Shown here: positions 1 to 7,912 of the stretch, piece by piece | Layout: every line of letters starts with the position of its first letter | Numbering within the stretch: the first letter of the stretch is position 1 | NCBI RefSeq assembly: GCF_003334355.1 | Contig: NZ_QOWP01000062.1 | Direction: 5' to 3' (one strand) | From: Escherichia coli | GTDB taxonomy: Bacteria; Pseudomonadota; Gammaproteobacteria; Enterobacterales; Enterobacteriaceae | DNA: 7,912 nucleotides | Translations under genes and position numbers: made by a program | The notes under the pieces: generated by a model | Told to the model about the DNA's origin: nothing | Database searches by the model: none | What the model saw: the letters and a program-made list of their open reading frames with translations, nothing else

Positions 1-1
1 G

Positions 2-508
2 GAAAAACGAGTATTTTTAGTCATCCTGTTTACCTCTTTCTCAGGGAGTTTAGTCTCCAGGATTTCCGGGGCGGTTCATCGCGCCGAAGTTTTTGATTTT
101 GCCAGTATTGAAGGTAATGAAGAGAACAACGTATGGCTATGCGATTGCGCTAAAGTCTACGGTCACGCGCAGGTGAAAGCTGGCATAGAAGAAGATGCCA
201 TTCCGACGATTCATTACAGTTCGCAGGTGGCGGAATATGCCATTGTGAAAGGTAATTGTGTGTTAAAACATCATGTCTTGATTGGCGGAAATGCCGTGGT
301 ACGTGGTGGACCGATTCTGCTCGACGAGCACGTTGTAATACAAGGTGAGAGCCGTATTACAGGTGCGGTGATAATTGAAAACCATGTGGAGTTAACCGAC
401 CACGCCGTCGTTGAAGCCTTTGATGGCGACACGGTTCATGTCCGTGGTCCAAAAGTCATTAACGGCGAGGAGCGCATTACGCGAACGCCGCTGGCAGGGT
501 TATTATGA
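2..508 (+). CDS. ydcK: YdcK-like hexapeptide-repeat (left-handed beta-helix) acyltransferase-family protein, C-terminal part; 5' end lies upstream of the window
   Basis: Reading frame (codons starting at positions 2,5,8...) is open from the window edge to TGA at 506-508. The GTG at 173 used by the ORF track is internal. The translation shows repeated [LIV]-G-x-x-x-x hexapeptide-like units ([35 protein letters not shown]). Position convergent to rimL matches the E. coli neighbourhood. Confidence 0.8.
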
Positions 509-1039
509 ATCGATAATACGCGCGTATAAGTTCACATCATCATAGGCATCATTCAGGAACTCAGCCTGTTTCAGGCAACCTTCAAGGATAAAACCATTGC
601 GCAAAGCGACCTGGTTGCTTTGCGGATTGTCCACCCGACATTTGATCACGAAGCGTCTAAGTTCACCAGACTGAGCGTAATGATGAATCAATGCCTGCAG
701 CGCCTGAGAAATGATCCCCTGCCCCTGATGAGATTCGTCCAGCCAGTAGCCGATTTCAGCAGTTTTATTCAGTGGTTCAATACGATTAAACGAGATAACG
801 CCGATAAGTTCATCTTCTTTGAAAATCATGAACATTTTGGCATAGCCGCGTTGATGCAACATCACATTACCCTGCACCGTTTTTCGCGTGTCCTCTTCAC
901 TCTGAACGAACTGCGGCCAGTTTAGCGACTGCTGTAACCAGGTTTTATTTTTACAAATTAACTGATAAAGAGGTGTGACGTGACTTTCCGCAACAGCATG
1001 TAATTCAAGTGATTCGCTTACTTTTATCGTTTCAGTCAT
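503..1039 (-). CDS. rimL: Ribosomal-protein L7/L12 serine N-acetyltransferase (GNAT family)
   Basis: The track ORF 503..1054 begins at a TTG. The internal ATG at 1037-1039 ([16 protein letters not shown]...) is preceded by a GGAG Shine-Dalgarno (actGGAGataagATG) and gives 178 aa matching my recollection of RimL. Stop TAA is at 503-505. Confidence 0.88.
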
Positions 1040-1068
1040 CTTATCTCCAGTCAATCCATGCTGTTGTT

Positions 1069-1093
1069 AAAAAAGCCGCCTGGCTGGCGGCTT
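1069..1093 (-). terminator. Rho-independent terminator downstream of ydcH
   Basis: On the minus strand, GCCGCC-agcca-GGCGGC hairpin (plus 1075-1091) followed immediately by TTTTTT (complement of the A-run 1069-1074), about 10 nt after the ydcH stop. Confidence 0.6.
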
Positions 1094-1101
1094 AGGACAG
1101 T

Positions 1102-1326
1102 TTACACCTCTTTGACGCTCTCCTGCTGCAGGATTTTGAGCATCTCATCTTTTAACTGTAGCTTTTGTTTTTTCATGCGGACCACTTCCGCATTGTACCC
1201 TCGACCGTCGGAACCTTCCTTTCTGGCAATTTCATGATCAAGTTTATTGTGTTTATCGAACAAGGACATAAAGCGAGGATTTTCGTTTTTCAGACGGGAT
1301 ATTAAATCTCGGTATTCTGGAAACAT
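1102..1326 (-). CDS. ydcH: Small DUF465-family protein YdcH (74 aa)
   Basis: The track ORF starts at GTG 1330-1332. The ATG at 1324-1326 (MFPEYRDLISRLKNENPRF...) is preceded by GGAG with 5-nt spacing (cagGGAGtgcgtATG) and gives the 74-aa length I recall for YdcH. Stop TAA is at 1102-1104. Confidence 0.82.
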   Translation of the reverse strand: MFPEYRDLISRLKNENPRFMSLFDKHNKLDHEIARKEGSDGRGYNAEVVRMKKQKLQLKDEMLKILQQESVKEV

Positions 1327-1429
1327 ACGCACTCCCTGTTAGTGGCTGACAAGGTGTATCTGAAATACACACCATCAGATTACTCATTTAACTTAGGGAA
1401 AAATGCGAGCGGGATCGTGTTTAACCAGA

Positions 1430-1453
1430 CGGCACCTCCCGAAGAAGGTGCCG
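1430..1453 (-). other. Stable stem-loop immediately 3' of opgD, UUCG-type loop in the minus-strand RNA, no U-tract after it
   Basis: Plus-strand cGGCACCT(1430-1437)/AGGTGCCg(1446-1453) form an 8-bp stem. In the minus-strand transcript the loop is UCUUCGGG, which can close further into C(UUCG)G. It lies 13 nt after the opgD stop; a U-run precedes rather than follows the hairpin, so it is not a canonical intrinsic terminator. Confidence 0.35.
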
Positions 1454-1465
1454 AAGAAAAAACAA

Positions 1466-3121
1466 TTAACTCATCACGCGGTCGTCAACATACTGACGTT
1501 TATCCGGCGCTGGCGGGAAATACTGATACAGCCATGTTTCACTGATAGCGTCCCCCTGACAACGCAGATACATCCGCATATCGACCGGATCAGTGGAGTC
1601 CGACGTCGGATACCAGTCAAACTGAATACGATAACCATCAATGGGTTCAATATAGAGAATTTCGATTTGCTTCGCTTCCCCACTGGAAAGCGTAATCACC
1701 GGCTCAATGCCTTTTGGTGCGGCAGCTTTCAGATCACCACCAACGAAATCGACGGCAAAACGACGCGCCCATTTTTCGGGATAGTGTTCACCTGGCGCCC
1801 AACCTTCCGGGAAACCGCCCATGCCGGTACGCGTCGCCATAACGCGCGCTAATGGGCAATGAACAGGCGGTTGCGCACTCCAGTACAGACGATACTGGAA
1901 TGCAAACTCATCACCCGCTTTTACAGCTTTTTCTGGCTGCCAGAAGCAGACAATGTTATCCAGCGTTTCGCCCGTTGTTGGGATTTCCATCAGGCCGATG
2001 GTGCCCTTACCCCACTTGTTACGCGGTTCCACCCACAGACTTGGGCGTTTGTTATACCAGCCCATAATGTCCTGGTAATGGGAGAAGTCACGATCCAGTT
2101 GCAATAAACCAAACCCTTTCGGATTGTTGTCGGTGTAAGCATTGAACTGCAATTTTTGCGGATTATTCAGCGGACGGCAAATCCACTCGCCGTTGCCCCG
2201 CCACATGGACAGACGATCAGAGTCATGAATTTGCGGATGAATGGTGTCGCACATCCGACGTTCATTAGTACCGCAGCTGAACATACTGGTCATCGGCGCA
2301 ATGCCCAGCTGTTTAATGTCTTTGCGCGCATACAGGTGATTTTCCACATCCATAATCACCTGACTTTTCTCACAATGGATAGTGAACTTATAGGCACCAG
2401 TAATGCTGGCGCTATCGAGCAACGCATAAACGGTAAAGGTAGTTGCCCCCGGTTTTACCGTATCAAACCAGAAGGCGGTAAAGTCGGGGAACTCTTCTTT
2501 ACTGTCGGTGTAAGTGTCGATCGCCAGGCCGCGGGCCGACAAACCGTATTGATATGTATCATCAACGGCGCGGAAATAACTCGCGCCGAGAAATGATACT
2601 ACATCACGGCGCGCCAGTTCGGGGGCTTTAAACACGCGAAAACCGGCAAAGCCGAGATCGCTTTGCCCTTCTAATTGTTTGGTATCAACACCTGCATCGT
2701 TGTATTTGAACAACTCCGGGCGAAAGTGAATTTCACGCGCCAGATGTGTTGCTGGATCTACAGAAAACATACGAACGCGGCGACGGAATCCCATTCCCAT
2801 ATGGAAGAACTGAGCGTCCAGTTGACGGTTCTCAACGTTATGCCAGAGCGATTTTTCGGCGTCGTATTGAATACTGTTATAAGCCTGCGGCGTCATTGTC
2901 GCCAGCGTGTCAGGTAACGGACGAGGCGCACCACGCCACGCTGTTTGCGCTAAGTCGTGCGCCATTGACTGTAGAATGGAGAAGTCAAAACGCTGGGTTT
3001 GCCCGTCGGCAATATCAGAATCTGCCGCGAATGCCGCCTGAGAAAAAAGAGAAGCAATGCCGCTGGTACCGCACACGGCGGCCATAGCCATTGAACCTTT
3101 AATAAATCGTCTACGATCCAT
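1466..3121 (-). CDS. opgD: Glucans biosynthesis protein D (periplasmic, Tat-exported; osmoregulated periplasmic glucan backbone-length control)
   Basis: 551-aa ORF starting at ATG (rc of 3119-3121). N-terminus [35 protein letters not shown] has a twin-arginine motif (RRxFIK) and an AxA cleavage site. Length and sequence match my recollection of E. coli OpgD/MdoD. Confidence 0.93.
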
Positions 3122-3139
3122 ACCTGAAAGTGAGTCCTT

Positions 3140-3250
3140 CTGGTGTTGTGAATGGTCCCGCGCTGGTCGTTTTCAGCGGCAAGAAAGTGCTTATTTATGA
3201 CCGCTCACTCTAGACAATATTTATTAATAATCCAATTGTTGAACTGAGAG
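3140..3250 (-). promoter_or_regulatory. Probable opgD promoter region (AT-rich)
   Basis: Minus-strand sequence upstream of the opgD ATG contains TTGGAT-17 nt-TAGAGT and an overlapping TCATAAAT -10-like element inside a very AT-rich tract (aacaattggattattaataaatattg). No experimental anchor; the exact elements are uncertain. Confidence 0.3.
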
Positions 3251-3291
3251 AATATGCATAAATCGGCATTTTTTTTATGTCGATGGGATGA

Positions 3292-3316
3292 GCCTGATTC
3301 GTTTGTAAAATCAGGC
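3292..3316. other. Stem-loop 30 nt downstream of the ydcJ stop
   Basis: GCCTGATT(3292-3299)/AATCAGGC(3309-3316) 8-bp stem with a 9-nt loop. On the plus strand it is followed by aaaTTTTT; on the minus (ydcJ) strand no U-tract follows. Candidate transcript-end structure, orientation ambiguous. Confidence 0.3.
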
Positions 3317-3345
3317 AAATTTTTGCAAAGGCGGATGGTCAGAAT

Positions 3346-4689
3346 TTAAAGCAAACCACAGCGACGTTTACTGCGTTCTTCCGCTTCCTGATAAAGCTGG
3401 AACTCATCCAAAACCGGACAACCCAACGCCTGCTCAAATGCTTCGCGACTGGCATTACCGTGATTGCGTGCCTGCGTTTCATTACCCAGATTTGACTGGA
3501 AGATCCCCGCCGCGCTAACGGGCAAGAAATCTTCATAGGTAATGGGTTGCGCCGCGACCCAACCACGTTCAATTAAGGGCTGTGGATCGTCTCCGGGATG
3601 AATCGCCTGACGATGCGCCTCACCCGAAGGCGTCAGACGGTACCGGAACCATGCCAGCCCTTGCTGACGCATTAAAAACTCACTGTCAGGAAAAGTGCGG
3701 AAGGTTTCCTGTAAATGCATTTGGTGAGTGAGATTATCCTGCCCGGTTCCAGCGTTACGCAGAAGATCATCATACAGTTGTCGCCCTTTCGGCGTTAATG
3801 CCACGCCACGCTGCTCAATTTCACCAAAGCGCGCAGTATGCGTGCCCTGTTTCTGCCCCGCAAACAACACCGTCTCTTCCAGTGCTTTAAAGCTGGTCTG
3901 GCGTAGTAAAATCGGTACCTCGCGGCGCGGCGGCCCTTCGATCAGAATTTTTGGTTCAATTCCGCATTCAGGCATCATCGACTGCACCCGGTCAATATCC
4001 AGCGTACGTGGCGTCAGATGGTTGATATGGCATCCAGGAAAACAGACCACATCAGCAATCAACCGATGTTCGTTGTGCAAGGCGCGATAGGTTTCTTCAT
4101 CTACCGTTGCTGACTGGTGCCAGCGAAACGTTTCCAGGGCTTCCTGCACAAACTCCTGTGCCTGTGTTTCGTTAAAACCGCCCCGCTGCTCATATTCCTC
4201 TAACAGTAGTCGACAACGTGGGGTGAAGATATCGCGCTGACGTAGAATCTCCGCCGCTTTCTGGCGCAAAATTTCGTTCTCGATAAGCTCAAGGCGGAGT
4301 AACGAGGTAAAAACGCGGAAGGGATTACGCGCCAGAGAAGCATCATCAATGGGCCGAAATGCTGTCGAATGTACCGGCACCCCCGCCTGCGAGAGATCGT
4401 AATAGCTCACCGGGTACATCCCCATAATGGCAAACATCCGCCGAAGAGTAGCAAGCTCTTGTGCAGTCCCAACGCGAATCGCCCCATGACGTTCAACATT
4501 CAGTCGCGCCAGCTCGTCTGCATTTACCATTTTTTCGTGCAGTTGAGGATTGTTTTCCAGCACAGCCAGATTCACATCAGCTACCAGTTCCAGCAGCGTG
4601 CCGTACTGCGGAACTTCTTGCTGGTACATGGCTGACATTGCCTGCGAAAACTGTTCCCGAATCTCATCCGCCGTGATGCTGTTCGCCAT
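3346..4689 (-). CDS. ydcJ: DUF1338-family metalloprotein YdcJ (family includes HglS-type 2-oxoadipate dioxygenase/decarboxylase)
   Basis: 447-aa ORF with ATG start (rc of 4687-4689) preceded by a GGAGG Shine-Dalgarno 8 nt upstream. Stop TAA at 3346-3348. Sequence MANSITADEIREQF... matches my recollection of E. coli YdcJ. The enzymatic assignment is by family membership only. Confidence 0.88.
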   Translation of the reverse strand: MANSITADEIREQFSQAMSAMYQQEVPQYGTLLELVADVNLAVLENNPQLHEKMVNADELARLNVERHGAIRVGTAQELATLRRMFAIMGMYPVSYYDLSQAGVPVHSTAFRPIDDASLARNPFRVFTSLLRLELIENEILRQKAAEILRQRDIFTPRCRLLLEEYEQRGGFNETQAQEFVQEALETFRWHQSATVDEETYRALHNEHRLIADVVCFPGCHINHLTPRTLDIDRVQSMMPECGIEPKILIEGPPRREVPILLRQTSFKALEETVLFAGQKQGTHTARFGEIEQRGVALTPKGRQLYDDLLRNAGTGQDNLTHQMHLQETFRTFPDSEFLMRQQGLAWFRYRLTPSGEAHRQAIHPGDDPQPLIERGWVAAQPITYEDFLPVSAAGIFQSNLGNETQARNHGNASREAFEQALGCPVLDEFQLYQEAEERSKRRCGLL

Positions 4690-4905
4690 ATTGTCTGCCT
4701 CCAGTGGTCAGTAATCTGGAGTGTAGGTAACCGCATTCACTCTGGCGGGAAGAATTTACAAACTGTGATCTCGCCGCGAAAACATCAATATTATCCATTT
4801 TGCTGTAACATGATTGCTTTAATTGTTAATAATATTTTGCAATCAAGTTATCATAATCAAACAACTTCACTTGTCAGCGACACCGCTTCGTTTTTAACAT
4901 CGCTT
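4690..4905. promoter_or_regulatory. Divergent ydcJ/ydcI intergenic control region with AT-rich core and an imperfect palindrome
   Basis: 216-nt gap between divergent starts. Strongly AT-rich 4800-4860. ATTGTTAATAAT (4822-4833) is a 10/12 palindrome of the T-N11-A type expected for LysR-type regulator binding. Several weak -10-like hexamers (TAATAA/TAATAT 4827-4835). Confidence 0.4.
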
Positions 4906-5829
4906 ATGGAAAAAAATAGTCTGTTTAGTCAGCGCATCCGTTTGCGCCACCTTCATACATTCGTAGCTGTCGCACAACAAGGAACTTTGGGGCGCGCGGC
5001 TGAAACCCTTAATTTGAGTCAACCTGCGCTCTCTAAGACATTGAATGAACTGGAGCAGCTGACTGGCGCTCGCTTGTTTGAGCGTGGTCGTCAGGGGGCG
5101 CAACTTACCTTACCCGGCGAACAATTTTTAACGCATGCAGTCAGAGTTCTTGACGCCATCAACACTGCCGGACGGTCGCTTCATCGTAAAGAAGGTCTTA
5201 ATAATGATGTCGTCAGGGTTGGTGCACTACCTACTGCGGCACTGGGGATATTACCTTCGGTTATAGGTCAGTTTCATCAGCAACAAAAAGAGACGACCTT
5301 GCAAGTTGCGACAATGAGTAACCCTATGATTCTGGCGGGTTTAAAAACCGGGGAAATCGATATCGGCATTGGTCGGATGTCAGATCCTGAACTGATGACC
5401 GGGCTTAATTACGAACTGCTGTTTCTTGAATCGTTGAAGCTGGTTGTCCGCCCTAATCACCCGCTACTTCAGGAGAACGTAACGCTAAGCCGGGTGCTGG
5501 AATGGCCGGTCGTTGTATCACCAGAAGGCACTGCGCCACGCCAGCATTCAGATGCATTAGTGCAGAGCCAGGGCTGTAAAATTCCTTCGGGTTGTATCGA
5601 AACGCTGTCTGCTTCGCTATCTCGTCAACTTACGGTTGAATACGATTACGTGTGGTTTGTCCCTTCTGGCGCTGTAAAAGACGACCTGCGTCATGCCACG
5701 CTGGTGGCCCTGCCTGTTCCGGGACATGGTGCAGGCGAACCGATTGGAATACTGACCCGCGTAGATGCGACGTTCTCTTCTGGTTGCCAGTTGATGATTA
5801 ACGCTATTCGAAAATCAATGCCGTTCTGA
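4906..5829 (+). CDS. ydcI: LysR-type transcriptional regulator YdcI (307 aa)
   Basis: Although the frame is open from 4765, the ATG at 4906 (MEKNSLFSQRIRLRHLHTFVAVAQQGTLGRAAETLNLSQPALSKTL...) puts the helix-turn-helix at the extreme N-terminus as in LysR-type regulators and gives the 307-aa length I recall. Stop TGA at 5827-5829. Confidence 0.88.
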   Translation: MEKNSLFSQRIRLRHLHTFVAVAQQGTLGRAAETLNLSQPALSKTLNELEQLTGARLFERGRQGAQLTLPGEQFLTHAVRVLDAINTAGRSLHRKEGLNNDVVRVGALPTAALGILPSVIGQFHQQQKETTLQVATMSNPMILAGLKTGEIDIGIGRMSDPELMTGLNYELLFLESLKLVVRPNHPLLQENVTLSRVLEWPVVVSPEGTAPRQHSDALVQSQGCKIPSGCIETLSASLSRQLTVEYDYVWFVPSGAVKDDLRHATLVALPVPGHGAGEPIGILTRVDATFSSGCQLMINAIRKSMPF

Positions 5830-5836
5830 AAGGTGA

Positions 5837-5854
5837 AGGGATCTGTCGATCCCT
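5837..5854. terminator. GC-rich hairpin in the 37-nt gap between convergent ydcI and trg (probable bidirectional terminator)
   Basis: AGGGATC(5837-5843)-tgtc-GATCCCT(5848-5854) is a perfect 7-bp stem. Followed by cattTTC... on plus and cacCTTTC on minus; both U-tracts are short. Confidence 0.45.
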
Positions 5855-5866
5855 CCTTGAACATTT

Positions 5867-7507
5867 TCACACCGTAGCGAAACTAACTGGTTCACCCGCT
5901 CCGCGAGGTTCTGCCGACACAGAATGTTTGTGCAGACGGAATACATCCACCGCCTCAGTTAATCGTGCCGCCTGTTCTTCAAGGGACACCGCCGCCGCTG
6001 AGGCCTCTTCTACCAGAGAAGCATTCTGTTGCGTCACCTTATCCATTTCAGAAATCGCCTGGCTAACCTGCGTTATGCCTCTACTTTGTTCATCCGAGGC
6101 GGCGGCGATTTCCTGCATGATATGTGTGACACTCGCGACGGCATCAACAATAGTGCTCATGGTTTTCCCGGCCGTTGCCACCTCATCCGACCCCAGGTCA
6201 ATTAACCTGACTGATTCACTGATCAAGCCTTCAATCTCTTTCGCCGCCTGAGCGCTGCGACTTGCGAGTGTCCGTACTTCGCTGGCGACAACGGCAAATC
6301 CACGCCCTTGCTCACCCGCTCGCGCGGCTTCAACGGCAGCATTCAGTGCCAGAATATTCGTCTGGAAAGCAATACTGTTGATGACGGCGGTGATCTCAGA
6401 AATTTTCTTCGAACTCGTGGAGATAGCGCCCATCGTTTTTACTACACCGGAAACCGTCTGCCCGCCATCGCTGGCTTTAATAGAAGCCTCTTGCGCCAGT
6501 TTGCTGGCATGATGCGCGTTATCCGCATTCTGTTTCACCGTCGCAGTGAGTTGCTCCATGCTGGCGGCAGTTTGTTCGATAGCCGCCGCTTATTCTTCGG
6601 TGCGAGATGACAGGTCCGCATTGCCAGCTGAAATTTCGCTGGTGCCACGATAAATCTCTTCCGCGCCCTGTCGAACAGTCCCTACTGTCATCCCCAGTGA
6701 ATGCTGCATTTGCTGTAAATGACGACTTAAGCGACCGATTTCATTACGACCCGCCGGTTCATCATTCATCGTCAGATCGCCACTGGCGATTTTTTCAATC
6801 CGTTGTGCGGCATGTTGCAGTGGACGAATGACGATCCGACGTAGCACCATAAATGTTATCAGCGTCATGACCAGGGCAAGCACAAACGCGCCAATCATGA
6901 ACATCCCACCCAGGCGGGTGCGCTGATGGGCCAGTTCCGCCAGTTGGTTGGCTCTGGTGCTACGTATCTTAACGGCTTTGTTCAAAATATCGGTATAAGC
7001 ATTATCCAGCGGTCGGATCTGCTCACTTTCATGATTGATAATCGCTTCAAACATGCCATTTTTGGCATATTTCAACATAGGTTGCATACCCGTGATATAA
7101 GCCTGAAAGCGTTGATTTAATTCAGTGTCGAGGGCTTCATCAGCAGGTGTTTTCACCGGTCGATTCTGATAAGCACGATAACCTTGCTGCGACTGTTTAA
7201 TCTCCGATTCGGCTTGCGCAATATTTCGCTTCATTGCTTCCATTTCCGCAATACGACTCGCAGCCCCGGCCTGAATCATATTGATCCGGGCTGAACGCAA
7301 AAAATCTGAACTGTTCGCTAACCCGGTCCGAATCTCAATCTCCGCAGTAACATCACGCTGATCGCGATCGGCCTGCCAGAGGAAATAGCCAGCCAGAGCA
7401 GAACTTAATGCGAATAGAACTAAGATACCGCCAAGAATGCAGGCAAATAACGGAACCAGCCTGATGTGATGCAAAAAACCTAATCGATGTGAGGGAGTTG
7501 TATTCAT
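5867..7507 (-). pseudogene. trg: Methyl-accepting chemotaxis protein III (ribose/galactose chemoreceptor) with an in-frame premature TAA at codon 306
   Basis: Track ORFs 6590..7507 (305 aa, MNTTPSHRLGF...) and 5867..6559 (230 aa) are in the same frame. The first ends SSRTEE-TAA (plus 6590-6592); the 10 intervening codons read [10 protein letters not shown], then [15 protein letters not shown]... continues into the conserved signalling domain. 305 + 1 + 10 + 230 = 546 codons, the full length I recall for Trg. Confidence 0.8.
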
Positions 7508-7546
7508 TACCGTTGTCTCTCGTCCAGGTTTACTCCTGATAGAAAG

Positions 7547-7573
7547 TCATCGGCACTTGACGGTAATTACTTA
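7547..7573 (-). promoter_or_regulatory. Candidate sigma28 (FliA) promoter for trg
   Basis: Minus-strand GCCGATGA (plus 7547-7554) matches the sigma28 -10 consensus GCCGATAA at 7/8 and lies about 40 nt upstream of the trg ATG. An 11-nt spacer separates it from TAAGTAAT (plus 7566-7573), a 4/8 match to TAAAGTTT. trg is a known flagellar class 3 gene. Confidence 0.4.
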
Positions 7574-7724
7574 TGACCAAAAACCTCTTTGCGTCACATT
7601 TTTACAACAATTATTGCAAAGAAAATTAATGCTATTGGAATGAAGAGAGTAACGAATGGCTAAACTGGCTAACCCGAATGACGAAAAATTCTGGAAAACA
7701 GCACGCAATTTCGTGAAGTGATTA

Positions 7725-7753
7725 TTTTCGTCCCTAAGGAAACCTCATAGGAT
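7725..7753 (+). promoter_or_regulatory. Possible promoter for the hok-type toxin mRNA (hokB/mokB transcript)
   Basis: TTTTCG-17 nt-TAGGAT (weak) placed just upstream of a sequence (from about 7758: GGGUGCCUGAGACUUUCUGUUUUCAGGC) that resembles, from memory, the 5' end of plasmid R1 hok mRNA. That 5' region forms an 8-bp hairpin (7764-7771/7780-7787). Confidence 0.25.
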
Positions 7754-7799
7754 GCCTGCGGGTGCCTGAGACTTTCTGTTTTCAGGCTAACCGGGAATC

Positions 7800-7853
7800 A
7801 GAAAGACGAAGGCCCCGACCGATATTTCTATCAACTGTACTGCACCCATTTTG
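7800..7853 (-). ncRNA. sokB: Putative Sok-type antisense RNA (sokB-like); ends approximate
   Basis: Transcript predicted from the strong minus-strand promoter at 7861-7889. It is antisense to the toxin mRNA leader just upstream of the putative mokB start. The complementary plus-strand leader (CAGAAAGACGAAGGCCCCG) resembles the R1 hok leader I recall. The 3' end is not defined by a clear terminator. Confidence 0.4.
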
Positions 7854-7860
7854 TTGGACG

Positions 7861-7889
7861 ATGAAATGGAATAGCCCCTAATATGTCAA
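7861..7889 (-). promoter_or_regulatory. Near-consensus sigma70 promoter on the minus strand (antisense/Sok promoter)
   Basis: Minus strand reads TTGACA (plus 7884-7889), a 17-nt spacer, then TTTCAT (plus 7861-7866). The -35 is a perfect consensus, the spacing is optimal and the -10 is 4/6. The -35 overlaps the plus-strand ATG at 7883. Confidence 0.5.
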
Positions 7890-7912
7890 AGCCAAAATAC
7901 CCTTTTGAAAAG
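7883..7912 (+). CDS. mokB: 5' end of putative mokB-like reading frame (hok/sok family modulator ORF), truncated by the window edge
   Basis: ATG at 7883 opens MSKPKYPFEK..., which runs off the window. It starts like R1 Mok (MSSPHQ..., from memory) and sits where the antisense promoter overlaps. No Shine-Dalgarno is visible. The Hok toxin ORF would lie beyond 7912. Confidence 0.3.
   Translation, partial: MSKPKYPFEK

Follow-up and report, generated by a model that had tools for sequence, protein, structure and literature searches.

The convergent rimL and ydcK genes of Escherichia coli overlap by a few bases where their stop codons lie, a probable product of stop-codon drift

The window analyzed in our study, a stretch of 7,912 nucleotides from Escherichia coli (NCBI RefSeq assembly GCF_003334355.1, contig NZ_QOWP01000062.1), carries the gene order ydcK-rimL-ydcH-opgD-hglS(ydcJ)-ydcI-trg-sokB, which has the reversed orientation in K-12. 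The plus-strand open reading frame that ends at position 508 represents the 3' portion of ydcK (C-terminus ...RTPLAGLL), and it converges with rimL, the gene for the ribosomal protein L7/L12-serine acetyltransferase, which is one codon shorter here than in K-12. When the stop codons are counted, the two coding regions have the six nucleotides TTATGA in common, and the last sense codon of each partner lies under the stop of the other: the TTA of Leu326 in ydcK is read as TAA in rimL, and the TCA of Ser178 in rimL is read as TGA in ydcK. The initial annotation had described these adjacent stops and the six shared nucleotides from the letters of the sequence; the description is confirmed by the sequence, by the open reading frames, and by the RefSeq annotation of E. 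coli PSS-12. This strain matches the window from 77 to 7912 with a reported identity of 100.0%, and PGAP/RefSeq annotates the same 6-nt overlap in it (ydcK at 952-1932 on the plus strand and rimL at 1927-2463 on the minus strand, in coordinates of the extracted locus). The pair consists of two genuine protein-coding genes on opposite strands whose coding sequences converge and overlap, the ydcK of the window being a 3' fragment only, and YdcK homologues of 326-328 amino acids are found at the same place in seven genera. The coordinates of all features at the junction are collected in Table 1.

Table 1. Features of the rimL/ydcK junction and its surroundings, in coordinates of the window.
Feature	Position	Strand	Description
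IS1203/IS629 (IS3-family), terminal 78 nt	1-78	-	100% identity to annotated IS1203 family ends
ydcK, 3' fragment	77-508	+	codons 184-326 of 326, plus stop; megablast match from 77, tblastn with K-12 YdcK
Untranslated continuation of the rimL transcript (putative)	300-502	-	antisense to ydcK; C-rich, G-poor
Hairpin, 11 nt past the rimL stop	459-492	-	weak T tail; TGACTTTT
Ancestral rimL stop, in use in K-12	500-502	-	TAA; second, tandem stop in the window
rimL stop	503-505	-	TAA
Segment shared by rimL and ydcK	503-508	both	TTATGA; seen in the sequence and annotated alike by RefSeq where the sequence is identical
rimL (ribosomal protein L7/L12-serine acetyltransferase)	503-1039	-	178 codons plus stop; C-terminus ...YARIIDS
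SNP	505		A in the window, G in K-12; overlap 9 to 6 nt
ydcK stop	506-508	+	TGA
Presumed untranslated continuation of the ydcK transcript	509-1039	+	antisense to rimL; no convincing intrinsic terminator

The left end of the window belongs to an insertion sequence. Its terminal bases are GGTTCA, the matching database ends are annotated as 'IS3-like element IS1203 family transposase', and many IS1203/IS629 copies with an identical terminus occur in E. coli chromosomes and plasmids. The first open reading frame of the element (MTKNTRFS) starts at 30-28 on the minus strand, and the transposase reads away from ydcK. The insertion cuts ydcK at 76-78, at codon 183/184, and ydcK in this genome is a pseudogene fragment. 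The junction between the IS and ydcK was present in none of the 5426 complete E. coli genomes; one apparent full-length genome match to the window proved to be a composite of the locus and a distant copy of the IS, and not the same junction. Since transcription from the ydcK promoter would first have to cross the IS, the antisense overlap in this genome is probably one-sided, with the rimL transcript running into the ydcK remnant. Read-through from rimL on the minus strand would enter the IS in the sense direction of the transposase, 425 nt past the rimL stop. Elsewhere in the window, the chemoreceptor gene trg is split by a nonsense change (CAA to TAA at codon 306, 6590-6592 on the minus strand) into two open reading frames, 5867-6559 and 6590-7507. 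This allele is rare, being present in 11 of the 5426 complete genomes, PSS-12 included, and among the matches listed the underlying feature is named simply trg. Taken with the insertion in ydcK, the nonsense change in trg points to a lineage in which pseudogenes accumulate.

The length of the overlap differs between strains of the same species. In K-12, rimL (1498938-1499477) and ydcK (1499469-1500449) overlap by 9 nt, and a single base distinguishes the two junctions, which read TTATTGTGA in K-12 and TTATTATGA in the window. The substitution at position 505 is synonymous in ydcK, where a leucine codon changes from TTG to TTA, and nonsense in rimL, where the last codon, Gln179, changes from CAA to TAA. 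Both alleles are common: using 41-mers centred on the SNP, which forces it into every 28-nt seed word, we identified the window allele (A at 505) in 1925 and the K-12 allele (G at 505) in 3364 of the 5426 complete E. coli genomes. This position is a sense codon in all outgroups, which makes the 6-nt state the derived one. The 6-nt length is thus allele-specific and polymorphic within E. coli. It is important to note that the initial annotation had named a displaced stop codon as the observation that would count against the overlap; the rimL stop does shift by one codon between common alleles of E. coli, so that its exact position does not hold across the species, and the overlap persists in both.

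In order to follow the junction beyond E. coli, rimL was located in other genomes and the junction was read in each of them. Six Escherichia lineages (E. albertii and E. whittamii among them), three Citrobacter species, Enterobacter sp. kpr-6, and Enterobacter sp. 10-1 have an overlap of 9 nt; it is 6 nt in Kluyvera sichuanensis and 4 nt (TTAA) in Salmonella enterica. The two genes are separated by 1 nt in Raoultella terrigena, by 4 nt in Klebsiella aerogenes, and by 117 nt with G+C-rich palindromes in Klebsiella oxytoca, and ydcK is absent at this position in Intestinirhabdus alba. The convergent adjacency is therefore kept in Escherichia, Citrobacter, Enterobacter, Kluyvera, Salmonella, Raoultella, and Klebsiella, over a range that goes from an overlap of 9 nt to a gap of 117 nt. 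Among the relatives sampled, only K. oxytoca has rimL and ydcK separated by a real spacer; this spacer (2586-2702 of the extracted locus) contains nested palindromes that resemble a REP/BIME-type repeat, with a folding energy of about -54 kcal/mol, and the C-terminus of the K. oxytoca RimL, which has 194 amino acids, is extended towards it. The two proteins behave differently at their ends. YdcK has 326-328 residues, a conserved C-terminus, and the same stop in every genus sampled, whereas the length of RimL lies anywhere between 178 and 194 residues, and the RimL tails beyond 'ARIID' are unrelated between genera. Even the 9-nt overlaps differ from one another in sequence (TCA-CAA-TAA, TCA-GAA-TAA, TCA-GAG-TGA, and others). 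Judged from these comparisons, the convergent arrangement with almost no spacer appears to be old, and the overlap itself appears to come and go because the rimL stop drifts, a drift that the unconstrained tail of RimL would permit across the whole range from 9 shared nucleotides to a gap of 117. It is also important to consider, against drift, that most of the sampled genera keep the pair overlapping or within 4 nt, and that the identical, in-phase 9-nt overlap of Escherichia, Citrobacter, and Enterobacter, which persists despite changes in its inner sequence, could reflect selection rather than inertia.

No canonical intrinsic terminator was identified within about 400 nt after either stop, by a promoter/terminator scan and by a scan for hairpins followed by a T tract. 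The first of these, run on positions 1-1500, returned no terminator-like site and missed even the canonical terminator of ydcH, perhaps through the extension of its stem into the A/T flanks, which may shorten the T tail. The second, which was written for this purpose, recovered the ydcH terminator at 1068-1097 and is hence able to detect real terminators. The ydcH terminator lies on the minus strand between ydcH and rimL (GCCGCC-AGCCA-GGCGGC, then T6), with the start codon of rimL only about 30 nt further downstream, and rimL would be transcribed by read-through or from a promoter of its own. A 'primary' Term-seq 3' end assigned to ydcH at K-12 position 1498877 (PMC7815308) corresponds to about position 1100 of the window, 2 nt past the ydcH stop and before the hairpin rather than after its T tract. 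A scan against Rfam found no known RNA at the rimL/ydcK junction; its only match in the window was the sok antitoxin RNA at 7760-7912 (sokB of the hokB/sokB toxin-antitoxin locus), which scored 72.4 bits, above the gathering score of 59.

The hairpin just past the rimL stop was considered as a terminator embedded in ydcK and was rejected. Its folding is no better than that of shuffled sequence (z = -0.32, with 70 of 200 shuffles folding at least as well), and it differs from the RNAalifold consensus. Across 12 sequences from three genera it shows no covariation: the share of cells that pair was 83.3% against 83.2% in shuffled alignments, and the covariation score was 0.176 against 0.177. Past the ydcK stop there are likewise weak candidates only, all inside rimL, and the sole T-rich site, at about 905-956, stands behind a weak hairpin. 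The RNA that would follow the rimL stop has more C than G throughout: on the minus strand, from 502 down to 85, the ratio of C to G is 1.1-2.4 in all 78-nt windows, while the sense strands of ydcK, rimL, and opgD have ratios of 0.68-0.91. Untranslated RNA that is rich in C and poor in G is what Rho prefers.

The initial annotation had proposed that strand-specific RNA-seq or term-seq across the junction be used to map the 3' ends and to detect antisense coverage. Published data already provide this for the rimL side, in K-12, which is a different strain from that of the window. In the second supplementary file of Adams et al. 2021 (PMC7815308), a region of Rho-dependent termination is recorded on the rimL strand as 'antisense ydcK', with its peak at 1499587 on the plus strand of K-12 (Rho score 4.31, p = 1.5e-8). 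Coverage upstream and downstream of it was 82 and 20 without bicyclomycin, and 137 and 144 with the drug. This peak, whose position is coarse in that it derives from 800-nt coverage windows, lies 110 nt past the K-12 rimL stop and inside ydcK, at about position 390 of the window. The rimL transcript of K-12 thus has a bicyclomycin-sensitive end inside ydcK. In the curated Term-seq table of the same study, neither rimL nor ydcK contains a 3' end, and the Rho table likewise has no entry in rimL, so that these tables place no 3' end of the ydcK transcript; the SMRT-Cappable-seq supplements mention neither gene.

Antisense transcription has been recorded at both genes in K-12. According to Huang et al. 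2020 (PMC7373196, Table S1b/c), the sense and antisense reads of the wild type amount to 35.9 and 9.2 RPM for rimL and to 66.1 and 5.0 RPM for ydcK, and the double-stranded RNA captured by p19 amounts to 4.7-38.8 RPM for rimL and to 4.6-220.7 RPM for ydcK. Both genes are therefore weakly expressed, at tens of RPM, and both have some antisense RNA. In addition, rimL-ydcK is one of the 165 convergent pairs in Table 1 of the ExcludonFinder study of MG1655 (PMC12288877), a listing which indicates transcript overlap in no fewer than half of the 58 RNA-seq sets; a literature search on rimL, antisense transcription, and Rho returned no other relevant work. The neighbouring genes ydcI, which ends at 5829, and trg, which ends at 5867, converge at a distance of 37 nt (5830-5866) and are on the same list.

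We hold with good confidence that the rimL/ydcK junction is an ordinary tail-to-tail overlap, produced by drift of the rimL stop in a pair that has no spacer, with termination by Rho and complementary 3' ends as a by-product. According to this explanation, the rimL stop codon would drift along an unconstrained C-terminal tail, in a pair with essentially no intergenic space. RNA polymerase transcribing rimL would pass the stop and run on into ydcK, given that there is neither a spacer nor an intrinsic terminator to end transcription before. The ribosome would leave at the rimL stop, Rho would bind the naked, C-rich RNA, and transcription of rimL would be ended one hundred to a few hundred nucleotides further on; the ydcK transcript presumably behaves in the same manner inside rimL. 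The complementary 3' ends would then follow from tight gene packing and stop-codon drift, and they may give rise to some double-stranded RNA and to occasional collisions between polymerases. The basis for this explanation is, on the computed side, the geometry of the junction, its variation among alleles and genera, the lack of a supported hairpin terminator, and the excess of C over G; on the published side, it is the K-12 data on Rho dependence at the rimL strand, on transcript overlap, and on antisense and double-stranded RNA reads. The variation in the overlap also fits the origin by stop-codon mutation that has been proposed for convergent overlaps (PMC2174442).

With regard to the transcripts, the initial annotation had claimed that each must end inside the partner gene, which would make the antisense overlap obligate. 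The intergenic space is zero, and a full-length mRNA of either gene must therefore end inside the other; the Rho data of K-12 agree with this for rimL, and for ydcK the same may be expected. The geometry is right, but the word obligate is not supported: it applies only to a cell that transcribes the two genes at once, and the ydcK of this genome is interrupted by the IS. A functional overlap, to which the initial annotation had alluded, finds no support: the length varies between strains of E. coli, and the overlap is absent in Raoultella and in two Klebsiella species. Nothing shows that either gene is regulated through the overlap, and a regulatory function is probably absent.

A rival explanation is that of a functional convergent 'excludon', in which the overlap is selected and the expression of rimL and ydcK is mutually exclusive through polymerase collision or cleavage of the RNA duplex by RNase III. 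We consider this improbable. The presence of the pair on the published MG1655 list (PMC12288877) speaks for it, yet a pair with overlapping coding sequences satisfies the definition used by ExcludonFinder almost automatically once both genes are expressed, and the validation of convergent excludons with p19 data failed in the same paper. The p19-captured double-stranded RNA of ydcK, 133-221 RPM in four Illumina replicates (PMC7373196), is also in its favour, but the low expression of both genes implies that collisions should be rare, and no experiment showing reciprocal expression of rimL and ydcK was found in the literature. Zero or near-zero spacing is kept in Escherichia, Citrobacter, Enterobacter, Kluyvera, Salmonella, Raoultella, and K. 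aerogenes; against this, the overlap is not conserved in length, K. oxytoca has a spacer of 117 nt, Intestinirhabdus lacks ydcK, and the genome studied here tolerates an IS in ydcK. A more specific proposal, to which we give slightly less credence still, is that the near-zero spacing in at least seven enterobacterial genera has been selected and that mutual interference couples RimL inversely to YdcK, an uncharacterised hexapeptide-repeat protein. If this inverse coupling were true, it would be perturbed naturally by the SNP that is common in E. coli and by the IS insertion.

Two other explanations concern the way in which the transcripts end and the reality of the overlap itself. In the collision-driven model of termination (bioRxiv 10.1101/2022.10.23.513370), which was developed in connection with SEnd-seq and applies best to highly expressed pairs, a hairpin pauses the polymerases, head-on and trailing collisions release them, and sharp, Rho-independent 3' ends result from a bidirectional terminator. 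The two genes do converge without a spacer, and both strands of the palindrome at 459-492 are able to fold, but this hairpin performs no better than shuffled sequence and has no covariation, rimL and ydcK are weakly expressed, read-through on the rimL strand is sensitive to bicyclomycin and hence dependent on Rho, and no sharp Term-seq 3' ends are curated for either gene (PMC7815308). Such a terminator at this locus is very unlikely. Finally, the overlap could be an artefact of annotation, if one of the two stops were not the true end of a protein. Mechanical calls do need checking, as the automatic list of open reading frames contains a longer rimL frame with a TTG start (503-1054), and YdcK has no known function. 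Nevertheless, residues 1-178 of RimL match the crystallised RimL of Salmonella residue for residue up to the end (PDB 1z9u, 1s7k; E = 5e-81), and the two reading frames show conservation at their ends independently of each other, the YdcK stop being identical in every genus sampled. On these alignments, an artefact appears essentially refuted.

An ordinary tail-to-tail overlap places rimL/ydcK among many similar pairs. Convergent overlaps between coding sequences number 58 in E. coli according to Lillo and Krakauer 2007 (PMC2174442) or 75 according to Huvet and Stumpf 2014 (PMC4161906), and the model of stop-codon mutation explains such overlaps well (PMC2174442); on these counts, an overlap of this kind is no rarer than one would expect. 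As in rimL/ydcK, the convergent pairs of the surveyed bacteria share a few bases at their stops, and any terminator would necessarily lie inside the coding sequence of the partner. In rimL/ydcK, codon positions 123 face 321, the less frequent phase, which makes up 21% of convergent overlaps and 33% of those of at least 5 nt (PMC2174442); the commonest length is 4 nt, which is that of the Salmonella rimL/ydcK junction. The C-rich, G-poor region past the rimL stop resembles many of the 'antisense' rows in the table of Rho-terminated RNAs that extend past stops (PMC7815308). Among the convergent excludons of MG1655, rimL-ydcK is itself listed (PMC12288877), and the window differs from the listed pair by the IS in one of the partners. 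The pair mscL-arfA of E. coli is likewise convergent with complementary 3' ends (PMC10070815); for that pair, as distinct from rimL-ydcK, the antisense overlap is reported to have a real effect on regulation.

The overlap between rimL and ydcK is ordinary and was already known from the reference annotation and from genome-wide tables. Our study adds to this the polymorphism between 6 and 9 nt, which goes back to a single SNP, silent for ydcK and nonsense for rimL, the drift of the junction among relatives, and the ydcK pseudogene fragment in this genome. Rather than a lead to new biology, rimL/ydcK is a textbook example of stop-codon drift in overlapping genes.

Follow-up and report, generated by a model that had tools for sequence, protein, structure and literature searches.

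How does transcription of opgD end in Escherichia coli, and does it end before the next gene? Just past the opgD stop codon the minus-strand RNA can fold into a hairpin with no run of U residues behind it, and ydcH begins on the same strand at the 140th nucleotide, after an intergenic gap of 139 nt. An earlier note on this DNA had placed the hairpin and ydcH at these distances, had taken the structure to be one that protects the 3′ end or assists Rho rather than a classical intrinsic terminator, and had proposed that opgD and ydcH may be separate transcription units. The window, i.e. the whole stretch of 7,912 nucleotides that was analysed, is the E. coli chromosome segment ydcK-rimL-ydcH-opgD-hglS-ydcI-trg. 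With the minus strand read as sense, the gene order is trg, (ydcI on the opposite strand), hglS (ydcJ), opgD, ydcH, rimL and the convergent ydcK. Features of the opgD-ydcH region are collected in Table 1. Towards the right end of the window, trg (5867-7507, minus strand) is present as two ORFs, 5867-6559 and 6590-7507, and in the closest genome it is a pseudogene with an internal stop. An Rfam match to the sok antitoxin RNA lies at the right edge itself (7760-7912, plus strand, 72 bits, E = 5e-15).

Table 1. Features of the opgD-ydcH region, in window coordinates and, where given, in those of MG1655.
Feature	Window	Strand	MG1655	Basis and remarks
opgD transcription start site (literature)	3199	-	1496778	Yan 2018, Supplementary Data 1 and 2; moved to the window by exact sequence match
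opgD CDS, stop TAA 1468-1466	1466-3121	-	1496856-1498511	ORF list; RefSeq annotation of the near-identical genome PSS-12 and of MG1655
U-rich 12-nt spacer UUGUUUUUUCUU, opgD stop to stem	1454-1465	-		sequence, alignment
Hairpin 5′ arm CGGCACCUUC	1444-1453	-		fold; covariation with 3′ arm
Tetraloop UUCG, closing pair C1444-G1439	1440-1443	-		fold; sister-species comparison
Hairpin 3′ arm GGAGGUGCCG	1430-1439	-		fold; covariation with 5′ arm
Hairpin tail UCUG, 4 nt; published 3′ end at G1426	1426-1429	-		Yan 2018, Supplementary Data 1; MG1655 sequence check
Conserved block ACACGAUCCCGCUCGCAUUUUUCCC, mildly C>G, just downstream of the hairpin	1396-1420	-		alignments, C/G counts
ydcH CDS	1102-1326	-	1498651-1498875	downstream of the opgD hairpin; in the published operon variants b1424-b1426 and b1424-b1426-b1427
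Canonical intrinsic terminator of ydcH, AAGCCGCC-AGCCA-GGCGGCUU and U-run to 1069	1069-1093	-		sequence; fold -15.1 kcal/mol

Folding with ViennaRNA bore out the hairpin and enlarged it. The 8 bp noted earlier are extended by U1445.G1438 and C1444-G1439, so that minus-strand RNA 1453-1430 forms a 10-bp stem (one U.G) with a C(UUCG)G tetraloop. Past the stop codon the RNA reads UUGUUUUUUCUU-CGGCACCUUC-UUCG-GGAGGUGCCG-UCUGGUUAAACACG, and the stem begins at the 13th nucleotide. Its minimum free energy is -18.6 kcal/mol as against -10.3 ± 2.3 in 200 dinucleotide shuffles (z = -3.6), one of which was as good. The hairpin is retained in both the minimum free energy and the centroid structures when about 150-155 nt of upstream or downstream context is included, and no competing or alternative (anti-terminator) fold was found in either of these ~155-nt contexts. 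It is a stable, stand-alone stem-loop.

In several respects the structure resembles a canonical Rho-independent terminator. It is GC-rich, of typical energy, placed at a gene end and close to a 3′ end mapped in vivo (see below), and its 10 bp and 4-nt loop lie within the intrinsic-terminator range of about 5-14 bp with a short loop. It differs in what follows and precedes the stem. The 7-8-nt U-tract expected just 3′ of the stem is missing: the tail UCUGGUUAAACACG, which begins UCUGGUUA, has U at 4 of 8 positions with no run longer than 2, and C, G and G are among its first 8 nt. Upstream of the stem there is a U-run instead of an A-run. The 8-nt RNA:DNA hybrid of the tail comes to about -8.8 kcal/mol, far stronger than the mean of -5.1 in 17 orthologous hairpins with a U-tract; both values are approximate and use the nearest-neighbour parameters of Sugimoto 1995. 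A consensus promoter and terminator scan of 900-1800 on both strands gave no match. Together these results uphold the view that there is no U-run and that the hairpin is not a classical intrinsic terminator.

A transcript end at this position is already in a published table. By SMRT-Cappable-seq, which yields full-length reads of 5′-triphosphate transcripts, an opgD-only (b1424) transcript was reported from TSS 1496778 to TTS 1498551 in both M9 and rich medium and was flagged "novelTTS" (Yan et al. 2018, PMC6131387). The stem occupies 1498524-1498547 in MG1655, and TTS 1498551 corresponds to the G of UCUG (window 1426), 4 nt past the stem. Ten reads end there in each of the two media; the 3′ end rests on only these 10 reads per condition, and the method cannot separate a termination site from a trimmed end. 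Other reads pass the TTS, and operon variants opgD-ydcH and opgD-ydcH-rimL start at the same TSS 1496778 (Yan 2018). Of the primary transcripts that start at the opgD promoter in E. coli K-12, some end reproducibly 4 nt past the stem and others continue into ydcH and rimL. The site is thereby one of the leaky "novel TTS" sites of that catalogue that generate operon variants; most sites of the catalogue carry a U-run past the stem, which this one lacks. At a typical TTS of the dataset, positions -10 to -7 are taken up by the GC-rich 3′ arm and Us come next (Yan 2018), whereas the 3′ arm of the opgD hairpin ends at -4. The 3′ end is thus unusually close to the stem for that dataset.

The same work would seem to indicate that read-through depends on the medium. 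As labelled, 14 passing and 2 near reads stand against the 10 at the site in M9, while in rich medium the figures are 1 passing and 20 near reads against 10 (Yan 2018). In several rows of Supplementary Data 1, columns 7 and 8 (passing reads; ends within 50 bp) clash with the median extension, and the rich-medium opgD row lists 1 passing read yet a median extension of 227.5 nt. Because of this inconsistency, medium-dependent read-through was not used as evidence, and figures of this kind from the table call for caution.

Term-seq data from three conditions (Adams et al. 2021) contain no curated 3′ end at 14985xx, which low opgD expression may explain. The only Term-seq 3′ end of that study in this region is at MG1655 1498877 (window 1100), 2 nt past the ydcH stop and upstream of the ydcH terminator. 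In the bicyclomycin data of Adams 2021, which are of low coverage, no Rho region was called between opgD and ydcH; the nearest on the plus strand of MG1655 is at 1499587, after rimL. A route by Rho termination followed by trimming is therefore without direct support, and the suggested Rho-assisting role was not borne out in this one dataset. A strong rut site downstream of the hairpin was also considered and rejected, since the bias is a mild C>G one, with C/G of 1.21 in the first 78 nt past the stem and 1.4-1.6 in early ydcH.

U-less stem-loops at mRNA 3′ ends are known. In E. coli, stable stem-loops that are energetically terminator-like but have no U-tract or upstream A-tract, and with mild downstream C>G, were found at precise steady-state 3′ ends; once transcription has terminated further downstream, they shield the ends from PNPase and RNase II (Dar & Sorek 2018, NAR 46:6797). 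The opgD stem-loop is like this class in being stable, terminator-sized and just past the stop codon, in its low downstream U content, the lack of an upstream A-tract and the mild downstream C>G, and in the precise RNA 3′ end right after the stem (present in Yan 2018, absent from the Adams 2021 tables). It is unlike the class in two ways: the published set was defined by Rho dependence, whereas no Rho region was seen at the opgD-ydcH junction in the one bicyclomycin dataset, and substantial read-through into the genes after opgD is documented.

A hypothesis of protective 3′ stem-loops lacking a U-tract was reportedly put forward by Peters et al. in 2012. As the anatomy of the hairpin and the mapped 3′ end fit the class just described, we favour the reading that the hairpin is probably a leaky stem-loop that defines and protects the 3′ end of opgD mRNA, terminator-like but U-poor. 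Release of RNA polymerase at the hairpin would be inefficient, if it occurs, because the U-tract is missing. Polymerases would mostly pass, and most 3′ ends would probably arise further downstream: termination could occur diffusely in early ydcH or the 139-nt untranslated gap, the ydcH terminator could act, or an endonuclease could cut the RNA. Such ends could then be trimmed 3′ to 5′ by PNPase or RNase II as far as +4, where the stem would halt the exonucleases, and a stable monocistronic opgD mRNA would be left. The same leakiness may feed read-through transcription to ydcH-rimL. The earlier description of the hairpin is confirmed, and its interpretation is partly supported: the mapped end at window 1426 in both media agrees with a 3′-end structure.

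The hairpin was also compared between genomes. Within the species it occurs as a single copy, in 5,418 of 5,426 complete E. coli genomes. The window differs from most E. coli only in the spacer, with U at 1464 (TAATTG) where most carry C (TAATCG); this is a minority allele, and only 331 of the 5,418 genomes reach 99% identity over the 86-nt query 1405-1490. The sole stem variant seen in E. coli, that of strain SCU-204, has U.G in place of a C-G pair. In E. coli AF40 an IS200/IS605-family element of ~705 bp (1569-2273 of that locus) replaces window 1422-1075, so that ydcH is missing together with its leader and its terminator stem; the left junction of the element falls 7-8 nt past the intact opgD hairpin.

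The comparison was extended to opgD loci of Enterobacteriaceae, of which 80 were fetched, one per species, and 78 analysed together with the window (n = 79). A compact hairpin of -14 kcal/mol or below is present in 65 of the 79, starting 1-17 nt (median 9) past the stop. The remaining loci mostly have bulged or REP-like palindromes in the same position, the latter in Enterobacter and Kluyvera; only two have nothing there, and in both rimL begins 26 nt past the opgD stop. From one genus to the next the hairpin sequences are mostly unrelated; what is preserved is therefore a structure at this place.

Hairpins of Escherichia and Citrobacter (19 sequences) could be aligned. In this alignment 98.7% of the cells pair, as against 36-50% once the 3′ partner has been shifted by 1-3 columns. 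Two-sided changes are found in 14 cells, a number reached by none of 500 shuffles. One stem pair, A-U in E. coli, is replaced by G-C in E. albertii and by U-A in Citrobacter, and the base of the stem is either C-G or U-A. Where one side alone has changed, the result is a G.U wobble, a pair that forms only in the opgD-sense RNA. Through such wobbles the opgD-sense strand is the more stable one at 52 of the 65 loci and the antisense strand at 3 (Wilcoxon p = 7e-10); in E. coli the values are -18.6 and -14.6 kcal/mol. The compensatory changes and the bias of stability towards the sense strand, both read from sequence comparison, show the hairpin to be under selection as an RNA structure of the opgD transcript. 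The loop behaves differently. The C(UUCG)G loop of E. coli, familiar from extra-stable cUUCGg tetraloop hairpins, gives way to UCAU(G), UCAC(G) and UACU in sister Escherichia species and to other loops in Citrobacter; as the loop is replaced while the stem stays, the identity of the UUCG tetraloop is incidental and not under selection.

The tails of the 65 compact hairpins vary. A U-tract is present in 17, among them those of Klebsiella, Buttiauxella and several other genera; in 21 it is weak, and the other 27 lack it. The U-less forms are those of Escherichia, most Citrobacter, Salmonella, Lelliottia and others. Transition states between intrinsic and U-less ends have been discussed (Dar & Sorek 2018). 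The genes downstream vary as well: in most genera rimL lies 50-100 nt past opgD, with ydcH in between only in Escherichia, Citrobacter and Intestinirhabdus.

The canonical terminators at 17 of 65 orthologous sites imply that the site was ancestrally a terminator position, and they lend weight to a second explanation: that the E. coli hairpin is a weak but genuine intrinsic terminator, factor-independent or NusA-assisted, at which the stable stem and the partial U content of UCUGGUU release a fraction of the polymerases near the mapped 3′ end while the others read through. The d'Aubenton-Carafa discriminant is slightly positive (+7.8, approximate, with ViennaRNA energies), so that weak direct termination may occur. 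A sharp 3′ end (a single site with 10 reads per medium) alongside read-through is what many leaky terminators give, and no Rho-dependent region was called at the junction. Against it stand the stable hybrid that comes with C, G and G in place of a U-run, the blank terminator scan, a 3′ end nearer to the stem than is typical of its dataset, and the observation that U-poor stem-loops mostly mark trimmed ends (Dar & Sorek 2018). On this balance we regard direct termination as a possible but rather doubtful account of the end; it is not exclusive of the protective barrier, and both may operate at the same hairpin.

A bolder proposal is that the hairpin works as a tunable valve, where read-through to ydcH-rimL differs strongly between minimal and rich medium and the site has switched repeatedly between U-tract and U-less forms across Enterobacteriaceae. 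It draws on the read counts set aside above, and we consider it unlikely. If true, the locus would be a natural test case for a change of terminator mechanism and for the setting of the coupling of opgD to rimL and ydcH. We give still less credence to a regulated terminator or attenuator in the opgD 3′ UTR that tunes ydcH-rimL to growth conditions. Taken at face value, the M9 and rich-medium counts of Yan 2018 speak for it, but they are small and come from a table that is not self-consistent, so that the contrast may be an artefact. In the two ~155-nt contexts no anti-terminator fold rivals the hairpin, nor was there the mutually exclusive fold using a terminator arm by which a riboswitch or attenuator is recognised. 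An Rfam search matched no family over the hairpin, either at the gathering threshold or with the cut-off relaxed to E <= 10. A 3′-UTR-derived sRNA of the Hfq type, which has an intrinsic terminator and a 3′ U-tail, does not fit either, as the hairpin has no U-tail.

A chance palindrome, a DNA-level element (protein site, cruciform or REP-like repeat) or an element of the opposite strand is very improbable and largely refuted: the palindrome does fold on the plus strand too, and REP-like palindromes occupy the place in Enterobacter and Kluyvera, but the hairpin is far stronger than its shuffles, compensatory changes maintain the pairing, the G.U pairs favour the opgD-sense RNA, and on the plus strand an A-run comes next and no gene ends there. 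A REP repeat in particular was ruled out, since each of the 5,418 genomes has the sequence at one place, and the window gives a single match when up to 3 mismatches are allowed; with a single copy per genome the opgD hairpin is not a repeat family.

We return to the leaky 3′-end stem-loop and to what it implies for ydcH. The own clear terminator that ydcH had been credited with was found as a hairpin with a U-run at 1093-1069; it was seen by eye and by folding, was not flagged by the rule of the scan, and is where weak sub-threshold Rfam matches of the terminator type end. The separateness of the two genes was sustained in part. An opgD-only transcript does exist; on the other hand opgD-ydcH and opgD-ydcH-rimL transcripts were recorded and no ydcH-only start site was reported (Yan 2018), so that under those conditions ydcH is reached by read-through. 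For rimL a start site was listed at MG1655 1498884 (window 1093), 9 nt past the stop codon of ydcH and 2 nt ahead of the stem of the ydcH terminator, and rimL transcripts would therefore begin with that hairpin.

The DNA between the hairpin and ydcH has constraints of its own. The region upstream of ydcH (1327-1421, minus strand) contains blocks that are conserved in sequence in Escherichia and Citrobacter, with no covariation: ACACGATCCCGCTCGCATTTTTCCC (1420-1396), GTAAKCTG, the inverted repeat GTGTAT-N5-ATACAC (1370-1354) and CCACTAACAGGGAG before the ATG. They look like DNA-level control, as by a promoter or operator. The block at 1396-1420, which is strongly conserved, travels with ydcH and not with the hairpin; it is probably a ydcH promoter/operator or leader element and no part of the hairpin. 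A more extensive RNA fold linking the hairpin with the leader of ydcH, including a helix that would sequester the Shine-Dalgarno sequence and was suggested by a single-sequence fold, was rejected, as a 21-sequence alignment revealed conserved sequence but no covariation (term +0.19). ydcH has been reported to be induced by H2O2 and its product to be a stationary-phase protein; with the conserved blocks, these reports make a conditional promoter of its own a plausible candidate. The scan of 900-1800 gave no sigma-70 match for such a promoter, Yan 2018 lists no ydcH start site, and inspection of the conserved blocks by eye for sigma-32, sigma-E, sigma-54, sigma-S, CRP, LexA and OxyR motifs revealed no convincing match. 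A literature search returned no paper dealing with both opgD and ydcH.

The opgD hairpin is an ordinary case of a known kind of gene-end signal and implies no new mechanism. For annotation, it defines the end of the opgD 3′ UTR at window 1426. Since ydcH and rimL receive read-through from the opgD promoter, insertions and deletions in opgD are expected to have polar effects on both genes. For the Enterobacteriaceae, the series of U-tract, weak and U-less tails at one orthologous site is a small and clean illustration of the proposed drift of terminators between the intrinsic and the U-less state.

What the first reader, a model, noticed from the sequence alone, without database searches (positions are those of the whole stretch)
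3026..3121. OpgD carries a twin-arginine (Tat) signal peptide but only a weak, distant Shine-Dalgarno
The N-terminus [10 protein letters not shown]...AFA/ADS is a typical Tat signal, consistent with export of folded OpgD. The nearest good Shine-Dalgarno (AGAAGGA) sits about 13 nt from the ATG, further than optimal, with only AGG at -4. This may mean low translation initiation efficiency. This is known biology for opgD, noted for completeness.
Basis: partly seen in the sequence, partly recalled or inferred. Interest (0 to 1): 0.15.

Follow-up and report, generated by a model that had tools for sequence, protein, structure and literature searches.

The report
opgD start: Tat signal, distant Shine-Dalgarno
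This is the start of the E. coli opgD (mdoD) gene, whose well-studied twin-arginine export signal is preceded by an ordinary-strength ribosome-binding motif placed unusually far (13 bases) from the start codon, a placement kept unchanged across enteric bacteria; it is known biology with one small unexplained detail.

Summary
The window is E. coli chromosome. The finding covers codons 1-32 of opgD/mdoD, which lies on the minus strand (CDS 1466..3121).

The Tat signal is real and already established. MDRRRFIK matches the S/T-RRxFLK motif. TIGR01409 scores above its cutoff. This exact 32-residue peptide has been modelled bound to TatBC by cryo-EM (PDB 9E01).

ATG 3121 is the only start shared by about 86 Enterobacterales orthologues.

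The Shine-Dalgarno description is partly right:
- AAGGA (3135..3139) is separated from the ATG by 13 nt, and AGG sits at -4..-2.
- Its pairing strength is the median of 178 annotated E. coli genes, so it is not weak.
- Only the distance is unusual: aligned spacing 11 against a mode of 5-6, in the top ~8%.

What I add:
- AAGGA, a U at -8 and CAGG at -5..-2 are invariant or nearly so, in fixed register, in 76 distinct Enterobacteriaceae sequences.
- An RGGA motif stays 12-13 nt from the ATG in six outgroup Enterobacterales species, but not in Pseudomonas.
- So the long spacer is selected, not decay.

A conserved SD-sequestering hairpin and CsrA control were tested and not supported. Low translation efficiency is plausible but untested. 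The practical consequence is that gene callers often mis-start this gene and lose the RR motif. Low interest.

The parts
1466..3121 (-). opgD (mdoD) coding sequence, 551 aa, glucan biosynthesis protein D (MdoG/GH186 family)
   Evidence: ORF list and translation. RefSeq annotates the 100%-identical locus as opgD. Pfam MdoG PF04349, E = 2e-180. Matches PDB 9E01/9E08/8IOX 'Glucans biosynthesis protein D' over residues 1-551.
3026..3121 (-). Tat signal peptide, codons 1-32 ([32 protein letters not shown])
   Evidence: coordinates. TIGR01409 aligns residues 2-32 at 24.5 bits against a cutoff of 16.7. PMC13323110 describes a 32-residue MdoD signal peptide.
3098..3118 (-). Twin-arginine motif D2-R3-R4-R5-F6-I7-K8 (consensus S/T-R-R-x-F-L-K)
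   Evidence: Codons 3-4 (CGY AGA) and F6 are invariant in 76 sequences. R3, R4, F6, I7 and K8 contacts were modelled in the TatBC-MdoD cryo-EM structure.
3026..3034 (-). A30-F31-A32, the AxA signal-peptidase site; the mature protein begins A33-D-S-D
   Evidence: The MdoD(M1-D36)-YebF reporter is processed in the periplasm (PMC9995818). Signal length of 32 residues.
3119..3121 (-). ATG start codon
   Evidence: First start codon after the in-frame stop 54 nt upstream; no upstream ATG/GTG/TTG. Invariant in all orthologues.
3135..3139 (-). Shine-Dalgarno core AAGGA at -18..-14, with a 13-nt gap to the ATG (aligned spacing 11)
   Evidence: Invariant in 76/76 distinct Enterobacteriaceae sequences. 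RGGA at the same position or 1 nt closer in Cronobacter, Erwinia, Pantoea, Musicola, Rahnella and Sodalis.
3127..3130 (-). Pyrimidine tract CUUU at -9..-6 (U at -8 is 95% conserved)
3123..3126 (-). CAGG box at -5..-2, 99-100% conserved in Enterobacteriaceae; GG at -3/-2 kept in all Enterobacterales examined; too close to the ATG to act as an SD; function unexplained
3122..3144 (-). Hairpin specific to E. coli, Citrobacter and Salmonella, ACC-A-GAAGG/ACUCA/CUUUC-A-GGU, that would bury the SD (-6.3 kcal/mol)
   Evidence: Not conserved beyond what base composition gives.
3102..3121 (-). Predicted hairpin AUGGAUCG/UAGA/CGAUUUAU containing the start codon (P(unpaired) of AUG = 0.10)
   Evidence: Weakened in most other genera.
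3083..3100 (-). Decoy start region: AAAGG (3096..3100) followed by ATG codon 11 (3089..3091) and ATG codon 13 (3083..3085)
   Evidence: Met11 and Met13 are not conserved (positions 31 and 37). Automated gene calls of 539-542 aa start here and lose the RR motif.
3207..3235 (-). Probable opgD promoter: -35 TTGGAT (3230..3235), 17-nt spacer, -10 TAGAGT (3207..3212) preceded by TC
   Evidence: Block conserved across genera while its distance to the ATG varies from 54 to 92 nt. Not called by the consensus scan. Inferred, with no TSS data.

Best explanation
Window 3026..3121 (minus strand) encodes the 32-residue twin-arginine signal peptide of E. coli OpgD/MdoD. The protein folds and dimerises in the cytoplasm and is exported by TatABC. 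TatC recognises D2-R3-R4-x-F6-I7-K8, and signal peptidase cuts after A30-F31-A32.

Translation starts at ATG 3121. The ribosome is recruited by a 5-bp AAGGA:UCCUU Shine-Dalgarno pairing of ordinary strength. It sits 13 nt upstream of the ATG, about 5-6 nt farther than the E. coli optimum. No usable SD lies in the canonical window.

This stretched geometry, together with a pyrimidine tract and a CAGG box just before the ATG, is held fixed by selection throughout Enterobacteriaceae and, within 1 nt, Enterobacterales.

The most likely consequence is a deliberately modest translation initiation rate. This step is inferred, not shown. In the Escherichia/Citrobacter/Salmonella clade, local hairpins over the SD and the AUG would reinforce it. 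The purpose of the CAGG box is not explained.
For: Identity:
- 5418 of 5426 complete E. coli genomes carry the locus, annotated opgD.
- Pfam MdoG.
- Matches PDB MdoD chains over residues 1-551, with residues 1-102 identical in the printed alignment.

Tat signal:
- TIGR01409 scores above its cutoff.
- Cryo-EM of TatBC-MdoD models the motif residues. An MdoD variant lacking the signal peptide reached the periplasm when co-produced with signal-bearing MdoD, so one signal peptide per dimer suffices (PMC13323110).
- The MdoD signal peptide exports YebF in a way that depends on CyDisCo and Tat.
- RR is conserved out to Pseudomonas and Chromohalobacter.

Start codon:
- No upstream in-frame start exists in E. 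coli.
- In-frame stops lie as close as -12 and -21 in other species.
- Met11 and Met13 are variable.

SD:
- Geometry.
- Strength is at the median and spacing is in the top 8% of 178 genes.
- The genome-wide optimum is 5-7 nt (PMC5303271; PMC2176067).

Selection:
- AAGGA, U-8 and CAGG are invariant or near-invariant, with no indel, in 76 distinct sequences, while the spacer and the upstream UTR vary.
- A control gene in the same loci, rimL, shows no conservation of its initiation region.
- The arrangement is retained in Erwinia, Pantoea, Musicola, Rahnella, Sodalis and Cronobacter but not in Pseudomonas.
- 5404 of 5407 E. coli genomes are identical over -25..+15.

Accessibility: the E. coli initiation region is in the bottom 4% and the AUG in the bottom 8% of 178 genes.
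Against: - I could not obtain any measurement of opgD translation efficiency or protein abundance. 'Low initiation rate' therefore rests on rules of thumb.
- Nothing proves that AAGGA is the element the ribosome uses. Its conservation could serve another ligand.
- The CAGG box, U-8 and the synonymous-site invariance of codon 4 (AGA) and codon 6 (UUU) are not explained by a simple SD model.
- Predicted low accessibility is not a conserved property. The orthologue median is 0.46, against an E. coli gene median of 0.51.
- PMC9995818 notes that the MdoD signal peptide may also be capable of Sec targeting. The c-region carries no basic Sec-avoidance residue.
Confidence: 0.72

Rival explanations
1. 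The invariant AAGGA...U...CAGG-AUG block is mainly the binding site of a trans-acting regulator, either an RNA-binding protein or a base-pairing sRNA, that controls opgD translation. The odd SD distance would then be a by-product of that site's architecture.
For: - Conservation reaches positions an SD does not need: CAGG at -5..-2, U-8, and the synonymous A of codon 4 AGA.
- There are two AGG-containing boxes 13 nt apart.
- A CA-rich stretch (CACAACACCA) lies just upstream in E. coli.
Against: - CsrA, the obvious GGA-binding candidate, has no CLIP-seq peak on opgD. TE log2FC in the csrA mutant is 0.007, not significant (PMC5694010 Supplementary Data 2).
- No Rfam family hits the 5' UTR, even at E <= 5.
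- No paper in the library links opgD to an sRNA.
- The second box is GGC/GGU, not GGA.
Confidence: 0.13
2. A conserved hairpin sequesters the SD by pairing (A)AGG(A) with the downstream U-rich tract. It acts as a translational repressor or thermometer-like switch, and this is why the spacer length is fixed.
For: - In E. coli the stem ACC-A-GAAGG/CUUUC-A-GGU folds at -6.3 kcal/mol and is the MFE in context.
- Similar small stems can be drawn in Erwinia, Sodalis, Rahnella and Buttiauxella.
Against: - The z-score is only -1.7.
- Across 47 distinct sequences the mean dG is -2.48, against -2.36 for spacer shuffles. GGA is paired no more often than in shuffles.
- On the alignment only 63% of cells pair, against 62% in shuffles and 59% when the partner is slid by one column. 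The covariation score equals the shuffle mean.
- Several genera (Kosakonia, the RIT691 group, Cronobacter) lack the stem.
Confidence: 0.07
3. Translation really starts at Met11 or Met13, using the AAAGG at +22..+26 as the SD. This would give a protein without the RR motif, as many automated annotations assume.
For: - AAAGG lies 4 nt before ATG codon 11 and 10 nt before ATG codon 13.
- Gene callers produce forms of 539-542 aa. One of them, P0003, represents 10,918 member sequences.
Against: - Met11 is Leu in 10 of 76 sequences and Met13 is variable. The AAAGG is absent in many genera, where the sequence reads AAATCT or CAGGCA.
- The RR motif upstream is invariant at the amino-acid level and is functionally required.
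- RefSeq annotates the 551-aa form.
Confidence: 0.03
4. The AAGGA is not used as an SD at all. Initiation would be SD-independent, for example S1 binding to the U-rich spacer, and the motif would be conserved for an unrelated reason.
For: - About 15% of the sampled E. coli genes also lack any >=3-bp anti-SD match in the canonical window.
- A U/pyrimidine-rich spacer is conserved.
Against: - The invariant pentamer is exactly complementary to UCCUU of the 16S 3' end.
- The motif changes only to other anti-SD-complementary forms: GAGGA, CAGGA, UAGGA.
- Pseudomonas has its purine motif at ordinary spacing. This suggests an SD that has moved rather than disappeared.
Confidence: 0.05

Closest known systems
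E. coli K-12 MdoD/OpgD Tat signal peptide (UniProt P40120; PDB 9E01 TatBC-MdoD)
   Same: - Residues 1-102 are identical in the printed PDB alignment.
- Same RR motif, 32-residue length and AFA|ADSD junction.
   Different: Nothing in the signal peptide. The window's protein differs from the PDB/K-12 sequence at one mature-domain residue, Pro versus Ser near position 438.
Other E. coli Tat signal peptides (TorA, AmiC, CueO)
   Same: - Tripartite n/h/c layout.
- S/T-RRxFLK-type motif.
- Moderately hydrophobic h-region (mean Kyte-Doolittle 1.25 over residues 9-27).
- AxA cleavage site.
   Different: - Very short n-region: the RR starts at residue 3, with Asp as the helix cap instead of Ser/Thr.
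- No basic residue in the c-region.
- Reported to export a reporter far better than the TorA signal peptide.
Canonical E. coli Shine-Dalgarno ribosome-binding site
   Same: A 5-nt stretch complementary to the 16S 3' end (AAGGA:UCCUU), an AUG start, and a U-rich unstructured-type spacer.
   Different: - Aligned spacing is 11 nt, against a mode of 5-6 in 178 genes and an optimum of 5-7 in the literature.
- The spacing is evolutionarily frozen.
OpgG (MdoG), the Sec-exported paralogue
   Same: Same MdoG/GH186 fold family.
   Different: OpgG aligns only from residue ~46 onward (PDB 1TXK/8IP2), so the signal peptides are unrelated. From my own knowledge of Lequette 2004, OpgG is Sec-dependent. I did not examine the opgG ribosome-binding site here.

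Membership tests
Twin-arginine (Tat) signal peptide (TIGR01409 / PF10518) | Profile match above the curated threshold | tested here: met
   TIGR01409 scores 24.5 bits on residues 1-40 and 17.5 bits on the full protein, against a cutoff of 16.7. Pfam TAT_signal is only weak, E = 0.022.
Twin-arginine (Tat) signal peptide (TIGR01409 / PF10518) | S/T-R-R-x-F-L-K motif at the n/h boundary | tested here: met
   D2-R3-R4-R5-F6-I7-K8. R3, R4 and F6 are invariant in 76 orthologous sequences.
Twin-arginine (Tat) signal peptide (TIGR01409 / PF10518) | Hydrophobic h-region followed by an AxA signal-peptidase site | tested here: met
   Residues 9-27 have a mean Kyte-Doolittle value of 1.25. A30-F31-A32 is followed by ADSD.
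Twin-arginine (Tat) signal peptide (TIGR01409 / PF10518) | Physical recognition by TatBC and signal-dependent export of the folded protein | not testable with these tools
   Taken from the literature: the cryo-EM TatBC-MdoD structure and export assays (PMC13323110), the reporter export study (PMC9995818), and the title of Lequette 2004.
OpgD/MdoD, MdoG superfamily (GH186 beta-1,2-glucanase-like) | Full-length MdoG domain and near-identity to characterised E. coli OpgD | tested here: met
   PF04349 covers residues 45-534, E = 2e-180. PDB 8IOX/9E08 align over residues 1-551 at ~1310 bits. RefSeq names it OpgD.
Canonical SD-led ribosome-binding site | >=4-5 contiguous bases complementary to the 16S 3' end upstream of the start | tested here: met
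   AAGGA pairs with UCCUU at -5.4 kcal/mol, against a median of -5.7 for 178 genes.
Canonical SD-led ribosome-binding site | Aligned spacing within the usual 4-9 nt window | tested here: not met
   Aligned spacing is 11, and there is no >=3-bp match at spacings 3-9.
CsrA-repressed mRNA | CsrA crosslinking and/or a change in translation efficiency in a csrA mutant | tested here: not met
   In published data read here, opgD shows CLIP-seq 'No', TE log2FC 0.007, and 'NS' overall (PMC5694010 Supplementary Data 2).
Structured cis-regulatory leader (Rfam family or conserved SD-sequestering helix) | Covariance-model hit or covariation-supported helix | tested here: not met
   No Rfam hit in 3000..3400 at E <= 5. 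The candidate helix shows no excess pairing or covariation.

The most novel reading that the evidence does not exclude
The frozen AAGGA-N13-AUG arrangement, with its invariant CAGG box, U-8 and synonymous-site-invariant AGA and UUU codons, may be a dedicated translational control element of Enterobacterales opgD. It would be either the docking site of an as yet unidentified RNA-binding factor or sRNA, or a purpose-built low-rate ribosome-binding site that matches synthesis of a cytoplasmically folding, dimerising substrate to limited Tat capacity.
Probability: 0.15. Interest if true: 0.4.

Novelty: already known. Interest (0 to 1): 0.17.

Why it matters
The Tat signal of MdoD is textbook-level knowledge. 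It is now one of the structurally best-defined Tat signal peptides, so the finding adds nothing there.

There are two modest take-aways.

1. Annotation. opgD has no SD in the canonical window, and a decoy AAAGG-ATG lies 10-12 codons downstream. Automated gene callers therefore often truncate or extend the gene and delete the twin-arginine motif. One 539-aa cluster, P0003, has 10,918 member sequences. This would mislead Tat-substrate censuses built on metagenome gene calls.

2. Ribosome-binding-site rules. A long SD-AUG spacer that is invariant over an entire bacterial order is a clean natural example of selection on spacing rather than on SD strength. It could be useful for calibrating ribosome-binding-site models.

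Tried and rejected
- **Conserved SD-sequestering hairpin.** It folds in E. coli. It shows no excess stability over spacer shuffles in 47 sequences and no covariation or excess pairing on the alignment. Rejected as a conserved element.
- **Consensus structure of -30..+60 by RNAalifold.** No consistent helix emerged, and the 'energy' was almost all covariance bonus from conserved coding columns.
- **CsrA regulation via GGA motifs.** Published CLIP and ribosome-profiling tables show no binding and no TE change.
- **Known RNA families in the leader.** None found.
- **Upstream coding extension or alternative start.** The translated upstream frame looks conserved (x-K-D-x-x-S-G-M). However, E. coli has no start codon there. 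C. sedlakii has an in-frame TGA at -12 and seven loci have a stop at -21. The UUG at -9 (Kluyvera) and GUG at -12 (Kosakonia) are lineage-specific. Rejected.
- **uORF coupling through an AUGA overlap.** Present only where codon 2 is AAY, and absent in E. coli. Rejected.
- **Downstream starts at Met11/Met13.** Not conserved.
- **Low initiation-region accessibility as a conserved property.** True for E. coli but only marginal across orthologues.
- **Expression data.** Li 2014, Schmidt 2016, Lequette 2004 and Chen 1994 are not held. Mori 2021 and the acid-stress ribosome-profiling supplements gave no usable abundance or TE for opgD. The RIL-seq supplements are not held.
- **Wasted search.** One broad literature search was badly specified and returned nothing relevant.
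Full report
**What and where**

The window is E. coli chromosome. A 1-kb query around the finding matches 5418 of 5426 complete genomes and is 100% identical to strain 214-4. There the genes are annotated, in window order, tehA, ydcK, rimL, ydcH, opgD, hglS(ydcJ), ydcI, trg and hokB.

The finding's coordinates 3026..3121 lie on the minus strand. They are exactly the first 32 codons of the 551-aa ORF 1466..3121: [32 protein letters not shown], followed by ADSD. The protein is OpgD/MdoD. Pfam MdoG matches at E = 2e-180, and the PDB chains named 'Glucans biosynthesis protein D' (9E01, 9E08, 8IOX) align over residues 1-551.

**The Tat signal**

The N-terminus matches the NCBIfam Tat-signal model TIGR01409 above its curated cutoff: 24.5 bits on the first 40 aa and 17.5 on the whole protein, against a cutoff of 16.7. 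Pfam's short TAT_signal model is only marginal, E = 0.022.

The anatomy is canonical:
- D2-R3-R4-R5-F6-I7-K8 against the consensus S/T-RRxFLK;
- a 19-residue, moderately hydrophobic h-region (mean Kyte-Doolittle 1.25);
- an A-F-A site before A33.

This is not just a prediction. A 2026 cryo-EM study used this very protein as its model substrate (PDB 9E01). It modelled D2 capping helix H1, R3 bonded via an intermediary water to TatC E15, R4 in a salt bridge to TatC E103, F6 in a hydrophobic pocket, and I7 and K8 facing lipid. It states a 32-residue signal peptide. [quoted passage not shown]

The MdoD signal peptide (M1-D36) also drives export of YebF in a manner linked to cytoplasmic folding and to Tat. 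The authors caution that it may also be capable of Sec targeting (PMC9995818). The original description is Lequette et al. 2004, seen here only as a cited title.

The RR pair is invariant in all 76 distinct Enterobacteriaceae sequences. It persists in the six outgroup Enterobacterales species and in Pseudomonas and Chromohalobacter.

**The start codon**

- ATG 3121 is the first ATG/GTG/TTG after an in-frame stop 54 nt upstream.
- In other species in-frame stops come as close as -12 and -21. Upstream in-frame start codons, where they exist, are lineage-specific.
- The downstream candidates Met11 and Met13 are not conserved. Position +31 is C in 10 of 76 sequences, and codon 13 varies freely.

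So the refuting condition 'start codon elsewhere' is not met.

**The Shine-Dalgarno element**

On the mRNA strand the sequence reads ...CACCAGAAGGACUCACUUUCAGGU AUG. AAGGA occupies -18..-14 (window 3135..3139), 13 nt separate it from the AUG, and AGG sits at -4..-2.

To judge 'weak' and 'distant' I built a background of 178 intact annotated CDS from five stretches of the same E. coli genome. I scored every ungapped register against 5'-ACCUCCUUA-3'. Best registers cluster at aligned spacings 4-8, with a mode of 5-6. This agrees with published optima (PMC5303271; PMC2176067).

For opgD:
- The best register is at spacing 11. Only 8% of genes are that far or farther, and 5 of 99 among genes with an SD at least as strong.
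- Its duplex energy (-5.4) is essentially the median (-5.7).
- It has no match of 3 bp or more at spacings 3-9, which is true of 15% of genes.

So the SD is ordinary in strength and unusual in position.

**Conservation**

A scan of one genome per species returned 80 Enterobacteriaceae loci with 82-99% protein identity. Anchored on the ATG:
- AAGGA is invariant at -18..-14 in 76 of 76 distinct sequences;
- U-8 is 95% conserved, and CAGG at -5..-2 is 99-100%;
- there is no indel in the 18 nt;
- the spacer bases and the UTR upstream of -21 vary freely, at about 0.3 bit per position.

In the same loci the initiation region of rimL is not conserved at all.

Six outgroup Enterobacterales species (Cronobacter, Musicola, Erwinia, Rahnella, Pantoea, Sodalis) keep an RGGA motif at the same position or 1 nt closer. 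They also keep a U-rich tract and NGGC before the AUG. Pseudomonas has its purine motif at ordinary spacing, and Chromohalobacter lacks the pattern.

Within E. coli, -25..+15 is identical in 5404 of 5407 matching genomes. Over the surrounding 1 kb, 1725 genomes fall in the 95-99% identity band.

The long spacer is therefore maintained by selection.

**Why might it be maintained?**

I tested the obvious ideas.

1. *An SD-sequestering hairpin.* In E. coli GAAGG pairs with CUUUC, closed by ACC/GGU, at -6.3 kcal/mol. A second hairpin buries the AUG. Together these put the E. coli initiation region in the least accessible 4% of the 178 genes. The stem is not conserved beyond what its composition gives:
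   - the mean dG is -2.48, against -2.36 for spacer shuffles;
   - 63% of cells pair, against 62% in shuffles;
   - the covariation score equals the shuffle mean;
   - accessibility across orthologues is only marginally below the background.
2. *CsrA.* Published CLIP and ribosome-profiling tables list no binding and a TE log2FC of 0.007 for opgD.
3. *Known RNA families.* None hit the leader.
4. *A hidden coding extension or a coupled uORF.* Excluded by stops and by the lack of start codons.

What remains is a stretched but genuine SD-led site whose low-to-moderate initiation rate is itself the selected trait. This is plausible for a protein that must fold and dimerise before using a low-capacity export pathway, but I have no direct evidence for it. 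The alternative is a site for an unidentified ligand. The CAGG box, U-8 and the synonymous-site invariance of codon 4 (AGA) and codon 6 (UUU) are unexplained.

**Comparison with what is known, and verdict**

The Tat signal is a known member of a known family, and is in fact one of its structural reference cases. The ribosome-binding site works like a standard SD site but fails the spacing criterion. I found no paper describing this.

A practical consequence is start-site mis-annotation. Database clusters of 539-542 aa start at Met11 or Met13 and lack RR, and one of them holds 10,918 member sequences. Others of 560-614 aa are over-extended.

Overall the finding is correct, ordinary and already explained in its main part. 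The conserved long spacer is a minor new detail.

Interest is 0.17. Novelty: already known.

Noticed in passing
window 6590..6592 (minus strand; trg spans 5867..7507): trg carries a premature TAA at codon 306, where the reference strain has Gln. This splits the chemoreceptor gene into 305-aa and 230-aa ORFs. The exact 51-mer around the stop occurs in only 11 of 5426 complete E. coli genomes, so this is a rare lineage-specific pseudogene allele.
   Followed up: partly
window 3207..3235 (minus strand): There is a probable opgD promoter: TTGGAT, a 17-nt spacer, then TAGAGT preceded by TC (a sigma-S-like TCTAGAGT). It sits inside a block, CAACAATTGGATTAT...TTTTGTCTAGAGTG, that is conserved across Enterobacteriaceae genera while its distance to the ATG varies from 54 to 92 nt. 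The consensus scan did not call it. No TSS data were available.
   Followed up: partly
window ~3160..3185 (minus strand; 5' UTR -64..-39): A hairpin sits in the middle of the UTR (CUUGC-CGCUG / CAGCG-CGGG). It is replaced by different inverted repeats in other genera: UUUCGC/GCGAAA in Enterobacter and Kosakonia, ACGACGC/GCGUCGU in Klebsiella and Raoultella. This hints at a structure conserved without sequence. The z-scores are weak (mean -0.56), and Kluyvera and Pseudocitrobacter lack it.
   Followed up: partly
window 3083..3100 (minus strand) and protein clusters P0003, P0010, P0021, P0005, P0006, P0049, P0050, P0069: Automated gene calls often mis-start opgD. Forms of 539-542 aa begin at Met11 or Met13, behind an AAAGG decoy SD, and lose the twin-arginine motif; P0003 alone stands for 10,918 sequences. 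Forms of 560-614 aa are over-extended upstream.
   Followed up: yes
window 3110..3112 (codon 4 AGA) and 3104..3106 (codon 6 TTT), minus strand: The second arginine of the RR pair is always encoded by the rare codon AGA, and Phe6 always by UUU, in 76 distinct sequences. Neighbouring synonymous sites vary freely. The cause is unknown; an A/U-rich start region or an RNA-level contact are possibilities.
   Followed up: no
window 7760..7912 (+): The sok antitoxin RNA (Rfam RF01794, 72.4 bits) of the hokB/sokB type I toxin-antitoxin locus lies next to trg.
   Followed up: no
window 1..76: The first ~76 bases of the window do not align collinearly with strain 214-4, which is otherwise near-identical downstream. 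This may be a strain-specific rearrangement or insertion boundary near tehA/ydcK.
   Followed up: no
window 3141..3150 (minus strand): A CA-rich element, CACAACACCA, lies immediately upstream of the SD. It resembles the C/A-rich translational enhancers and GcvB target sites of periplasmic-protein mRNAs. It is conserved as CACACGACCA in many genera but absent in Kluyvera. I recalled the GcvB seed from memory and did not test it.
   Followed up: no

Follow-up and report, generated by a model that had tools for sequence, protein, structure and literature searches.

The best explanation for the 216-nt region between ydcJ (hglS) and ydcI of Escherichia coli, and one that we regard as fairly probable, is that it is a divergent hglS/ydcI promoter region carrying a deletion scar, in which YdcI exerts no direct canonical control over ydcJ. 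An earlier sequence-only reading had taken the two genes for a LysR-type regulator and its adjacent target. That adjacency proves to be secondary: in most of the Enterobacteriaceae genera that were sampled, ydcJ and ydcI are separated by pcaH and pcaG, the genes of protocatechuate 3,4-dioxygenase, which Escherichia has lost by deletion. The palindrome noted in this region is an ordinary one, and the circuit predicted to link YdcI to ydcJ has probably not survived intact in E. coli.

The genes and their protein families

The stretch of DNA that was analysed (the window; 7,912 nucleotides) is chromosomal and is 100% identical over 2.6 kb to E. coli strain E41; the segment is found in 5418 of 5426 complete E. 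coli genomes, and its ydcJ-ydcI spacer is identical at 213 of 216 positions to that of K-12, which occupies 1,495,072-1,495,287 of NC_000913.3. The gene order is ydcK', rimL, ydcH, opgD, hglS (= ydcJ), ydcI and trg, the last of which is a pseudogene with an internal stop in this strain. On the minus strand, hglS occupies 3346-4689 and encodes a 447-residue Fe(II)-dependent 2-oxoadipate dioxygenase/decarboxylase, in agreement with the RefSeq annotation as hglS. On the plus strand, ydcI (4906-5829) encodes a LysR-type regulator of 307 residues that belongs to the PcaQ orthogroup; its ATG at 4906 is backed by the invariant sequence ATGGAAAAA and by indels directly upstream among 55 orthologues. 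The open reading frame coordinates thus bear out a divergent pair with a 216-nt gap (4690-4905), and the proposed AT-rich core is indeed present, with a GC content of 29-31% across 4750-4899. The assignment of YdcJ to the HglS-type DUF1338 enzymes is likewise confirmed, with a score of 740 bits against the NCBIfam HglS equivalog model NF049974 (cutoff 550) and with the Klebsiella orthologue carrying PF07063. E. coli YdcJ converts 2-oxoadipate to 2-hydroxyglutarate in vitro (PMC7286885).

YdcI is a typical member of the LysR family: the representative of its 99%-identical cluster carries the winged helix-turn-helix domain HTH_1 (PF00126), N-terminal in this family, and the C-terminal effector domain LysR_substrate (PF03466), its length is close to the ~300 residues usual for such proteins, and 53 LysR-family NCBIfam models match the protein. 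The best of these by far is TIGR02424, PcaQ, at 287 bits, with the next family at 136 bits. PcaQ is a LysR activator of the protocatechuate (pca) genes. YdcI orthologues score 280-310 bits against this model, and YdcI itself lies below the curated cutoff (287 vs. 303.8 bits). However, 10 of 13 orthologues that are linked to pcaHG also fall just under it (295-300 bits) and 3 of 13 pass (305-310 bits), so that the PcaQ cutoff misses most of the enterobacterial clade. What E. coli YdcI does lack is the characteristic location of PcaQ beside pcaHG, as the window contains neither gene. The model score was also considered as a marker of decay following pcaHG loss and discarded as weak, given that the median shifts by only ~6 bits (298.9 with vs. 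293.3 without pcaHG; P = 0.003, without phylogenetic correction). PcaQ, the LysR family and the genes themselves have all been described before. In our literature search we found no paper naming ydcI and pcaQ together, and an identification of YdcI as an orphaned PcaQ, with a box that can be defined, appears to be absent from the searchable literature.

The pcaHG genes are probably ancestral between ydcJ and ydcI

When one genome per species was scanned, 63 Enterobacteriaceae loci were obtained that encode proteins 75-97% identical to YdcI; no Salmonella locus is among these 63 or among the best 120 protein matches. In nearly all of the 63 loci, ydcJ lies upstream and divergent. The distance between the two genes, however, is 1.8-2.7 kb in Raoultella, Kluyvera, Buttiauxella, Pseudocitrobacter, Dryocola, some Cedecea, some 'Enterobacter' and the C. 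amalonaticus/sedlakii group, and the interval holds two plus-strand genes that curated models identify as the beta and alpha subunits of protocatechuate 3,4-dioxygenase (pcaH, 365 bits with a cutoff of 296; pcaG, 264 bits with a cutoff of 126). In Klebsiella, the HglS gene reads leftward and pcaH, pcaG and ydcI read rightward. The orthologues encoded next to pcaHG (Klebsiella, Raoultella, Kluyvera, Buttiauxella and others) are 76-88% identical to YdcI. In a 55%-identical relative the order is pcaH-pcaG-regulator, with pcaC and pcaB alongside, and a 45%-identical relative is divergent from pcaHG; both of these loci are without an HglS gene. Natural E. coli does not have pcaHG: only 4 of the 5426 genomes give a match, at 70% identity and elsewhere in the chromosome, and these four strains are probably engineered.

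To place gene presence in an evolutionary frame, we used a neighbour-joining tree of YdcI and YdcJ themselves, which is not a species phylogeny. Lineages with pcaHG are present on all deep branches, and lineages without pcaHG are nested among them in at least six places. This mapping suggests that pcaHG is ancestral and has been lost repeatedly; insertion at one and the same site on several occasions would be a far less parsimonious account. Moreover, Kosakonia, Enterobacter sp. ENT03 and a clade of Cedecea neteri have no pcaHG and yet retain the operator-like dyad described below, and Cedecea neteri also retains part of the pcaH promoter; these relics confirm repeated loss. Judging from gene presence on the tree, the ancestral order in Enterobacteriaceae would have been hglS reading leftward, followed by pcaH-pcaG-ydcI reading rightward.

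The spacer joins two ancestral segments

Local alignment resolves the spacer into two blocks of homology. Window positions 4692-4782 correspond to the initial 91 nt of the ydcJ-pcaH spacer of C. sedlakii, and 4802-4905 to the 104 nt that directly precede ydcI in C. sedlakii (in which ppaC is upstream), in Raoultella and Klebsiella (in which pcaG is upstream) and in Citrobacter. The 19 nt between the blocks (4783-4801) match neither of these segments and vary even from one Escherichia species to another. The first block extends to the ydcJ start as a ydcJ-proximal ancestral segment (4690-4782, minus strand) with the ydcJ ribosome-binding site and proximal promoter elements; the unconserved joint, which belongs to neither strand, is the predicted deletion junction; and the ydcI-proximal conserved block (4802-4905, plus strand) contains the ydcI promoter, possible operator remnants and a 5' leader without a Shine-Dalgarno sequence. 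The alignment shows what the deletion in Escherichia took away: pcaHG, the pcaH promoter and the dyad. It set in a little before the dyad, crossed the pcaH promoter and both pca genes, and stopped ~100 nt upstream of ydcI, so that ~93 nt from the hglS side (4690-4782) and ~104 nt from the ydcI side (4802-4905) are now linked by the 19-nt joint.

Both segments contain conserved elements. On the ydcJ side, in ydcJ sense and across 52 orthologues, these are GGAG at 4702-4699 (the ribosome-binding site, GGAG(G)), CTAC at 4726-4723, which belongs to TAC(n)CT at 4725-4720, AAATTCTT at 4757-4750, and GATCACA at 4770-4764, the last of which is at least 98% conserved. On the ydcI side, TGT (4804-4806), GTTATCA (4847-4853), CTTGTCA (4870-4876) and GTTTTTAACATC (4890-4901) are at least 91% conserved in 55 sequences, and TGTTAA (4824-4829) and TTTGC (4836-4840) are each 100% conserved. 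The ydcI-proximal block is conserved whichever neighbour lies upstream, be it ydcJ, pcaG or ppaC. No known RNA family from Rfam is found in the spacer. A hairpin in the ydcJ leader that would hide the Shine-Dalgarno sequence (CUCCAG...CUGGAG) was considered and rejected, with an RNAalifold energy of -1.35 kcal/mol, 4 pairs and no compensatory change.

A PcaQ-type dyad is present in relatives and missing from the E. coli spacer

In 31 of 32 pcaHG-positive loci, the ydcJ-pcaH spacer contains a dyad, cATA(A/G)C(C/T)-N3-(G)G(T/C)TAT(g/t), at a fixed position. The 15-bp element (cATAACC-N3-GGTTATg) has invariant arms and a free centre, and its T2 and A14 provide the T-N11-A signature of LysR regulators. 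Its centre is 98-122 nt from the pcaH ATG, with one exception at 157 nt (locus L058), and 117-146 nt from the ydcJ ATG; the latter distance gives these relatives the dyad in a shared spacer that is classical for divergent LysR pairs, and corresponds in E. coli to a position just past the joint at 4783-4801. The 55%-identical homologue likewise has CATAACCTTAGGTTAAG upstream of its pcaH (19.3 bits with the matrix described below). For comparison, the S. meliloti PcaQ site, as quoted in PMC5002191, is ATAaccgggggatTAT, centred at -65.5. In the lineages that lack pcaHG but keep the dyad (Kosakonia, Enterobacter sp. ENT03 and the Cedecea neteri clade), it scores 15.7-18.5 bits, again with invariant arms and a variable centre. 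In these relatives the dyad is 124-131 nt from the ydcJ ATG, yet 174-251 nt from ydcI. As the dyad has been kept at a fixed distance from hglS even without pcaHG, enterobacterial HglS may belong to the PcaQ regulon, and its role would then be tied to aromatic-acid catabolism and not to lysine only.

For a quantitative search we used a weight matrix of 17 positions derived from 29 boxes, all of them from the pcaH promoters of other genera; the source boxes score 15.7-25.6 bits. Across the E. coli spacer (4690-4905) the maximum is 0.2 bits, a value that 56-58% of spacer shuffles equal or beat. Thus, no PcaQ-type box adjoins ydcJ in the E. coli spacer, and the regulator dyad expected in the shared spacer of a classical divergent LysR pair, ~65 nt upstream of the target's transcription start and over the promoter of the regulator itself, is missing from 4690-4905. 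A site resembling the dyad within the ydcI reading frame (5249-5265, 12.1 bits) was dismissed as being in line with chance expectation over 15.8 k positions; its score varies from -15 to 16 across genera. The proposal that YdcI controls ydcJ therefore survives in part: the dyad at a fixed distance from ydcJ in relatives fits an ancestral link, but the E. coli spacer, with its maximum of 0.2 bits, is without it. The expectation that a LysR regulator controls its neighbour probably holds for the ancestral state and for relatives that have retained the dyad, and direct control of ydcJ by YdcI is plausible in those that still have the box. In E. coli itself, direct canonical control of ydcJ by YdcI is unlikely, because the box has been lost and the palindrome lies in ydcI's own promoter block.

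The palindrome and the promoters of the spacer

The imperfect palindrome to which attention had been drawn, ATTGTTAATAAT, is found exactly at 4822-4833 with 10 of 12 positions self-complementary (no strand), and is the only 12-mer of the spacer with at least 10 such positions. It is not above chance, however: dinucleotide-preserving shuffles of the spacer contain 1.2 such 12-mers on average, and 71% contain at least one. The T-N11-A pattern occurs 20 times on the plus strand of the spacer alone and so does not discriminate. Nor is the palindromic character maintained in evolution, since 80% of 55 orthologous promoters have an A at position 4823, and the match then falls to 8 of 12; the invariant part is the asymmetric TGTTAA at 4824-4829. 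The palindrome was rejected as an operator on account of its chance-level occurrence in shuffles and its lack of conserved palindromy. Its presentation as an element of a region shared by the two genes also fails, given that it sits in the ~100-nt block that is kept upstream of ydcI even behind pcaG or ppaC. Two other inverted repeats were rejected as well. The longer pair TAACATGATTGC / GCAATCAAGTTA (4806-4817 / 4839-4850; 11 of 12) was treated as lineage-specific or due to chance, with positions 4807-4817 of its left arm only 31-89% conserved outside Escherichia. The arms of the pair TGTTAATAA / TTTTTAACA (4824-4832 / 4891-4899) have invariant cores, but are separated by 58 nt, more than a single LysR tetramer could span.

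The palindrome contains, together with the invariant TGTTAA, the predicted -35 element of ydcI. A consensus scan predicts a sigma-70 promoter on the plus strand at 4826-4854, with TTAATA (4826-4831), a 17-nt spacer and TATCAT (4849-4854). The same hexamers are listed for ydcI in genomic SELEX with the RpoD holoenzyme (PMC3946193), and GTTAA and TATCA are invariant in the 55 orthologues. Based on consensus, conservation and the published RNA polymerase SELEX, the palindrome would be part of ydcI's own core promoter. On the minus strand, the best consensus match in the region (10 of 12) is a predicted leftward promoter at 4850-4877, consisting of CTGACA, a 16-nt spacer and TATGAT, the -10 of which overlaps that of ydcI. 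This CTGACA/TATGAT promoter is listed for ydcJ (PMC3946193) and could be an Escherichia-specific distal ydcJ promoter; it cannot be the ancestral one, because the same position would read into the 3' end of pcaG in genera with pcaHG. A candidate closer to the gene is the putative -10 element TACACT at 4720-4725 (minus strand), picked out by its conservation: it reads TACACT, TACTCT or TACGCT across genera, with T1, A2 and T6 invariant and a variable middle position. No conserved -35 hexamer is found upstream of it. TAAATT at 4758-4753 is a further candidate. Most likely, E. coli ydcJ is transcribed from the conserved promoter close to the gene, without direct canonical activation by YdcI.

The conservation of the ydcI promoter block raises the question of whether YdcI could act through it by other means, and it may hold a non-canonical YdcI site. 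The residual routes for YdcI in this region would be half-sites at the ydcI promoter and the overlapping leftward promoter CTGACA-16-TATGAT, and a factor bound at the overlapping -10 elements could affect both ydcJ and ydcI. The sequence-only reading can be cast in this form: YdcI binds the AT-rich core, either at the array TGTTAA...TTTGC...GTTATCA or at the palindrome, and controls ydcI and ydcJ via the back-to-back promoters at 4849-4855. We consider this unlikely, though it has several observations in its favour. The stretch 4824-4853 is invariant in 55 orthologues, even at promoter-spacer positions on which promoter function alone would place no constraint. GTTAT and GTTAA look like the dyad's right half-site, and one clade, that of Cedecea neteri, has a full box (12.6-14.2 bits) at the ydcI promoter with the invariant TGTTAAT as its right arm. 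The -10 hexamers TATCAT and TATGAT overlap, the latter in the leftward promoter with the best consensus match. In addition, Salmonella YdcI reportedly binds a fragment of its own promoter in gel shifts and autoregulates. Against these points stand the lack of a dyad in the spacer, with the left arm degenerate in Escherichia, and the chance-level, unconserved palindromy; any autoregulation by YdcI in E. coli would have to rely on TGTTAA and GTTATCA, two degenerate half-sites around the ydcI promoter. The block is equally conserved in genomes in which ydcJ is 1.8-2.7 kb away behind pcaHG, and selection on it therefore cannot be for control of ydcJ. Finally, the main text of Gao et al. names neither ydcJ nor ydcI as a target.

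A different possibility, which we regard as improbable as a full account, is that YdcI plays no part, and that H-NS silences the AT-rich core while CRP (at the conserved TGTGATC, for example) or RpoS acts on ydcJ and ydcI. In genomic SELEX, H-NS is recorded in the ydcJ-ydcI spacer and RNA polymerase holoenzyme alone binds it (PMC3946193), the core has a GC content of 29-31%, and under acid stress the ydcI mRNA is constant and it is translation that changes (PMC10746267). The conserved GATCACA at 4770-4764 resembles a CRP half-site ~51-57 nt upstream of the start predicted from TACACT. However, E. coli lacks the second CRP half-site, having CGCGA where the consensus is TCACA, the distance to the putative start departs by ~3 nt from that of a class I site, and the literature that we read contains no experimental link of CRP or RpoS to these promoters. 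Such regulation would also be compatible with, and not exclusive of, a divergent promoter region with a deletion scar, which remains our preferred explanation.

YdcI appears to have kept its DNA specificity while its effector domain changed

If the dyad has gone from the ydcJ-ydcI spacer, does E. coli YdcI still recognise such sequences? The reported YdcI regulon comprises proton symporters and gltA, and Gao et al. 2018 describe 18 YdcI ChIP-exo sites, with six targets named in the main text. Within the K-12 upstream regions of these six, the matrix built from pcaH promoters of other genera reaches maxima of 20.8 (gltP), 11.5 (nhaA), 10.4 (lldP), 9.2 (gltA), 9.0 (yobA) and 7.7 bits (dtpA). The gltP box is CATAACAAATGGTTATT, and a second box of 13.5 bits is located 29 nt away. 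The 16 control intergenic regions from the same stretches do not exceed 6.2 bits, and the targets are fully separated from them (Mann-Whitney P = 2e-4, for six named targets and controls that were not length-matched). The DNA-binding domain (residues 1-82) tells the same story, as it contains none of the 41 changes that clades without pcaHG have accumulated at otherwise invariant sites (see below). The recovery of ChIP-exo targets by the matrix and the unchanged invariant sites of the DNA-binding domain together indicate that E. coli YdcI most likely still recognises PcaQ-type ATAACC...GGTTAT boxes.

The remainder of the protein has been less constrained. We compared 201 sites that are invariant in 30 pcaHG-linked orthologues with their counterparts in seven clades without pcaHG, and found 41 changes at 23 of the 201 sites, none of them within residues 1-82 (P about 6e-5). 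T273 is changed in six of the seven clades, to five different residues, and K207 (to E or Q) and G97 (to D or E) are changed in four each. E. coli YdcI has 11 changes: L85I, N138S, T140P, L142I, S148T, K207E, N214H, A215S, E216D, T273G and L297M. Of these, K207E and T273G affect sites that have changed recurrently in independent clades lacking pcaHG. By alignment to CatM/BenM, residues 138-140 and 213-216 of YdcI presumably match those lining the muconate pocket. The distribution of the changes suggests a relaxation or retuning of effector recognition once pcaHG had been lost.

These observations also bear on the effector. The candidates put forward earlier, 2-oxoadipate and 2-hydroxyglutarate, were derived from the neighbouring gene, and nothing in this analysis ties YdcI to 2-hydroxyglutarate. 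The PcaQ family and the ancestral pcaHG operon instead point to metabolites of the protocatechuate pathway, with protocatechuate, beta-carboxy-cis,cis-muconate and gamma-carboxymuconolactone as the candidates, although the divergence of the effector domain calls for caution. The ancestral YdcI would have been a PcaQ-type LysR regulator of protocatechuate 3,4-dioxygenase that bound cATAACC-N3-GGTTATg in the hglS-pcaH spacer. Somewhat short of an even chance, in our view, is the broader proposal that present-day YdcI is an orphaned PcaQ, which kept its specificity after deletion of pcaHG and the operator, was recruited to gltP, nhaA, lldP, gltA and others, and had its effector domain remodelled (K207, T273, N138-T140 and N214-E216).

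Significance and comparison with known systems

Mutations in ydcI, either loss-of-function or missense, recur in long-term starvation and acetate evolution experiments, and the gene has been connected with acid and alkaline tolerance and, though this is disputed, with persistence. If YdcI is indeed an orphaned PcaQ, this would give a concrete origin and an effector hypothesis to a regulator whose trigger the persistence literature calls unknown. Its placement with PcaQ supplies a defined operator that predicts known in vivo targets, a short list of candidate ligands, and residues to revert. For genome annotation, the locus serves as a warning: a LysR gene and its divergent neighbour may have been brought together by a deletion, and the neighbour is not necessarily the target.

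Among characterised regulators, HgcR of Pseudomonas putida (PP_4494) is the one that resembles the earlier effector proposal, being a LysR activator that senses D-2-hydroxyglutarate and so responds to the product of HglS. Its gene, however, adjoins that of D-2-hydroxyglutarate dehydrogenase and not hglS, and YdcI falls in the PcaQ orthogroup. The closest solved structures by sequence are those of CatM/BenM from Acinetobacter baylyi (2h98 and 2h99; E = 1e-28 and 3e-21), LysR proteins that control pathways of aromatic ring cleavage and take a muconate-type intermediate as their signal. The similarity to YdcI is only ~30%, operator and operon differ, and the pocket residues of YdcI were guessed by alignment.

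The best-scoring curated family for YdcI is that of PcaQ, the LysR-type activator of protocatechuate 3,4-dioxygenase genes (pcaHG or pcaDCHGB) in Agrobacterium tumefaciens, Sinorhizobium meliloti and Cupriavidus necator H16. PcaQ uses an ATAACC...GGTTAT-type dyad, as in the quoted S. meliloti site ATAaccgggggatTAT, and represses its own synthesis; enterobacterial YdcI orthologues likewise adjoin pcaHG, with a dyad upstream of pcaH. The systems differ in gene order, as enterobacterial pcaH-pcaG-regulator are co-directional with hglS divergent, whereas classical pcaQ is divergent from its own operon, and in the length of the dyad, which is 15 bp (ATA-N9-TAT) in enterobacteria compared to the 16 bp quoted for S. 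meliloti. E. coli stands further apart: there is neither pcaHG nor a dyad at the locus, YdcI scores 287 against the cutoff of 303.8 and has the 11 effector-domain differences, and its reported regulon is one of proton symporters and gltA.

YdcI residues associated with pcaHG

Three residues of the LysR regulator YdcI, G97, K207 and T273 (codons at window 5194-5196, 5524-5526 and 5722-5724, respectively), are invariant among the 30 orthologues linked to pcaHG, the protocatechuate 3,4-dioxygenase genes. In clades that do not have pcaHG, G97 and K207 have each been replaced independently in four of seven cases and T273 in six of seven, the last by five different residues. The state of sites 97, 207 and 273 appears to be tied to whether pcaHG is present; we regard the three residues as candidate effector contacts.

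The ydcI promoter and leader

A second full PcaQ-type box, CATAGCTAAATGTTAAT, is present at the ydcI promoter in the Cedecea neteri/davisae clade, which is without pcaHG (loci L031, L036, L038 and L041, positions 3909-3925; 12.6-14.2 bits against the 17-position weight matrix). The right arm of this box is TGTTAAT, which is invariant across all genera and lies at 4824-4830 in the window; this identity suggests that the invariant hexamer at the ydcI promoter is the remnant of an autoregulatory half-site.

Closer to the gene, no recognisable Shine-Dalgarno sequence for ydcI was found at 4890-4905, and a short way 5' of the start codon lie 12 nt, GTTTTTAACATC, with a conservation of 91% or more among 55 orthologues. 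During severe acid stress, YdcI is reported, from ribosome profiling, to be controlled at the level of translation and not of mRNA (PMC10746267), and the GTTTTTAACATC element is a candidate for mediating this control. The leader also contains one copy of a direct repeat, GTCAGCGACACCGCTT (4873-4888), the other copy of which, GTCAGCGCATCCGTTT (4928-4943), lies 55 nt away in the early ydcI coding sequence, with 12 of 16 positions matching.

Gene neighbourhoods in the window and in relatives

In Klebsiella (locus L065, 2541-6232), a carboxylesterase gene and an isochorismatase-family hydrolase gene come after hglS on its strand; E. coli lacks both. These two genes, taken with the adjoining pcaHG, hint at a possible aromatic-ester or aromatic-acid context for enterobacterial HglS. 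A ppaC-like gene encoding a manganese-dependent inorganic pyrophosphatase (293 bits vs. a cutoff of 283) is found in C. amalonaticus/sedlakii (L007-L009, L043 and L058), where it is inserted between pcaG and ydcI and is divergent from ydcI, and in C. koseri (L057), which has lost pcaHG, has kept ppaC and has an apparent frameshift in ydcI.

On the other side of ydcI, trg, encoding a methyl-accepting chemotaxis protein, is broken into one ORF of 230 aa and another of 305 aa (window 5867-7507). In E41, an E. coli strain of identical sequence, RefSeq lists trg as a pseudogene that contains an internal stop. An IS150 element lies directly past trg. The window ends in a match to the sok antitoxin RNA (7760-7912; Rfam, 72.4 bits vs. 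a gathering score of 59), which is the hokB/mokB/sokB toxin-antitoxin locus that adjoins trg in K-12 likewise.

PcaQ-type boxes outside the ydcJ-ydcI spacer

Two dyad-like matches to the PcaQ-type box occur in the window outside the spacer: CATAGCCATACGTTGTT within ydcK (125-141; 15.2 bits) and TATAACCGAAGGTAATA within the ydcI coding sequence (5249-5265; 12.1 bits). The latter is probably due to chance, since the corresponding site reaches 10-16 bits in Buttiauxella yet has a score below zero in most genera. The best candidate for a YdcI operator in E. coli is a pair of boxes upstream of gltP in K-12 (L071, 5255-5300), CATAACAAATGGTTATT (20.8 bits) and CATAAACTCGCGTTATT (13.5 bits), whose spacing of 29 nt is similar to the layout of recognition site and activation site in LysR promoters.

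Follow-up and report, generated by a model that had tools for sequence, protein, structure and literature searches.

The spacer upstream of the chemoreceptor gene trg in this Escherichia coli genome raises the question of whether antisense transcription from a neighbouring toxin-antitoxin locus runs into the FliA-dependent promoter of trg and interferes with it. We analysed a stretch of 7,912 nt (the window), with the focus on the 393 nt upstream of trg (7508-7900), where the initial annotation had placed a sigma-28 promoter of trg, a toxin mRNA promoter and a strong antisense promoter, the latter driving antitoxin RNA synthesis in the direction of trg. Collectively, our data support the notion that this region is the trg–hokB/sokB spacer cut by the insertion sequence IS150, that the supposed antitoxin promoter at 7861-7889 is silent IS150 sequence, that interference at the trg promoter lacks a driver, and that the arrangement is a common polymorphism. 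This joint reading is given a probability of about 0.88.

The open reading frame list and whole-window searches revealed the gene order ydcK'–rimL–ydcH–opgD–hglS(ydcJ)–ydcI–trg of the E. coli chromosome. According to the K-12 annotation, sokB, mokB and hokB are located in the spacer upstream of trg, with sokB being co-directional with trg and hokB divergent. The previously proposed gene identities, trg and a type I toxin-antitoxin locus of the hok/sok type, were right. Positions 7508-7900 represent the E. coli spacer between trg and hokB/sokB, into which IS150 is inserted at 7835/7836. Between 7480 and 7835 the alignment with K-12 is identical save two single-base differences, at 7487 in trg and at 7619 in the spacer. 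Position 7619 occurs in three alleles among the compared sequences (A in the window, G in AR_0019, T in K-12). Furthermore, the interval separating the trg promoter from the hokB promoter contains a 21-codon open reading frame (MAKLANPNDEKFWKTARNFVK; 7656-7721, plus strand), preceded by GAAGAGAG, whose DNA is shared without a difference by K-12 and AR_0019; the annotations of K-12 and of the examined relatives show no gene at this place. At the opposite end of the window, positions 1-76 were found by direct sequence search to be the left end of an IS1203/IS629-type element of the IS3 family, inverted and inserted in ydcK. Hence, with IS150 at 7836-7912, the window is bounded on both sides by IS ends, like a contig from a short-read assembly. 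The features are compiled in the following table.

Table. Features of the trg–hokB/sokB region (window coordinates unless a locus handle is given)
Feature	Position	Strand	Basis or remark
trg	5867..7507	-	Ribose/galactose methyl-accepting chemoreceptor gene; pseudogene in the present strain; open reading frame list and alignment
FliA (sigma-28) promoter of trg	7546..7573	-	28-mer identical to the K-12 ChIP-seq motif
hokB mRNA promoter	7725..7753	+	Homology to hokC/hokA; K-12 Term-seq
hokB mRNA leader, first 76 nt	7760..7835	+	Rfam RF01794; cut off by IS150
SokB antitoxin RNA gene, 3' remnant, 34 of 57 nt, promoterless	7802..7835	-	K-12 annotation mapped
Target-site duplication AAC, left copy (3 bp)	7833..7835		Junction comparison
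IS150 left end	7836..7912	+	Terminal inverted repeat TGTACTGCACCC...; the window ends within the element
Outward-facing IS150 proto-promoter	7861..7889	-	TTGACA (7889-7884)-17-TTTCAT (7866-7861); Fuqua & Wagner 2025
IS150 junction positions compared	window 7833-7836; L001 4437/5879; L004 2541/3983; L006 2208/3650		
IS150 junction positions compared, continued	L008 2237/3679; L007 2230/3672; L003		

The presence of IS150 is evident from several lines of evidence. In the alignment the K-12 homology breaks off at 7835, and the following 77 nt (7836-7912) are identical to IS150 of K-12 and to IS150 copies of other E. coli genomes and plasmids. The start codon of its insJ (orfA) gene is found at 7883-7885, approximately 48 nt inside the end. 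The TGTACTG... repeat, the 3-bp duplication and the position of orfA place the element as IS150 in the IS3 family. The left junction reads ...TATCAAC/TGTACTG, and the right junction ...CAGTACA/AAC... could be read in AR_0019 and PSS-12. These two complete relatives harbour a 1,443-bp IS150 and, past it, the second AAC copy, the remaining sokB/hokB leader and hokB in intact form, in the gene order trg – IS150 – hokB – yncP – cybB; their full-length IS150 is annotated with a frameshifted transposase.

The trg gene carries CAA→TAA at 6590-6592 (minus strand), a single C→T change in the alignment with K-12 and AR_0019, which leaves 305 of the 546 codons; in the open reading frame list the gene is split into two in-frame pieces (6590-7507 and 5867-6559). 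The stop falls after residue 305, within T-E-E-Q-A-A-A. The same change, annotated as 'internal stop', occurs in the near-identical strain PSS-12 (Ecuador, human faeces). The promoter of trg consists of a -35 element TAAGTAAT at 7573-7566, an 11-nt spacer and a -10 element GCCGATGA at 7554-7547 on the minus strand, with transcription probably starting at about 7540. The sequence 7573→7546 (TAAGTAATTACCGTCAAGTGCCGATGAC) is exactly the 28-mer that Fitzgerald, Bonocora and Wade (2014) gave as the FliA ChIP-seq site of trg in K-12, and the trg RNA amounted to 108 in the wild type versus 4 in the fliA deletion (Fitzgerald et al. 2014). As defining features of a FliA class 3 promoter we used the consensus TAAAGTTT-N11-GCCGATAA, FliA binding and FliA-dependent transcription. 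The trg site agrees with the sigma-28 consensus in 11 of 16 positions, including 7 of 8 in the -10 element, a match that by sequence alone is not above chance, with other window sites scoring equally and shuffled sequences giving a mean of 2.6. Given the identical sequence, the binding and FliA dependence known from K-12 indicate that the site most likely acts as a FliA class 3 promoter here as well. RNA polymerase with FliA would then start leftward trg transcription from 7573-7547, the product being truncated by the stop codon. The sigma-28 promoter had been predicted at 7547-7573, right to the base.

On the opposite strand, the initial annotation had correctly suggested a toxin mRNA promoter at approximately 7725-7753, which turned out to be the hokB promoter. 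It comprises a weak -35 element TTTTCG (7725-7730), a 17-nt spacer and the -10 element TAGGAT (7748-7753), followed after 6 nt by GGGTGCC at 7760. In an alignment of the leaders, TAGGAT is matched by TATAAT in hokC and by TAGAAT in hokA at equal distance to the conserved mRNA start GGGTGC, pointing to G7760 as the probable start site and to TTTTCG as the likely -35 element. An abundant hokB-sense 3' end at 1492156(-), corresponding to window position 7821, has been listed in the supplement of the K-12 Term-seq study (Adams et al. 2021) and implies an active promoter upstream on the plus strand in K-12. This 3' end is situated 5 nt past the 5' hairpin of the leader. The Cappable-seq and SMRT-Cappable-seq supplements contain no entries at this locus, i.e. 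for the start sites of hokB, sokB or trg. From 7760 on, a structured 5' leader of a toxin mRNA was found that matches the covariance model of the family. The Rfam sok/hok-leader model RF01794 scored 72.4 bits over 7760-7912 (gathering score 59), compared with 109.7 bits for the intact K-12 locus, and the alignment is good just to about 7835, i.e. for the first ~83 model positions; the predicted 5' hairpin (7760-7816) has -28.5 kcal/mol and z = -4.5. The Hok and Mok reading frames are located outside the window, which ends in IS150, while hokB is annotated as intact in AR_0019 and PSS-12 about 70-100 nt past the right end of the element. Judged from the homology and the K-12 Term-seq data, the weak sigma-70 promoter with TAGGAT would start the hokB toxin mRNA rightward at about 7760, and the transcript would after 76 nt enter IS150, reading co-directionally with its transposase genes. 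Within such a read-in transcript, a 10-bp hairpin is predicted at 7846-7869 (plus strand; CCAUUUUGUU-GGAC-GAUGAAAUGG) in the left inverted repeat; being located just upstream of the orfA start, it might limit transposase translation from these transcripts.

The antitoxin gene was affected most by the insertion event. The K-12 sokB annotation (1492119-1492175), mapped by window = 9978 - L002 position, corresponds to 7858→7802. Native SokB is predicted to fold into a 14-bp hairpin (GGCCUCGGUUGAUA-GAAA-UAUCGGUCGGGGCC) followed by UUCGUCUUU, a terminator-like structure, and IS150 is inserted in its 5' arm. What the remnant 7835→7802 retains of the terminator is the loop with the 3' arm and the subsequent U-rich tail. 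The larger part of the 5' arm (GGCCUCG) is found in the complete relatives across IS150, together with the sokB promoter and the 5' 23 nt of sokB. When the remnant is joined to the adjoining IS150 sequence, nothing similar is predicted to form (-9.2 kcal/mol, z = +1.2). The window lacks an antisense Sok RNA gene that has a promoter of its own and a terminator hairpin overlapping the leader; IS150 landed within sokB, in the 5' arm of the terminator hairpin, and left just the promoterless 34-nt remnant to face trg. The true sokB promoter (TTGCCG-17-TAAGAT, 8/12) is located in the complete relatives 1.44 kb away on the hokB side, outside the window. There, the promoter and the first 26 transcribed bases (23 nt and the duplicated triplet) are directed into the IS150 right end. 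On this antisense strand, 43-78 nt inside that end, the element has a 15-bp hairpin and, after it, TTTAATTT. The predicted chimeric RNA contains two strong hairpins, the second one terminator-like (-45.7 kcal/mol, z = -6.1). Because of this hairpin and the very stable chimeric fold, we infer that transcripts from the sokB promoter would stop in the right end of IS150 rather than cross the element.

The chimeric RNA corresponds to L001 5785-5905 (minus strand), on the far side of IS150 in AR_0019. In the predicted fold, the SokB 5' arm GCCUCGG pairs with the IS150-internal CACGAGGC, and the second, 15-bp hairpin is followed by UUUUAAUUU. The single-stranded 5' tail of SokB is preserved in this model, such that a chimeric antitoxin-like RNA is conceivable. 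In this regard, a SokB-internal 3' end has been found by Term-seq in K-12 at 1492144(+), corresponding to window position 7833, which leaves a 26-nt 5' fragment. This fragment is exactly the part of SokB that is still joined to the sokB promoter in the IS150-bearing genomes.

In genomes without the insertion, sokB is arranged in tandem with trg and not convergent, and about 228 nt separate its annotated 3' end, which follows the predicted hairpin and U-rich tail, from the trg -35 element downstream. A defined end of the antisense RNA well upstream of 7600, which the initial annotation had named as evidence against interference, is hence supported for uninterrupted genomes by annotation and predicted fold, but it is unlisted in Term-seq. 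The K-12 Term-seq data do not contain the annotated SokB 3' end, and between sokB and trg they show no 3' end on the plus strand (K-12 orientation) except the SokB-internal one. These data neither prove nor exclude SokB read-through towards trg in K-12.

The decisive question is whether the motif at 7861-7889 acts as promoter. It was assumed to be a strong antisense promoter of the antitoxin; the motif was indeed found at these coordinates, roughly where the sokB promoter lies in uninterrupted genomes, but it belongs to the interior of IS150, is inactive in a reporter assay and does not represent the antitoxin promoter. The motif scores 10/12 against the sigma-70 consensus, its -35 box TTGACA overlaps the transposase (insJ) start codon at 7883, and its -10 box TTTCAT is devoid of the key A at position 2. 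Sequence statistics were of little help. The window contains two sigma-70 sites of at least 10/12, which is not above chance (2.1 ± 1.5 in shuffles), and a stricter consensus scan of 7400-7912 rejected the 7861-7889 motif and reported neither sigma-70 sites nor terminators; hence, motif counting cannot settle the promoter question. Because none of the three motifs exceeds chance by sequence, the case for the trg promoter and the hokB promoter is built on external experiments and on homology. Moreover, hexamer counts alone cannot exclude activity, because the motif reaches 10/12 while the genuine sokB promoter has 8/12. More direct evidence is provided by a two-colour reporter study in which a 150-bp fragment from the left end of IS150 was mutagenised (Fuqua & Wagner 2025), with the fragment placed on a plasmid and not in its chromosomal context. 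The wild-type IS150 ends had been picked there as being without detectable promoter activity. For the parent 1L(-), hotspot #4 was TTTCAT 17 bp downstream of a -35 box; the wild-type TTTCAT gave 1.10 units, with 1.0 meaning no expression, compared to 3.26 units for the mutant TaTCAT (Fuqua & Wagner 2025). An active sigma-70 promoter on the minus strand should combine a -10 element that has A as its second and T as its sixth base with measurable activity, and this combination was not found at 7861-7889. The motif is a silent proto-promoter, neither strong nor an antitoxin promoter, and one T→A change away from an active one.

These results can be weighed against other explanations. If the motif at 7889-7861 were nevertheless a strong active promoter, its transcripts would run for approximately 280 nt into the sigma-28 promoter of trg and either occlude it or add FliA-independent transcription. 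The perfect TTGACA, the 17-nt spacer and the 10/12 score are in favour of such activity, as is the free path ahead: any transcript leaving the left end of IS150 would reach the trg promoter, because the SokB terminator is broken and the consensus scan detected no terminator-like site on the minus strand between 7835 and 7508. However, the lacking A in TTTCAT, the reporter value that rose only with the T→A change, the origin of the sequence from IS150 instead of the toxin-antitoxin locus, and the equal frequency of sites of at least 10/12 in shuffled sequence make it very unlikely. An even smaller chance is given to the displaced sokB promoter as driver, which after the loss of its terminator could read antisense through the 1.44 kb of IS150, exit at 7836 and reach the trg promoter. 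In favour of this idea, the complete relatives have preserved the sokB promoter with its first 26 transcribed bases, aimed into the right end of IS150, and the insertion has divided the native terminator hairpin; however, such transcripts would have to pass the 15-bp hairpin at the right end as well as the predicted terminator-like fold of the chimeric RNA. In addition, an untranslated antisense RNA of 1.4 kb would be a target of Rho. The outward promoter that has been reported for IS150 is located at its 3' (right) end, and in the present genome this end points toward hokB and away from trg.

Least probable among these explanations is a coupling without any antisense RNA, in which the divergent trg (sigma-28) and hokB (sigma-70) promoters, with starts about 220 nt apart, would be linked via shared regulators or supercoiling. 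The two promoters are divergent and close, and the K-12 Term-seq read counts suggest abundant transcription of the hokB leader; yet divergent promoters at such spacing are commonplace, evidence for coupling was not found, and the expression of trg is explained by FliA, as seen from the drop of its RNA from 108 to 4 in the K-12 fliA deletion. Thus, we prefer the reading of an IS150-cut spacer with a silent motif. According to the consensus scan and the published reporter data, no active minus-strand promoter is known between the interior of IS150 and 7573, and neither antitoxin nor any other known transcription would be expected to run from 7889-7861 toward the trg promoter. The initial suggestion that antisense transcription from 7861-7889 might interfere at the trg promoter found no support, given the reporter-inactive motif and the lack of another known active leftward promoter. 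Interference of the tandem type would need an active promoter upstream whose transcripts traverse the one downstream, and no such promoter is known here; antisense interference with the trg promoter is unsupported and without driver in the present genome. With one T→A exchange in the IS150 motif, sigma-70 transcripts would probably enter trg, but such an activation is moot in the present strain, because trg carries the stop at 6590-6592.

The arrangement is widespread. A 140-nt junction probe was covered to at least 80% in 562 of 5,426 complete E. coli genomes, while the uninterrupted K-12 site (at least 80% covered) was found in 4,512 of the complete genomes. Insertions of IS150 in hokB/sokB have reportedly also appeared in the long-term evolution experiment, which we did not use as evidence. 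Repeated IS150 insertions in the trg/mokB, hokC/nhaA and hokE regions have been described for evolving lineages of E. coli B, and sokE::IS150 is known from more than 400 natural isolates and sokA::IS150 from MG1655. Moreover, a survey of mobile-element insertions located four hok/sok homologs near E. coli insertion hotspots, and in the same survey an IS150 insertion assigned to trg was associated with sensitivity to amoxicillin-clavulanate. A literature search for hokB together with IS150 found no paper. We regard the present arrangement as a natural polymorphism that is common and belongs to several recurrent insertions of IS150 sharing one spot in hok/sok loci. Every component of it is already known, i.e. 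the FliA promoter of trg, the hokB/sokB locus, IS150 in hok/sok loci and the silent motif of the IS150 left end.

The comparison of paralogous loci uncovered an additional regularity. IS150 is found at the homologous spot of the hok leader/Sok terminator palindrome in five loci, namely hokB, hokC, hokA, hokE and plasmid hok, with their own 3-bp duplications (AAC, ACC, AAG, CCC and ACC, respectively) and with the transposase in hok-sense orientation in 5 of 5 loci. The duplicated triplet directly precedes the YGRGGCY arm, except for hokB of PSS-12 with one extra C in between. An exception is also hokA of K-12, where IS150 is inverted and a deletion is adjacent. The hotspot itself has been reported; a statement on the base-level and orientation regularity was not found in the literature examined. 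It seems improbable, albeit worth mentioning, that IS150 is directed to the Sok terminator palindrome of hok/sok loci, in one orientation, and that this affects function. If true, transcription from the constitutive hok promoter would continue into the transposase genes, and the displaced sok promoter would produce a chimeric RNA of ~110 nt that starts with the 26-nt SokB 5' end, terminates at the right-end hairpin of IS150 and could act against both hokB and transposase mRNA. Likewise, the silent TTGACA-17-TTTCAT, one mutation from being active and with no terminator ahead, would represent a latent FliA-independent promoter of trg. Hence, the insertion would rewire the toxin-antitoxin system and not merely kill it. 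Repeated IS150 insertion in the Sok terminator hairpin could be of interest for studies on the target choice of transposons and on the decay of toxin-antitoxin systems. Two lessons can also be drawn. A textbook -35/-10 match of 10/12 may be inactive while the genuine sokB promoter matches in 8/12 positions, and a gene neighbourhood taken over from K-12 can mask the boundary of an insertion sequence.

Compared with known systems, the locus combines familiar parts in a rearranged form. It shares with K-12 (b1421, b4429, b1420, b4428) the FliA promoter of trg, the hokB promoter and leader and the 3' part of sokB, and the K-12 equivalent of 7508-7835 differs by one SNP (7619). However, the K-12 locus is uninterrupted, with its sokB promoter about 50 nt past the point where IS150 starts here, whereas in the window IS150 splits sokB and parts the hokB promoter from the mokB/hokB reading frames, and trg has a premature stop. 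Regarding the motif itself, an antisense promoter in an IS end is familiar from IS10, where pOUT is active and the resulting RNA-OUT covers the ribosome-binding site of the transposase. The IS150 motif resembles pOUT in being sigma-70-like, directed outward from an IS end and close to the start codon of the transposase, but it differs by being silent, and its transcript would begin near 7854, on the upstream side of the ribosome-binding site and the start codon, and head away from both. A role as antisense regulator like RNA-OUT was ruled out on these grounds. The hexamers and spacing are identical to hotspot #4 of Fuqua & Wagner (2025) in its inactive wild-type form, with hotspot #3 (TGACAT) of the IS150 left end overlapping; the sequence is the same as in the reporter construct but the context differs, since here the motif faces a chemoreceptor promoter without a terminator between. 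Finally, the same element in the sok gene or hok leader, as found here, is known from the IS150-disrupted sokA of K-12, sokE, trg/mokB, hokC and hokE; the insertion in the window is the hokB copy, unlike the K-12 hokA with its inverted element and adjacent deletion.

Follow-up and report, generated by a model that had tools for sequence, protein, structure and literature searches.

The closest described counterparts of the open reading frame (ORF) considered here are the intergenic small ORFs (smORFs) of bacteria that give start-site footprints but lack a coding signature. Fesenko et al. (PMC11188072) and Stringer et al. (bioRxiv 10.1101/2021.07.02.450978) regard such ORFs as mostly spurious or as the result of pervasive translation. 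The ORF shares with them a low start signal, near-neutral evolution and a range of one lineage, which are all the features (weak initiation, neutral evolution, one lineage) of a pervasively translated intergenic smORF. It is in fact already listed in the class that Fesenko et al. call “Intergenic”, and nothing sets it apart from the other members of that class.

Other systems resemble it in part. YncP (b4774), a protein of 22 residues encoded antisense to hokB about 400 bp away, belongs to the same toxin locus and is of similar length. However, YncP is annotated in RefSeq for MG1655 and in most of the other genomes examined, whereas the ORF is annotated in none of them and no NCBIfam model matches its peptide. 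Like mokB, the ORF is short, lies on the hokB strand and could matter more through its translation than through its product. However, mokB is contained in the hok mRNA, where it overlaps hokB. The end of the ORF is 39 nt before the leader begins, and the ORF is thus not on the canonical hok transcript. Attenuator leader peptides (e.g. thrL, also of 21 codons) have a similar length and also lie upstream of a gene on the same strand. Unlike them, the ORF is not followed by a terminator or antiterminator, has no regulatory run of codons, and conserves neither its start nor its peptide. The main text of the Weaver et al. preprint mentions none of yncP, hokB and trg.

Added here to the published listing are two observations: the edge of the hokB cassette falls within the ORF, and the start of the ORF was gained in Escherichia and lost again in some E. 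coli.

The trg–hokB spacer and its open reading frame

The window, by which we mean the whole stretch of E. coli DNA that was analysed (7,912 nt), contains trg (minus strand, start at 7507), then a 252-nt spacer, the hokB toxin–antitoxin locus (plus strand) and, from 7836, IS150. The ORF lies in the spacer, between the trg start and the first base of the hok mRNA leader. The features of the region are collected in Table 1. The MG1655 copy of the ORF is identical at 66/66 nt (NC_000913.3 1492256-1492321, minus strand).

Table 1. Features of the trg–hokB spacer and its surroundings, in window coordinates. Variable columns were counted in an alignment of 15 sequences.
Feature	Position	Strand	Remarks
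Short ORF LVISNYRQVPMTFYQE, across the trg promoter	7533-7581	-	BL21 Ribo-RET, 59 reads
Sigma-28-like trg promoter, TAAGTAAT-N11-GCCGATGA	7547..7573	-	Putative, read from the sequence
AGAGAG, weak Shine-Dalgarno-like motif	7644..7649	+	6 nt before the ATG at 7656
Bin: SD-like motif, start, first codons	7648-7667		17/20 columns variable
21-codon ORF, ATG to TGA, MAKLANPNDEKFWKTARNFVK	7656..7721	+	From the ORF listing with translation; judged fortuitous
Imperfect 9-nt direct repeat, GGCTAAACT / GGCTAACCC	7658..7675	+	Within codons 1-7; one unit deleted in some E. coli lineages
Bin: through codon 10	7668-7687		16/20 columns variable
Conserved block crossing the ORF stop codon	7686..7727	+	About -74 to -33 from the presumed hokB mRNA start; low column variability
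Bin: codons 11-17	7688-7707		5/20 columns variable
Bin: last codons, stop, 6 nt past the stop	7708-7727		3/20 columns variable
TAGGAT, candidate -10-like hexamer	7748..7753	+	6 nt before the start of the hok leader; read from the sequence
hokB mRNA leader, 5' part	7760..7835	+	Partly complementary to sokB; truncated by IS150; Rfam RF01794 match starts at 7760, 72 bits
Short ORF LIEISVGAFVFLIPG, antisense to the hokB leader	7790-7835	-	BL21 Ribo-RET, 13 reads
IS150, left end	7836..7912	+	13 nt upstream of the mokB ATG; IS3-like IS150 transposase ORF starts at 7883

The first-pass annotation of this DNA had described an ATG preceded at about 6 nt by a purine-rich AGAGAG, and the gap is indeed 6 nt. 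It had also described the peptide as hydrophilic and basic. This agrees with its composition: MAKLANPNDEKFWKTARNFVK has four Lys and one Arg against one Asp and one Glu, giving a net charge of +3, and is without a hydrophobic stretch. The ORF was correctly said to be unannotated. No RefSeq annotation covers it in MG1655, BE2-5 or BL21(DE3), and under the matches listed there is no PGAP annotation over it among the 5105 genomes with a match. The exact peptide is present in NCBI nr as “putative uncharacterized protein”, in a few automated annotations, and a full-text literature search for it returned no mention. The description of the ORF as lying between the divergent trg and toxin promoters needs more qualification. 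It does lie between the trg start and the hok leader, but its last ~7 codons and stop overlap the left end of the hokB cassette. It does not belong to the hok mRNA or to the antisense Sok RNA, since the ORF ends at 7721 and the leader starts at 7760.

The start of hokB transcription is presumably at about 7760, as judged from the Rfam model RF01794 and from a likeness to the 5' end of the hok mRNA of plasmid R1. In spite of its name, “sok antitoxin”, RF01794 matches the hok mRNA strand, from the first base of the leader up to the hok ATG. In the intact locus of MG1655 (L002, 2067-2218) the match begins at the equivalent base, extends as far as the hokB ATG and scores 110 bits. In the window the match at 7760-7912 passes the gathering score, though its 3' half is IS150 sequence. 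The TAGGAT hexamer is invariant in all 15 Escherichia sequences. It failed to pass the sigma-70 consensus scan, for want of a good -35.

IS150 sits in the hokB leader, inside the annotated sokB, so that the toxin frame is cut off from its promoter and from the initial 76 nt of the leader. Many genomes share this insertion, for example BE2-5, with hokB following the IS; BL21(DE3) has no IS150 at this locus. The insertion probably inactivates both the hokB toxin and the antitoxin RNA.

On the other side of the spacer, the putative trg promoter was compared with the sigma-28 consensus, TAAAGTTT-N11-GCCGATAA. In the window, trg codon 306 is changed from Gln to stop (CAA to TAA, 6590-6592, minus strand), leaving two ORFs, one of 305 and one of 230 codons. 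The codon is CAA in MG1655 and BE2-5, and a full-length trg is annotated in BL21(DE3). A change of trg Gln7 to His at 7487 is private to the window. The stretch 6300-7912 is matched at 100% identity by no complete genome of the collection, the best match being 99.9%. A TTG-start ORF of 45 codons (7571-7708, minus strand) runs antisense to the reported ORF and is annotated nowhere.

The ORF has both a start codon and a ribosome-binding site, though these are no better than expected by chance. The duplex of AGAGAG with the 3' end of 16S rRNA has an energy of -4.5 kcal/mol, which is within the top 11% of the 758 ATG, GTG and TTG codons of the window. Frames of 21 codons or more begin at 16 ATG codons of the window that have an equal or better Shine-Dalgarno (SD) sequence, and seven of these frames are 21-50 codons long. 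The corresponding number of ATG codons in Markov-1 random sequences matched in size and composition is 18.1 ± 4.4, and 22% of random 329-nt sequences with the composition of the spacer contain at least one such ORF. The occurrence of an ORF with an SD sequence here is not beyond chance expectation.

A scan of 7400-7912 on both strands found no sigma-70-like promoter by consensus and no intrinsic terminator. By eye, the best upstream -35-like hexamers are TTTACA (7601-7606) and TTGCAA (7614-7619), neither of which has a usable -10 at 16-18 nt. Local folding predicts only weak RNA folds around the ORF.

Variation within and beyond E. coli

The spacer was compared in ten further E. coli genomes taken across the identity range, together with MG1655 and BL21, and 11 haplotypes were counted. 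S65EC (a deletion) and FDAARGOS_1249 (an IS5 insertion) were excluded from the counts because most of the homologous stretch is missing. In S65EC-type strains the missing DNA comprises the 5' part of trg and all that follows up to about 7644. FDAARGOS_1249 has IS5 at about 7640 in place of the ORF and the hokB side. In the collection, 321 of 5426 genomes have no match at all to 7600-7760.

The great majority of E. coli genomes have the ORF intact, with either 21 or 18 codons, and the window allele of 7640-7724, comprising the SD sequence and the ORF, is identical in 2419 genomes. The only indel seen in the ORF is an in-frame deletion of 9 nt, in EC1, MY504 and LR28. Slippage on the 9-nt direct repeat accounts for the deletion being in frame, and no selection is needed to explain it.

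The 11 haplotypes differ at several residues (Ala2 to Ile or Val, Leu4 to Arg, Asn6 to Lys, Glu10 to Lys, and Lys21 to Arg) and show one synonymous change (Val20). S65EC, which is outside the counted haplotypes, has two more non-synonymous changes. In MY504 and LR28 the start codon is ACG and no other in-frame start is available. Of 5426 complete genomes, 234 carry exactly this ACG allele.

Values of pN/pS were obtained from Nei-Gojobori counts summed over all pairs, with trg codons 1-169 from the same sequences as the control. For the 11 E. coli haplotypes, sampled out of 5105 matching genomes, pN/pS is 0.83 for the ORF, a value based on the few substitutions available in 63 nt, compared to 0.04 for trg. 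When four other Escherichia lineages are added, the values are 0.98 and 0.12 respectively. In this full set of 15 sequences, the variable sites at the first, second and third codon positions number 9/12/8 in the ORF and 28/19/89 in trg. The pattern of synonymous and non-synonymous change had been suggested at the outset as a check on coding. With pN/pS of 0.83-0.98 and no excess of changes at third positions, it goes against coding, and no purifying selection on the MAKLANPNDEKFWKTARNFVK peptide is found.

Another suggested check was conservation of the ORF and its frame across the Enterobacteriaceae. One genome per species was scanned with the periplasmic domain of Trg, which gave 80 trg loci. 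Only four of these have homology to the spacer or hokB beside trg: Escherichia sp. E1V33, E. whittamii, and E69 and SCPM-O-B-8794, the last two being divergent lineages labelled E. coli. In the other 76 (Citrobacter, Enterobacter, Lelliottia, Kluyvera, Kosakonia and others) neither homologous upstream DNA nor an adjacent hokB is present, with the exception of one weak 97-nt match beside the trg start in Citrobacter sedlakii. A comparison of the MAKLANPNDEKFWKTARNFVK peptide with these 76 loci gave no significant match.

Even within Escherichia the start is not conserved. In the four other lineages the codon at 7656-7658 is GTC, GTA, ATA or AAA, and the last G of AGAGAG is C or T. The first in-frame start in E1V33 and E. 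whittamii opens only a 7-codon remnant, and the starts in E69 and SCPM-O-B-8794 are elsewhere and unrelated to the ATG at 7656. Related species share neither the start nor the frame. Because the outgroups have GTC, GTA, ATA or AAA and some E. coli have ACG, the ATG looks as if it was gained on the E. coli stem and then lost in some E. coli. These results, together with the numbers expected by chance, bear out the judgement of the first-pass annotation that the ORF is most likely a product of chance.

The distribution of variation along the ORF is uneven. Variable columns were tallied in 20-nt bins over the 15 sequences (11 E. coli haplotypes and four Escherichia lineages; Table 1). Nowhere in the spacer is variation higher than in 7648-7687, where the SD-like motif, the start and codons 1-10 lie. 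Conservation begins at about codon 11 and continues without interruption past the stop codon.

Two tandem hokB cassettes adjoin trg in E. whittamii (L014, 1470-2340) and in the divergent “E. coli” E69 (L015, 1458-2330). In both of these, homology between the second hokB copy and the window begins only at about 7700 and extends to the right, which puts the left edge of the cassette near codon 15 of the ORF. The ORF is thus a join of two pieces of DNA with different histories, one from the spacer and one from the hokB cassette. The conserved block at 7686-7727 is probably promoter-upstream DNA of hokB. A role of the conserved 3' half as the sokB terminator was also considered and rejected: the annotated sokB is at about 7802 and rightwards (coordinates converted from the MG1655 alignment).

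Published start-site footprints

Table S4 of Fesenko et al. (PMC11188072) gives a smORFer reanalysis of retapamulin and Onc112 start-site datasets. In the part of the table that covers this locus, the ORF is listed for BL21 (NC_012971.2 1446320-1446383, minus strand, cluster Escherichia_152590). The BL21 Ribo-RET counts are 20 for the translation initiation site (TIS) and 8 for ribosome-protected fragments (RPF), with footprints covering 95% of the ORF. The “Intergenic” class to which it is assigned lies outside the set with a signature of purifying selection. The cluster has a size of 1570, with dN 0.12, dS 0.17 and dN/dS 0.69, and our pN/pS agrees with this published ratio.

In the same part of the table, no row for MG1655 is found for either retapamulin or Onc112, and MAKLANPNDEKFWKTARNFVK occurs once, for BL21. 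Because the peptide is present only once and the MG1655 rows precede the BL21 rows, we take the ORF as not called in MG1655, within the part of the table concerned.

The strength of the BL21 signal can be judged from its surroundings. Rows of the “Intergenic” class in this part of the table mostly have 5-60 TIS reads, and the 20 reads of the ORF are about the median of the nearby rows. For annotated small proteins elsewhere in the file, read numbers in the hundreds to thousands are common. Two further short ORFs of the spacer, LVISNYRQVPMTFYQE and LIEISVGAFVFLIPG, are called “potentially translated” from BL21 Ribo-RET in these rows. Both look like junk, and their 59- and 13-read calls therefore indicate the background level of such calls here.

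Origin of the open frame and alternative explanations

Very probably, in our view, the ORF is no gene but an open frame that arose fortuitously in the trg–hokB spacer, with at most background translation. Codons 1 to ~14 are fast-evolving spacer DNA on the trg side. The last ~7 codons and the stop are the left end of the hokB cassette, kept as the probable -60 to -33 region of the hokB promoter and not for coding. The ATG most likely arose by a point mutation on the E. coli stem lineage, with later loss to ACG in some E. coli. For the BL21 footprints, we infer that ribosomes initiate at background level (“pervasive” initiation) on a transcript that is either a rare read-through or spurious, with no product under selection. 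Counted against a chance ORF are its intactness in most E. coli, the 2419 identical genomes, the in-frame indel and the footprint call in one strain.

The same points could be turned in favour of a genuine, very young small protein specific to E. coli, with low or condition-limited translation. Such a protein would have an ATG with a weak SD at the correct spacing, 21 or 18 codons kept in most E. coli with a deletion that preserves the frame, and, in the BL21 row of PMC11188072, a retapamulin start signal with nearly complete footprint coverage. The nearby 22-residue yncP shows that tiny genes do exist in this locus. We nevertheless regard this as improbable. The pN/pS is about 1 without codon-position bias, the start has been lost without replacement in 234 genomes, and no promoter was found in the scan of 7400-7912. 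The direct repeat suffices for the in-frame deletion. The footprint signal in this part of the published table is about the median of nearby rows with no coding signature and has no MG1655 counterpart there. It should be said that a very young gene, or a function arising from the act of translation alone, would leave little selective signature. Another reading is a regulatory upstream ORF, in which a transcript from upstream of 7640 runs into hokB, and translation, not the peptide, alters the folding of the leader or occludes the hokB promoter. The ORF is on the same strand directly upstream of hokB, with its stop close to the leader. The hok family is already controlled by a translated overlapping ORF, mok (MG1655 annotation), and hokB transcription is condition-dependent, responding to ObgE and (p)ppGpp (PMC11951105). 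However, there is no promoter-like site upstream and no terminator or attenuator hairpin after the ORF. The start and N-terminal half vary even within Escherichia, whereas the hokB leader is nearly invariant, and hokB is intact both in the ACG strains and in those second cassettes from which the 5' part of the ORF is absent. We regard this reading as highly improbable.

A role of the DNA alone is compatible with a fortuitous ORF and forms part of our preferred explanation. Here the conserved 3' half would be the hokB promoter, an UP element or a regulator site, and the reading frame would be irrelevant. The conservation crosses the stop codon, at -74 to -33 relative to the start of the leader, and from about 7700 the sequence travels with the duplicated cassettes. 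On the other side, neither a recognisable -35 hexamer nor any known binding motif was identified, and the hokB start is presumed from the Rfam model and the likeness to R1. On balance we think such a role reasonably likely. A further idea combines several of these elements, in that the ORF would be a proto-gene at birth: an ATG made on the E. coli stem at the junction of spacer and cassette would be weakly translated in some strains, and the peptide, or translation through -60 to -40 on a rare upstream transcript, would modulate hokB. This we hold to be highly improbable, and nothing was found that favours either a young microprotein or a translation-dependent effect on hokB.

Biologically the ORF is of little importance, and its main value is as a worked negative. 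Although it combines an ATG and a plausible SD with a well-studied location and a published footprint call, it fails every evolutionary test of coding, and the hokB cassette beside it accounts for its partial conservation. Should it prove real, a microprotein or translation event specific to E. coli would sit on the promoter of a persistence toxin, which would be of moderate interest for the fields of toxin–antitoxin systems and de novo genes.

Follow-up and report, generated by a model that had tools for sequence, protein, structure and literature searches.

An IS150 element splits the chromosomal hokB/mokB/sokB toxin-antitoxin locus beside trg in Escherichia coli

Our results indicate, with a probability that we place at roughly nine in ten, that the right edge of the window (the stretch of 7,912 nucleotides of Escherichia coli DNA analyzed here) contains the promoter-proximal part of the chromosomal hokB/mokB/sokB type I toxin-antitoxin locus, which is split by the insertion sequence IS150 at 7835/7836 and is most probably inactivated as a regulated unit. 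The window contains the presumed hokB promoter, nucleotides 1 to 76 of the hokB mRNA, the terminator-proximal 34 nt of sokB on the opposite strand, and 77 nt of IS150 (Table 1). An initial annotation of this DNA had recognized that only part of the locus lies in the window, but it attributed the missing toxin open reading frame (ORF) merely to the window edge. The hokB locus is in fact interrupted physically, and not simply cut off where the window ends. What is said below of the locus beyond position 7912 is drawn from genomes other than the source genome.

Table 1. Features of the split hokB locus at the right edge of the window
Feature	Position	Strand	Basis or remark
Presumed hokB promoter region	7725..7759	+	Presumed from position only; identical to K-12 upstream of hokB
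hokB mRNA leader, 5' 76 nt	7760..7835	+	RF01794 positions 1-81; identity to K-12 leader; fold
tac stem-loop	7760-7816	+	Part of the hokB leader
Small hairpin, the loop region of the Sok target/terminator stem	7821-7832	+	Part of the hokB leader
sokB, 3' 34 nt (SokB nt 24-57)	7802..7835	-	Mapped via K-12 sokB (b4429, L002 620-676), identical sequence
AAC, left copy of the 3-bp target-site duplication	7833..7835	.	Relatives compared with uninterrupted K-12
IS150 nt 1-77: left inverted repeat (TGTACTGCACCC...) and 5' untranslated region into insJ	7836..7912	+	Identity to K-12 IS150; annotation
insJ (IS150 orfA), first 10 codons (MSKPKYPFEK)	7883..7912	+	Translation equals the K-12 InsJ N terminus
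TTGACA-17-TTTCAT motif, IS150 nt 26-54, outward toward trg, in every IS150 copy	7861..7889	-	Sequence

The only match to Rfam in the entire window was RF01794 ("sok"), which aligned to 7760-7912 on the plus strand with 72.4 bits, above the gathering score of 59 bits. This model comprises 157 positions in the sense of the hok mRNA, extending from the 5' end of the mRNA to the hok start codon, and its position 1 aligns at 7760. When the segment 7700-7835 was scanned, 7760-7835 alone matched positions 1 to 81 with 56.0 bits and an E value of 1.9e-12, flagged as 3' truncated, and these 76 nt are identical to the 5' leader of the hokB mRNA of E. coli K-12. The matches to RF01794 are far from chance, and the proposal of the initial annotation that a hok/sok-type leader lies beside trg is therefore correct; the adjacency to trg itself agrees with the annotation of near-identical genomes and of K-12. 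All of the sequence strings that it quoted are present at about the positions it gave. Two of its three leader motifs, at 7764-7787 and 7800-7819, are real and far beyond chance, each being one base longer than had been written, whereas the third, AUAGCCCC at 7871-7878, is IS150 sequence.

The Rfam covariance scan that had been suggested as a check thus does return RF01794 above its gathering score, although the 3' half of the match is IS150. When nucleotides 1 to 264 of the IS150 left end were scanned by themselves, no Rfam match was obtained at E <= 10, and we therefore rejected the possibility that this end is a homolog of hok leaders. It follows that the 16 bits gained by the full-length match over the leader alone are an effect of glocal alignment and not of homology. 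The full-length alignment in the window also falls 37 bits below that of the uninterrupted K-12 hokB locus (109.7 bits), with its noncanonical pairs clustering in the 3' half. In strain AR_0019, the sequence immediately after the right end of IS150 matched RF01794 positions 80 to 157 with 41.5 bits, flagged as 5' truncated. The half-scores on either side of IS150 show that the model is cut in two at position 80/81, and the end-to-end alignment in the window is an artifact in which the 3' half is forced onto IS150.

Folding of the 76-nt leader fragment gave the expected tac stem-loop, with a free energy of -28.5 kcal/mol and a z score of -4.5. In AR_0019, a site located ~36 to 60 nt downstream of hokB pairs with the leader's 5' 20 nt at -24.8 kcal/mol, a value reached by none of 500 shuffled sequences (-15.3 +/- 2.4 kcal/mol). 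The complementarity between tac and fbi is thus retained, with the fbi partner located outside the window. The sokB part in the window consists of the loop, the 3' arm of the terminator hairpin, and the U-rich tail. A complete sok gene, with a promoter of its own and overlap with the mok start, is not found in the window, which holds only the part of SokB given in Table 1, and the annotation of K-12 places the sokB promoter and 5' end beyond IS150. Likewise, the window contains neither a hydrophobic Hok ORF of ~50 amino acids directly after the leader nor a mok reading frame that begins within the leader and extends into hok, the ATG at 7883 being that of insJ. Upstream of the leader, a -10-like TAGGAT is present at 7748-7753, 7 nt before the leader start, and the -35 region is weak. 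A consensus promoter and terminator scan of both strands of 7450-7912 made no call (0.8 expected by chance) and thus lends support neither to the presumed hokB promoter nor to the minus-strand motif at 7861-7889.

The sequence that follows the leader, 7836-7912, is identical at 77 of 77 positions to nucleotides 1 to 77 of the annotated IS150 of K-12, beginning with TGTACTGCACCCATTTTGTTGGACG..., and matching genomes annotate an "IS3-like element IS150 family transposase" at this spot. The ATG at 7883, which had been taken as a start within the toxin-antitoxin locus, is the start codon of insJ (IS150 nt 48), and the 10 residues encoded from it in the window are the N terminus of InsJ. Similarly, the minus-strand promoter motif described at 7861-7889, TTGACA-TATTAGGGGCTATTCCA-TTTCAT, is present with its perfect -35 element and 17-nt spacer, but it is a segment of IS150 and not the sok promoter. 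Its -10 element, TTTCAT, matches the consensus at four of six positions, without the near-invariant A at position 2. A published reporter assay covering both strands used the wild-type left end of IS150 (150 bp) as a parent sequence on account of its lack of detectable promoter activity (PMC12095673). We regard this assay as supporting and not decisive, because other claimed IS150 promoters also did not register in it.

Comparison of related genomes with the uninterrupted site defined the insertion. The K-12 site reads TATCAACCGAGG (in longer context, ...GACCGATATTTCTATCAACCGAGGCCAACGAATGAACC...), whereas the junctions in relatives read ...TATCAAC / IS150 / AACCGAGG..., with AACCGAGGCC... as the longer right context. 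A duplicated AAC flanks a 1443-bp IS150 in strains AR_0019, ECSC054, and AVS0790; the window has the left copy only. The elements in related genomes are 1443 bp long, differ from the K-12 IS150 at zero or one position (zero in AR_0019 and PSS-12), and carry orfA (insJ) and orfB (insK) with an annotated programmed frameshift. The insertion follows SokB nt 23-26, corresponding to hokB leader nt 76, and in the fold of intact SokB this point lies within the 5' arm of the terminator hairpin; SokB nt 24-26 are duplicated beyond IS150 as part of the AAC repeat. Two variants of the junction were observed. At the right junction of PSS-12 (L003 12203-12206), AACCCGAGG is found where other strains have AACCGAGG, and the extra C may be either a true indel or an error in the sequencing of a homopolymer. 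Strain IR53017 (L009 2028-2047) displays a deletion scar at this insertion site. Of IS150, only nt 1 to 20 of the left repeat remain, and they adjoin AGCCTCTTACCC of the hokB leader without a gap; the deletion has removed all other IS150 sequence together with the 5' end of SokB, the start of mokB, and part of the promoter of sokB, and hokB has been kept.

In the related genomes, IS150 is followed first by SokB nt 1-26 together with the promoter of sokB and then by the start of mokB, an intact hokB, and, at the 3' end, fbi. The mokB ATG lies 15 nt past the right end of IS150 and the hokB ORF 73 nt past it, and the latter encodes an intact HokB protein of 49 amino acids that is identical to that of K-12. 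The expectation of a Hok ORF within ~300 nt of 7883 thus fails in these genomes, where hokB starts ~1.47 kb downstream of this position, past the 1443-bp element. For the split locus as a whole, a Hok ORF is present but is not contiguous with the leader, from which it is separated by 1443 bp plus 73 nt. The closest genome, PSS-12, is 100% identical to the window over positions 77-7912, and here trg (a pseudogene) is followed by IS150, hokB, yncP, ydcA, and cybB. The gene for the small RNA RydC (RF00505, 92.5 bits; L001 6118-6181) is located downstream of ydcA as in K-12, which indicates that synteny is conserved beyond the split locus.

On the other side of the locus, the gene order in near-identical complete genomes is rimL, ydcH, opgD, hglS (ydcJ), ydcI, and trg, followed by the split locus; trg corresponds to window positions 5867-7507, and the order in K-12 is the same. 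In the window, a CAA-to-TAA nonsense mutation at codon 306 of trg (6590-6592, minus strand) leaves ORFs of 305 and 230 amino acids. This stop is shared with PSS-12, where it is annotated as an "internal stop," and AR_0019 has CAA. At the opposite edge, positions 1-78 are the outer end of a second element of the IS3 family, present as the reverse complement (TGAACCGCCCCGG...), with an orfA product that starts with MTKNTRFS. This element, which resembles those of the IS629/IS1203 type, interrupts ydcK. PSS-12, otherwise identical, has an intact, uninterrupted ydcK and thus differs from the window outside 77-7912. On either side, the window terminates ~77 nt into an insertion sequence (1-78 and 7836-7912), which suggests an entire short-read contig that was broken off at repeats and has an overlap of k-mer size. 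Such a break would explain why the toxin gene is missing.

Of 5426 complete E. coli genomes, about 645 have the junction of the leader with IS150, as judged with a query for which 80% coverage can be reached only by a true junction, and the uninterrupted site is found in 4424. Flank identity among the junction-bearing genomes ranges from 99.7% down to ~95 to 97%. The same junction is found in 2014C-3011 (L007), where IS150 is truncated after ~170 bp and followed by IS2 and phage genes and trg has an internal stop, and in AVS0790 (L008), where trg is truncated at the N terminus. We also compared related loci (L004 2541, L011, L012, L014, and L013). IS150 occupies the homologous spot in hokC (PKF8 and ET625; duplication ACC), hokE (T2; CCC), and hokA (EC27; AAG), where it is flanked by 3-bp duplications and oriented, with respect to hok, as in hokB. 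On plasmid pEC6563-MCR it adjoins a hok-like leader, again in the same orientation. In these hokC, hokE, hokA, and plasmid cases, the element lies just 5' of the 3' arm of the hairpin, which has the sequence YGRGGCY. The base of the Sok terminator hairpin is therefore a recurrent target of IS150 in hok paralogs.

An IS150-split hokB/sokB locus is an already known kind of event, common and previously described for chromosomal hok/sok loci, even though a literature search on the two names hokB and IS150 returned no publication that pairs them. hok/sok loci have been described as insertion hotspots for mobile elements (bioRxiv 10.1101/527788), and independent de novo insertions of IS150 arose at trg/mokB, hokC/nhaA, and hokE during experimental evolution (PMC5419217). 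In the latter study, which used REL4536, the same element entered the same trg-mokB intergenic region in several independent lineages. Those insertions are laboratory mutations of E. coli B that can be compared with ours by region and not by base, whereas the allele in the window is natural and occurs in hundreds of isolates. In PMC11551753, which cites Pedersen and Gerdes 1999, sokE::IS150 is listed for XL1-Blue and for >400 natural isolates and sokA::IS150 for MG1655; here the same element disrupts sok and the hok leader of another paralog.

The K-12 locus (hokB, mokB, and sokB; b4428, b1420, and b4429) has the same leader as 7760-7835 on the same side of trg, and its downstream half and HokB protein are identical or nearly identical to those of the relatives of the window; it differs in being uninterrupted. 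The insertions in hokE of T2 and hokA of EC27 are homologous to the hokB case in position, orientation, and 3-bp duplication. The hokA locus of K-12 is unlike it, as IS150 there is inverted, with an adjacent deletion of ~40 nt and no duplication. With respect to hok/sok of plasmid R1, the tac stem-loop, the Sok target region, and the tac-fbi pairing can be recognized in the window and its relatives, but the locus analyzed here is a chromosomal paralog and is physically split.

In the hok/sok paradigm, the full-length mRNA is held inert by an initial pairing of tac, at its 5' end, with fbi, at its 3' end; after 3' processing, tac pairs with ucb, which frees the mok Shine-Dalgarno sequence and exposes the Sok target (PMC9841398). 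Point mutations in the tac stem of R1 hok abolish Hok toxicity (PMC9841398). In the split locus, the hokB promoter and tac would be separated from mokB, hokB, and fbi by the 1.44 kb of IS150. Transcripts from the hokB promoter would run into IS150 and would not reach hokB, a hokB transcript originating from the IS side would not carry the 5' tac needed for pairing with fbi and then with ucb before translation of mok and hok, and SokB would lose its terminator hairpin. Taken together, these three effects suggest that the module has most probably ceased to work as a regulated toxin-antitoxin unit, in line with what has been proposed for other chromosomal hok loci disrupted by insertion sequences. 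Chromosomal hok loci have been described as largely inactive for postsegregational killing (bioRxiv 10.1101/2025.08.07.668861). Counting against inactivation, the hokB ORF, the mokB start, and the sokB promoter are all intact downstream of IS150 in related genomes. A modest outward-facing promoter has been reported for the 3' end of IS150 (PMC11101190), and because this end faces hokB in the split locus, some expression of hokB, together with some SokB-derived antisense RNA, may persist.

Two readings in which no IS150 splits the locus were found to be very improbable. The initial annotation had in effect assumed an intact hok/sok locus cut by the window edge, with the sok promoter at 7861-7889 on the minus strand, the mok start at 7883, and Hok within ~300 nt. 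In agreement with this, RF01794 aligns end to end over 7760-7912 above its gathering score, the TTGACA-17-TTTCAT motif faces an ATG, and AUAGCCCC resembles the AGCCUCUUACC box of hok leaders. However, the 77-of-77 identity of 7836-7912 to IS150, the assignment of the ORF to insJ, the deficit of 37 bits relative to an uninterrupted locus with noncanonical pairs in the 3' half, and the lack of any Rfam match to the IS150 end alone are difficult to reconcile with it. In all related genomes examined, the next 1.37 kb is the IS150 transposase, with hokB lying beyond, and this refutes an intact locus for those genomes. Alternatively, the junction could be an assembly chimera produced by the collapse of a contig end onto a repeat, and the ~77 nt of insertion sequence at both ends are indeed typical of short-read contigs that break at repeats. 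Nevertheless, about 645 complete genomes contain the identical junction together with a full 1443-bp IS150 and its 3-bp duplication, and one of them is 100% identical to the window over 77-7912. As the junction is found with its target duplication in hundreds of complete genomes, we reject an assembly artifact, to which we would assign hardly any probability.

A reading that accepts the insertion but differs as to its consequence is that the split locus has been rewired and is not dead. A promoter at the 3' end of IS150 would then produce a tac-less mokB/hokB mRNA, and the sokB promoter would produce a chimeric RNA of ~110 nt, predicted to repress hokB and to consist of SokB nt 1-26 followed by IS150 antisense sequence up to a hairpin inside the IS150 right end; the fixed orientation of IS150 in hok loci would be the result of selection for such an arrangement. 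In favor of this reading, an unchanged hokB ORF, together with the start of mokB and the promoter of sokB, has been retained beside the element in backgrounds whose flanks differ by ~3 to 5%, and an outward promoter has been reported at the IS150 3' end (PMC11101190). On the minus strand, the IS150 right end contains a terminator-like hairpin (L001 5436-5402; IS150 nt 1366-1400) whose 15-bp stem is followed by a T-run, this hairpin forms in the predicted chimeric SokB-IS150 RNA, and the orientation of IS150 is the same in the examined hokA, hokB, hokC, and hokE insertions. On the other hand, this terminator-like match is a single one, below the 2.0 expected by chance in that stretch, and a reporter assay detected no promoter activity in the 150-bp ends of IS150 (PMC12095673). 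The loss of R1 hok toxicity upon mutation of the tac stem (PMC9841398) leads us to expect that a tac-less mRNA would be poorly translated. Moreover, the K-12 hokA insertion is oppositely oriented, and a bias in orientation could stem from asymmetric target recognition. That the hokB ORF is unchanged across divergent backgrounds is consistent with both inactivation and rewiring. We therefore consider rewiring quite unlikely and inactivation the preferred reading. As a separate observation, the antisense hairpin near the IS150 right end could stop transcription that enters the element from outside, including transcription from the sokB promoter.

The recurrence of the insertion raises a broader idea, which we regard as rather unlikely: that IS150 homes, always in one orientation, to the point where the loop of the Sok terminator/hok target hairpin meets its 3' arm (YGRGGCY), in every hok paralog and in plasmid hok-like leaders, and that the resulting unit may be rewired. 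If this were the case, it would imply a structure- or sequence-specific choice of target by a transposase of the IS3 family. Similarity of the target to their own inverted repeats is known for some elements of this family. Comparison of the insertion target with the IS150 inverted repeats by eye revealed only a short likeness, GGCCAAC to GTCCAAC, in the right flank of hokB, and the notion was dropped because this resemblance is absent from hokC and hokE. That hok loci are a hotspot is already in the literature; a defined target rule together with functional rewiring would be new.

By itself, the split hokB locus carries little weight, as it is another chromosomal hok/sok module disrupted by IS150, like those at sokA, sokE, and trg/mokB. 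It does provide a warning for annotation. The Rfam "sok" model spans the IS150 junction and still passes its gathering score, and automated pipelines can therefore call a split locus as an intact sok/hok leader. The finding also bears on studies of hokB-dependent persistence. Approximately one-eighth of complete E. coli genomes carry the split allele, and results obtained with K-12 may therefore not transfer to those strains.
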